Shown piece after piece: positions 1 to 64,000 of a stretch of DNA of 64,000 nt. Numbering within the stretch: position 1 is the stretch's first letter; the number at the start of each line of letters is the position of its first letter. The stretch is from positions 74,090,001 through 74,154,000 of the forward strand of contig NW_027266264.1 of NCBI RefSeq assembly GCF_022045235.1, given 5' to 3'. The position numbers and the translations under genes were made by a program. The stretch is from Haliotis cracherodii (taxonomy: Eukaryota). The notes below the pieces were generated by a model. It was not told the origin of the DNA, did not search any database, and saw only the letters and a program-made list of their open reading frames with translations.

Positions 1-3000
1 TCCTGGGGGTCAGGATTGGGCTCAGATGTCAAGGTCAAACGAAATTCATCCTGGTCATCGTCATGCATCAACTCCTCCATATAGCTTCAAAATTATAATC
101 AGGATTTAGGCAAATAGCACGAGTGACTTAAGACATATCTGAAATCAAGTGTCCATCAAAAATGGAATCAATAAATTGCATTACATGAACTATTTAGAAC
201 ATTTGCAGTTGTAAAGAACTAATTACCATCTCATGTTTTCTCTGATATTTTTAATTATTCATTATGTAGGAGAATATCTAAAGATGACTAATATTTGAAA
301 AACAGATCCCACAGTTCTACATCTCCATGGCCTGTATTAAATCTGTTGCTGTGAAACATCTATGATACTAGAGAGTGTTGAAGTGGTTCGGGGAAACCTA
401 GAGTCTGGATACAGTGGGAAGACACAAGTAGAATCTGCCCAGCCATGACACCAAGGTCTTAATCTGAACTGATATTTACTCACAAACATTTAGGATTTCT
501 TTAAGTCTTTAAGCAAATTATTTGTTCTTTAAGCAAATTATTTCTTAAACCTGTGAGATTGCCATTACATGTTAAAAAATGTCAAATACTAAAAGCTAAG
601 ATTTTTTTAATGAGAACCGTTCAGAAATGATATAAGTATCAATACAGACAGATTCTACTTGAGATACGGAAGGGGTACTTGATATGTGTGTTCAACTGGA
701 ATTACCCCTTGGGAGAAAGAGTCTATACTTGTGTTACACAGATCAACACAGTCATGTTGGAGAAACAGGTGCGTCTGTGTGAATCTGTACTACGCTGTCT
801 ACACTGCGAACAAACTACCAGCTACAAACTCACATACAAATGCAGCAATGAATAGGACTATACTAAAGGACAATGCAGACATACATTGACAAAACATCCA
901 TCTAAATAACCCAAATAAAAAAATTTAACAATAATTATTTCATTATGCACTGCCTGTGTTCGATTGAGGAATAATTGAGATCAAATCTTTTTGTCATTAC
1001 CCTAATGTTAGAATATTTAAAGGGGCATTCTCAAGTTTAAACAATATGTCCAAAAAAGCCAGGCATCCCTTTAATTTCTAACATTGTATTTTTCATATGA
1101 TGTCGTTGCGTTTCAATATTTCAAATACAACATAATCGTAACTGGAAAAGTGAAATTTCTGTAATTCATGACAGATAAAGATGAAGAGAAAAACTTTGGA
1201 AAACTTAATACTGTAGACTCCTTTAATTGTTAAAATGCATACAGGTGTCACAATTGTTGAAACGAAAAATTGTCTTATGGATGCCACCTTGTTTTCTTTG
1301 AGTAAGGATATATAGTGATGCTAAAATGGAAAATCTTACTTTGATTGTTGTTTAAAATTTTATTTCAAGAAGTTTTTAAGTAAATTTAACCTCAAATCAA
1401 CCCTGGCGACATATTAAATAATATTTTCAGATTTTGTCTCCTGCAGCTTATCATTGAGAGCAAGAAAATCCATGAAACAAGGACAAACTTGGTCTGGCCT
1501 GAAAGTTTAAATACAAGCCTTACTTATGTGGCCTCCCTGAGACCGACAAAAGAGTGTTAACCAGTGTTCGAGATAACAACATCCCAGTACTATCTCAGGT
1601 GGATTGTTAGTTTCTAGTGTCACTCATAATCCAGTCTGTCCATGTTCAAATCATAAGTTGTGACTGCCTGAAGGACTCCCCTAAAACATAAGTTCCCGAT
1701 TTCACCATTCAGGTATGTGGTGGTGTTATAATTATAAATGGTGACTCTAATGTCACATTAGGAAAAAGAATTCCCAATACTAATGTATTGTTAATCAATG
1801 ATAAGAAAACAAACCTTTCTTCACAGTGTTAAAGAAAATGGTACTCCATCTGACCAGTTACATATTTCAGTTACTCCGAACACTGGTTTCATAAATCTTA
1901 AAGAAACCATTGGTGCTCTGGAAGCATTTTGTATTCTGAATTAATGTTGAGTCTTTGTATTTCTGATATGAAATAAATATATCTGCACTGCCTGTATTGG
2001 AATAGCACTAGCATGTGTATGCACTAGAGAGTGTTGGCCTATGCTAAATTTACTGAACTGAGGTAAAAGAGCAGAAAGCACATGATACGCCTTTATCGCA
2101 GAAATTCTGTCATCAGATCTCAATTATTCGTGTCCATTAAATCTTTCGAACCATGTTCTCTTGAGAGCTGTTTGTGGTTCAAATCAAAATGTCTATAACC
2201 ATTAAGTTCCCAGAAATAACTTTCAGAAATCACAAAGCTACAGTGAAACCTTGTCGCCCTATACCCACATGGGGATTATGGGGTAGGACCAATGCCCAGT
2301 AAACTGTGCTTGTCAAGAGAGTCCACCCCCATAATAGGGTGGTCAGGTTCAGTGACTTGGCTGATAGCTTGTTATTGTGCTCCAGTGGCACAGATCGCTG
2401 CTCATGATTTCAGTCACTGGTTTGCCAAACTCATTTGTTTAGAGGCTACAGTGACATAGCTGAAATATTGCTGATATTACATAGCATTAACAATCTCATT
2501 AAAATCATACCTTAGTTCTCACTACCGCTAAACAAAGATCTGAGGACATCCCATTAGGGGTCACGTCAGAATGACCTTTCATCCGACCAATCAGAGCGTC
2601 GCTTACCAGATTATGAAAGTGACAGTCGGAATGTGATTTCTAACCATGCAACCTCGAAAACTTTAACATGGGGTATTCCGAACGATAGTAACAGGTTTAA
2701 CGACAGAATCCTTACAATCTAGACCATCTATTAGCCATTCCAAAATGTTTTTTGTTCAGGTTTCACCAATTTGAAATAAGTGCCGTAAAGCAGGAGAAAG
2801 CTGCCCTCCGATTGGTCATTCCATTGGTCGGTCAAAGTTCGCGCAAGGTCGGTCTGACGTGACCCGTAATGGGATGTCCTCACATCTTTGTTTAGCAGTA
2901 GCGAGAACTAAGATCTGATTGATAGGATTAACTCCAGTAAACTCAACATTAAGTGAGTGAGTGAGTGAGCAAGTATGGTCTTACACAGCTTTTAGCAATA

Positions 3001-6000
3001 TCACTGCAATACCATGGCTAGGGATGCAAGTTACGAGCTTCACATATTGTATATATGTGGGGATTTGAACCAGGGTCTTCAGCTTGACAAGTAAATGCTT
3101 TGACCACTAAACTATCCGATCACCCCTCAACATTTGGTAGGGGGCACAGGTGGCCCAGTCGTCTAAGGTACCACGATTTGCTGTGCAGAGTTTTGTCCCT
3201 TGGGCATGCCAGAAACCTATGATTGTGGGTTTGAATCCAGGTTCGCCCCAATTAGGTTTCTAGGTTTGTCAGCACCATATCCGTGCTTGTGGGTTTTACC
3301 GAAGTGGTAAATGTCTGAGACCTGCATCACTTCCAGCTTTCCTCCAACATTAAGCTGACATGCTGTGATATAACTGGAATAATGTTAAAAGCAGCATTAA
3401 ACCTAACTCACTCACTCACTCAACATTGGGTAGCCTTGTTGTTAAAGGGTTCGCTCATCATGCCGAAGACCCGGGTTCCATACACCACATTGCTGTCCAC
3501 ATCACCACACTACTCACTCACTCACCCACAACATTAAGACAATGTAACTTATGGTCCTGACGGAATCCTTAAAGTCTCCAATACTACACGCAGCACTGGA
3601 AGTTTGACAAGGTTTCACTGGTATACTGTTTTCTCTCCAAATACTTCTGCACTTAATTATTAGACTCAGTGAGATTGCCGCGGAGACAAAGCCTGCGGAG
3701 ACAAAAGCCTGCGGAGACGAAGCCTGCGGAGTGTGCAGCTGCTGGCCAGGCGTGCAGGTGCTCCACAACAACATCTGTGTAACAACTAGTCACAAAAAGC
3801 AACACACACAAACAAAATCATTTCAAATCCTACAAGTGTAATTCAACCTATTCTGGAAATTCTGAGACAAATATTGTTCTACACCAGAAAAGTATCCTTT
3901 ACACTAAAGAGATATGAATGAAAATTGTGGATGGAACATGCTTCTTTGCCATTGCGTGGCATGCCTACCCCGTCAGATCCACATCCTCCCCCAGCTCCTC
4001 ATCTGCCTCGCTGTCGCTGTCACTGTCACTGTCACGCTTCGGAGCCTGCCATGCATTCCGTGCCTCTTCTTCCTTCTTCCTCTTCTCAGCGTACAAAGCT
4101 GCAGTCTGCAACATTGTCAGAACAAGTTGGGTAAGCAAGAGACAAAACCTTTTATAGCATACAGCAACTCTCCATGTAATTACCAAAATTTGTATCTTTT
4201 TCAGTATTTATTTACAGATCTTCACTTACTGATCAAAAGCAGTCATTATACAAACATGAACTCTACTGCAGAGAATCATGCATAAACAAGACGTTCCATC
4301 TTGCCTATTGTCAATCAGACATGTTTATCGCTGTTGTGTAGATATCAGTCGGTCTGTAGATAATTGAGTCTGGAACAGACAATCCAGTGATTGATATCAT
4401 TAGCATCGATCCACGCATTGGGATATGGTCTGTAGATAATCGAGTCTGGAACAGACCCACCAGTGACTGATATCATGAGCATCCACACAATTGTGATACG
4501 AAGACATATATCAACCAAGTCAGTGCGCCTGACAACCCAACCCCAGAATTGACCAAGGTATGGATTAGTCTGGTTTTGACAGATTCCACAATACTCACTT
4601 TAGTCTCTCTCTCGTGTTTGATGAGTTGGAACAATCCATGGCCAAGCTTCACATTCCGGATCATGTTCCTGAAAGATGAAGAATGTCCCAAGAACATTGT
4701 GATTAGGAACTCCAATGAAACATGGCTGACATGGATGTAATCACAGCCTCTCGAGGGGACATCACACATATGGGACATTAACTAACACAATCAATGTATG
4801 AATAGCTCTGTAACCAGACCTGACAAGAATACCCGTTCCATCGCAAACATACTCATTAAGGATAACATGCATGGCCACCCAGGATTTGTCTTATTATGAC
4901 TGTGGTCAGGGGAAATGGGGTATAACAAGATTATTGCACTTGTGGAGCAATGTGTATTATTATTGTGAGTATGGTTTAATGTATTTTTGTCCTTCAGTCA
5001 AACCACACTGCCTCTGTTAGGGATGACTATCAAGGGGATAGTATTACTATTACGATAGCTGAAAACATTTATTTGATATTATTGCAATACAGGCACAACC
5101 CAATGGCAATAGTCGTATGTTATTTTGATAACCGGTGCCATCCAATTTGTGTCTTCTTGTACTAGTTCGGACAAATGCTGGTCTCAAATAAGGCTTCAAA
5201 GAGTACTCGAGTATTCGGTCACGGGCCGAGTTTAGTGGGACTCGAGTCCAGTTTGAAGGACTCGAGTACTCGACCAAGGAAGATAACTCTAGTTTGGTCG
5301 ACTTTCAATAAGTTAATAGAAATGTGTCTTTAAGTAACTTTCTTTTTCATGAGTAATCAATTAAATCAAATAAAAGTGTCAATAGCTTTCCTTTTAGTTA
5401 TTTTTCGAAACAATACACTTATTTACAAACATTTCATAAGGATATTTCCTGGTTTTAAAAAGTACTTTATTTCTACTTTAAAACAGATGGTTTACGAAAC
5501 TATTAAACTGTCGCAAGCAGTAGACCTATTCATTCTTAATTAGCGTTGTGACGTTAATCATTATTAATTCAATATTTTCATAAGATATTTATAACTGGAC
5601 ATCACTTTATTGAATATTAACATTGTGTTACTGTATCCCATTATTATTTATCTCTTCAAATGTCAGGAAAACGTCTTACAGAAGCCAACTAAAAATTTTC
5701 AAGCCTAGTAATCTTTCAATGTTTTGTTTTCAATTAAGAAAAAGGTAAATACTGACTTTTGACTTTGTGATAAGATTGAAAATGTTAATTTTAACTCATT
5801 AGCTATATTTGTCATTTATTGACAACTTCCATCGGCGCTGACATCAAATGATCTTATTTATCATATAAGGTGACCTACGATGTCACTGTGACTCTTTCAT
5901 TTTGAATATGATAGGATAATTGCCAATTTTATTGAAAAGATGTATAATTGCAGGTATTTGAGCACGAGCCGAGTCTTACCCCTCGGGTACTCGCGTCCAT

Positions 6001-6547
6001 ATTTTTGGACCTGTTGAAGCCCTAGTCTCAAAGTGCTAGCACTGAGATACCATGCATCAGTTAACAACACCAGTCAGACAGATTATACTGACTCTCAGCT
6101 GACGAGTCCTCATGTTCTATCCCATTAAAGCTGAGTACTAGGCAGAGTAACAACAAGTACATTCTTTCAATGTCCTTTCATATGATGGGAACATGGATCG
6201 AACCAGTGACGTCCCGCTCTCCGACCAGGTACTCCTGGATACCACAGCAGTCAATAGTTCACTCACTTTAATTAGGGCATAATGTGGCTGGTGACGTGTA
6301 TTGATTGTATAACAATGAGCAGCATGTTCAATATCTAAGTAGAAATCTCCTTGGATTTACATGTCAAAGTGAAATATGGCTAATCAATGTAGCCGATGTA
6401 ATTAAAGTAGTACTGCAAACAATTATGTTTTTATTTTGTTTAGTTTTTTTTATAACACCTGATTATGGATAACAATTTCTGGTTATTTCGATGTAGATTA
6501 TTACACCGTTATCAAGCTCGGGTGACTACAACCAAGTAATGAATGAT

Positions 6548-6580
<33 letters not shown>

Positions 6581-9500
6581 TGCCTTGGTAACAGGTCTTT
6601 TATTTTGAATCATATAATTCTTAGTGTCAATGATTTCATCAGAAACAGGTTGATTGCATTTAATTATTTATACATGTCATACTGAGTAGGGCTGGGACGG
6701 GTCCAGATATACTACCCGGGTACCCACACCCCTATTACCCAACCCTACCCAGGTACCTGCTGTAGGTCTCAAGAGATACCAGTACAAAATGTCTGATTGG
6801 GAATAGGTTGACCCTAGCTCTGAAAAAAACGTATTTAGGTACACTATAAAATGATCTGGTCATGCACACACTGAAGTTGACTGAAGTTTTATTTGTATTC
6901 AAACATGTGAAGGTCAGAAGTAATGCATGCATAGTGCGAGCAAACAATTCACCTTAAGCAAAAGGAGAACTTATTTCCCACATTGCCCTGTACGCATGGC
7001 AAGAAAGTAAGTGACACAATGCAGTAATAAATTTTCCCATGATTTTTTTTATTTTAAAAAGTGTTTTTTATTTATTCTTTGTTCCTCTTGCTTCCAGGTA
7101 TTTGAACTTTGCATACAAGCAACAATGCTGCACTTAGATAGGTGTGTGCTTGCACGGGTGTGTGACTGCTTGTACTAGTCCGAACTGATGCTGGTTTTAT
7201 AGTGCTTAGCCCTCAGAGACCATGCTGTAGGTTAATACCCTACTCAGTTAGAATATGTTGACATTGAGCCGAACAGTCCTTGTGTGATCCTCTTAATACT
7301 GAGTGCCGCGCAGGGTAACAACAAGTACCATCTTTTAACATCTTTTGGTATGACGCGGCCAGGAATCAAACCCCCAACCTTCCTTTCTCCTGGCATATGC
7401 TCTATCGACTACATCACTGAGGCAGTCTACAGTTCCTAGGAGATGAGCCCTAATATTCCATCACATCAAGATGTATCAGACAATTATTTGTCAAAATACA
7501 CAGCAAAATTTAGTTTTACAAAAACCTGACACTCAATACTGATCACTGTGAAATCTTCAGTTTTTATTTTAGATGCCAAGATAAAGGCAAAAAATTTGAA
7601 GCGATTCATTTTAATCATCATTAAATATTTACAAACTGCCTCATGTGATCTGGTTGTTGTTGTTGTTGACATTGAAATCATTATTGATATGAAATCCTTG
7701 ACCTTTCACGCACAGCTAACCTCAGACTATATTCTATCACTTTCCCTCAAACACCACCACCTATTGTCCCAAATACTCAATAAACATTACCAGTGTTCTA
7801 CACTGGTGGAAGAACATGAGCCTGGATTCCCATGGCCTGACATTGTATGTTGCTATGTACGCCAGTGTTAAAGACTTGTTTATTGCAGCCCCCCTAATAT
7901 ATACTGGCATGATCCCTCTTAATGAGACTCCATGAAGCAATTGACACCGATCCCTCATGTCAATCAATACATCAACGCCACACTGCCAGATTCCATGAGA
8001 CACATGCACCAAGTTGCCAGGTTGTTTAAAGGGGTTCTTTCATCATTGTAATACATCTTCAGTCGTGATCTGGCAGAGGGATTAAAGACATTTTCTACTA
8101 CTTAAAATTGTACCAAAACAATGCCTTCATTCGTGTTTACTGAAGAATTCATCACCTGTAAGGATTTATGGATTTATATATAATATATCAAAGCCAGTTT
8201 TATTGTTACAGTACATGGCACCATTAACATAAGATTTATATTGCCACCAGACACAATGGACTAATCCATTTCTATGTCACTTACAAGACAAAGGAGAATT
8301 AAGTGCACCAGAGTCTAACAGATAAAAATGTTTAAAGAAAATAATGTAATGGTTCGGATATATTTACTTAACCATACTTATAAAAACAAAAGAAAGTTAT
8401 TCCAACTTAAGGTCAGCTTATAAAGACACATTACTTTTGAATAATGTCATTTAGAATTTTCTTACTTTGTGTAAAATAACAGATTGTTGCACTGAGCATT
8501 TCTGAATTCTGATGGCTTAATCTGGGATGTGATGTGATGTAATTCATTCTTATCTCCCTGGAACTCCATGTACAGCTATGGCACTATGGTAACCATGTAA
8601 GCATATGTTTTATTAAACATATTTTATTGTCCAAAAAGACAAAGGGATTCCCCGGCACAAGTGGACCACTTATTGCCGCCTTCTCCCTGATATGTTTAAT
8701 CCTTTCATAAAAAACGATTTATTTCTGAAAAAATTAATCTTAATGATCTTGTAAAATATTGTGGGACAGGACCAAAAGGCAATGAAAATAGACTGAGCTC
8801 AGTTTCTTATTTCATTTCATATTTGTTAAATATTGTGTTGGTGCAATTTGTAACTAAAGCAGTTCTTGTTCTCAACATATTTTCATGGTCATAATCTGCG
8901 ATCAAGAAGAAAATGTTCTCTTATGAAGGCTACAATGTATTTTATCCTACATCCATGTCAGAATGATGAAATCTGATTGGTCCACGTGATCTTGATAAAA
9001 TACTATGTATCCCGCCTTGGAGGGAAATAAATTTCTCAGCAGGTGGATAAATCCCTTATACCCCACCACAAGCAAGTCAGGCTGCACATGGATTTCTGAG
9101 AGGCAGAATAATTTCCTTATACCCCACCACGAGCAAGTCAGGTTGCACATGGATTTCTGAGAGGCAAAATAATTTCCTTATACCCCACCACGAGCAAGTC
9201 AGGTTGCACATGGATTTCTGAGAGGCAGAATAAATCCCTTATACCCCAACACGAGCAAGTCAGGCTGCACATTGATTTCTGAGAGGCAGAATAAATCAAA
9301 GCTGCACACTTTTTCCGAGTCTATGGAAGTCACGTGACATAGCACAAGATAACATCAGCTGAACAGCTGTTTTCTATCAATTTTGAATTTGTTTTAATTC
9401 TTTAACAAAGTCACATCAAAACATGTCAGTAACATAAATTTGTTGTAGCAGGATCACTTGGGGTTTACAGGGTTTTGTGTGTCCCTCATTAGGTTTTATA

Positions 9501-12500
9501 AAACTTGCCTCCATCTCATGGTATAAAACCCAACACGGGTTTCATAACCTGATTTCAGATTTCGGAATTGATCTAATGAAGGATATATAATGATAATGCA
9601 CAAGATATCAAAGGATATACAATATATCAGACAAATATTACCTTGTCAATAATATATAATGATGATTTGTCAAGTATAATAACGGTGTGTGGCTGCTTGT
9701 TATACTCCAGATTGATGCCAATTATAGAGCTAGCCCACTGAGATACCAACTGCCACAGTTTAACATGAATACCCCATGCAGATACAGTATACGGACTCCG
9801 AGCCGACCAGTCCTTGTTTTAGCCCCTTAACGCCGAGCACCAGACAGACTAACAACAAATTCCATCTTTTAAGGTGTCTTTTGGTATGACACAGCCAGGG
9901 ATCAAACCCTGGACCTTCCGCTAAGGGCGGATGCTCTACCACAAGACCAAGGAGGCCGCCTCAAGGAAATATACTGGTCTTGTCAATGACATAAAAAGGT
10001 CCTTTCAAATGTATAAAGGTCTCATCAGAGACACACAATGTTCAAGGATATGTAATGATCAAGGATGTCTGTTTGTATGGCCGCTATATGCTATGACATG
10101 AAGCATACATTAAATTATTAAGGCTAACAAGGGCTAGGTACGTTGCCAGGGTGGTCTAGTCTCTGTCTGTTTAAACATAGCCATGGTTGTACACTTGTTT
10201 GGACCTCCACGGTGAAGGCAAACACAACACAGGTATTGCTGACATTATCGTGGTGTGGACAGACAGGTAGAAGTATGCAGGTAATTGACTCCAGGAGACT
10301 GACAAGTGGTTTGCATTGATTCACTTTCTGTTTTCATGTCAAAACAAATGTTTACACATGAGCCTTGACAAACCTTTCTTATTTTTCACTAGAGCAGGTA
10401 AAACAAATGTTGTTGACTTAAAATTGGAAAAAGAAAAAAAGGCAATATATGACTGTACGAGGACATCCAGGCAGTTGTATACACATCGTCCCGAGGCAAG
10501 AGAGTTAACTGACTTTAAAAGTCCAGTTTCCACCCTTGCCGAACTAGGCTGGAATTCCTGGGCTCTATCGTAGCGCCACCAGTGGCTATTACCAATTATG
10601 TCCCTTCTAAGCCTCTCCTATGGACCAATCAGATTCCACCTCTTGCATCTCTTGCATTTGATTCAAACAAAGATTTTGAAAATATCTGTTGAGAACGAGT
10701 TGGCGGTGCACATGCATTGCAAATCCTACAATCGACCTAAATTTGCATGAGAGTTTATGAACCAGATTTCGATTTCGTTGCGCAATTTTGATTGGACTAT
10801 GTATAGACTCGTTAGTCCAGCCAAATTGTAACTCCATAATACCAGCCTAGTTCGGCAAGGGTGGAAACTGGACTTTTATGGTCAGTTAACTCCCTTGCCT
10901 CAGGAAGATGTGGTATACATGGAGAACACTGACGGATGACTTTCTGTATCAGTAACACATGATTTAGTTTAACATTGTCTATTATGAGTGGATTGATTAA
11001 TAGGTAATTTGACTGAATACAAATATTTCAAAGTAATAGATAACAATGATTGGTATGCATAGTGTGCTTAGAAGAGCAAAGTGTGGTCCATGGCCACTGC
11101 AAACTTTTCATAAAGACAACAAATTCTTTGAGCATCAGTGAACATCACATTTTAACAATATTCCAGCAATATCAGACCACCTCCATGCTCTAGTGGTAGA
11201 GTGTCTGTATGGAGAGAGGTAGGTCCGGGGTTTGATCCAGAAGGTACATGCTACCCTGTCTGGTGCACGTCATTAAGGGGCTAAAACAAGGACTGGTCAG
11301 CTCGGAGTCAGCATACTGTGTCTGAGTGGGGTATTCATGTTAAACTGTGGGATGGTATCTTAGCTCTACAAATCGGCATCAATCGGATTGGTAAAAGCAG
11401 CCACACACACATGTGCATGTACTTTGCTATATAAGTGCAATAGTCTTGGACGCGACGTAAAACCCAGTTTCACCTCACACTCCGTTCATACACGTAAATT
11501 TGTAATGGACAATACCGTGAATAGGCTTCACAGATTGGGTCCATTAGGAAATCAAACCCAGGCCTTCATCTCAGCTTTATCTTCTGACCTACCCCACCAA
11601 CTCATCCTTGTCTCAGCTCATTACTTGGTACTTAATCAATAGACTTATTCCATATTTCAAGAGAGTTAGCATTGCTTCTATTCCACACCAAACAGAGTGA
11701 TACAACATTCAAACCTATAACAACCCAGAATCCCTGTGGGGGAATATTGACTTTTGACCTAGACTTATTCAGGAACACCTATTTAATGGTCTATTGCCTG
11801 TAAGGTGATATACAGATTACATTACATCACACCCATATCACAGGGCTCATTAAACCACTGTTGTGCTCCTATAGCACCTCCACAATGGCAGGCATATCTT
11901 GTTAGAGGGACTGTATCAAAACTATAAATATCATTTATTTATTCTTCAATTCCAACTTTATTCGACCTGGTATTTCATGTAGAATTACGAAATAACTTCC
12001 TGACAAAGTTGAAACACTTTGTTCATAACAGTGACAATTGTTACTTTGAGACAGCCCCTACTCTGACCATCCACCAATCAGATAGCTAGCCTACCTCCCA
12101 CTGTCAACCTCTTTCTTGAGTGTATTCAGGTCCTTTCGTGTCCTACGGAGTACAAACTTGGCAGCAGTCTGGAAAAAATAAATTTATTTATTACTTATTA
12201 TTTTCTTCTTCTATCACAAAAAGATGGTTGTAAAAATAAGAAATGAGAATCATTGATGTCTCCATGTACAATAATCAAAGAAGTATAATAATAATCCTAA
12301 TCTTTAATACAGATCTGTTTATGGTGGAAGCTTCTTGTGGATTAGTGCATACACTAATAGCTTAGCTATAAACCAATACACTGCCTTAGGCACTGGCAGA
12401 TAATCCCTTGTCTTAATCATCTCAACCTTAAGACTAGTGATTTACCTTAAGTGAGTGAGTGAGTATTGTTTTACACCGCTTTTAGCAATATTCCAGCAAC

Positions 12501-15500
12501 ATCACGCCGGGGGACACCAGTAATGGGCTTCACACATTGTACCCATGTCGGGAATCGAACCTGGGGTCTTCGGCGTGACGAGCGAACGCTTTAACCACTA
12601 GGCTATCCAACCGCCCTGATTTACCTTAAGACCAGGTCACACTGGAGATGTCAAACCTGTATCTTTTCTCTCAAGTGATTCTTATTTTCTGTTTATATGT
12701 CTTTTGGGTAGCCTAGGGGTAAAAGCATTGACTACCTGCCATCAATACCTGGTGTCAATTCCTAAAATGCATGGGTACAACTTGTGAAACCAATTTGTTA
12801 AAGGAGAGGTAAAATAACTTACTCCAAGTTTAGCAAAGTATAAAAGCTCCACACATCATACCTATGTTGTAAATCATTCAAACCCAGATCCTCGCCTTGA
12901 CAAGCCAACGCTTTAACCACTAGCCCACCCAACCTTTCCAGTCATTCTCGGATTATGGCATACAGGACAATTATTGCATTGAATACAATGTTAAGATACT
13001 TCAGAGAATAAGAAAGTAAGAACTTTTAACAAATAACACTTTTGAACTAAACAACATTTTCCATTGGCACATTGTTTCAAATCCTGGATAAATAATATCC
13101 CAACAAAGGCAGGACTCGATTAAGGAACTGGATTTAACTTGCACCAGGTGCCTGTTGACATGAAAAGCTAGATGCACCAAATGAAACCTGGTTGCACTCT
13201 GGTGCCACACATTTATCAATGTTTAAACATAGATGCATAAACTAGTCTAAATAAGTAAAATCTCTGAAGACTGTGTCATGTGGCATGAATTACACATAAC
13301 ACAGAGACGGGTGATGTAGTGTGGTAAATACAGCAGAGGGGTATGGAGTGTGTTCAAAGATCGTTGTGTGGACTATCATGGTATAACATTTATACTAAGT
13401 TATCCTATAATAATTAGATCTACACCATTATAACTCATAAAAGCACTTGATGTAGATCTAATTATTATAGGATAACTTAGTAGTTATCATGGTATAACAT
13501 TTATACTAAGTTATCCTATAATAATTAGATCTACATCAAGTGCTTTTATGAGTTATAATGGTGTAGATCTAATTATTATAGGATAACTTAGTATAAATGT
13601 TATACTATGATAGGACAAGCAAAGGTTTGTCGGACACAATCTGTTTTACATGCACTTTGTGCATGTATACATAAATATTAGGTTGCATTTTTCAATAATA
13701 GGTTGTAGGGCAGGGACCAGTCCAAATTTACTACCCGGGCACCCACCTCCCTATGACCCAACCCTACCCGGGTACCCACCTCCGTATGACCCAACCCTAC
13801 CCGGGCACCTGCTGTAGGTCTCAAGAGATAGGTAAAACATGTCCTATTGGGAATAGATTGACCATACTCCTGTCAAAATAAATTTAGATACATGTATAAA
13901 CCGATCTGGTCAGGCATACACGGAAGTTGACTGAGGTTTTATCATTATGTAAACATATAAAGTCAGAAAGAAATGTGAACATTTATCATTTATAGTGTAG
14001 AGTTCTAGATAATTTTTGCCATTAAACAATATAATCACATGACTAACTACGGGTTCGGGTAGTCCTGTAGGTACCCGGGTCCTACTCAGTACCCACCCAA
14101 CCCAGGTACCTGAGTTACCCATCCCAGCCCTAACAGATTGCATTTTTATATAGTTAAATCGAGTCCTGAAAGGGTATTTTTCCTGCCCAATATATTGAGA
14201 GATATATATACTTTTTCTATATTTCCACCAAAGAATTTTAATAACTGCACATGTGATATGTTTATGTTTACTCTGACTAATCAATGCTGATTGTTCTGAA
14301 AACACAATCTGACAAGAATAACAACTCCTTCACAAGACACAATAAACAAGCTTAAATCTGAGTCATTAACCGAAACCTCTGAAGCAAGAAGTCAATTCCA
14401 CACAAGCATAGCGCCGCCATCATAATATTAGCACGTTGCCAAGGGCTAATTCTTGCCTCAACAGGCTGATTGCATTAACAGGCTTTTATTCACTGACACA
14501 TAGCCATGCATTTCAATGTATGAAAGAGGATCACAAACATTCATATTGCTGAAATACATAATCCTATTACCGGCATTGAACATGTACTTTGTGGCTAGAA
14601 GGGGATTTCATAATAACACTCATATGTCCCCGCTTGTCCATTCAGTGAGAGTGAAATGGAATATATGTCCTTCATTCATGTGTGTGGGGAATATTGTTTG
14701 GGGCATTAATGTGTTTATTATACTGTGGTGGTACCCCGAGCAGGTACACATATATGGGGGATGTAGGGTAATGGAGGTTTGGGTCGTGCAATCTGTACTC
14801 CATTGTATTCATGGGGATAGTTTATTCAGGGAGGGGTACTTTATTCAGAGGGGGGGACCTCATAACAGCATTGTGTTTTGTTGACAGGTATTGAAATGTG
14901 TTCCTTTAATATGCACCTGACACTCATATCTGTACACATTTCTGAATTTGCTCCAGTTTTGTAAAGTGTAGGTTCCAAATTTACATTAACCACATCTTGC
15001 CGACATAATGATACTAATAAGTGGGTGTTTGTTGTCTTACAGTGAAAACTAAATTGTTTGAAAACAGCATGCGTAAATACCCAATGAAGCTTTTCCAGTA
15101 TTCGTAAAGCAGAGCTAATTTCCAAAACACAATTACAAACTAATTTACTTTCCGAGTCAAGCCTACATTTAGAACCGTTTAGAATCTAAAACATTATTTC
15201 ATTATTTAATAAATCTCAAAATGCTTACTCATTTGGGGAAAAACCAAATAGAGTGATGAATAGATGAGTGAAAAAATATTGGTTACCCAATAAAAAATGT
15301 AATAACCTAATTGAAATATAAGCCTTCGAGCAAAAACTCAATTGCTCAAAAAGTTATCTGGAGCTCTGGGACACTCATGCATACACTGAAGATAACAGAG
15401 TGAGCCTGGGGGTGTAGGACTCGTCTAAACCCATTGCCTGTCTACAAGAGATGACTTATAATAAAAGTACCTTCAAAGGACATGATGGATGTGAAATGAT

Positions 15501-16638
15501 TTCTCCACCCTGAAAATGTGATACATGTAGAATTTGTACCCAGCTGCAGAATCTAACCCTCTTTAAGTTACCAGCACATATAGTTAAAAGAAACATTCCC
15601 CGAAACTTTGAAATTCCACCAGCATAAGACATCAGAGCTCGCCAAAGCATTATGTTGCATGGGTCACTTTGGGGGGCATTTTCCCCATATTATCCCATTT
15701 ACATCTAAAAAGGTGTTCACCTTGTATATATAACCTTCATCTGTAAATATCTGTAAATGTTGCATCAAGTTGCAAGAAAAATTGTTTATTTCATAAAGAA
15801 TGAGATTAAGGGTGGGTCAGGAAAACATGATACAGCAAGAGAGGGGGGTGGCCAACATTTACAGCTATACACTTATTTAAGGACTGGTCATTTATCATAG
15901 GAGGGTGGGGTCATAAAAAATGAGACATGTATTTGGAAAGGCCATAAAAAAATGTTACAAAAAATGAGGTTTGTGTGGAAAAATATTATCAGTCCTATGA
16001 CTAATCCCACCCCTACCCTCCACCCCTATAATAAATCCCCAGTCCCTAAGGCAGTTTCCACTAATATTACAGAAAGATCTATATTCTACCATTTACATTA
16101 ATTTGGATTATGTACACAGCTGACATTGGACGGATTCAGTTCATATTTCTCAACAGGGATTTCACAAGATTTTGCTTCTCAATATTAATCAAACAGACAA
16201 GAGCCCATTTATTTTGATTCTGACACAAAGAGCCTGTCACTTGCTGATAGTGTTTTGACAGTTCCTGATACATTATATCATTTACTGTTGCCTGTACTCC
16301 ATTAATCAATATCTGATTACCACAGCACCTTTATAACAGAAGTGGCAAACGCCCTGGTAGACTGGAATAGTGCAACACACAGCTTGATGGCATACCAGTA
16401 TTCCAGTGTTCATTTCAGAAACTGGAAAGCGGGACCCAATGACCCTGACCTTTCTAAGAATTTGATAAAACCAGAGGACACACAAATATTTTTTAAATAA
16501 ACACATAAAACTGGTGGATGGAATCCCATTTCACCTCACCTCACCTCATATCTTGGATATCTGTTCATTTAGTCAATCTACAAATTGTTTCTAATAAAAA
16601 AATTGGGTTTATTATGACATATTATTTGAGTTCATGTA

Positions 16639-16676
<38 letters not shown>

Positions 16677-18537
16677 TTCCTTTAAAGATCAATTAATCAC
16701 ACATATCGTATTTGACGTAATAAGCGCCCCGCTCTTATAAGCGCCACAGCGATATTTGCTGATATATTGGCAAGTGAACAATCCCGGTTAGCACTTCTGA
16801 TTGATCAATGTACACAAGACTTATTTATTCGCATATAATACGTACGTGTGTGTTATATGCACCCTTAATTATGGGCAATTTAATTCTGGAAAAATATATC
16901 TGTCGAACATAAACATTTCAGGCTGTCAGCCAAAAACACAAAATTTATCTTTCAACTCAGTTTTTTTCACCAAAATAATATTCTAATAAAAGCCCCCTAT
17001 TTCTAATTTTGAGAGTGCCCTGGGCGCTTTCTACATCGAATACGGTATATGTTTCTTATGTTGTGTCTTAGGAGGACTTTGATGGTCATGTTATGCAAAG
17101 TGAACAAATGTATTTCTCTGGGATAAACTGATATATGTCACAAGTATCATTAACTGTTCACACACTCATATATACTTTACATTTAACAAATCTGTCTCAG
17201 CAGCAATATTGTATATTTGACCTTTTTAGTGGATCAATCGCCATATCTTTATGAGTGAGTGAGTGAGTATGGTTTTACACTGCTTTTAGCAATATTCCAG
17301 CAATATCACGGCGGGGGACACCAGAAATGGGCTTCACACATTGTACCCATGTCGGGAATCGAAACCTGGGTCTTCGGCGTGACGAGCGAACGCTTTAACC
17401 ACTAGGCTACCCGACCGCCCCCATATCTTTATGAAAAAGAAGAGGTCTGTTTGTTGTAGGGCTGGGACAGGTAACTCATATACTCGGGTCAGGTGGGTAC
17501 TGAGTAGGACCCGGGTACCCACAGAACTACTCGGAACTGTGGGTAGTTTAATGACAAAAATTATGTAGAACTCCATGGTAACACGACAAGTCACTTCTAC
17601 TTCTGACTTTCATATGTTTGAATAAAGATAAAACTTCAGTCAACTTCAGAGTTTGCATGACCAGATTGTTATATACGTGGACAACTAAATACATTTTTCG
17701 AGGGCTACAGTAAAACTGTTCCCAATCGTACCGATCTCTTAAGATCTACAGCGGGTCAGGTCAGGTAATAGGGGGTAGGGTACCAGGGTAGTAGACTCAT
17801 CCCAGCCCTAGTTTGTTGCCCTGGCCCACAGCTCCATTGATACACTGCTTTATTTGAACTACAGATTTCGTTCTCAAGCAATTATCTGACTGTTCATTTG
17901 CAAAAGTGTGCTTATGATCAATGCTGCTGAAAAGAAATTGTTACAACTGCCTTTATGTATGTATATATTGACACAGTGCATTCTCACAATTAAAATCCAT
18001 GACATATGCAAAGACACTGAAATGCCTCTGATATTCCTAACAATCAAATGTACATATATTTTTAGAAAATAAATACATGTACATGTATTCCGACAAATAT
18101 TAAACATAACTTACCATGGTTTTCTTTGGACTAGGTATGTGGGCTGCCTGTATACCTTCATCTTCGGAGCTGCTGGATCCATCGCTTCCTTCGTTCTGCA
18201 CATAATAGACAAGGAAGTGAGTGAGTGAGTGAGTGAGTGAGTGGGTGAGTGGGTGAATGGGTGAGTGGGTGAGTGAGTGAGTATGATCGTATGCAACTTT
18301 TAGCAACATTCCAGCAATATCATGTCGGGGAACACCAGAAATGGGCGCCACACATTGTACCCATGTGGGGAATCAAACCCAGGGCTACAGCATGACAAGC
18401 AAACACTTTAACCAATAGGCTACCCCACCGCCACAGGAGTGTAAGAATGGACCAGTCATCCAGGAGGTGACCTCTCCATATTCTTGTATCTTTGAAAATA
18501 GATGCTCCCAGTTGCACCAAAACTAACTCAAAATGTC

Positions 18538-18592
<55 letters not shown>

Positions 18593-20858
18593 TTCATTCA
18601 TTCATTCATTCATTCATTCATTTGTTGAATGCTGCACTTAGCAATATTCAAGCTTATGACACAGCCTTTACATAATCATTTCTGGACCAGACAATCCAGT
18701 GATTGATATTGTGAACAATAATTCACACTATCAGGGTACGAAGACATGCAAACAACCACGTCACCATGTCTGACCTTGGTGCAGCAAAGGTTGCCCACAG
18801 GGGACAAATTCTAACCCGGATTCCCAACTGGGGCTCAACATGTTAACATACACCAGTAAATTGTTATACTGAAAAATGTCAGAAGTCTTGTTAATTCCCG
18901 AGCCAGAGTGAACTTCATGAATTATAGGGATGGGTATTGGAAATTTAAAGTGTATCACAATATTGCGATATTGCCGTTTTGCGATTTATCATCCAAAACT
19001 GGCTCCCGCAGCACATATAGCTTGGGTGAGATCAAGCAAAATCTACATTGTAGATAAAAGTGCAAAAACTCCTTGCCAAGCCTCTGAGTTTATAACAGTA
19101 AACACATGATAAAAATCGCTATTTTAAATCACCCAATAAATCGAGTATGGAAAAATGATATTGTGATAGTATCGGGGAAAGAATGAATCTCAATTTACCG
19201 ATATACCGATATACCGATAATACCGCACACCCTTAATGAATAATAATTCACATATAAAAATCTAAATATGATAATAAATAGTCTTCTAGTTAATTATGAG
19301 CTAGATGGTTGGAAAGAAACAACAATGAAAATATAAGGACTATTTTGGACACCTTAGTTAGTTTTGCTGTAGAATAAGCAATCTCAGACCAAACAAAAAC
19401 GTATTACTTTTCTGATCTTTAGGTATGGCCAAAAATGATGCGACGCTGCTTTGTTTGTTTAGCATGACATTAACAATCCTCAAAATCTAGCAGAAAAACA
19501 TATTTTGTCTCCGGTATTAAAATGCCCTTTTCGTAGCAATTGATGGTGAATGATGTCTAAACGGCATTCACAAAAGGCCTTACAATTACACACAAATAGG
19601 CTGCATAGACCGAGAGGAGTCATGTGTCATGTGCAGTTTGTACGTTTGTTTTGGGGAGAGCAGGCTAGAGTTGCCTGCCCTTGGTTAAAAATTAAAAAAT
19701 ATAAGCCTCACGCAGGTGGTTGAACAGGGATCAGAAACACAATACTTTGGCAGTCCTCTAAATATATACATTAGTTGTTTGTATAAGGAATGACACAATG
19801 TTGCATATTACAACAAAGTTGAATCTAGTTTCTATGAACTGGGTATTATAAGCATTATACAACATATCACTCATAGATACTACAAACATATAAAGTAGTG
19901 TCTAGACATTTTTTTTTTTTAAATTCATATTTTCATTTCATGATTTATTGGGATGTATATTGCGTTAACGTCAATGATTTTGATAAGCACATAACTAATA
20001 TGTTGTAATCTAATCAAACTGGTTGATAGTACATAAAATGTCATTCAAAAGAAAGTATACCACATATTTGAAAATTGGATATGACCAAAATATTACAAAC
20101 ATTGTCAAATGTAACATTTGCAAAATACTGCTAACTTAAGGAACAAAACACAACTGTGATACCTAAAACAAAGACATCACCACTGAATAACCATTTCTTG
20201 TTTGTTTCATTTTTAGACACCATCAAACAAGGGTGTATACTTTGTTTTGCCTGGCATTTATAGTAATTTATGGACCCGTGAAGATCTGGGATAGAATAGG
20301 TCTTCAGCAACCCATGCTTGTCGTAAAAGATGACCATGCTTGTCGTAAGAGGAGGCTAACGGGATCGGGTGGCCAGGCACGCTGACTTGGTTGATGCATG
20401 TCATCAATCCCAATTGCATGGATCGATTATCATGATGCCAATCACTGGACTGTCTGGTTCAGACTCGATTATTTACAGACCGCTGTCATATAGCTGGAAT
20501 ATTGCTGAGTGTGGCGTTAAACAACAAACAAACAAAACTAAATTATGTCAAGTATTGGAGCACTAAATGTAGGTATATTTACCCCATCCCACTGTCCAAG
20601 TGAATGAAGAATGAGCCTTTGTTCTTCCAGGTAAAATGGGTCTCCAATTCCTTGATATGGTTTATGGGACACAGATCGAAATCCTTGTGACGTCAACTGC
20701 TGAAGTCGACGTCTGTAATTTGAACGTCTAACTTCATCTCGTGATGGAATCGTTGGATTGAAGACAGTGGCACTTCGGGCTTGTATTTTCACCCCCCGCT
20801 GAGATGGAATCGGCAGAGGAAGGAGGGCCACATACCCCTGAGGATCTCTTGAAGGCAT
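1..20858 (-). CDS. CCDC60: CCDC60-like coiled-coil protein, 5' portion (spliced; continues beyond the left edge)
   Basis: Phase-consistent GT-AG exons: 20858-20583 (MPSRDPQGY...PFYLEEQRLILHSLGQWDG), 18195-18115 (NEGSDG...PKKTM), 12168-12095 (TAAKFVLRRTRKDLNTLKKEVDSGR), 4668-4599 (NMIRNVKLGHGLFQLIKHERETK), 4105-3969 (TAALYAEKRKKEEEARNAWQAPKRDSDSDS...DLTG), 84-<1 (YMEELMHDDDQDEFRLTLTSEPNPDPQ). KDLNTLKKEVDSGRNMIRNVKLGHGLFQLIKHE...KKEEEARNAWQAP matches my recollection of vertebrate CCDC60 (KEIINLKKDLIRSRFLIQSVKIGRGYFAILREE...KEEERNKFQP). Confidence 0.82.
2491..2921. mobile_element. MITE family M1 copy
   Basis: Same TIRs with a small deletion at the right end; TSD ATAGCATTAA/ATAGGATTAA. Confidence 0.85.
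5189..6024. mobile_element. hAT-like non-autonomous element inserted in a family D SINE
   Basis: TIR TA(A/G)GGCTTCAA; perfect 8-bp TSD GTCTCAAA; CTCGAGTA-rich subterminal repeats. Confidence 0.85.
8945..9590. mobile_element. Non-autonomous interspersed element with internal 61-bp array; second copy at ~29810-30262
   Basis: Both copies begin CCATGTCAGAA.GATGAAATCTGATTGGTC and end in a TGTAGCAGG.TCAC palindrome-rich region. Four 61-bp units at 9047-9295 versus one in copy 2. Confidence 0.75.
9684..9960 (-). mobile_element. tRNA-derived SINE family D (copies at ~11180-11480 +, ~7140-7423 -, and a split copy around 5189-6024)
   Basis: GTGGTAGAGC A box, GGTTTGATCCC B box, GTCATACCAAAAGAC...AAGGACTGGTCGGCTCGGAGTC core repeated among copies. 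Confidence 0.8.
10484..10910. mobile_element. MITE family M2 (Mutator-like, 9-bp TSD); second copy at 41256-41762
   Basis: ~67-bp TIRs (CATCGTCCCGAGGCAAG...); TSD TTGTATACA/TGGTATACA; second copy TATTGAAAT/CATGGAAAT. Confidence 0.78.
12451..12616 (-). mobile_element. SINE family A
   Basis: Full-length; TSD TGATTTACCTTAA. Confidence 0.9.
13374..13612. repeat. Nested palindrome (double hairpin)
   Basis: Layout: arm, loop, arm', arm, reverse-complemented loop, arm'. Flanked by GGAC on both sides. Confidence 0.92.
13706..14132. mobile_element. hAT-like MITE, same family as 17457-17810
   Basis: TIRs TAGGGCAGGGA / TCCCAGCCCTA; degenerate TSD ATAGGTTG/ACAGATTG. Confidence 0.8.
16641..16675. repeat. 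(TA)n microsatellite
   Basis: Direct reading. Confidence 0.95.
16703..17048. mobile_element. Tc1/mariner-like MITE
   Basis: Ends TA(T/C)CGTATT...AATACGGTA with subterminal TAAGCGCC motifs. Confidence 0.55.
17255..17420 (-). mobile_element. SINE family A
   Basis: Full-length; TSD CCATATCTTTATGA. Confidence 0.9.
17457..17810. mobile_element. hAT-like MITE (TAGGGCTGGGA TIR); other copies at 13706-14132 and a partial one from 6687
   Basis: Perfect 8-bp TSD GTTTGTTG; GGGTACCC subterminal motifs. Confidence 0.85.
18217..18432 (-). mobile_element. SINE family A with expanded (CTCA/CCCA)n tail
   Basis: Family A body; tail ends 21 nt before the CCDC60 exon at 18195. Confidence 0.85.
18538..18622. 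repeat. Compound (TTTA)n(TTCA)n microsatellite, tail of a minus-strand family B relic
   Basis: Direct reading; followed by the reverse complement of the family B 3' end. Confidence 0.9.
18925..19235. mobile_element. hAT-like MITE
   Basis: TAGGGATGGGTATT...AATACCGCACACCCTTA; TSD ATGAATTA/ATGAATAA; ACCGAT subterminal repeats. Confidence 0.7.
20273..20537 (+). mobile_element. SINE-like family B, full-length
   Basis: Colinear with 34236-34510. Confidence 0.85.
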
Positions 20859-21308
20859 AACTGTCTCCCGACACACACTTGATTAATCTGGCAAACTGTA
20901 AAAGCATAGTATCATTTTATTATGTGTCTTTGATAAATAGATATAGAATTATTTTCCTTTAAAGAAAATAAAACCCAAAAATAATAAGAAGGAAAAAGAA
21001 AACAGATATCACTATTTCAAATCATATTAATTACAGCTGATTACACGTCACTGTATGAAGTACATCTGAATAAATAACTAGCTCAACTTTTATTAAGATA
21101 GGCCACAATTAATTCAAATAACATTCTCAAGACACTCACATATTTTCATGCACTCAATCAGATCTTATTCACATTATAATTATAATCACCTTTTTAACAT
21201 TTAACTGACAAAATGGTTATCACTTTTTTTTCTATATTGTATCAACTTAACATTTGGCTTTTTTCGGCAATACAGATAAACGAATATCATACTTTATACT
21301 TTACTTAC

Positions 21309-23088
21309 TATGGTAACTGGTAGCAGTTATTCCTAATTATGCATTGTTGAAATCCACCTCCGTTTTTGAAATCCGTACATCAAGGAAACAGTCTCCACTT
21401 CTCCGCTGTCAAGGGAGCCCAAGTCAATGCTTCTGAAATGAACTTTCAGTTTTAATATTCCGGGCACGTGGCCCGTCAACATGTCATCAGTATTCCTTGA
21501 CTGAATGTGTTGGATTGATTGCCAAAAGTAACCACCTCATGTCCCCCTCACTGCGAACCACTAACCATAACACTGTAAAACACACGAGCAAAAATAGCCC
21601 GGTAGTACCTTCCTGTAGAGAGTCAATAGACTGCCCCTGTTGCGTGGATACTGTCAACTAATAACTACAATCGGAACGCCGCTGAGCGACCTCTGCTATA
21701 AGCGGGTTATGCCATAACTCAAACGTTTACAATTCTTCTTGGTTATACCAGTGTTTGTCTAAAACACCATACTATAAACATGGATCAATGTTAACGAAAG
21801 TAAGTGAAAATCAGAATAAAATTGATTACTGTCGACGATATCTCATTCGGAATACCTCGGGTATTTCCGATGAATAGCAGTAAGCCCATGCATGCATGAA
21901 ACATATCTTTGTTGAGCTGCCTCGTGTGTAATATTATTTCTTATCATATTTTAATGTTAACGTATAATTCCCTTCTCTGTCTAAATTACTGAACTGTGAC
22001 ATGTTACCAGTGTTTATTCATAAACGTATCCTAATACCAGCAGGGATAATAACATTAGATTTCTTACCACTTGCCACCAGTATATCAGAGTATAAAAGGG
22101 AAAGCATCGCCCATAATGCATAGGAAAACGTGTTGTAACCAGAGACCATATAAAAATCTATTATATCGGTCTCTGTTGTAACTAACCAAAACAAGGTAAG
22201 CAAATATTTTCGGCAATTAATTACATTACTCAAACATTTTGTAAATTTAATTTGAATGTAAATAAAGTGTTGTGCTCGCTCATCCATATCAGCGACGAAG
22301 TTGCAGATTTTGCATATTTCAAGCGCATGGAGACGCGTGGTTTATTCATTTGTGGACAAATAAAGCTTTAATCTAAATAATCTAAGTCGTTTAAATTAAA
22401 AAAAATATATGGATCTTAGACAGTTTATTTTAGTTTGCAATACACAAAAAAGCGATATTTATCTCAGTACTGGCAATATATGTCTCATCAGAGACCATGG
22501 TCTCTGGTCTCATTAAGGAGTCGACAACAGAGTAAATGAGTGATCTTTTACGCCGCGGTCAGATTCGATCTACTCGGGAATATTAAAATCCGATCGATCA
22601 GTGGGAAACAAAGATACTCATAATATTGGAATATAAATACTATCATATATTTTAAAATACATTAAAGAAATTTTGAACAATCAAGATCTAAACAACTTTT
22701 TAAGTGGTGTTGTTTTACAAGGCAGCATAATCGACCGCCTTACAAAATATCAATTTATAACTTGATCACACATTCTTGAAAAGTTGGGTTGTCGGATCCA
22801 TAAAACAAATATCTAACGCCTTACAAGAATTCTATATAATATCCAAGCACATCGTGTTAATGGCCTTTTTTATCCGTATTATGTCCTTAAGTGGGGTGGC
22901 GGGCATGCCTTGATGTCTTGTGTCAGTGAATTTAGGGCGGGGATGTGGTTTCATTTGTTACTATTTCAATACGGACTTTGCATAAAACGTCATTTCGAGT
23001 AGCGTGAGAACTTGTATTTTTAGACATGAGTAATGTTTTGACTGAGTAAACGGTGAAGTCCCAGTTTTATAATCACCCATGTTCTAAA
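21309..23088. promoter_or_regulatory. Divergent promoter region between CCDC60-like and PHF20-like genes
   Basis: The start codons are ~2.2 kb apart and face outward. Locally CpG-richer and free of recognisable SINEs. GC box GGGCGGGG at ~22935; YY1-type AAAATGGCG overlaps the PHF20 ATG; a minus-strand GTAAGT at 21308-21303 is a candidate donor for a CCDC60 5' UTR exon. Confidence 0.5.
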
Positions 23089-26000
23089 ATGGCGTCGTCC
23101 GAAACTGGAATGACATCTGAACAGGTAAATATGACAGTTAATGTGGTGTTAGTAATATATTTTTGCAATTTTGTTGATCTATGCGATAGTCGCTAGGAAA
23201 TTACTTGAAGGCGAGTTGTATGTAAACTATGAATGATACTACATACTTGTTAAACCGCGTGTATTTTCCCGCGGACGTGACTCGTGCATGACCTGATTTC
23301 GGCCAGACCAAGAACATACGCAATAATGTTTTTATTGTCATTGGTTGTATTTATATGAACGACCTGCTACCTGCTTGCAGAAAATGCTGTTAAATATTAA
23401 TAAGACCCTTCAAAGCGAGCAATATAGCGAGTTGATGAAACTCGACATCAATAATGCACAAAAGAGGTATTCGAAATCCTGGAAGCGAATACGGATTGTA
23501 ACAGTCCACTTCGACTTTTTATTTTTGTATTATCATGATTACAAATCATTGTGTAATTTATGTCCGTTCATTCAGCAAACCGATTTCCTGTAATTTTCAT
23601 GTCTTCATGTCATAACTCGCAGACACCCGCTCACTGAAATAATTATAATCTCTGCAAGGTCTCTCTAGATGGAGTGAAATTTCCACTATGTCAGTACACC
23701 ATACAAAGATGAAATCTGTAAAGTTTGTTTAGTGGTGTGGACACAATTTTCAGTCATACTGAAACATTTCATGTATGACCATTAAATAACATGTTTTGTC
23801 ACCAAATTCATATAATTCATCTGAGTGGCATTGAGTGGAGCTCAACAAATATCTTTTCTTTTGTGTGTTAATCATGTTAACTGGAGTTTGACCTTTGACA
23901 TTTGACCATGCTTCATTTGAAATTCTTTATAAATGCAGTCTGTAAGAATAAATGTCTTTATGATATATAATAAGGCAAAGGCAAAGGGGGCACGGGTGGC
24001 CTACTTGTCTAAGGTGCTGCGATTCGCTGTGCAGAGTTGCGTCCCTTGGCTACGCCAGAAACCTATGATTGTGGGTTCCAATCCCGGTTCACCCCGATTA
24101 TGTTTCTAGGTTTGTCATCACCATACCTGTGCTCGTGGGTTTCAAAAAAGTGGTAACCTGCATCACTTCGGGCTTTCCTCCCATATTAAGCTGACACGCC
24201 GTGATATAACTGGAATACTGTTAAAAGCGGCGTTAAACATGTTAAACCCAACTCACTCACTCACTCACTCACTATTAAGGCAAAGCTACTGATGTTGAAA
24301 TGTTGATGTCCTTGGTATGGGGTAAAAACATATTTTCTTTTAAGAAAAAAAGACCTACCACTTATCAGATATTGCATCAATAAGCAGGTTCTGTACACAG
24401 TTTGATATGCAGGATATGATCTTTTGATCTCATGTAGGTCCCTTTAGATATGTTATGTTTATAGCCTACACATGGGCACCATTGCTTAGGGGGCTCAGAT
24501 GTCCCAGTCATCTAAGGCTGCAACATGCTGAGCAGAGTTGTGTCCCTTGGGCACACCAGAAACCTATGATTATGGATTCGAATCCTGGTCCCCCAAGATT
24601 ATGTTTCTTGGTTTGTCAGGATCATGACCATGCTCGTGAGTTTCACCAAAGTGGTAAACATCTGAGTCCTGCATCACTTTTGGCTTTCCTCCATCTTTAG
24701 CCCATTTTAGGCTGACAAGCTAGAATATTGTTCAAACCCAACTCACTCACCAATATTTATTGGTGTTCCATGTGTAATTCAATAATCATAATGCATATCG
24801 ATGAAATGATATCCTAAATATATTAAACAATATAACAGATATTGTAACTGAATGATAGCAGGGAATAACCAGATGTAATATTACCTACGTATTATGTTTT
24901 TTTCAAGACACACAAAGGCAGGCCTTGATGTATATCCGGTCTATATATATACTTTATCATGATTTTGATCTTGCTAGCCTGATTAGTACCAGATACACCA
25001 CATAGGCAGATTTATTTTATCAATTATTGATTAATACAAATGTTATAAATATTGTAATTCTTGGGATACTGATAAGTTCATTTCATCCTTCAAAATTGTC
25101 AATCAAATATTTAATGGTTCTTAAAAGTGAGTCAGTATTTGGTTGTATGTGATTAAACATTTTCACCACCCTCCGATAATAAGCATGATAAGTTGCGATT
25201 TTCAGTGGTGATATGTGGAAAATGACAATGTCCATACAACCACTGGGCTTTGTAAAACAGAATTTGATGTAACTACCATTCAGAATTATTAACTAATGGC
25301 AAATCACTGAAAGAAATGAAATAATTGTTTTTAGCAAAATATTAGGTCATTTATAATGAAAATCACATATTGTTCAGAGAACATATTCTATATAAAAACA
25401 CTATTGTATCCAATGATTGGGTATTGTCTTTATACAAAATAATTTGCACATCTTCATCTCCTAAATGTTATATCACTGAAAGAAGGTGAGCTTCTGCAGC
25501 GTGGTACTGCTGTTGTTTGTGCACTAGAAATAAGTTTTGTTGTTTGCAGGAGATGACAGACACAGCGGAAGAGGGGGAGACAGCCATGGACACCAGTGAA
25601 ACCCACTCTCCTTTCCATCACTCTGAGGACTCCAACTCCACAAACAACGAGACGGAAGAGACTGAGAGTGCTGTATCGACAGATCGGGAGAACTCCTTGA
25701 CTCTGCCCCACACCCCTACAGCAGGCCTTACATCATTGCACTCCACCCCAGTCAAGAAGGACGGGACACCAGGTACAGGCTCGGGCTTCCCTCTACGCCC
25801 TGGGATTGCCTGGAGGAAGGGGGAGAGGGTCGAGGCAATGGATTTCCTAAATAACTGGTAAGCTGATACTTCCGTATACTGCATGTGTCTCGTTAATCCA
25901 ACACTCATTATTCCGACAATCAGCTTTATCCGACACCTATGATGGGAACCAATGAAATCAGTTCTATTTAGATCGTTTATTCTGACAATCTCGCACTTCA

Positions 26001-29000
26001 ACTTGGGCACACCTAATTTGCAACGAATTACTGAAATCACTCTTGCAGTCTCGTCAATCCATCACAGTGATCAGCATACTCCGTGGCCATCTGCTGGGAG
26101 TACACAACAGGTATTTTGATGCGAGACGAGTCGCCTAGTAGCTACCTATTACAACAGGTGCAGAGATAAACTAGCTTAACAAAAAACAGTTAATGCTTTA
26201 AATAAACAAAACAGGATTAATCACATGCTTAGATTACCTCATTCTTATCAAAATCAGATACAAGTTCTTGCACCTGCTGAGGACATCCCATTACAGGTCA
26301 CGTCAGGACAACCTTTCCATGTGGATTCCGTGTTAACAGAAGTGTCCCATAGAAACCAGGGCTGGGACGATACACCAACTGTGTAATCTGATACATATCC
26401 CGATATCTTACTCACGATACTATACGTATGGCGATACTTGCATGTGCTCTTATCTGTGGTGCGTAAGGCAGTATTAAGTATGGTGCAATTGGTGAACATA
26501 TTTACATTTTCACTGCTACTTTCACTACTAATAAGTGTTTGGTGTACAGTTTTTAGTTAAGAATCAATATTTTTTACTTAGTGAGCGACTGTGATCGATA
26601 CTTGTATAAAGAAGTAAAAAGTCGTGATCCATCGATGCATCGGTGTATCGTCCAACTACTACTAGAAATCTATGCTTTTCATACAACGTGAGTTAATGGA
26701 CTGTGTTGTCAGACTCAGTGGCTTTGTTGATCGTGTGTCATTGTACCCCGGCATGGAAGGTTGTTCATGATATCAACCACAGGTCCTGTTCCGGACTTGA
26801 TTATCTACTGGCCATTGTTAATTTCTTTGAATATTGCTCAGTTTTGGAATAAACAACAAAGAAAGAAAGATTGCTGCAGAGGAGCCCCAGTGTTGCAGAT
26901 CCACTCTATCCTGTTGAGGGACGATCGGGTAGCCTAGTGGTTAAAGCGTTCGCTCGTCACGCCGAAGACCCAGGTTCGATTCCCCACATAGGTACAATGT
27001 GTAAAGCCCATTTCTGGTGTCCCCCGCCGTGATATTGCTGGAATATTGCTAAAAGCGGCGTAAAACCATACTCACTCACTTACTATCCTGTTGATGTTGG
27101 TTGACAGGTACCCAGCTAAGATCATGGACATTGATGAAGATGACAAGACTGTGCTGATCCACTTCGAGGGCTGGAACCAGAGGTATGATGAGTGGACTGT
27201 CATGACGAGCGAAGGAATCCGACCTCTCACGCGACACTCGGAACGGAAAGAACGAGGCAGGAAGAAGGTGAGAGAAGTAAGTACAACTGTCAACAGACAT
27301 CTTCAAAGAAATGGTGACTCAAACACTCAGTTTAATGACCAGGGTGCCGTTGTACAAAGCGATCTTAGCGCTAAGGTGATGGTATCTCCCATACCTTTAC
27401 ATAGACTTATGACAGTCGTAGAGCTTAGGTTGTTTTGTAGAACAGCATCCTGAACAAGAGTTCTCAGTGTTTGAGATAGCCATACATCTTAATAGTAGAA
27501 ATTACTAGAACTTCAGTATGATCTGTGTTCATAAATGAGATTGGAAATCTACCAATCTCATTAAAGTCAGATCTTAATTCTCGCTATCGCTAAACAAAGA
27601 TCTGAGGACATCCCATTACGGGTCACGTCAGACCAACCTTTCGCGAACTTTGACCGACCAATGGAATGACCAATCAGAAGGCAGCTTTCTCGTGCTTTAT
27701 AGCACTAATTTCAAATTGGCGACTACACTTCGAAACATATTGTGACAAATTCTCGATTAAAAATTTGAAACCTGAACAAACGAACATTCTGGAATAGCTA
27801 ACAGATGGTTTAGATTGTATGGATTCAGTCGTTAAACCTGTAGCTATCATTCGGAATACCCCATGTTAATGTTTTCGAGGATGCATGATTAGAAAACACA
27901 TTCCGTCTGTCACTTTCATGATCTGGTAAGCGAGGCTCTGATTGGTCGGATGAAAGGTCGTTCTGACGTGACCCGTAATGGGATGTCCTCAGATCTTTGT
28001 TTAGCGATAGCGAGAACTTGGATATGATTTTAATGAGATTGGGAAATCTACTGATAAAAACCTCAAGTGCCCTAGGATCCCCCTAATTTCTAACACTGTG
28101 CTTAATCATTAGGACTAGTGATTTACATAAGTAAAATGTCCAATCATGATGACATGGTTGGCATCTAATACTATTGTTTGTTGAGTGTTAGTGCCATGCT
28201 ATTCTTTGCTTTTCCCTTTCGATTATTATGTTTTAATGGCCTTAAGTACTATTATCACACAAAGAATTTCTTCTTCATACATTTAATACATCTTCTTCTA
28301 TTGAATTAGTTCCGAGTAGGAGAAAAGATCCTGGCCAAATGGAGTGACTGCAAGATGTACCCGGCAAAGATCAGCAACATCAATCGTAATGGTCAGTATG
28401 TTTTAGGTTTATTTGTAAAGAGGGGTCAAGTAAGTCAGTGCTCTTTGCATTGAAATTTATTGTGAGTTGTGTCCCTTGGCTAGGATCATATAATATTGCT
28501 GATCATATATTTGATTCCCGGATTCTTCCAGGTTATGAGCTCCATACCGGTGCTTTGTGGGTTGTACCATAAGAGTAAACATCTTTGAGCTACAACCCTC
28601 TAGAATTGGTCCCCAACCTCGTAAGAGGCTACTAAATGGGTCACTCGTTTTTCAGGCTTGTTGCTCACATTGTCGATCACTGGATTGTCAGTTCCAGACT
28701 AGATTATTTACAGGCTGTTGAGTGTGGGTTAAACAACAAGCAAACAAACAGTCCAACAGTAATCTCTTGTCATCATATGTAGTCGTAAGAGAAATATGTT
28801 TATTGTTTGAGGAGGGCACTAACAGGTCGTAGATATTTATGTCTTTGAGGGACAGGCTATGCCTGGTCTGAAAAGAGCCTATATTTTGGCACTTTTAGTG
28901 ACAACAGTGATTGACATTTATATATCTTATCACTCTTTTGTGTTAATTGGTTTGATGAATACGTACCCTTGATATATCCATTGTAAAGAGATAGGACATG

Positions 29001-32000
29001 TTGTAAGAGCTGCCAGTATCATCGAATGATCACAGTTGTTTAAATGTTTTTTTTTTCAGGCAACATGGAAGTGGTTTTCTATGATGGTTTTCAAAAGACA
29101 GTTCAGCCAATAAACGTGAAGCCGTTCTCCGATAAACATCAGGTAACTACCCAATTGGGCTCTTGATACTATGAGAAAGAATAAACTTTCCTTCTCTACT
29201 GCAGAAGAGTTTTCACCTGTAACAAGACTTTAATTACTAGTATTGGTATTCAAGGTCAGATTGTGTGTCATGTACTCCATGCTTGTCTCTCTACCAGTTG
29301 TGATTCCCGGGCAGAATTGGTCCTCCCCTGTGGATCCTGCTTGTCTCCCCTTGGGATTCCAGGACAGAGGAGCTCTCTGGCACCCTGTAATTGTCTCTCC
29401 ATCGGTTGATTGTGTGTGATCATACCCTGACAGCATTGATCACTGCCCACAATATCAATCACTGGATCATCTGGTTGAGACTTGATTATTTACAGGCTGC
29501 CATCACATAGCTGGATATTACAGCGATAAAAACACACACACACAGACTCAAACTTGTCTCCCAGTGGTGATTATTGAGTTTTGTTGACCACTGATTCCTC
29601 ATGAAACGGACCCATGCTACCCATGTGGATGGATAAGACCTTCTCTACCCTCTAGGTCTGCTCATCATACTTATGAATTCTGGTGTTTATTGTCTTAGAA
29701 TTCCATTGTAAAAAGCATCAAGTGGCCACAAGCAGAAGAGTGCTGTATTTTTAAGTATTAAGATTGTTTTTGTTGATCACAGAAACAGATGCATGTTGAT
29801 ATTAACTTTTATCATACCTCCATGTCAGAAAGATGAAATCTGATTGGTCAACGTGATCTTGATAAAATACCATGTTTCCTGCCTTGGAGGAAAATATATT
29901 TCTCAGCAGGTGGATAAATCCCTTATACCCCACCATGAGCAAGTCAGGGTGTACATGGATTTCTGAGAGGCGGAATAAATCCCTTTTACCCTGCATTGAT
30001 GGACAAAGCTGCACACTTTTTCCGAATCTATGGAAGTCACGTGACATAGCGCAAGCTAACCTCAGCTCAGTGTGAACAGCTGTTTTCTGTCAATTTTTAA
30101 TTTCTTTGAATTATTTTACAATATCATATTAAAACTTATGGGTAAGACAAATTTGTTGTAGCAGGCTCACTCGGGGTACTCCTCGTTAGGTTTTATACCA
30201 TATATAGAAACCTAACTCGGGACGCATAAAACCCCATGTACCCCTCGTGATCCTGCTACAACTTATAGTATAGGCTGAGTCATCATATCTTCATCTGGAG
30301 TTCACAATGAACCAATATGATTTCAAGAGATATTGGTACTGAAAGGTGATAGGCAGTTACACAATGTAACTATAGGTCAGCAGATGTCTTGTATAACAGT
30401 CAGATAATGAGATACTGTCCTTGACATGATGAGAAGCACCCGTTGTCCTAGTTCTGTGTTAAAGAGGCCATGCACCACTGTCTGGAGCTGCTTCCCAGTG
30501 AAGTCCTCGTAAGTAGCAGCCGGTGTATAATAGATGGGGCCTAAAATTCTGTGTAGGTGGTGGAAAATAAATATATTTTCAACTTCGAGGTCAGCGTTAG
30601 AAATTGGCACTAGTCCTATTGTTCTTGCAAAACTGCCCAATAGTTAAGGTATCATAAGTACTATTAGAAATTTGCCCTTTTTAAGTGTTTTGCTATATGT
30701 TATCGTAAGGACCAGTGGACTAAAACTGTTAGCTTCTATTGCTGTGGGCTTCTATTGCTGCGGGTTAGCACTGCAACATATGAATGAAAAACAAACAAGT
30801 TTCAAATTAGCAGCATGCCAACAGATAATAGATTGTTGTTTGTAGTAAAATAAAGATTTTGGTTTGTATTAGTCACCATTAATCTTGTGTGTCTTTTTCA
30901 TTTCACCTCATAGTCAGCAAAAACAAGTTGTCAAAAGTCATTTTATTTATAGTTGATACATATAAAATGCAACTTGACTTATTGTAAAGATGATAATTTC
31001 AATCATCTATTGGACAGACAAGATTCTCAACTGCCACTGTTTTAGTGACAATGCATGCGGATTAAAACAAACTGTCATAAAACATACCATGCCATATATC
31101 TTTTCCTTTTTTAAACCTGTATCATTTTAAGGCCTTAACGTTACACAGAAGGTCTTTATAAGTCCATGAATTGTTAACTCTGCTATGTCTGCTGGTAAAT
31201 AAATATATTACAGTGAATGTTTCTGAAATGCATTATGAGATCATATAGCAAATGTTTTGTCTTTAGCATGATTTACATTGAAACACTGATGTTGACTAGA
31301 ATATTTGTATAGTGTGTTTAGATGTACAAGGGAGACATTTTGACAATGAAATAAAGTAAGAATGTCATAGTCAATCTTTCTTTAAGCACATTTGGATCAT
31401 GCTTTTGGCCCAAGAGGTATGAACATTGCCTGGAAAAGTGGTGTCCCATGTTTTGTATTAACCTTGTATAAACCATGTTATCACACAAATGTTAAATTCT
31501 GGAAAATATGAAAAAGCCAGGTATACTCATAATACTTACTTTACTTAGTTATTTCGATGTCGCAGTGTGTATGTGACATGGTAATGTTTGTGCCTCATGG
31601 AAGTGTTTGTGCCTCATGGTAGTGTTTGTGCCTCATGGGTGGGGGTTGGTATGTTGCATAAAATGGCAGGGGCTGTCACCAAAATATGAAGTCCAAAGAT
31701 CAATTTCTGATTTTGTTAGTTTGAAAATTCTTGTTACATATTTGGTTACACATGTACAGTGTGGTACTATTAGATCTTCAACAAAGTTCTCCCTTTTCAG
31801 GGTAGAGTATGACAGAGTCATGTTTACAAGTGCTTGTAGTAAGTGTATGATTTCTTGCAGGGCAAAGTAGCCACATTACCTAAGGAGGTGCGGAGAGGGC
31901 GTCGCTCCAGTGAAGGTAGGTTGTTGTCACATGTTTCAGTACTGGTGTCATTTTGTTTTTCAACGGTAGATTTTTCCTATATAAAACATTGCAGTTTTGC

Positions 32001-35000
32001 AGGTCAGTGTTCAAAATAAAGCATGCAGTTCCAGGGGCCCTTGTCACAGGCTTTATGATTACATTAGATTAAGGAATGTGAGGGTCCTGAGATTAAGATC
32101 CTCAAGGATCCCAAGCACTCCCCTCATGTACATCGAAGTTGCTGGGTGTGTGGGATGTGTTGGCTTTGAAATTCACTTACTTATCAGCTCACTCCAGAAC
32201 AGAGTACTGCTTTTGTATTCTACATTTGAAAGTAACAAGAAAATAGTGTATTCCAAACACAGTCTGCTTTACCGTCCACACTTACAAACAGAATTGATTT
32301 CACTTCGCTTTCTACTACATCCAAGTTGTTTCACTAGATGACCATGAAGTCATATGAGCATTGACATTGGTATCTCAATTCTATCATTATAAGTTTTAAA
32401 TATGAATTAACATGTATTATTACAAAAAAAAATTATTTAACATCTATTTCCATAAAAATGTACATGTATGGCTTGAAGTTTATGAAGAAACACTAACCAA
32501 AATGGCTTCAAATAGTTTACGAATCAACCATAGCTAAACATTAAATTTTATCAGGGTACCAGTTTTTCTCTCCAAGTTGGATGCTGATTACATGATTAAT
32601 GACTTAAATCTTAGGAAGAGTGATCAATCAACATGCTATCTGAAATGGAATTCAGACACTGAATATGAAAATATCTACGAAAATGTTTGCATCATTTCTG
32701 TTCAACTTGAATGTGAATTGTATTCCTAAAAATAATTTTAAGGTTGCACTTTTCTGTGATAAATGGTCTCTGTAGAAGTTGAAATATGTAGCTCCTAATG
32801 TAGTTCTACAATTTGTATACTGTGTCAAATATAGCTTATTTACATACATCTCCTTTAGGAACTAAGTATTTTACAACTGCTTCAATAAGTTGAAAACTCT
32901 TAGTGGTCTGTCAAGAGCAACAGTACATGAGAGTTACTCCCCTTTACCCTTCTGACAGTGGTGTTGATACACATTAGCTACCTGTCACAGGTTACAGCAC
33001 AGAGAGATGGGAAAAAGTTGCACCTTCAGTTAAACTGTGGGAGAGCTTTATGAGAGATTTTAATGTTAACTTGTAGGAGCAAAATGTCTTGTAATGATAT
33101 TTTTTTTCTCAGATTTAATCAATAACAATATTGACAAGTACAAGAAATAGGTCATTGAGAATAATGATAATTGATTTTTTCTTTTTTTGGTCAACATACA
33201 GCAATAGGTAGTTAGTATATGTCTGTATGTTCATGGCTCATACTACTGACTGAGGTTTGAGCCAGTTTTCTGCAGCAGAATGCTTGCTAGTTAAACATTC
33301 ATTTTATACATTGTATGAATGTAGAGATGTCATGAACAAGCAGGACCAGTTTTCAGACTGTTGTAAAAGATCTACATTAGGTTGTCTGTAGTACAGCCTT
33401 TCTTATAGGAGATTCTGTTTCTGTAGTTAGACAAAAATATTTGTACTTTTTGTAAGTTTGACTGGGCTGACAAAACATGTTTATGAAAATGGCCGGTCTT
33501 ACAATTGACCTTCATCTTGATGTTGTTCTTGTCTTGAGTGTGTTGTTACCTCTTATGATACTGTGAGTTTTATGAGGGTCAAAGTGTTGATTTGAAGTTT
33601 ACAATTGTGAACATACTTACATTTTCTTGACAAAGCAGTTTCATGTTTGATCAGTTTCAACTTTCACTTTCATATCTTTATTCAAGATACATATTTTGTC
33701 TAGTTTACTTAGACTACTTTTTGTCATTGCAACTAAAGAAAACTCATTGCATGCTGACTGTTGCAACAGGTCGCAAGCAAAGTGCAGAGAGGGTGCGATC
33801 AACTAGTCAAGATAGCAAGGAAAAAGGTATGAATTATGTGCGAAGGCAGTTTTCAAGAAGTAGCCTGGATAAGAAAGTAATTTGAAAAAGTCACTGTTAG
33901 CTGGTTATCAGTGCATCAGACCATTGAGAAAAATCAAGAGTTGAAATTCATTTGTTTCACATGTAGATTTCAAGACATCCATTATCACATAGATTTCAGA
34001 AATGATAAATTCTGTATCACAAATAAAACATATGTCTAGATTGACAAGTTGTGTCATTAGAGAGCAAGGCAAAGTTCCTTGGCAGCTGTTTATTTCACAA
34101 AACAATGACATTTGTCTGTCACTAAGTATTTCTTCACTAAATATTTGTCTTTGTGGACTTTCCTAATAAGTAATTTGACCCCATGGTCCCAAGCACTCTT
34201 TCTCATGTTGTAAGAAGTGACTACAGGAATAATTCGACCCGTGAAGATCCGGGGTAGAATACCGGTAGGTCTTCAGCAACCCATGCTTGCCGTAAAAGGC
34301 GACTATGCTTGTCGTAATAGGCGACTAACAGGATCAGGTGGTCAGGCTGGCTGACTTGATTTATACATGTCATCGGTCCCAATTGCGTGGATCGATGCTC
34401 ATGATATTAATCACTGGATTGTCTGGTCCAGACTCGATTATTTACAGACTGCCGTCATATAGCTGGAATATTGCTGAGTGCGGCGTTAAACAACAAACCA
34501 AACCAAACCAAAAAAACATGAATAATTCTGATCAGATGGTTAGGCTCACTGACTTGGTTGACAACATGTCTTCATAGCCCAGTGGTCTGGGATGTTGCTC
34601 ATACTGTCAACAAATGGTTTGTCTGGCCTCCAGACCTGATTGTTTACAGAGCTACTTGATATCGCTTGAATAATGCTCATTACAACTTGAAAAAAAACTT
34701 CACTCGTTCACTCACTTGTTGACATGACAGCTTTATCCATCATCGGTATCCCAGCGGTAGAAACTAACAGTTTCAGTCCACTAGTCCTTATAATGATAAC
34801 ATATAGCAAAACCTTTAAAAATGGCAAACTCTACTAGTCCTTTGGATACCTTTACTATTGGGCAGTTTGGCAAGGACTACAGGACTAGTGCCAATTCCTA
34901 ACCCTGTATCCCCATGCTGATATTGTGGCACTGTTCGTGTCTTGTGTTTTTAACTAGGGCGATTAGGTACCATTTGATCTTATCACTGTGGGGATTCCTG

Positions 35001-38000
35001 GGCAGTGTAGGACCCCAGTATCCCATGTTTGTCAAGGTGTGGAGTTTCCAGGACATAGTAGGTCCCCAGTACGCCATGCTTGTCAAGGTGTGGAGTTTCC
35101 AGGACAGATTAGGTCCCCAGTACCCCATGCTTGTCAAGGTGTGGAGTTTCCAGGACAGAGTAGGTCCCCAGTACCCCATGCTTGTCTAAGAGCCCCCTGG
35201 AATGAAGGTCACATGGCCACAAAGCTGTTACTTACATGTTGCTGCAGGGTGATGTTGCTTTGCTGACTTGAGCCTAATACATCTTTTAAAATCTGCATGA
35301 TAGGTGAGAAGGGTGGACTTGCTGAAAGACGCCGGAAGCACAAGTTGATTGTCGCCGGATCCTTCTTGGCAAAGAGGGAGAGGTCAGCCAGTGCACCAGG
35401 ACTGGTTACTAAACCAAGGCAACAGAAGACTGAAGTCAAAGTGAACAGAGTATGGCAACAATTTGACTTACATATAGTACCTGCTTGAGGGGCATGGTAT
35501 GATAAAGCCCTTTCTGGCTCATGGCATCTGCACAATTTATGAAATGAGAAAAACATTTAGGTAATGTTACGAAAGTTATCAGATTTGTTCTTATAACTGA
35601 GAATTGGACTTGTTCATTTTAACACTTGCATAGAGTAGGTAGGACTCGAATCCATCAAAGAATGATTTTATAGATTTTTTTAGAACCACTGTTTTGCCTG
35701 GCCAAGACATTGATACTTTCCAGGCCAACGTAACTTGGCTGGAATATTGCTGATGTTTTGTTGATGGTTTCTGTGTCTGTTATGTAAAACATAGCTGGGG
35801 CGTCTTTTGTACAACTACCGATATCATTTTCCCTATTCATGAACATGCATGATGTGTATGCAGTGTTTGTTTATATGTTATTTATTTGTAGATTTATTCA
35901 TTAATTGCCAGCTTTTTTACCAAGACATTTGTTTTCTTTTACGAATGTTCAGAGGAAAGGTTTTGGTATGAAAACCAGCCCTAGGAAGGGGTTCAATGTG
36001 AAGACAAGTCCGGTTCCCACTAAGTCGTACACGCCACGTGTGAGTCCCTTGCAGGCCAAAAGAGACACGTCTGCTGCAGGAGAAACTCCTGAAGTAAAAA
36101 GTGAGGAGATTATTTGTCACATTTTTAAAATCCCACATTTGAACAAAACTGCTTTTTTTCTCCAAATTTGCCTGCTAATGGTGCATTTCTTGAAGAAATG
36201 GAGGTTATATATTCATCCTGCATGGTGATATGAAGAGAACAAAAGTTGATATTGCTGGAACTCATGTAAAATAACAAGCTGGCATCAGGGAGTGTTAACA
36301 AGCTGATTCTTTACAGCTGAAAAGCGGGGCAAGAAGCGGGCGCTTTCTCTGCCGGCCGAGGAGGCCAGCCTCAGTTTGACTCACACTCGAGATCATCCCC
36401 ACACACCCTCATCAGCCCCAGCAGTACCAGCCAAGAGGGCCAAGTCTACCGAGAAAGATAAATGTGAGTGTACACACTTCCACAGCTGGCATATACCTCT
36501 GTAAAAGACAGAAGCTTTCTAAATCCAGAATCGACCAAATAAAATTATTACACAGTAACATTTTGTAAACTCAAGTTGCTGTGGATGTAATATTTCAAGT
36601 TATTTCTAATGCAGTTTGGATATCTGAAAGGAATTGAGAATAATAAGGTGATGAGGTGCATGTTTATTATTGCAGCTGGAGGCCTCGCCCCCAAGGAGTT
36701 TGTGATACAGCCAGATCACAACCTGTTCAAGTGTATGATCCCTGGCTGTGCCAAGAGCTTCCGCAAGGAGAGCCTGCTGGACTACCACTTCAAGTACTAC
36801 CACACGGAGGAGCCCCGCACTCCGCAACCACCAGCATCCAGGACCAAGAGGCGCAAGACCTCGAGCATATGTGAGCGTGACCATGATGAAGATGAAGATG
36901 ATTTTGATGATTTGAAATTGTCATGTCATCTAATATCATCAGTGGCGCTGGGGTAGCCTAGTGGTTAAAGAGTTGGTTCATCACGCCGAAGAAACGGGTT
37001 TGATTCCCCACATTGGTACAATTTGTGAAGCCCATTTTCAGGTCTCCCCCGCCGTGATGTTGCTGGAATATTGCTAATAGCGGCATAAAACCATTGACTT
37101 GGATGATGCATGTCATCATATCCCAATTGTGTGGATTGATGCTCATGATGTCATTCACTGGATTGTCTGGTCCAAACTTGATTGTTTACAGACCACAGTC
37201 ATTTCTGAGTACAGAATTAAACAACAAACAAACAAAATAAGTTTCAGCATGCAATTGTTTGTCAGAGGTACAAATTTGTGATAGTACTGGACTATTTACG
37301 GGGTTTTTTAATATTGAGACCAGGTACAGTTTTCTAAGGAGAACAGAAGGAAACATTTTTTTGATGCAGTAGAAAAACTCCTTAAGATATCGTATGAACA
37401 CATGGACAGCTTAAACTGACTTGTCACCCAGGGGCTCTTGGACCTGGTGATATTACAGTGCTTAAACATGCTAAACAAGTGGGAAATTGAATGTTGAATT
37501 GTTTCCATCCATATTGGCAGGTTCCACTGACAGTGACATATCAGTGTCCTCTAAGGGGAAGACAACTCCGGGTGAAACTAAACGCAAACGCCACATCTCG
37601 TCTGCCAGTGATGTTCTCAAAGAAGAACCTGTAGCGGAAATCAAGAAAGAGGAAGTCATTGAAGGTGAGAAAGTATTGAACTTGTTCGGAAGGGGGTGGG
37701 ATAGCATTTTCTTCTTGATACAACATCAGACCTGGAGGGATTCCTGGGCTGGCCAGCTCCCTAGTGTCCCATGTAAGGACTTGGCTGACCATTGTCCCCT
37801 ATGGCATGGACCAGCTCCCTACTGTCCTATGTAAGGACTTGGCTGGCCATTGTACCCTATGGTATGGACCAGCTCCCTTGTGTCCTATGAAAGGACTTGG
37901 CTGACCATTGTACCCTATGGTATGGACCAGCTCCCTACTGTCCCATGTAAGGACTTGGCTGACCATTGTACCCTATGGCATGGACCAGCTCCCTTCTGTC

Positions 38001-41000
38001 CCATGTAAGGACTTGGCCGACCATTGTACCCTATGGCATGGACCAGCTCCCTTCTGTCCCATGTAAGGTACTTGGCTGACCATTGTACCCTATGACATGG
38101 ACCAGCTCCCTTCTGTCCCATGTAAGGTACTTGGCTGACCATTGTACCCTATGACATGGACCAGCTCCCTTCTGTCCCATGTAAGGACTTGGCTGACCAT
38201 TGTACCCTTTGGTATGGACCAGCTTCCTACTGTCCCATGTAAGGACTTGGCTGACCATTGTACCCTATGGCATGTACCAGCTCCCTACTGTCCCATGTAA
38301 GGACTTGGCTGACCATTGTACCCTATGGCATGGATCTGCTCCCTACTGTCCCATGTAAGGACTTGGCTGACCATTGTACCCTATGGTATGAACCAGCTCC
38401 CTACTGTCCCATGTAAGGACTTGGCTGACCATTGTACCCTATGGCATGGATAATTTGTTCCTCATAGTTTAGTCACTTGTTTGCCTGGCTCCGACTTGAT
38501 TATTTGTAGGCTGGCCCGATAAGGAATTCACGAAGGAAAGAAAAACCAACTGGACACTAAACTCTACCAATGTGGGGGGTAGAGCCTTGGTAATAAGCAT
38601 GTCATTCCATGTGTGTAGCAGTAGTGAATTCAGAAAAAGGTTATCATAATGTATCAGGTTTATTGGGTATCTTTGTCTAGGTTTTTCCTTCGATTAATGC
38701 ATGGAAGTTCTTTGATATTTTGAAACACTTATCTAGCATGCTATTGACAGGTAAATTAGTAACAGGAAAATGACTCAGCCTTCAGCAATTTCATCAACCA
38801 TGAATCTCATTGTTATCTTGCCCATTTTTGATTAGTAGAGGAAGAGAAGGTTGCCATGGCAACACCTTTGACCCCCGCAACTCCAGTGACTCCAGGCCCA
38901 GCAGAAGTGGGAAAGTCTGCAGCAGCTGACACCAGTGTAATGGAGGAGGCGTCACTACAGGAAACGGAGGACGAGGCTATATCAGAGGAGGTGGTCAACT
39001 GCGTGTGTGGCTACGATGAAGAAAACGGGTTGATGATACAGGTACGCGAAGTTTATTCACATGGACGTTTGTGGAGATTTTTCTTCTAAAATTGAAAGGG
39101 ATGTTGTGTTATTTATATATTTGTAAAGCGTTCATCATCCCATACTACCATACTTCAATCCCTCAGGCATGATCGATAGATTTGACGGGAGTGTTAACAG
39201 AGATGCCAAGCTGGCTCATCGGAGACAGTTGTTGGTCTGTCTTGTGGAGCTGAGCCTATTATTTGTAACACTGTGTGGCACCAGTTTCCTCATGTAAATT
39301 TCACAGTTGTAGTCTCTACAGGCTAGGGTATCTGTGGCCCACTCTCCAACTGTGGGATAAATGCATAGTGTGAGATAGGATAAGTTTAAAAAATTGTAAA
39401 TACTTTCAATTGTATATTTACACACAAATCCTACCTCACACGCCATATGCCCACTGCACCAGCCCCACATCACAGCTCCTCTGGCCTGTGAGCTAAGGCA
39501 GGGGTAGTAAGGTGATCAAATCATGGAAGGTCACACTCACAGGATGACGATGCGTTACTCATTTCTTTGGGTGGTGACCATGGTGATGCTGGGATGTGTT
39601 TGGGTGAATTGTTTTTAGAAGCTAGAAACTTTGTTCAAGCACATTTTCCACTTAATATGTCACTTGAGATAGGATAGGTATATAAGGCTTAAAATACTGC
39701 GAGAATTGGTTCTCAGGCGATGACTTTTGAAAATGTAGTGCGGGCGGGTGGGTGGGGTTTTTTTTCGCTTGTTTAAACTGGTATGTAACCAAATAAACAG
39801 TTATGTGCTGTCAACCTTGGAAAGGGTCCCCCTACATAAACAAGTATAAACTCCTTTTGCCGCCATGACCATAACACAAGATGGGCAGTAAAGCAGTGTG
39901 CATGTAAAGGGAAGTAACTGCATGCTATAATGGATCGCATTGTTTTTAAGAATTAGGATTTTTATATATTTTTTGGACAATGGAGAGAAAAAAACGAAAC
40001 ATGCAGAAGACTTGATGATGATGCGGGCGGTGCTTTGAGAACCAAGGCTATTATTTTCTTTAACCTAAATATACAGTTTAATGTAAACTTTACCTTGTTG
40101 TTTTTATTATCATTGCTCAAGAGATGTGTCTGTATGACTGAGCGCCGATGGTAAAGAGTTTCTGTGTGTTCCAGTGTGATGTGTGCCTGTGCTGGCAACA
40201 TGCAAGCTGTTTCAGCATCAAGTATGAGTCCTTGCCATCGAAATACATCTGCTTTGTGTGTGAGAACCCACCAGGTAAGGCACATGGTAAATTATTTTCC
40301 TTCCTCTTTCTGTGTTGTCTTTTCCATAATTCATAGCTTTACAGAAAGAGCTTAAGTTACAAATAGGATCAAGTACACATGACAAGTTTTGTGTTCCTTG
40401 TTTCGTCTTTTGATCATGAATAAACTGAACATGTACAGTATAATTTATGAAACCAGAACTCTGTTCCGTTAAGTATCTTTGTGCTACGAATATGGTTACT
40501 CCTATACTCTATAATTTACTTACAACAGTTTTGTTTGTTTGTTGTTTTACGCCACAATTAGAGTTATATGACGGTGGTCTGTAAATAATCAAGTCTGGAC
40601 CAGACAATTCAGTGATTGACATCATGAGCATTGATTCCTGCAACTGGGATACGACGACATGCATCAATCAAGTCAGCGAGCCTGACCATCTGTACCTCTT
40701 ACGACAAGCACAGCTGCTTTTTACACTTACAACAATGCAATGAGGCCTAGGCACATATGTGTTTATTGAATCCAGACTCTTTAGGAGACGTAAGATCAAC
40801 AGTATGTTTGTTTCCATCAACTAGGAGTTCGTGATAGTCGTCGATATATCCATGACCAGGACTGGTGCAAGACTGGGCATCTGAAAACATTCAGCTTCTT
40901 GGATGTCAAACAGTCTGATGACAACTCGGAAACTGTGAAGGCCACCAACAGCCTCATTGGGGACATCCTCAATGTGAAGTCAGCGCTGCACTCTCTCAAA

Positions 41001-44000
41001 CAGGAGATTCATGTCACAGGGTGAGGACCAACAACATTATTCTGTTCTTGACATGTTCGTGAAGATGGGTCACGCCAATTTGTTTGGACTCATTTCTTGT
41101 GACAGATATGGAAAACGTAAAGACCTTCATGTTCACAGTTATGACCATGTGTTTGTCGTCATGTCCAGATGTAATAGATTGTATACTACTCACCTTTGAT
41201 AAGGATACTTAGAAGTTTCATAATGTTACAAAGCTCAGGGACAACTTATTGAAATCATTTTCCCGAGGCAATGGAGTTAACTGATTTTAACATTCCAGGC
41301 TGGAATTTCTGGGCTTGATCTTAAAGCAACCAGTGGCTATTATGAGTTGTGTCCCTTCTATGTCCCTACTGTGTCCCTACTATTGACCAGTCAGATTCCA
41401 CCTCTCATAATACTTGCATTTGCTTTAAACAAAATGATGGGTCAAAGTCAAGAAGATCTGATCGATAACAAAATCTATATTGTAATAAAACTGGTCTTAC
41501 TTCATGAAGTGCATCAAATCACGTGAGCACCTTGATTAAAAACATGAAAAGATTTGGAAAATTTCTGTTGACAGAATGTTAATGGCACACATGCTTTGCA
41601 AATACTGCAATCGAACGAATTCGTCACGGCAGTTGCCATGTAATTTAAAAACCAGATGACTCATCAGTCCAGCCAAAATATAACTCCTTAACTGCAGCCT
41701 AGTTCGTCAAGGATAGAAACTTGACTTTTAAAGTCAGTTCACTCCCTTGCATCGGGAATATGCATGGAAATGTGTACTTGTGTATATTTTGACTCAGGGA
41801 TAGGTGTACTTGTGTATATTTTGTCTTGGGGAAATGCATACTTACGTATATGTTTACTTAGGGAAATGTGTACTTATGTATCTTTTGACTAAATACGAGG
41901 CTGAAAATACATCAGTTCTGAGGGAACATAATATCCCAATCAAAACTTGAATAGTACGCATTCCTCATAACAATAATGAAAACATTCAGCTTCTTGGATG
42001 TTAAACAGTCGATGACAACTCTGAAACTGTAAAGGCCATCAACAGCCTCATTATTGATCTTTCGGCTAATTGTATGTCATGAAAATTAGCCACGGTAGAA
42101 TATGTTGAATGTTTGAAACTTAATAGCTCTGTATAACTGACAGAATAACACTACTGAACTTTGTCAATGTGAAAGAAATGTTAGTGTGCAATATTATCAA
42201 AATAAATCAATGTAAGGATTATTTGACATAGGTGTTCTTTTTAGGGTAGAGTTGATTTTCCCTAAAGTTTACAATGTTAATTTTGCTGTTTAAAGCAGTG
42301 AAAATCACCCCGAGATGCGCACCTGGAGGCGAGTTTGTGAAGAGAAAAGAAAGAAAGACAGAGTTGCAGCAGCTGCAACGACAACTACAGCTTCATATAC
42401 TACCGAAGCTACAGCAACAACGACAGTGACCCAGTCTGTTACCATGGACCCATTGACCACCAATGCCCCAGCTGTGTCGGAGTCTGAATCGGACAACACG
42501 AAACAAGAAGTTTCAAAGGAGACTCCTGATGAGAGTCAAGATACATCAACTGTTGTAACATTTTCCCTCGATACTGACACTGCTGGAAAGGAGAAGCCTA
42601 ATATTCCAGAGCAGGAAAGTCCTCTGTCAAAGTCCATGGGTTGTCAGGCTTCATTAGATCTATCTGGGAGTAGTCTAGATCGATCAGATGAAAAATCCGT
42701 CGACATATCTATGGCTGACAATGACAGTGATACATCCACCATGACTGCTTCAGAGTCATCTGTAAGCTACATGAGTTGTCTCCCTTCAGGAACGTCTGCT
42801 TCTTTAGCAGATGACAGCCAGATAGTGCCATCTAGTGACAATTTGGACAAATCTGACATAGCCAGTGAAGTAAAAATGGAACACATTAAAGTCAAAGTTG
42901 AGGTAAGCTTAATTTTTATTGTAAACTGGAGGTGTCTTTATCCAACTTCAGTGAAACTCAAACTTCAAAGACAATGAAAAATCAAGATATTCCTGTTTCT
43001 TGGCAAGTAATGTGCCAAAAAATAAGGGTAGCATTCATGAAAAAAAAAAGTTTCTACTGCTCATTGGATCCAGCAAGTGGTGAAACAAACTGTCCTACAA
43101 ACAACTATTACAATGTATTCACACACCACTGTGTGTGTGAATATAGGCTGGACTTGAAATGTGAGAGAGCCTCAATCATTCCACAAGTCACAGACTAAGC
43201 AATCAGCAGTAACGTCATCCTCTTTAAGAATTCTGTTGGAAGACTAAAGTATTTTTGTCTGACAGTAATGTAGAAGTTCATATGAGATATTCATATTTCT
43301 CCTCCATTTTGTTGGTATATATATTTTTTTCTTCTCCTGCATTATATATTGCACATTAGTCTTACAACCCAAGTCCTAACTGGAAATGAATGATGATCTA
43401 TCAGCATCTTCAGTACTCTTTTGCCAAACATGACCTCCATGACCCTCGGATGACACCTGGTGTCAAAAGGCACGCCCCCTATATGTCATTATTTTCTTCT
43501 TCGCTAACTTTGCAGGACGTGAGAGACGAGATCCTACCTGGTCTGTTGATTCTATCCTTTGCTGGTTGAATTTCATACTGTTCTGAACATAGTTGGTGTG
43601 TTATCCATCCATTTTATCTCAGTGGACCAGGTTATTCAGCGTTTTCAATGCATGGAAGTAAAAATATCCATGCCTTCACCTTGGGTCGTGCTTCATGTCG
43701 TGCTTTGTGTTGGCTGCCATTTTTACTTTTGGCTGGAGACACAGATGATTGTCATTGACAGCATGATTCATGTTTGATATGAATGTTTTTCACTTTTGTT
43801 GCATTTATCCTTCATATTACAAGTAATCAAACTTATTTGCTATACAAAATATGCTTTTACTTGCTCATCAATTTTTCACTGTGACGTCACATCGCAGTGC
43901 AAATAGCTAGATTTGAGCAGGCTTTTGTGTCATTTACGGAGTTATCTTTTACTCGAATGTTGCAGATGTTTGCTGCCAAGTGTGGTTTATGTAATTGCAA

Positions 44001-47000
44001 GAAATCGGTGAAGGATCCACATCTCCGCTGCCCGGATCTTTTTACACTGTGTCTTCCGAACCCGAAAGTGACTTCCTCACTTATACCAGAGTCGTCAATG
44101 AGAGGAAACGACAACAGGCTTTTTGCAGAATGTCTGACCACTCATTCGCTTCCTCATCGCCTTGAAAGTCCACCTAAGACATTGTCCAAGTCTACCTTGA
44201 TGTTTGCGCCTCCAGCAGTGATGCCTCAAGAAACAGCGCCTTCAGCAGCAGCACCTTCCAGCAGCACCTTCCACTCATTGGCTTCCTCCTCGCCTTGAAA
44301 GTCCACCTAAGACATCGTCCAAGTCTACCTAGACGTCTGCGCCTCCAGCAGTGATGCCTCAAGAAGCAGCGCCTTCAGCAGCTGCACCTTCCAGTGCACA
44401 GGATGCACCTCCCACTTGGGCTCCGCAATTGATGGATAATTCCAAACTCTGTTAGCTGAGGTGGCAGCAGTTAGATGCAACTACTCACTTTGACAGAGCA
44501 TCCCACCTGTTCGTCGACGCCTCACTCCTGGGATGGGATGCCCACTTCTTGGACCATACAGCCTCAGGGCTGTGGTCTCCAAAACAAAAGCAGTGGCACA
44601 GTAACAACTTGGAACTGGAAGCTGTCATCCTGGCAGTACAGTATTGGGCTCATCAACTGACCAATGCCAAGCTGCTGTTTGCCACGGACAACACAACAGT
44701 TCGTCTGGTTCATCAACAAACAGGGATCGACCCACTTGAGCTCCATTATCTAATAGACAGGATTATACTGGAGACCAGAACGATTCACATCCCTGGGTGC
44801 AGAAATGTCCTGGTCGATGCACGATCAAGGCTGGACCGCCCACCCCCCACAGAGTTAAAGCTGTATCTGGAGTCCTTCCATCCACTGTGCCAGCAGTTTG
44901 GGCAGCCGAACATCGACCTGTTTGCCACAAGACACATCACGCAGTTGTCAACGTTCGTGTCTCCAATGCAAGACCGTCAATGCCCTGGCCTTAGACTGAG
45001 AAGGTCTCAGCACCTACACGTTTCTCCCACCAGCACTGCTCCCTCGGGGAGAGCAGCCCAAGCCATAGCTCAGGCTCTCACACCATCCACCAGTCAACTA
45101 CAGGGGACTGTATAATGGTTGATCAATGGGCCTCCTTTGAGATCTTCTGTTACTCCCACAAATGCAATGGCGCAATTCGTAGCGGATTACATGCTCCACC
45201 TGAGAACAGAGAAACACCTTGAGGGTGGTACTATAGCCATATACCTCTCCGCCATCAATACTGTCTGTGCTTTTGCTCAAGACTGGAAGCTATCCACAAT
45301 ACTGGAGTTGACGGCTATCATAAGGAGTTGCAGGTTGAACTTCTATCCTCCCGCAACGCCCCAATAAACCACTTGACAAGGCCTCTTTCCAGCTCTTGAC
45401 TCAGAAGACTGACTTCCTACTAGCTCTAGCTACGGCAGCCAGTTTTAGCGAGCTACTTGAGCTAAATGTCACTTGAGTCCAGTGGGAACAACACTACAGA
45501 GGTACAGAGGGTCCGTCCATCTTAGCCTGTGCTGGGATTTTATTGCCCGAAAACCAACAGCCTGGCCAACCAGATAGACATTTTACTATGCCACCCATCC
45601 ATTCCATCGTAGGAATGGAGGACCAGGATGCTACATAGAAGCAGCGAGGCCCAGAAGAATGACTAGACGCCACCTGTTCATTACCATCTTTCTGACTTGT
45701 AAAGGAGAGACCTATGATGCAGCAGGATTGGAGCAGGACCAACAACCTGCATGAGATCTGGGCCCTGGCTCACAGCGGAAACTGTTCAGTCGAATCCGTC
45801 ATGCTGGGATGCTTTTGGAGCTCTACCACTGTCTTCTCAAGCCATTACCTCTGGGATGAGTCCCAAGAAGATGTGGATGCGTGCATAATGTTGGACCGTT
45901 CGTAGTCGCCCAGCAGATCACCAACCTCAAGAAACGCTGGTCGACTGCGACGCAGCCTACCCCTACCCCCTTGGTCTAACCATTCCCAGGTTTGAAGAGG
46001 GGAGGAGTGGTAGTAAGCATTTTCAGTTTATCAAAACTCTTGGTTTTAGGTTATCTTTTTACTGGATCGCGATGATAGCCCTGGTCTGGGACTTGGTTAC
46101 CTTTTGGTTAGCCTAGATCTCCTTAGAGTTGTGAAGGTTATGTCTGATTGTTCACATGTGCTACTGTTGCAGGTGTTCACTGCCAAGGGAGTTGTGGAGA
46201 CAAACCATCTCAGGCAAGCCCAACCTACAGGAACACTTTACAAAATGCCATGACATGTAACAGATATCCTAGCACTGTAATGCAGGATAAGTTAAAAATA
46301 TTCCATAATCAGAGTATGATTATGTTTATTTTATATACTTATCCTGCATTACCCAAGGGCCGCCCCGTGACTGATGTCTTCCTTCCCACTGTACCGTCAG
46401 CCCTGAGGGACATTTGAAGACAATAATGGCATAAAGGTGTCTTCCAACACCAGGTGTCACGAGGTCATAGAGATCATGTTGGCCGAAAGAGTTACTGAAG
46501 ATGCTGATAGATTGTCATTCATTTCCCATTAGAACTTCGGTAGTAAGAGCAATGTGTAATGCAGGATAATTATATGAGATAAACATGACTCGCTGATTAT
46601 GGAATATATGTCAATCTGTGACAGCTGCCGGAGTCTGAGAAGGAAGATGCTCTGGATGAGGAAGTTGAGTTTGAGGAGTGTGAGCGTGCCCTCCTGCTGC
46701 ACATTGTCAGGGTCCAGGCCGGGCTTAATGACCGTCTCGACCTGATAGAGGATCAGATAGAAGGTAGGACAATCTCACAAGTAGGGAATACGATGTTTAT
46801 TACCAGGTTAATAAGGATCAGGTTATGAATGAGAGTAGAATAATCTTAGAGTGAGGGAGTTGGGTTTTATGCTGCTCTTTGTAATATTTTATCAATTTTG
46901 TGAAAGAATTGCTGTTGTATTATACAAAACTTAAAGTTTCAGGGCCTTAAGGACACTATCCCACTTAATCTGGTAACCACGTTGTACTCATCATGAATTA

Positions 47001-47277
47001 TTCTAACTTTCTGCCATCTTTGTGATGTGCCCATGCTACAGCACCCAGTGGAAGAGTATGTGTAACAGCAGACATACATGTGAGTTCCTGTGTTTCAGCC
47101 CTCGAGAAGGCAGATTCTTCCCAGCGTGCACCACAGCCATCTTCTCAGCCGAACCAGGCACAGACCACTCCAACACCACCTAAGTCCATCCTGGGGGATG
47201 TACCCATTCTCAAGAAATCTCTTCATTCTCTCATCCGGGACCTAGGCAAGGTGAAGTCCATGGCAGCCTACCATTAA
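23089..47277 (+). CDS. PHF20: PHD finger protein 20 / PHF20L1-like protein, 18 exons, ~998 aa
   Basis: Exons 23089-23124, 25550-25857, 27108-27276, 28310-28391, 29060-29142, 31861-31915, 33770-33826, 35304-35449, 35953-36100, 36317-36463, 36676-36870, 37521-37664, 38836-39041, 40175-40274, 40825-41020, 42296-42902, 46625-46763, 47099-47277. All GT-AG, phases match, total 2997 nt ending in TAA. Tudor 1 ([18 protein letters not shown]...[15 protein letters not shown]), Tudor 2 ([21 protein letters not shown]...VVFYDG), C2H2 ([26 protein letters not shown]), PHD ([28 protein letters not shown]...YICFVC), C-terminal [31 protein letters not shown]. Small middle exons 6-10 are less certain. Confidence 0.92.
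23986..24272 (+). mobile_element. tRNA-derived SINE family C (copies at 3140-3421, 24489-24750, 55932-56057)
   Basis: GGGGCACGGGTGGCC..GTCTAAGG head, GGTTC(G/C)AATCCC B box, shared GATATAACTGGAATACTGTTAAAAGCGGCGTTAAAC 3' end and (CTCA)n tail. Confidence 0.85.
26357..26661. mobile_element. hAT-like MITE
   Basis: CAGGGCTGGGACGATACACC...GGTGTATCGTCCAACTACTA; TSD ATAGAAAC/CTAGAAAT. Confidence 0.65.
26918..27082 (+). mobile_element. tRNA-derived SINE family A
   Basis: A box TAGCCTAGTGG, B box GGTTCGATTCC, tail GATATTGCTGGAATATTGCTAAAAGCGGCGTAAAACC(TCAC)n; TSD CTATCCTGTTGA. Confidence 0.9.
27553..28041. mobile_element. MITE family M1 (Mutator-like)
   Basis: ~90-bp TIRs CAATCTCATTAAA...TTTAATGAGATTG; perfect 10-bp TSD GGAAATCTAC (27543-27552 and 28042-28051). 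Confidence 0.9.
34236..34510 (+). mobile_element. SINE-like family B (no tRNA head; structured 5' end)
   Basis: GACCCGTGAAGATCCGGGGTAGAATA...CTTGTCGTAA(G/T)AGGCGACTAAC...TAGCTGGAATATTGCTGAGTGCGGCGTTAAAC(AAAC)n. Many partial copies, e.g. 40530-40710 -, 50935-51098 +, 55610-55830 -, 62667-62790 +. Confidence 0.85.
34987..35186. repeat. 51-bp minisatellite, ~3.5-4 copies
   Basis: Unit GTAGGTCCCCAGTACCCCATGCTTGTCAAGGTGTGGAGTTTCCAGGACAGA. Confidence 0.9.
37753..38450. repeat. 58-bp minisatellite, ~12 copies, in PHF20 intron 12
   Basis: Unit CCAGCTCCCTACTGTCCCATGTAAGGACTTGGCTGACCATTGTACCCTATGGCATGGA. Confidence 0.95.
43322..46604 (+). mobile_element. Decayed DIRS1-type tyrosine-recombinase retrotransposon in PHF20 intron 16
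   Basis: Inverted terminal repeats (ITRs) at ~43322-43500 and ~46418-46604, internal complementary region at ~46277-46352. Relics of gag-like [12 protein letters not shown], RNase H ([24 protein letters not shown]), methyltransferase-like [11 protein letters not shown] and tyrosine recombinase ([18 protein letters not shown]; [14 protein letters not shown]). RT is largely missing; many stops and frameshifts. Confidence 0.9.
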
Positions 47278-48590
47278 GTACAGGGAGCCCGCTGGTTCGT
47301 CCAGTTCCTCTCACTCAGCACAAGCACCTGTCCTCGTCGTGGCAGTTGATGAAGGAGAAAAAATAAACACTGGCATAACCAGGACGTTGAAAGTATTATT
47401 TGTTACCTGTCACTTAGCAATGTGTGTCTTTGTTGAACATACTTCAGTGCTTTATTATCGAAACTGTTTTCAGTTTAATTTCATCCTCAGCACAAGATGC
47501 TTTGTGACTTTTGTACATAAAATAAATATCAAAACAGTTTGGAGTCATTGCTTCTTTTTCATATGAATCATGGTTTTTTTTGCTTATATGTATATCAACT
47601 CTTCTCAGTACCAGAAGGTATTCACGAGCCATTTCAGAACTTATGTACCTTATCATGAGTTCTCTTCTCCTTATACACTGGGGATTTGGTCAGAATAGGT
47701 GTCTGTAACCATGGTTACCCCATACTTGTCACAAGGTCCTGGTCCTGGCTGGTTGTCACCATGCCACAATAACGTGGATGGGTGCTCATGCTTTCAACCA
47801 CTAGTATTACTGGTCGAGTTATTTACATGTCATTGAACATATGATTGAAATATTGATGACTAGTGTTGAAACCGCATCACTCACTCTTGTGCTAGGTATC
47901 CACTGTGATCAATGATCTCTGGACCATTTCTCTTCAAATTTGGCTTGAATTTTTAATGATCATGAGAAAATTTAATCTAAATAGCTATCTGTATTTTCAA
48001 TCTCTTTGCTGCTAACACTACCATGGAGCTCAACGCACCCTGTAACAGCAACTTTGGTCAGTGCATTTGATTTAATGTTCTGACATGTACATTTAAACAA
48101 GATAATGACACGAACGGAGAGACTAATATTTGCTCAAATGCGAAGCATCTGAAGAGAAAAACACATGCCCTAAGTCATCATTACATAGCTTGCATTGACC
48201 TTTTTTGGTTGTTCCAAGTTAAGTTTTAACCCACTTGGCAGTGTTAGCGTGAAAGTGATTGAATATACAGATAATTTATACGAGACAGAATTTTCACATG
48301 ATCATCAACAATTCTGGCAGTAATGTACCAAGTCTGGTATTTCTAAGTCCCATGACATATTTGAAGAGTGTGGCATGAATAGTGACTAAATTATACAAAC
48401 ACCACAATCCTACATTACCTTCCAGAATATTCAATGTTGAATTAATTAACAAGAAATCAGAATACAGATACAAGCTTTACCTCCTCTACTACTCTCTACT
48501 CGTTCCTGGCTAGAAGGCTGAAGATTTCATCTGGAAGGAGCCAAAACTACTAGCAGCAGATCCATACAGTTGCTACGTTGCTGGGTGTCT

Positions 48591-49196
48591 CAATCTCATT
48601 AGAATCAGATCTAGGTTCTTGCTGCTGCTAAACAAAGATCTGAGGACGCCCCATTAGGAGTCACGTCAGAACGACCTTTCGCGAACTTTGACCGACCACT
48701 GAAATGACTAACAAGAAGTCGACATCCGCCAATTAGAAAGCAGCTTTCTCGAGCTTTACGGCACTCGTTTAAACCTGGCGACTTCCATTTCAGACTACGC
48801 TTGAAAAATATGTTGACACAGTTCTCTATTAAAATTTGGAAAACTGAACAATCGAACATTCCGGAATGCCCAATATATAGTAGAGATTGTATGGCAGTGC
48901 TTCCCACGTACTGTGCAACGCCTCCTCCGTTAAAATGTTTATTCCACGGAAGCGAGAGATAGACGACAATTTTGACGGAATCAGCAGTACGGGCCGTAAC
49001 TGTCGTTCGGAATACCCCGTGTTAACGTTTTCGGGGTTGCATGGTTAGAAAACACATTCCGACTGTCACTTTCACGATCTGGTAAGCGACGCTTTGATTG
49101 GTCGGGTGAAAGGTCGTTCTGACGTGACCCGTAATGGGATGTCCTCGGATCTTTGTTTAGATATAGCGAGAACTAAGATCTGATTTAATGAGATTG
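48591..49196. mobile_element. MITE family M1 copy (longest)
   Basis: Same TIRs; TSD CTGGGTGTCT/CTGGATGTCT. Confidence 0.88.
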
Positions 49197-49620
49197 CTGG
49201 ATGTCTCTATTAGGGAGCATAACATCCTTTCAAGATTTGGCACACAGAGGGAGATTGACATTACACCCTCTCCAGAATTGGATCAATACTTCGAGATCAC
49301 AACCCCTGGACTCACTTATACAGATACCAGGAGATTTAGTTCAGAGCAAAAAAAGATCATGTGAGGAACAGCATTTCCCTTGTGAATAAGACACTCCATC
49401 ATAACCTATTCATGGACGCATCAAACTTATGATGGGGAGCCAATATGGTCAATCTCAAGGTTCAAAGTTTTTAGAAAGCTTCCTGAAAGAATCAATATTC
49501 TACGCCGTCAGGACCTGGAAAGCCGAACTATCTCACTCCTCATAGCTTCGGACAACACCACAGTGGTAGCTTTCATTCACATCCATTCCATTTGCTGCAC
49601 AGAAATCAAGCTGTGGATCC
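49197..49620 (+). mobile_element. DIRS-like RT/RNase H fragment
   Basis: WMSLLGSITSFQDLAHRGRLTLHPLQNW, MDASNL*WGA and SDNTTVVAFI motifs, interrupted by a MITE on the left and a SINE on the right. Confidence 0.7.
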
Positions 49621-49632
49621 TCGAGGCTTGTG

Positions 49633-49794
49633 CGGGTAGCCTAGTGGTTAAAGCGTTCGCTCGTCACGCCGAAGACCCGGGTTCGATTCCCGACATGGGT
49701 ACAATGTGTGAAGCCCATTTCTGGTGTCCCCCGCCGTGATATTGCTGGAATATTGCTAAAAGCGGCGTAAAACCATACTCAGTCAGTCAGTCAG
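49633..49794 (+). mobile_element. SINE family A, (TCAG)n tail variant
   Basis: Near-consensus body; TSD TCGAGGCTTGTG. Confidence 0.9.
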
Positions 49795-50131
49795 TCGAGG
49801 CTTGTGGATATATGTTGCCCTTACGTGTTTGACATATTGACGCTACATCCTTGTCTATTTAAAAATATGTTTTTTTCTAATAATCTCTTAAAATACATCC
49901 TAAAATAGATGAACTATTATGACTCTCCCTTTCCATGGTTTTGTTTTCACCCTAGTGTTGTCCATATTGGTAAAAAAAACCATCCGAATTTGCAGCAAAC
50001 CTTTGTGCTAATTCTAGGAAGCCACTGTGCTTGCTAGTATCCTAAATCACTTGAAAGTGTGTCTTGTGTTTAATTCATTCGACAATTGTACCTTCGATCT
50101 GTCTACATGACGGTTTGTGTACTCCCAGTGC

Positions 50132-50296
50132 GGTGGGGTAGTCTAGTGGTTAAATCGTTCGCTCGTCACGCCGAAGACCCGGGTTCGATTCCCCACATAG
50201 GTACGATTTGTGAAGCCCATTTCTGGTGTCCCCTGTCGTGATATTGCTGGAATATTGCAAGAAGCGGCCTAAAACCATACTCACCCACTTACTTTA
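50132..50296 (+). mobile_element. SINE family A (more copies at ~2951-3125 -, ~36945-37095 +, ~63585-63752 +)
   Basis: TSD TACTCCCAGTGC. Confidence 0.88.
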
Positions 50297-51977
50297 TACT
50301 CCCAGTGCCAGAAGCATGCAATGTGTCTTATGACATAGGACCACAGCAGCTGTAGCCGTCATCCATATATCGGACTGGAATCGCAATTAGTACTTCTAGC
50401 ACGGCAAGGGATTAATAACAGTATGCCGATTTCATAAGGTATTTGATGTAAATAATATTCCAAATATCGAGGAATAAAGATACGGCAGGTCAACGAATGA
50501 GGTAGGAGACTCGAGCGTTCTTATGATTAATAACTAGCCCTATGTCTTTCGAATATTTACAATTTGGAAATCATGATACGATAGAATACCCAAATATGTC
50601 TAAAATTAGTGTTCTGTTCTGTTTAACGCCGCACTCCTCTTTGTTCCATTAGTGTGGCGGCGGTTTGTAAATAATTGAGTCAAAACCAGACAATCCAATG
50701 ACTCACATGGACACCTGTCTACGCAATTAACATTCATACAACCAATTCGCTGAGTATGACCCCCGATCCATTTAGTCTCTTCTTACGACCAACAGGTTGA
50801 CGAGGACCCTTATTCATACCGGGATTCCCTAAGAGTGTCAAATGCCAAGTGTTGTAATTTTATGGAAAAACAAGGAGCAGGCCTGTGACCCAGCATCTAT
50901 CTACGCAATTGGGATACGATGGTATGCATCGACTAAGTCAGGTTCGCTGACTTGGTTGATGCATGTCATCGTATCCCAATTGCGTAGATCGATGCTCATG
51001 ATGTCAATCACTGGATTGTCTGGTGCAGACTCGATTATTTACAGACCGCATTCATATAGCTTAAATATTGCTGATTGCGGCGTTAAACAACAAACAAACC
51101 TACCTCTCCGAAGCTTGGGTCAAAGACCTGCTCGTGTGGAAATATTTGAAAACTCTCCCTGATAACGTGTTGACATCCAGCCTACATTATGTTGTGACTC
51201 ACGTCTTTCTGAAACATTCCATTATGAATTGAGTCATCGTCTCCTGTTTGGTCGAGGAGAAAGTGGCTCAGAAGTCGATTGCTACGCTAGTTTCTGTGCG
51301 GAGCTTCATCATTTTCATTGCCTTGACGAGTGAGTGGTATTGCATTTCATGCCTCTGATTCCGTTGACATGGTTGCATGATGACACACACAAATTTCTCA
51401 TTGATGTAACCTTTGTATCGATGGTTACGACCGAATACCGAAAATCCTGTTTAGTTTATTTAAAGCAGTAATTGTTTATTGTTAAGCAAGTTTATCTCTG
51501 CAGCCGATGAAATGTGCAGCAACTCGACGACTCGTCTCGTATCCAAACACGGGGCTCTGTACTCGCGGGCAGATGACCATGGAGTACTCTGATCACTGTG
51601 TCGGATTAACGAGACTGATTAATGAGTGATTTCGGTGATTCGTTGCAAATCGGGTCTGTCGGAGTCGGAGTGCGAGACTGTCGGCTAAACGGGTCAAAAT
51701 AGCACTGATTTCATTGGTTCCCATCATTAGTGTCGGATGAAAGTCGATTGTCGGATTAACGAGACTTGACTGTATATGAATGTTACTAAGGGCAATATGA
51801 TCTGTATTAGTTCCCCCTAGCTTTGTACCGGCAATGACTGCAGTTATTACAATGCATTCTAGCATGAATACTCTCATTTGTACTCACTGCAGTTGGATCC
51901 CTGTTACTTGAATGAATGGCTGTATACTATCATGTGTCATGGCACATACAGTTCAAACGTACAAACAAGTGTATTTT

Positions 51978-52164
51978 CTAAGTAAGGAAAAGAATATATG
52001 GATGAACAACTTCTTTATTACAATTAAGAACGATGTGTCGATGTAGGTCCTAACACCGTTATCAAGCAAGTGATCAGTGATAACGGTAATAGGACCTACA
52101 CCGAAACGTCGCTCTTAATTGTAATAAAGAACTTGTTCATCCATATATTCCTTTCCTTATTTAG
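51978..52164. mobile_element. Penelope-like terminal repeat in inverted pair, each arm carrying a hammerhead-like motif
   Basis: ~87-bp inverted arms around a short spacer. Each arm reads TGATAAC-GGT...ACC-GAAACGTCG...AATAAAGAA(G/C)TTG, the usual layout of Penelope pseudo-LTRs. Confidence 0.65.
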
Positions 52165-52774
52165 TACTCCAACTTCTAAATGCCTTGAATACACAGTGCC
52201 ATTTAGAAAGTGGTCAAATGCAACATATGTTATATTTGGGATAACACTTTCTTAGTAAAGTACAGATTCTAGTACTTTTTTTTAGTTGTGTCCCGTCCGG
52301 GCTTCGAACCCACACTTGCCATAGAGAGGCACCTAATCGCCAGCACACAAAGTCAGCGATCTAACCCACTCAGCCACTTGTCAGAGTGGTACTCAAAGTA
52401 CGTGATCTAGACTACCAGTTGTCGGACTTTCATTTTTGTGGAAGCCTCGTACTTTACTAAGAAAGTGTTATCCCAAATAAAACATGCGTTACGTTCTAAA
52501 TGCCTATCAAAGAAGTCTATTTTCTATTAAATACAATTGTGTTATTTATACTAATTTCCAAAAGAGAAACACAACCTAAAGTAAGAAATGTTCGAAAACT
52601 ATTTGTAATACATAAATCTTTTCATTTTCAAACATTTCATACTTCAGTGTGTGCTTTTCTTTCGGAACTGAGTATTATATCATAATCAATCTCAATCACT
52701 TACACAAACCCATGTTGGGTTCCTGATTCTTCAACCACGATTTGCAGCCGTGATGTAGCTTGGATACTGTTAAC

Positions 52775-52830
52775 ATGCCATGCCACGCCATGCCATGCCA
52801 TGCCATGTCATGCCACGCCATGCCATGCCA
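52775..52830. repeat. (CATGC)n pentanucleotide repeat
   Basis: Direct reading. Confidence 0.9.
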
Positions 52831-55030
52831 CACCACACACATGTACTGGGTTGAACCTGTTGGTTAACGACATATGCATACCCGGATCCTTCACTGAAAT
52901 ACTCTACAATGTAATCACAAACTGCCTTCCTTAAAGCTCTAACAGCTATGATTAAATCTCTCGCAGCTAAAGCCCTCGCAGGCATGCTGGTGTATTTTCT
53001 TATTATTATCATTGTACATAAAATGTCTTGTTTTTGTTCTCCCATTCCTAGATCACCTGTCTGAAAGTCAATGAGCTCATGTCATAGGCTGGTTGTCCGC
53101 CTTCTCTAAATCCAGTTTTGGATGTGGCCTCCACAAAAGCAATATTCGAAACCCCTTTTATGTGGAGGGGAATGTCCACGTAACTCTCCATTCATTAAAT
53201 ATAATAACCCTCGGCCTCTACTTTAAACTCATCCCTACATTTACACTTTGACAAAATATTCTTTTGTTGAAAGTATTTGAAATATATACCAGAACTCTTT
53301 GCTGTCTGTATATACTGCGTGAGTCGCCCTTGCGTGATGCGTTCTCTGCCGCTGTGGCACGTGCGCCAAGCTACATCGCGAGCTAACATTTACAATACAT
53401 GGTACACGGCTCTTCATAATTTCGTTGGGTCCAAAACTTGTATTTATCAATCGCTTGCACATTTTTGATACATGCTGATGGGAATAATAGGAAATATAGA
53501 GCCCCGTCAAGGGATATTTATATTACCTTATTTGTTTTTTCTCGCCAAAGGTTGTCTAATTATATATAAATTGCTATAAATATCTACATTGTTGTAGGTA
53601 ACCTGCTCTTACACAATATATATACATATTATTATGAGCTTATAAGCATTATGCAAAATTATGAAAATATTTAATAGTTAATTTCACACCATACCTTCAT
53701 GTGCCGCTGTAGCTGACGTTAACATTTACACATTCTCAAATCAAACTATACGGGTTCGAACCCCGCTGGCGCTGGAAAAAATGAAATTATTCACTTGTCA
53801 ATAAATGTAAATAGTTCCGTCCATTCCAAGTGGAACTTAAGTCAAATGTTGGTTCAAGATAATGTACAGTTTACAAACAACTCTCCATTCCTAAAAACCA
53901 ATAGAGCGTTCAAACAATAGAATGACGTCATAGATGTGTTTTAACGCCAGTTCACGACCATTTCTTTTCAAAACGTTATCAAATTTGTGTAGTTAGTAGT
54001 AGGACAAGTAGTATGTGTTCCGTGTTTGCCATACGTTTACTATTGACTTTGATTTGAGGTTTGTATTTTGACCACGTGCTTAAAGGCTTCAGCAAAGCTC
54101 TCGAAATGTTTTTTTTTGTTGACATGTGGGGGATATTTCCAAATTGAACGCATCACTGATTGAAATGATATTTTGACTTGTAGCATGTTTCCGTGTTTTT
54201 CTTGCAGAGCAAGGTACACTCAGCTTTTAAGATATAGTTGAAATAGTCAAAATGATGATTAGGGAAATGATTTTGTGGCTTTTTAAGTCAAATGCATTTA
54301 AGGCTCTGTTTTCTGCTTGACCGAGAAATAAGCTGAAATCTGAATGTTCCTTCTAAAGGAGACATCAGATGTTTGTTCAGAATGGTGAATCTATCTTTAT
54401 TTTTAAGAAATTACATCAAATGTGTATTCTGAAGATATACAAGGCCTAGAAAGCTGAAACGTTGTGTGAAATGATAATGGCTCTGCATGTACCTTCATTT
54501 CGTTAGGGGTAACCGCTATATGTTTGTTTACGAAAGTCGCTGTTCTATACACATTCCATACCTATGATACCTATGCGAGGTAAGTACACTGATGCAAACA
54601 GCAGAACTTGACCATATAAAGGCACACCGCTGTTTAATATTTATTAGAGATACTTCCTTATTCCAAATCGACAGCCACTCAAAACGTTGGAATCGTTTCA
54701 ATATAGAGGTAAATTGTATGATTATACTAATTTTACATGGAAGCTTTGTTGAATATAGTTTTAAACTTGTGTATTTATTTTCTTCGGGAATTGGAAGATG
54801 ATAGAACCAATTTTGAAAAGTTTTGTTTGAATTGTTTGAAGTGACTTTATGATCACTGAAGTAAAGGTAATACAGCATAATGGACATTTTAGTGTACCGT
54901 CTAGACAACCACAACAAGGAAGATCACGCCAAGGGCGACTGCGGAGTCGACCTACATCAACACAGCGGTGCATTGTGTCAATACGGTCTCGGGCCGGGAG
55001 CGCCAGATTGTTATTTTAAGCATATACAAA

Positions 55031-55585
55031 TACAGAACCGGCCTCAGGGGTGATTGTACTGGCTATACCCGGATGCGTGTGTCGAAGCCCATTTGGCAAA
55101 TTAAAGGAGGCTATTTAACCGAAGCTTCTGGAATTTAAGCCATATTGTGAACCGGATCTTGAATAAACCCGGCCTTGTCCTTAGTCTCCTACTTTATCGG
55201 AAAAGGTCAACATCAATGTTGCAGCTTAGAATTTCAGAACATTTTGATATATAGAATAATTAAGATGGTTATTTCGTGCAAGTCATTCTACAGCAGATTG
55301 TTTTTCTGGTTGTCAATAAAACGCACGTGTTCCCGTCCAACGCACCAAAAGTATTTAAACGGTACTTCCCGGATGAACATCGATGATGAGTCTTCCCTGT
55401 CTCGACAAGATTGCCTTAAATTGACTATTGAAAAGTAAATAACAATGCAAAAAGTCTGTAAGATCTTCACTGAAAGCTTAATCCAATATTACAAATTGCC
55501 TATTCCGCTCTGGTATCTTTATTGTAATTATCTGCATATATATCATGATTTATTTTCCATGATTTGTGGTGTCATGAAGTACCAA
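55031..55585 (+). pseudogene. Relic paralog of the peptide gene: last exon plus 3' UTR/flank, frameshifted
   Basis: TACAG|AACCGGCCTCAGGGGTGATTGTACTGGCTATACC aligns with 61379 onward (TGLRGDCTGYT vs TGYRRTCTGYT). A 35-nt deletion then shifts PGCVC (vs PGCRC) out of frame. Downstream similarity continues to 55585, matching ~62105. No exon 1 or 2 found. Confidence 0.75.
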
Positions 55586-56057
55586 TATAATAAAATTCTT
55601 TATTTGTTTTTTGTTTGTTTGATGTTTAACGCCGCACTCACTTATATGGCGGATGTCTGTAAATAATCGAGGCTTGGCTTCACATTCCAGTGATTGACAT
55701 CATGAACATCGATCTATGAAACGATGACATACATCAACCACATCAGCGAGCCTGACCACCCGATCCCGTTAGTCGCCTCCTTCTACAAGCATGGGTTGGT
55801 TAAAAGCAATTCTAACCCGGATCTTTATGGGGGGAGATCTTTGCTAGAAGGTCGCGTTAGGATTCAATTGCTATTGAATGTTGAATTTCATTCAGTCAGT
55901 TATAGTGTACCAAATCATTCTGCAGCGATACGGGGGCATAGGTGGCCAAATCTTCTTCGGCGTCGCAATTTGCTGTGCAGAGTTGCGTCTCTTGGGCACG
56001 CCAGAAACCTATGACCATTGGTTCTAATCTCGATTTTGTTTCTAGGTTTTCACACCA

Positions 56058-56603
56058 CAATCTCATTAAAATCAGATCTTAGTTCTCGCTACCTCTAGAC
56101 AAAGATCTGTGCACATCCCATTACGGGTCACGTCAGAGCGAGTTTTCGCGAATTTTGACCGACCAATGAAATGACTGACCAGAAATCGACATTAGCCAAT
56201 CAAAAGGCAGCTTGCTAGAGCGACCTCCATTCATGCCTACGCTTGAAAAATATGTTGACGACGTTGTCGAAGAAAAATGTTAAAACTGAACAAAAGGACT
56301 TTCTGGAATATCTAACATTTGGTCGCGATTGTACGGCAGTACTTCACACATGCTATGCAACTTCTCTTCCGTTCAAATGTTTATCCCACTGAAACGAGAG
56401 ACAGACGATGATTTTGACGGAATCAGTCATAAATGCCGTAACCCTCGTTCGGAATACCCAAGGTTAACCTTTTCGAGGTTGCATGATTAGAAAACACATT
56501 CCGTCTGTCATTTCCTGATCTGGTAAGCGACGCTCTGATTGGTCGAATGAAATGTGGTTCCGAGGTGACCAGTAATGGGATACCCTCGGATCTTTGTTTA
56601 GCG
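56058..56603. mobile_element. MITE family M1 copy, right end truncated, inserted in a family C SINE
   Basis: Colinear with 48591-49196. Confidence 0.82.
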
Positions 56604-56769
56604 GTTTATTCCAATATTCCAGAACAAAGGCAAACTCAATTAGTTGTCTTATTCTGGCTCGGAATCAATTTTCAAGAAGAATGTAGGCCATCGGCCCATA
56701 TTCACAATGGTGGCCCATTATTACATTAATAACACTCTACTGCAGCTGTAGTTGACAATGTACATCATT

Positions 56770-56886
56770 CGCCCGATGAAGGAGTAAGCATATACTCCGA
56801 AACGTTGTGTTCCTCACAATAAAGAAGTTGACGTCCATATATTCTCTTCGTTATGTGTATCAATTCTAAAAAGCCTTTCAAAAACG
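56770..56886 (+). mobile_element. Solo Penelope-like terminal repeat with hammerhead-like core
   Basis: CGC-CCGATGA-A-GGAGTA(agcata)TACTCC-GAAACGTT-GTG followed by AATAAAGAAGTTG..TCCATATATT, homologous to the 52.1-kb arms. Confidence 0.6.
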
Positions 56887-57139
56887 TACATTATGTACAC
56901 ATGATTAAACAAAAACAAACAAGAATCGCTCAAGCGGTTTGCATTGTAGACAAACATGGATAAGTGGTCGATGGTGTTTGCATCTGATTTTAATAAGAGA
57001 ATATTAAAATGACGAAGAGAGGGTTGCACTGCATACTTTTTGGTATATAAAAATCATATTTTCTCACATACTTATTACAAATTATTTTCAACTTCTACAC
57101 AATTATTTTTATAATTTATTATCCACCTTTCCCCCAGAG

Positions 57140-58170
57140 GTATGTTGGAATAACTACCACTCTCAATAATTAGATTGTGTGAACTGCAACGAAATCTTTC
57201 TTTCGAATTTTGAAAGCGTTATACATTTTAAATAGAGCTCAAAACCAAATGAAACGTTGTGTTTTTGACTGGCTAAACAACGTCGTGTGCATTTGGACGC
57301 CTTAGTCTTTGTACAAATTATGGAATAAAACATTTAAGATTGTTAATACGTTGAATTTCCCACACATACCCGAAACCACCATGAAAAAGTAAAAACATTA
57401 TTTTGTTGCCCACTTAATTTTACCACTAGCTAATCCATGTAAAAACACATTTTAGCAGGTTTTAGGAAAAAATAAATTCTGACTTACACAACAATTTAAA
57501 ACAGTGTTTAATACAACCTTTAATGCACAACTATACTCCAATGGGAACCTGCCACTTTCTCTATGTACAACAATTTCACACCTAAAAGCAAAATTATGAA
57601 TCATTTCTATACTATCCATATTATCGAGACCCCATACTTCAGCCGACTGGTTTCACCTTGGTGTTAAGATCTTACAGTTCAAATGTTAAGGTATTGGGTT
57701 ACATTTTTAATGAGTCTTAAACCTACAAAACAATACCTTTCAAGCCTGTTAAGCAGCTGATAAAGTATATCGTGACCACGTAAGGATTTAGAAAATGTAA
57801 GAAAGTACTTGTAAAACTCCACACATGAACTACGGTAATACCACCTCTCGTACTCATAACATTCAACCCTTTTGAATTCAACCATCTTGGTTTTATTTAA
57901 ATTCACAGTCAAATGATACTTACAATAATGTTTTTTTTCCAGAATGTCAATTCGTTTCTGTGAACCAAATATAGGATCTGTAATAGTAGTAATGTCTGGA
58001 TGAAGTTGATTTTCCGTTTTCACATGGACTCTCTATTTCTTTCGCGAATTCATTTATAAACATAGAGAGTAAAACGGACTGAGGAAATATCCCTGTCGAA
58101 CACCAATATCGCAAACAAACAGTTTAGAATCAGAATTGTTAAATTTAGCACAACCAGATACGTGGTTGTA
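57140..58170 (-). mobile_element. Degenerate non-LTR retrotransposon RT and C-terminal fragment (RTE-X-like; clade uncertain)
   Basis: Minus-strand motifs DIGVRQGYFLSP, FINEF, LTVNLNKTKMVEF and EVWG, with frameshifts. Confidence 0.72.
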
Positions 58171-59251
58171 GACATATGGGTTGGAGTTACACGTTTTGGA
58201 AAATTCGTCTTTTCTGTAATATTGTCAAAATTCTAAAACTGTGATGCTATGACCTCGATCTTCACACACAGTGGGTGTTACCGTTATGACAGCATATATG
58301 TTTTCCCCCGTTTTCTTTCAATGTTCAAGTTCATGTAAAATTTCAAACTCAGATGAAAATGTATTTCGTTGAAACTATCTATTCACAATGCCATGAAAGA
58401 AACAAACGATGCACATATACTGTTAACAGAACGTTTATAAGTACAAAATGTAAGCCTCGTTGCAAAGAGTAATGTCATTGGTTATTTTACCTGCACGTTA
58501 CGTCTACATTTCATGGCTTTTTAGGTACAATCGAGCATGCATTTCCTACGAAAATGTCATAGAACGTCATACGACTCAAAAGTTGTTTGATCAGGGTTAC
58601 AACATTCAATGAAATATCAGTTGTTTGAACTTTTTGAATGATGAGATAAAAAGCATAAAAATGACTCAAATGAGCGACAAATGCGAAGTGTTTAGCTTTC
58701 ATGAAAAAGAAGAGGTTTTGCCAGAGGTGTGTGCTGCCTTTATCTACATATCCAGCACTATACATAATCCTACGAGACACAACTTGGGTAAAAGATCGTG
58801 CGAGTTCGTGTTCTCTTGTTTTCTTAGGTTAACAATTGCCTATGCTTATGATATACTCGAAATCGTACAATGGACTCCGCATTTAGCAAAGATTTCTCGA
58901 TATCTCTTTGCAAACATTTGTTATTTTCTAATGTTCTCTATCTTTTTGGATAGTATACATCCAGTGTGTAATTGTGTGATTAGATGCAAGCCATATATGT
59001 GCTTGCGATTCATATTTTTCTTTTACTCAAATTTTCCTGAAACAAACTGCTTACATTTACTCCAAGGTTACCATGACATGTTTTCTAAATATAGATATAC
59101 CATAATTTTTTTATTCACAATGCAGGTATATATTAGGTGTAAGGAGCGGCCATGTTTACTTTACATAGCAAACGGATGTTACGACTGGTTAAACGTTTGA
59201 GGCGGCCCTGACATACAGCAGTCTGGTGTAGACCACGGAGGCGAAACAACC

Positions 59252-61498
59252 ATGGCAGCTGTACTGAAACTGTGTGTGGTCCTCATCTGTCTTGGACTGG
59301 TGGAGTCACTCGGTAAGACAGGCTTAGTCCATTTAGAGTCAGCATGGTTTATTAATCACATTCTAAATTCATGAGGAAATGAGTGTAAAGTTTCATGACA
59401 TGAATGTTGTTTTTAATATCGATGCCGTTAGTCCTATGATGGGTAAGAGAAGGACACTGACGCTAATGTGGACATGTTATATTTTGACGTACAGAAAGCC
59501 TATCGAACATGCTTATATGACCGTCGATTTTACTGAAAAGTTTGGACATTTTGACACGATAAATATGAATAAGATAACAGTTGTTTGAACTTTTGGAATG
59601 ATGAGATAAAACGCATACAATTGACTAAAATGATCGACAAATGCGAAGTATTTAACTTTCATGAAAAAGAAAAGGTTTTGCGATAAATGTGCGCTGCCTT
59701 TACCTACATATCCTACGAGACACAACTTGGGTAAAAGATCGTTCGTGTTCGTGTTCAACCTCTTCCTAAAAAGAACTATTTGGGCACCTTCAAGCCATGC
59801 TTTTATATCCTATAAGGGAGTAACGACTGATCTATTTATCGATGCATTGCGTTTATTCATAACCCGCAAGGCAAGATATCAATATCAATGAAAAATACCA
59901 GTGACCTTTAAGTTGTGTGTGGTGTTGTGTTGTGTATATGATTAGGATATGCGTTACGTTTGGAAACGTAAGGGGAAGGGTCATGGAATAAAGCTACGCA
60001 AGTTTTGTGATTTAAATATTGATAGCATATCTGTGATTAACATAGCAACAAATTACCTCGACGTTACGGAGAGCGCTTGGACTTGGATTTCGAGAGGGGC
60101 TGAAGAAAGGACATATAAATGTTGTGGGCTTACACCTTCTTTCATTATGCTCACGTTTGAATTGTAAGTGATTTGTGATACAGTTGGTTTTGAACTGACT
60201 CGATCATGTTACTAAGCATCAATTCCATTAATTGGAGCCTTTTGTTTTCATGAAACATGTCCACAAATTTCACTCAAGAACCCTTTTACTGCTAAAATCT
60301 GCTCTGATATGCCAGAAATGTATGTGTTTCCTCAGATATCGTGACGCCCACGACACAATTCGCTTAATGTTTGAATTAATAGAATCTCATAAAATATGAA
60401 CATATCTAGAACTGATGCAGGGTGTTGTGTCACGCTGCTGTAATTCTTAGTGAAGTGAGCGCGCCTGCGCGAATGTTTGTGTGGCTGTGTTTTGTTGTGT
60501 TTCTGTGGGTGTGCATACGTGTACAGTATCTTATTTCCTTTCAGTCCAGGACTGCCTCTGTGACGTGTGCACAGTAACGGAGCGTGTCTCGTTCAAGAAA
60601 CCGTAAGGCCACTGATGATGATTTATTTATTTTTGTTGTGTCGAACGAATTAGATTTGTCTACTTGTTTTGTAATCCCAAATGACAATATCAAGTAGAAG
60701 TAACTGCAAATTTCACTTCTAAAGTCGTGAACACTCCATCTCACATCAAAGGAGGATGGGCCTGTAATAAGTTCATCATTTTGGCTTATTATTTTGTCTG
60801 TATTTAATTACTTGGATTGTGTTCATTTACAATGACTTGACATTTTTATTGCAGTATATGCCCATCAACAACGTATCGTCAAAGATACACCACAAAATGT
60901 GGATTTTTGGGATGGGGAAGGTGTACCAAATACCGGTGAGATTGTAACAATGTTCACTTTTTGAAATCATTTCATCAAATTCCGAGTTAGAATAGATCCA
61001 TAGCAATCTATGTTTGTCGTAAGAGGCGACTAAATGGATATAGTGATAGATCAGGTGCCTCGGTTGATTGCGTATTATCGTACCCCTTCCCAGACGGAGT
61101 GGGACGTTGTCCGCAATAACGATCACTGGTTTGCCTGTCCGTCGTCAAATTGTTGAAATACGTAAGACAGCGTTAAACAATCAAACGTAATTATCCCAAG
61201 TGAATGCGTGAAGCTAAGATATAATATAAGTCATAAATCACGTGTTATTTAACTGCACGTGTGATTAATAATATTCACTTATGAATCATGCAATCGATTG
61301 TATCACATGTTATTAATTTCAACTTGGCACAGGTAAAATAGTGCGGACAACATCTAATTCATTTTCATTTATTTATCCTACAGAACCGGTTATAGGAGAA
61401 CTTGCACTGGCTATACCACTGGTTACAAGAATAGGTTCGTGTCTTGTCGACCCGGTTGCAGGTGTCCGAAGGGCCCAATTCCAAGATGTGTTAACTGA
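59252..61498 (+). CDS. Putative secreted cationic cysteine-rich peptide precursor, 77 aa, 3 exons
   Basis: Exons 59252-59312 (ACAACCATGG start, G|GTAAGA donor), 60545-60602 (TTTCCTTTCAG| acceptor, CC|GTAAGG donor), 61384-61498 (TTATCCTACAG| acceptor, TGA). Phases 1 and 2 match. Product MAAVLKLCVVLICLGLVESLVQDCLCDVCTVTERVSFKKPTGYRRTCTGYTTGYKNRFVSCRPGCRCPKGPIPRCVN. Exon 1 encodes a hydrophobic signal-like segment. Confidence 0.8.
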
Positions 61499-63759
61499 AT
61501 CTTCTGGAATCAAAGCCATACCGAACCAGATCGTGAATACACCCTGCCTTGTCCTGTCACCAACATTCTCTACAAGATCAACATCAAAGCTGTAGTGCAG
61601 TATAGAATTTTAGAAAACATTTATTCATAGGAATTTTAAATGATCGTTAAGACAATGATTTTAAGAAATTTATTCCAAAGCGCTCAGACCAGGGAAACAA
61701 TTTACAACCTAGATGTACAGTCATCCCAAGTAGAAGACATGTCATGTCAATATTTTTATCATTAGTGTTTAAACAGCATATTGTTTTTTTCTGCTTTTCT
61801 GGTTTTCTATTAAAGAAATGCAGTGTCACGTTCATATCGTGTGTTTGCCTAATTTATACATACAATAGGTGCATATTCCCATACAACGCACCAAATCAGT
61901 ATTTATATCGATAATGGGAATTACAATATCGCCTCTAATTTGGCTATTGGATAGTAAAGAACAATGGAATAGTCTGTAAGATCTTCACTAAAAGGTTAAT
62001 CCAATATTAAAAATGGCCTATTGGGCTTTGGTACCTTAATTGTAATTGTATGCAAATATATTTCATGATTTATTTTACGGGGATTGTAGTGTCGTGAAGT
62101 ACCAACCTGATTCAAGTCGGTTCCTTGTTTAACACCACACTCAGCACTATTCCAACTATATGATGGCGGCCATCGGCAATGGAATGTTATTTTTTATGCT
62201 GAACCGTACACGGGCCACTTTTAAATTTGAGAGATCACATTTTAAATCGGGGACACTGAAGATTGGTATTTTAAAGTGGGCCAGTAGTCTCTATTTCTAA
62301 CCCACACACTTAAACGTAATTTTAATGCTCACATAGCTGAATATCGGGTTTGAACTACAGTTGGAGCCCTGTTACTTGAATGAATGGCTGTACACCATCA
62401 TGTGTCATGGCACAAACAGGTCAAACGTACAAACGAGTGTATTTTTTATTTGATACAATTATGTAATTTATACTCATTTCCAAAAGAGAAACACATCCTA
62501 AAGTAAGAAATGTTCGAAAACTATTTGTAATATATTATATCTTTTCGTTTTCGAAGATTTCGTACTTTAGGGGGTGTGTTTCTTTCGGAATTGAGTACTA
62601 CATCAAAATATATCTCAATCACTGACTATTGAATTTACACAAACCCTTGTGGGGATTCCTGATTCTTCAGGCTCGCTGACTTGGTTGATGCATGTCATCG
62701 GTCCCAACTGCGTGGATCGATGCTCATGATGTCAATTGTCTCACTGAATTGTCTCGTCCAGACTCGATTATTTTCAGACCGCCGTCATATAGATATAGAG
62801 TGAACAATATCTAATAATATAGTAAAAAATCTTGTGAAATTAGAACAGAATCTGAATGCAGTGGGTCAAAACTGTTAATCTTAAGAGATTTTTTACTATG
62901 TTATCACTCATATCGCCTCGACCAGAAGTGGAAATGCCTTTAAAATCTACAGTTTATGGAATCTTAAGATTTTCTTTTGGCTGCTGATAGTAAATAACAT
63001 TTCTCACTTGTGAGCAGAATATGAATGCAATTGGTGAATACTACTAATTTTAAGAGATCTTTTACTATATTATCACCCGTGTCCCCTTGACCAGAAATGG
63101 GATAGCCCTTTCACATGTTCAATGAATGGAATTCTTTTAGCTGTTGACAATACAACTTATGAGCACATATTGAGGGGTCATGGTCCAAGATTGGTATTGA
63201 TTTTTATGAATTATTGATTATATATTTACCTTTGTATTACCGTAATCAAACTGTGCAAAGGTGGCATAACACCTTGAAAATCAACTGTTGAATATTTATA
63301 ATTAATTTTAGGTTTTGATAGAACTACAGACTTAGCAAATATTGAGACAGGTCATGATTGGTACTTTCATAGCGATTTTTTTTTATACCAGTATGTGTGT
63401 CACACAAGAAGTGTCAGAATTCAGAAATTCTTGTATTTACCGAGTGAGGGTGAGGGTAATACATGGATTCTTACATGAGTTTTGTAAAACAGAATATGTA
63501 CTGTGTACAGTTCTTTTATCAACTTCATGCCAATCGCCAAGCATGGGTACTATCTTTTCCCGTTTATTTTAACTTCCGCTCCCAGGGGTGCGATGGGTTA
63601 GCGTAGTGGTCAAAGAGTTCGCTCTTCACGTCGAAGGCCCGGGTTCGATTCCCATCATGTGTTCTGTGTGTAAAGTCTATTTCTAGTGTTCCGCGCCATG
63701 ATATTCCTGGAATGCTGCTAAAAGCAGTGTAAATACATATTCACCCACTTACTCCTTCT

Positions 63760-64000
63760 GAACCGTGAAGATCCAGGGTAGAATAGATCTTCACCAACCC
63801 ATGCTTGCCGTAAAAGGCGACTTACGGGATCGGGTGGTCACGATCGCTGACCTGGTTGATACATGTCATCGTATCTCATGATCAGGTGCGTGGATCGATG
63901 CTCATGATGTCAATTACTGGATTGTCTGGTCCAGACTCGGTTATTTACAGACCGTCGTCATATAGCTTGAATATTGCTGAGTGCGGCGTTAAACACCAAA
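63760..64000 (+). mobile_element. SINE-like family B, full-length, single-unit variant
   Basis: Colinear with 34236-34510 but has one, not two, CATGCTTG...GGCGACT units. Confidence 0.85.

Follow-up and report, generated by a model that had tools for sequence, protein, structure and literature searches.

In matrix proteins, EMI domains serve as modules for interaction and multimerisation. To our knowledge, each is found, outside the present family, as one N-terminal module of a large protein of the matrix or receptor kind. An occurrence in a single copy, at the N-terminus, is documented in PMC11949838. A second described system with which the present locus can be compared is MgCRP-I of Mytilus, a multigene family in which, according to PMC4558851, the signal region is highly conserved, the mature region evolves fast and the cysteines stay invariant.

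The gene described here lies on the + strand of the genome of the black abalone (Haliotis cracherodii) at G000:C1:74149252-74151498. It falls inside a stretch of 64,000 nucleotides that is called the window, and the shorter coordinates given below count from the first letter of this window. The gene is real and expressed, and it has four exons, not three as the original prediction had it. Taken together, our results are probably best explained by an expressed four-exon gene for a secreted, stand-alone, remodelled EMI-like protein that belongs to a tandem family of Haliotis.

Gene structure, transcripts and product

Expression was followed in assembled Logan contigs of two transcript-like runs (X1 and X2), with a DNA-like run (X16) as contrast. 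The RNA nature of X1 and X2 is presumed, and their intron-free coverage is consistent with RNA. The X2 contigs match the window with zero mismatches, and the exon variants of run X1 agree with the ortholog from H. rufescens.

All parts of the gene are read from the + strand. A short 5' UTR (59237-59251) precedes the start codon, and the transcript start is placed at approximately 59237-59245: the contigs of high depth start at 59237 in X1, next to adapter letters, and at 59245 in record 17 of X2, and the depth upstream of 59237-59245 is about 100 times lower than in these contigs. The coding part of exon 1 (59252-59312) comprises the ATG and a predicted signal peptide of 20 codons, MAAVLKLCVVLICLGLVESL, and ends in phase 1 at the donor G/gtaaga. 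Cleavage of this signal peptide, which was assigned by eye (19-21 residues), is predicted after VES or ESLV. Over intron 1 (59313-60544, 1232 nt), X2 depth is zero in every bin from 59370 to 60441. This intron holds a repeat copy at 59499-59756, and another copy lies upstream of the gene at 58545-58813.

Exon 2 (60545-60602, 58 nt, phase 1 to 2) is represented in X2 records 17 and 18 and codes for V-QDCLCDVCTVTERVSFKK-P, which comprises a family-specific CxCDxC and VCTVTERVS, with which the EMI-like domain opens. Intron 2 (60603-60854, 252 nt, GT..AG) is removed by the joint 60602>60855, which is seen in X1 and X2. Exon 3 (60855-60935, 81 nt, phase 2 to 2), bounded by ttattgcag upstream and gtgag downstream, is contained in X2 record 18, with joints in X1 and X2; it codes for ICPSTTYRQRYTTKCGFLGWGRCTKY-R and carries the EMI core motif RYTTxCGFLGWGRCxxYR. 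Intron 3 (60936-61383, 448 nt) corresponds to the joint 60934>61383 (cut +1, GT..AG). A SINE-like high-copy repeat, recognised by its repeat depth, is situated inside this intron at about 60973-61137. The coding part of exon 4 (61384-61498) supplies the remodelled C-terminal third, TGYRRTCTGYTTGYKNRFVSCRPGCRCPKGPIPRCVN, and the stop codon TGA (61496-61498). The 3' UTR (61499-61790) is covered by X2 records 18 and 19, its limit being the reach of the transcript-like contigs, and an ATTAAA is found at 61809.

The three exons that had been predicted at 59252-59312, 60545-60602 and 61384-61498 were all located correctly, with GT donors, AG acceptors that have polypyrimidine tracts, and splice phases of 1 and 2. 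The prediction was likewise right in seeing a spliced gene that escapes ORF finders, and a small, strongly cationic, cysteine-rich protein of secreted type. Joined to each other, these exons do encode a 77-aa chain in which 8 Cys, 11 K/R and 3 D/E follow residue 20; this arithmetic holds, but the 77-aa protein is not supported as the main product, exon 3 having been missed. A check of the predicted junctions on the Logan contigs had a mixed outcome: exon 1 runs into exon 2, and the exon-3-skipping joint 60602>61384 is not among the 15 joints listed, which rank ahead of 88 weaker ones outside the listing. X2 record 17 covers 59245-59312 and continues into TCCAGGACTGC, the start of exon 2, and X2 record 18 spans 60544-60602, 60855-60934 and 61383-61552. 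Because the contigs join 60602 to 60855 and 60934 to 61383, with exon 1 continuing into exon 2, the main product is a precursor of 104 aa from four exons, with 13 Cys. The joints 60602>60855 and 60934>61383 are present in X1 and X2 and absent from the DNA-like X16, for which reason a retrogene is rejected; a pseudogene is rejected on account of the intact frame, the expression and the conservation of all Cys in the ortholog.

The mature part has about 84 aa (9.6-9.8 kDa, pI about 9.7) with 17 K/R and 3 D/E, and Tyr, Thr and Gly are abundant in it. Its number of cysteines is odd, with 11 in this protein and about 9-10 in the paralogs, the latter being a by-eye count from exon translations. The EMI-like domain, present in a single copy, begins at residue 28-29, directly after the signal peptide. 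Additional N-terminal cysteines (CxC) and the tail TCTGYTTGY...VSCRPGCRC are specific to the family. The stop comes 10 residues past the last family-conserved Cys, and the transcript-like contig continues into the 3' UTR.

A tandem family with a constant leader

The ortholog in H. rufescens is LOC124147880 isoform X2 (XP_046374658.2, 'uncharacterized protein'), also of 104 aa, of which 96/104 are identical. It consists of the same four coding blocks and keeps all 13 precursor Cys, and each of the eight substitutions lies in the mature part. Being 92% identical, it served as the stand-in for the 104-aa protein of the window in family, fold and profile searches. The gene had been described as hidden; however, RefSeq already lists its orthologs and paralogs for H. 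rufescens, H. cracherodii and H. rubra under the label of uncharacterized proteins. The public model of this gene in H. cracherodii (117 aa) consists of exons 1, 3 and 4, skips exon 2 and is frameshifted, and the H. rufescens annotation is correct.

The genome contains 13 matches for exon 4 and 33 of exon-3 type. At least 10 more four-exon units lie downstream, 17-70 kb away (C1:74.169-74.224 Mb), and one further unit is found on another chromosome (C12). Upstream of the gene, at 55031-55609 on the + strand, a paralog relic retains exon 4 with its acceptor and has a 34-nt frame-shifting deletion; its 3' UTR and downstream sequence are about 70-80% identical to those of the gene. Exons 1-3 were not found at this relic, and tblastn for other paralogs within the window returned nothing besides it. 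The local duplication that had been suspected is thus borne out by a tandem family with a relic. The homologs with conserved cysteines that the prediction called for were found as well: the ortholog has all Cys, and the paralogs have the invariant ones, the Cys positions being invariant across the family. Exon 3 is kept in all paralogs, with intact splice sites. To judge from the sequences, this is probably a tandem birth-and-death family, so far found in Haliotis alone in the searches made here.

Exon 1 is nearly invariant among 8 genomic copies, with a nucleotide identity of 96.5-98%. The pN/pS ratio of this signal exon is 0.11; exon 2 has 1.27, exon 3 has 0.96 and exon 4 has 0.58, these selection statistics being crude (six paralogs, short exons, non-independent pairs). 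The identity of exon 2 (72-89%) is no higher than that of the introns (84-86%; intron 2 about 85%). The mature exons diverge at or above the neutral (intron) rate, and the signal exon is held almost constant. A conserved signal exon, an invariant Cys scaffold and tandem copies with relics together make up the pattern of a conserved leader and a hypervariable mature part. A literature search by locus names, EMI domain and conserved signal peptide in Haliotis found nothing on this abalone family. With MgCRP-I of Mytilus (PMC4558851), the abalone family shares the evolutionary mode of a constant leader, a variable mature part and fixed Cys. This is an analogy only: MgCRP-I counts six Cys, its mature peptide is much shorter, and no sequence relationship to the abalone family was detected.

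Relationship to the EMI domain

The original prediction recorded a loose echo of a shortened EMI domain in a protein of no recognised family. The echo was well heard: hhalign relates the family to an EGFL7-like domain of the hemichordate Ptychodera, whose predicted structure resembles EMI domains, and the domain appeared shortened because the overlooked exon 3 encodes the EMI core. The absence of a recognised family, taken in the strict sense, is not supported because the protein appears to be a divergent EMI-like domain. Sequence comparison suggests that it is a stand-alone, remodelled EMI-like domain, in which the core from VCTVTERVS to RYTTKCGFLGWGRCTKYRTGYRR would be homologous to the N-terminal EMI of EGFL7/MEGF-type proteins.

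The evidence for this relationship comes from several sources. A search of 5.8 billion proteins with the family profile recovered the Ptychodera 'EGFL7' protein (E 0.023). With this EGFL7-like protein, BLASTP gave E 2e-10 and 39% over 80 aa, and with its N-terminal domain hhalign gave a probability of 97.3% (E 2e-11) over residues 3-72. The homology of the last third to EMI is unproven because the profile alignment ends at residue 72. The Atlas model of the Ptychodera domain aligns with the N-termini of EGFL7, EGFL8 and MEGF10/11 clusters (TM 0.54-0.71), and PF07546 is present in 97-98% of the members of the matched EGFL7/8 and GD13445 clusters. Pfam did not detect EMI in the bridging Ptychodera domain; its EMI status is suggested by predicted-structure likeness and architecture, and the link to EMI is an indirect one, over a single bridge. 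Searching a word index with the EMI portion of the Ptychodera protein gave only 2 candidates, which added nothing. The exon-3 motif recurs in the Ptychodera domain and, within the abalone genome, in a gene on C3, where ...YECCNGW...C and an EGF exon come behind it. The intron after the YR motif has phase 2 in this abalone EMI-EGF gene as in the present gene, and the positions of the two introns agree to within two codons.

In several respects the abalone protein resembles EMI proteins (PF07546; EDEN superfamily; EGFL7, EGFL8, MEGF10/11): the domain stands in single copy directly behind the signal peptide, it starts with V-C-T, its core reads Y-x-T-x-C-G-F-x-G-W-x-R-C-x-x-Y-R-x-x-Y-R, and its predicted secondary structure is all-beta. 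The cysteines C29, C55 and C63 align with C34, C58 and C66 of the Ptychodera protein. However, only about 5 of the 6 canonical EMI cysteine positions can be aligned, and 11 Cys are present against 6-7 in EMI, the approximately six extra ones being those at 24, 26, 42, 74, 92 and 94. The CCxGW doublet with its aromatic residue is absent, VSCRPGC standing in place of ECCSGW and S-C-R-P-G-C thus replacing CCxGW. Unlike EMI proteins, moreover, the abalone protein stands alone, with no EGF, collagen, gC1q or FAS1 domain after it, is strongly basic and stems from a tandem multigene family.

Searches of family and structure collections did not find a closer relative. With E values of up to 10 allowed, the Pfam EMI model still matched neither the exons nor the ortholog nor the locus. 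Only 5 weak matches were obtained in a six-frame genome search with PF07546, none within this cluster, and the profile is therefore insensitive here when applied exon by exon. Pfam gave XP_046374658.2 and the paralogs no family beyond chance-level rows. Membership among the defensins (CS-alpha-beta, big), macins, WAP, Kazal or Kunitz domains, which had been doubted from the start, found no Pfam match for the ortholog or the paralogs. The family profile hit nothing among PDB sequences at E up to 10, and the ESM Atlas contains no model of the ortholog and gave no usable match to it. The AlphaFold2 model of the ortholog, built on a 10-row alignment, shows four beta strands at 33-82 and is of low confidence (pLDDT 56.5, pTM 0.21). 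With this model, neither Foldseek (pdb) nor VIA-align (pdb_via_wide) found a meaningful fold match; both returned only beta-hairpin similarities at chance level, to ribosomal proteins and to toxins of the pore-forming type, and these were discarded.

Possible functions and significance

We propose that four or five disulfides would hold the fold of the secreted protein, that an odd cysteine would be left over for covalent pairing, and that the product could serve extracellularly as a small, basic module for binding, much as EMI domains mediate protein-protein interaction and multimerise. A surface, mucosal or host-defence role is ranked first because of the charge, the copy-number turnover and the fast divergence of the mature region; it is the single most likely candidate and a tentative one. 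The second candidate, possible and less favoured, is a role in the extracellular matrix or shell matrix. The same gene would then encode a chiefly structural or regulatory protein of extracellular matrix, mucus or shell, multimerising or cross-linking via its EMI-like module and free cysteine, and not a defence effector. The known interaction and multimerisation properties of EMI are consistent with such a role, as are the odd Cys count in this protein (with about 9-10 in the paralogs), the Tyr-, Thr- and Gly-rich composition and the very high contig depth in three runs, depth being a weak indicator. On the other hand, divergence of the mature part at or above the neutral rate and birth-and-death turnover are less usual in structural matrix proteins, and our literature search found nothing tying EMI domains to the mollusc shell matrix. 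Fast divergence and turnover are, nevertheless, known for shell-matrix families.

A more speculative extension of the role in defence or at surfaces, which we hold to be rather doubtful, is that in abalones an EMI domain may have been freed from EMI-EGF matrix or receptor genes and expanded into a fast-diversifying tandem family of small, highly basic secreted effectors of defence or of surface or gamete recognition.

Unlikely, in our opinion, is an EMI likeness that is convergent or confined to a shuffled exon, with exon 3 as a mobile module in a protein whose whole would have a new disulfide-rich fold. In this genome the partners of the exon-3 motif do differ, with EGF beside it on C3, the family tail on C1 and an exon of thrombospondin-type-1-like character on C56; the Pfam EMI model gives no match, six Cys are extra, the tail is unalignable and the structure model of the ortholog is of low confidence. 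However, the hhalign match extends past exon 3, taking in VCT... of exon 2 and YRxxYR at the beginning of exon 4, the location immediately behind the signal peptide matches EMI proteins, and the intron behind YR agrees in phase (2), and to within two codons in position, with that of the abalone EMI-EGF gene.

A wholly new family based on the three predicted exons, with a 77-aa precursor and a 57-aa 8-Cys peptide as the main product, is highly improbable: these exons join in frame, the symmetry of exon 3 (81 nt, phase 2 to 2) lets the frame survive its skipping, and RefSeq lists H. rufescens isoform X9 (74 aa) without exon 3, but each transcript-like joint listed includes exon 3 and 60602>61384 is not among them, exon 3 has intact splice sites in all paralogs and also in the ortholog, and isoform X9 takes its exons 2 and 4 from different paralog types and therefore resembles a chimeric prediction.

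The stand-alone EMI-like protein from four exons is a finding of moderate weight, the genes being already in databases, the EMI fold putative and the function a candidate. It corrects a gene model of which the public black-abalone annotation is frameshifted and the original prediction lacked the most informative exon. In addition, the RefSeq 'uncharacterized proteins' of at least three Haliotis species gain a putative identity as a stand-alone remodelled EMI-like domain. A tandem, cationic, fast-diverging family made of this domain only would mean a new use of the EMI scaffold; if the proposed release and expansion in abalones were true, it would be the first EMI scaffold serving as a diversifying effector, and a previously unrecognised effector class. 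For a critically endangered, disease-affected animal, the genes may represent a candidate family for mucosal defence or matrix biology.

Structure, transcripts and product of the gene

Our data show that two abalone species transcribe the gene at 59252-61498 (forward strand) and splice it to an mRNA of four exons. The original prediction had joined three exons, all of which are present in the sequence at the positions it gave: exon 1 (59252-59312; ATG, 20 codons plus one base, donor G/gtaaga), exon 2 (60545-60602; acceptor tttcctttcag, donor CC/gtaagg) and the terminal exon (61384-61498; acceptor ttatcctacag, stop TGA). Their 77 residues carry 8 Cys, 11 K/R and 3 D/E past residue 20, matching the earlier count. 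Reading of the introns yielded a further candidate, exon 3 (60855-60935; 81 nt, acceptor ttattgcag, donor CG/gtgaga), which has phase 2 on both sides, so that its inclusion or skipping leaves the frame unchanged.

Transcription was assessed from contigs of four public sequencing runs placed on the window, which, being assembled, give no isoform proportions. Run X2 has zero mismatches to the window, and its depth is confined to bins that contain exons, a high-copy repeat or the downstream flank of that repeat. Because it is identical to the window and the remaining intron bins (59370-60441, 60710-60843 and 61112-61379) are empty, X2 behaves like RNA from the window's own species. One of its contigs (record 17) covers 59245-59312 and then reads into TCCAGGACTGC, with which exon 2 begins; record 18 (327 nt) covers 60544-60602, 60855-60934 and 61383-61552, and record 19 extends the 3' UTR up to 61790. 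The joints 60602>60855 and 60934>61383 (GT..AG) are seen in X2 as well as in run X1, whose exon differences at 60896-60897 and 61419 match residues of the red-abalone ortholog. Both joints are missing in run X16; its coverage does not distinguish introns from exons, so it behaves as DNA. The junction 60602>61384, required by a three-exon transcript, is not among the strongest 15 joints (88 weaker ones exist besides), and the transcript-like contigs of X1 and X2 carry exon 3 between the originally predicted exons. These data point to a main mRNA of four exons and do not support the three-exon form as the main product.

A SINE-like repeat of very high copy number lies in intron 3 (60973-61137) and at 62667-62700, with further copies at about 20285-20405, 34266-34425, 50766-50971, 55721-55829 and 63772-63928. 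Its summed contig depth reaches millions in the DNA-like run, and it gives rise to artefactual 'joints' 61033>62667 in every run. The GC-rich segment at 44549-45112 is a retroelement fragment, with an ORF that hits the RT_RNaseH domain at E 8.7e-5.

The four-exon frame, joined in a script, encodes 104 residues: a leader, called on the basis of its n-, h- and c-regions and a V-x-S cleavage pattern, followed by a basic, cysteine-rich domain. If the leader is cut off behind residue 19 or 21, the mature protein has 83-85 residues (about 9.6-9.8 kDa, pI 9.68) with 11 Cys, 17 K/R and 3 D/E, and contains no N-glycosylation sequon. The protein would be secreted and folded by disulfides, this copy probably having one unpaired cysteine.

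An exon-4 profile built from translations of 12 genomic copies and searched against 1.84 billion representatives gave three matches. The first, P0002 (104 aa; XP_046374658.2, 'uncharacterized protein LOC124147880 isoform X2' of H. rufescens), is identical to the window's product at 96 of 104 residues, keeps all cysteines and differs at eight positions, every one of them in the mature part; it served as proxy for the product in subsequent protein searches. The second, P0001 (isoform X9, 74 aa), is without exon 3 and takes exon 2 from one paralog type and exon 4 from another. The third, P0003, a repetitive protein of 991 aa, was not taken as a relative, its match running only through a short repeated stretch (E 1.5e-4). 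The isoforms X2, X7, X8 and X9 (P0002, P0005, P0008 and P0001), which RefSeq assigns to the single H. rufescens gene LOC124147880, draw exons from different tandem paralog types, and represent either chimeric gene models or real read-through splicing across the array.

The correct 104-aa H. cracherodii product was absent from both word-index protein searches. The public protein for H. cracherodii, P0010 (117 aa), consists of exons 1, 3 and 4 of the gene, letter for letter, and by skipping exon 2 runs out of frame past the signal peptide. This model spans 59252-61595, and a 131-aa model, P0013, appears to carry the same error for the next paralog, g1.

A tandem family with a conserved leader

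The gene is one of a tandemly arrayed family in which copies turn over. Searched in six frames, the genome gave 8 matches to exon 1, 33 to exon 3 and 13 to exon 4. Paralog units, mapped by tblastn and splice-site inspection over 80 kb downstream, comprise ten at C1:74.169-74.224 Mb, on the contig that carries the window (C1:74090001-74154000), and one further unit lies on contig C12; they follow the gene's four-exon layout, with almost the same splice-site contexts. Several are broken or fragmentary: some are without the signal exon, one has AT for the GT donor, and two consist of exon 4 only. A paralog relic inside the window, at 55031-55609, retains exon 4 and the 3' UTR and has lost 34 nt, which shifts its frame. 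The flanks 51843-52733 resemble 62316-62669, which points to an old unit of tandem duplication. Intron 1 carries, at 59499-59756, a second copy of a roughly 270-nt segment that lies immediately upstream of the gene (58545-58813); the identity is 77-88%.

Complete copies conserve the exon-2 cysteines (CxCDxC; CCDxC in one paralog after a one-residue deletion), two in exon 3 (C...RC) and four in exon 4 (TC, SC, GC, xC), and Cys42 and Cys102 occur only in this gene and its ortholog. Among copies, identity is 96.5-98% in the signal exon (pN/pS 0.11), 72-89% in exon 2 (pN/pS 1.27) and about 85% in intron 2, and pN/pS is 0.96 in exon 3 and 0.58 in exon 4, all crude figures drawn from few copies and short exons, to which gene conversion may contribute. 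Even so, these comparisons make it clear that the leader is conserved and the mature part is diverging freely or adaptively.

A probable divergent EMI-type domain

Neither the exons nor the ortholog and paralogs matched any Pfam family, the family profile matched no PDB sequence, and an Atlas search returned no usable match. The AlphaFold2 model, with four beta strands, is of low confidence (pLDDT 56.5), and its structural neighbours included none that were meaningful. A profile of seven family proteins searched against 5.8 billion sequences gave two informative rows besides other Haliotis proteins: P0011, a H. rubra relative with 42% identity, and P0015, a protein named 'EGFL7' from the hemichordate Ptychodera flava (E 0.023 in that search). 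Compared directly, P0015 aligns by BLASTP with E 2e-10 (39% across 80 residues) and by hhalign with 97.3% probability over residues 3-72 (two small profiles). The common stretch runs from V-C-T past the signal peptide through Y-x-T-x-C-G-F-x-G-W-x-R-C-x-x-Y-R-x-x-Y-R; P0015 then goes on with E-C-C-S-G-W...C and two EGF domains, the EGFL7 architecture. The Atlas model of its residues 28-101 has TM 0.54-0.71 to the N-termini of EGFL7, EGFL8 and MEGF10/11 clusters. The EMI domain (PF07546) is found in 97-98% of members of the matched EGFL7/8 clusters; the MEGF10/11 cluster rows have other families among the three displayed. Pfam does not call EMI in P0015, which indicates that its model misses this invertebrate subtype. 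An abalone gene on contig C3 has the exon VCSHTASTSVSYQDKYTSSCGFIYWSRCNHYRTK, then ...YRIHSWTVYECCNGWRSTNGVDC, then an EGF exon; its intron has phase 2, as does intron 3 of our gene, and lies two codons off that position.

We conclude that a divergent EMI-type domain is probably encoded by exons 2 and 3 together with the first part of exon 4, the remainder of which is peculiar to this family and stands in place of the CCxGW end. The original hint of EMI holds, and the domain looked 'shortened' because the skipped exon encodes the EMI core. EMI domains are N-terminal and single-copy (PMC11949838). The gene product shares this position and has profile homology to EMI through one bridge protein; a Pfam profile match, the CCxGW motif and downstream domains are absent. 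Given this mixture, we file it as a new stand-alone EMI variant and not as a canonical member.

The EMI-core exon (RYTTxCGFxGWxRCxRYR) has about 30 genomic copies beside different partners (loci L016, L021, L025, L029, L048 at C3:25339400-25349399 and L050 at C56:6998700-7008699, the last two on the minus strand). The C3 copy is followed by a CCNGW exon and an EGF exon, and in the C56 cluster (7.0-7.1 Mb) at least six copies precede a thrombospondin-type-1-repeat-like exon. This suggests that the first half of the EMI domain was spread by exon shuffling.

Possible role of the family

The protein may act as an extracellular binding module. EMI domains have a known role in matrix protein interaction, which makes a function in matrix, mucus or shell possible. 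A surface or host-defence role is the likeliest single reading, though a tentative one and just ahead of the matrix role, because of the high charge, the fast divergence of the mature region and the birth-and-death dynamics.

The family's genes are already in RefSeq as uncharacterized proteins, and the literature searched has no mention of them or of an EMI-only family in molluscs. New here are the corrected gene model for H. cracherodii, the description of the family and the EMI assignment. The result is solid and moderately interesting: a known kind of domain in a new variant form.
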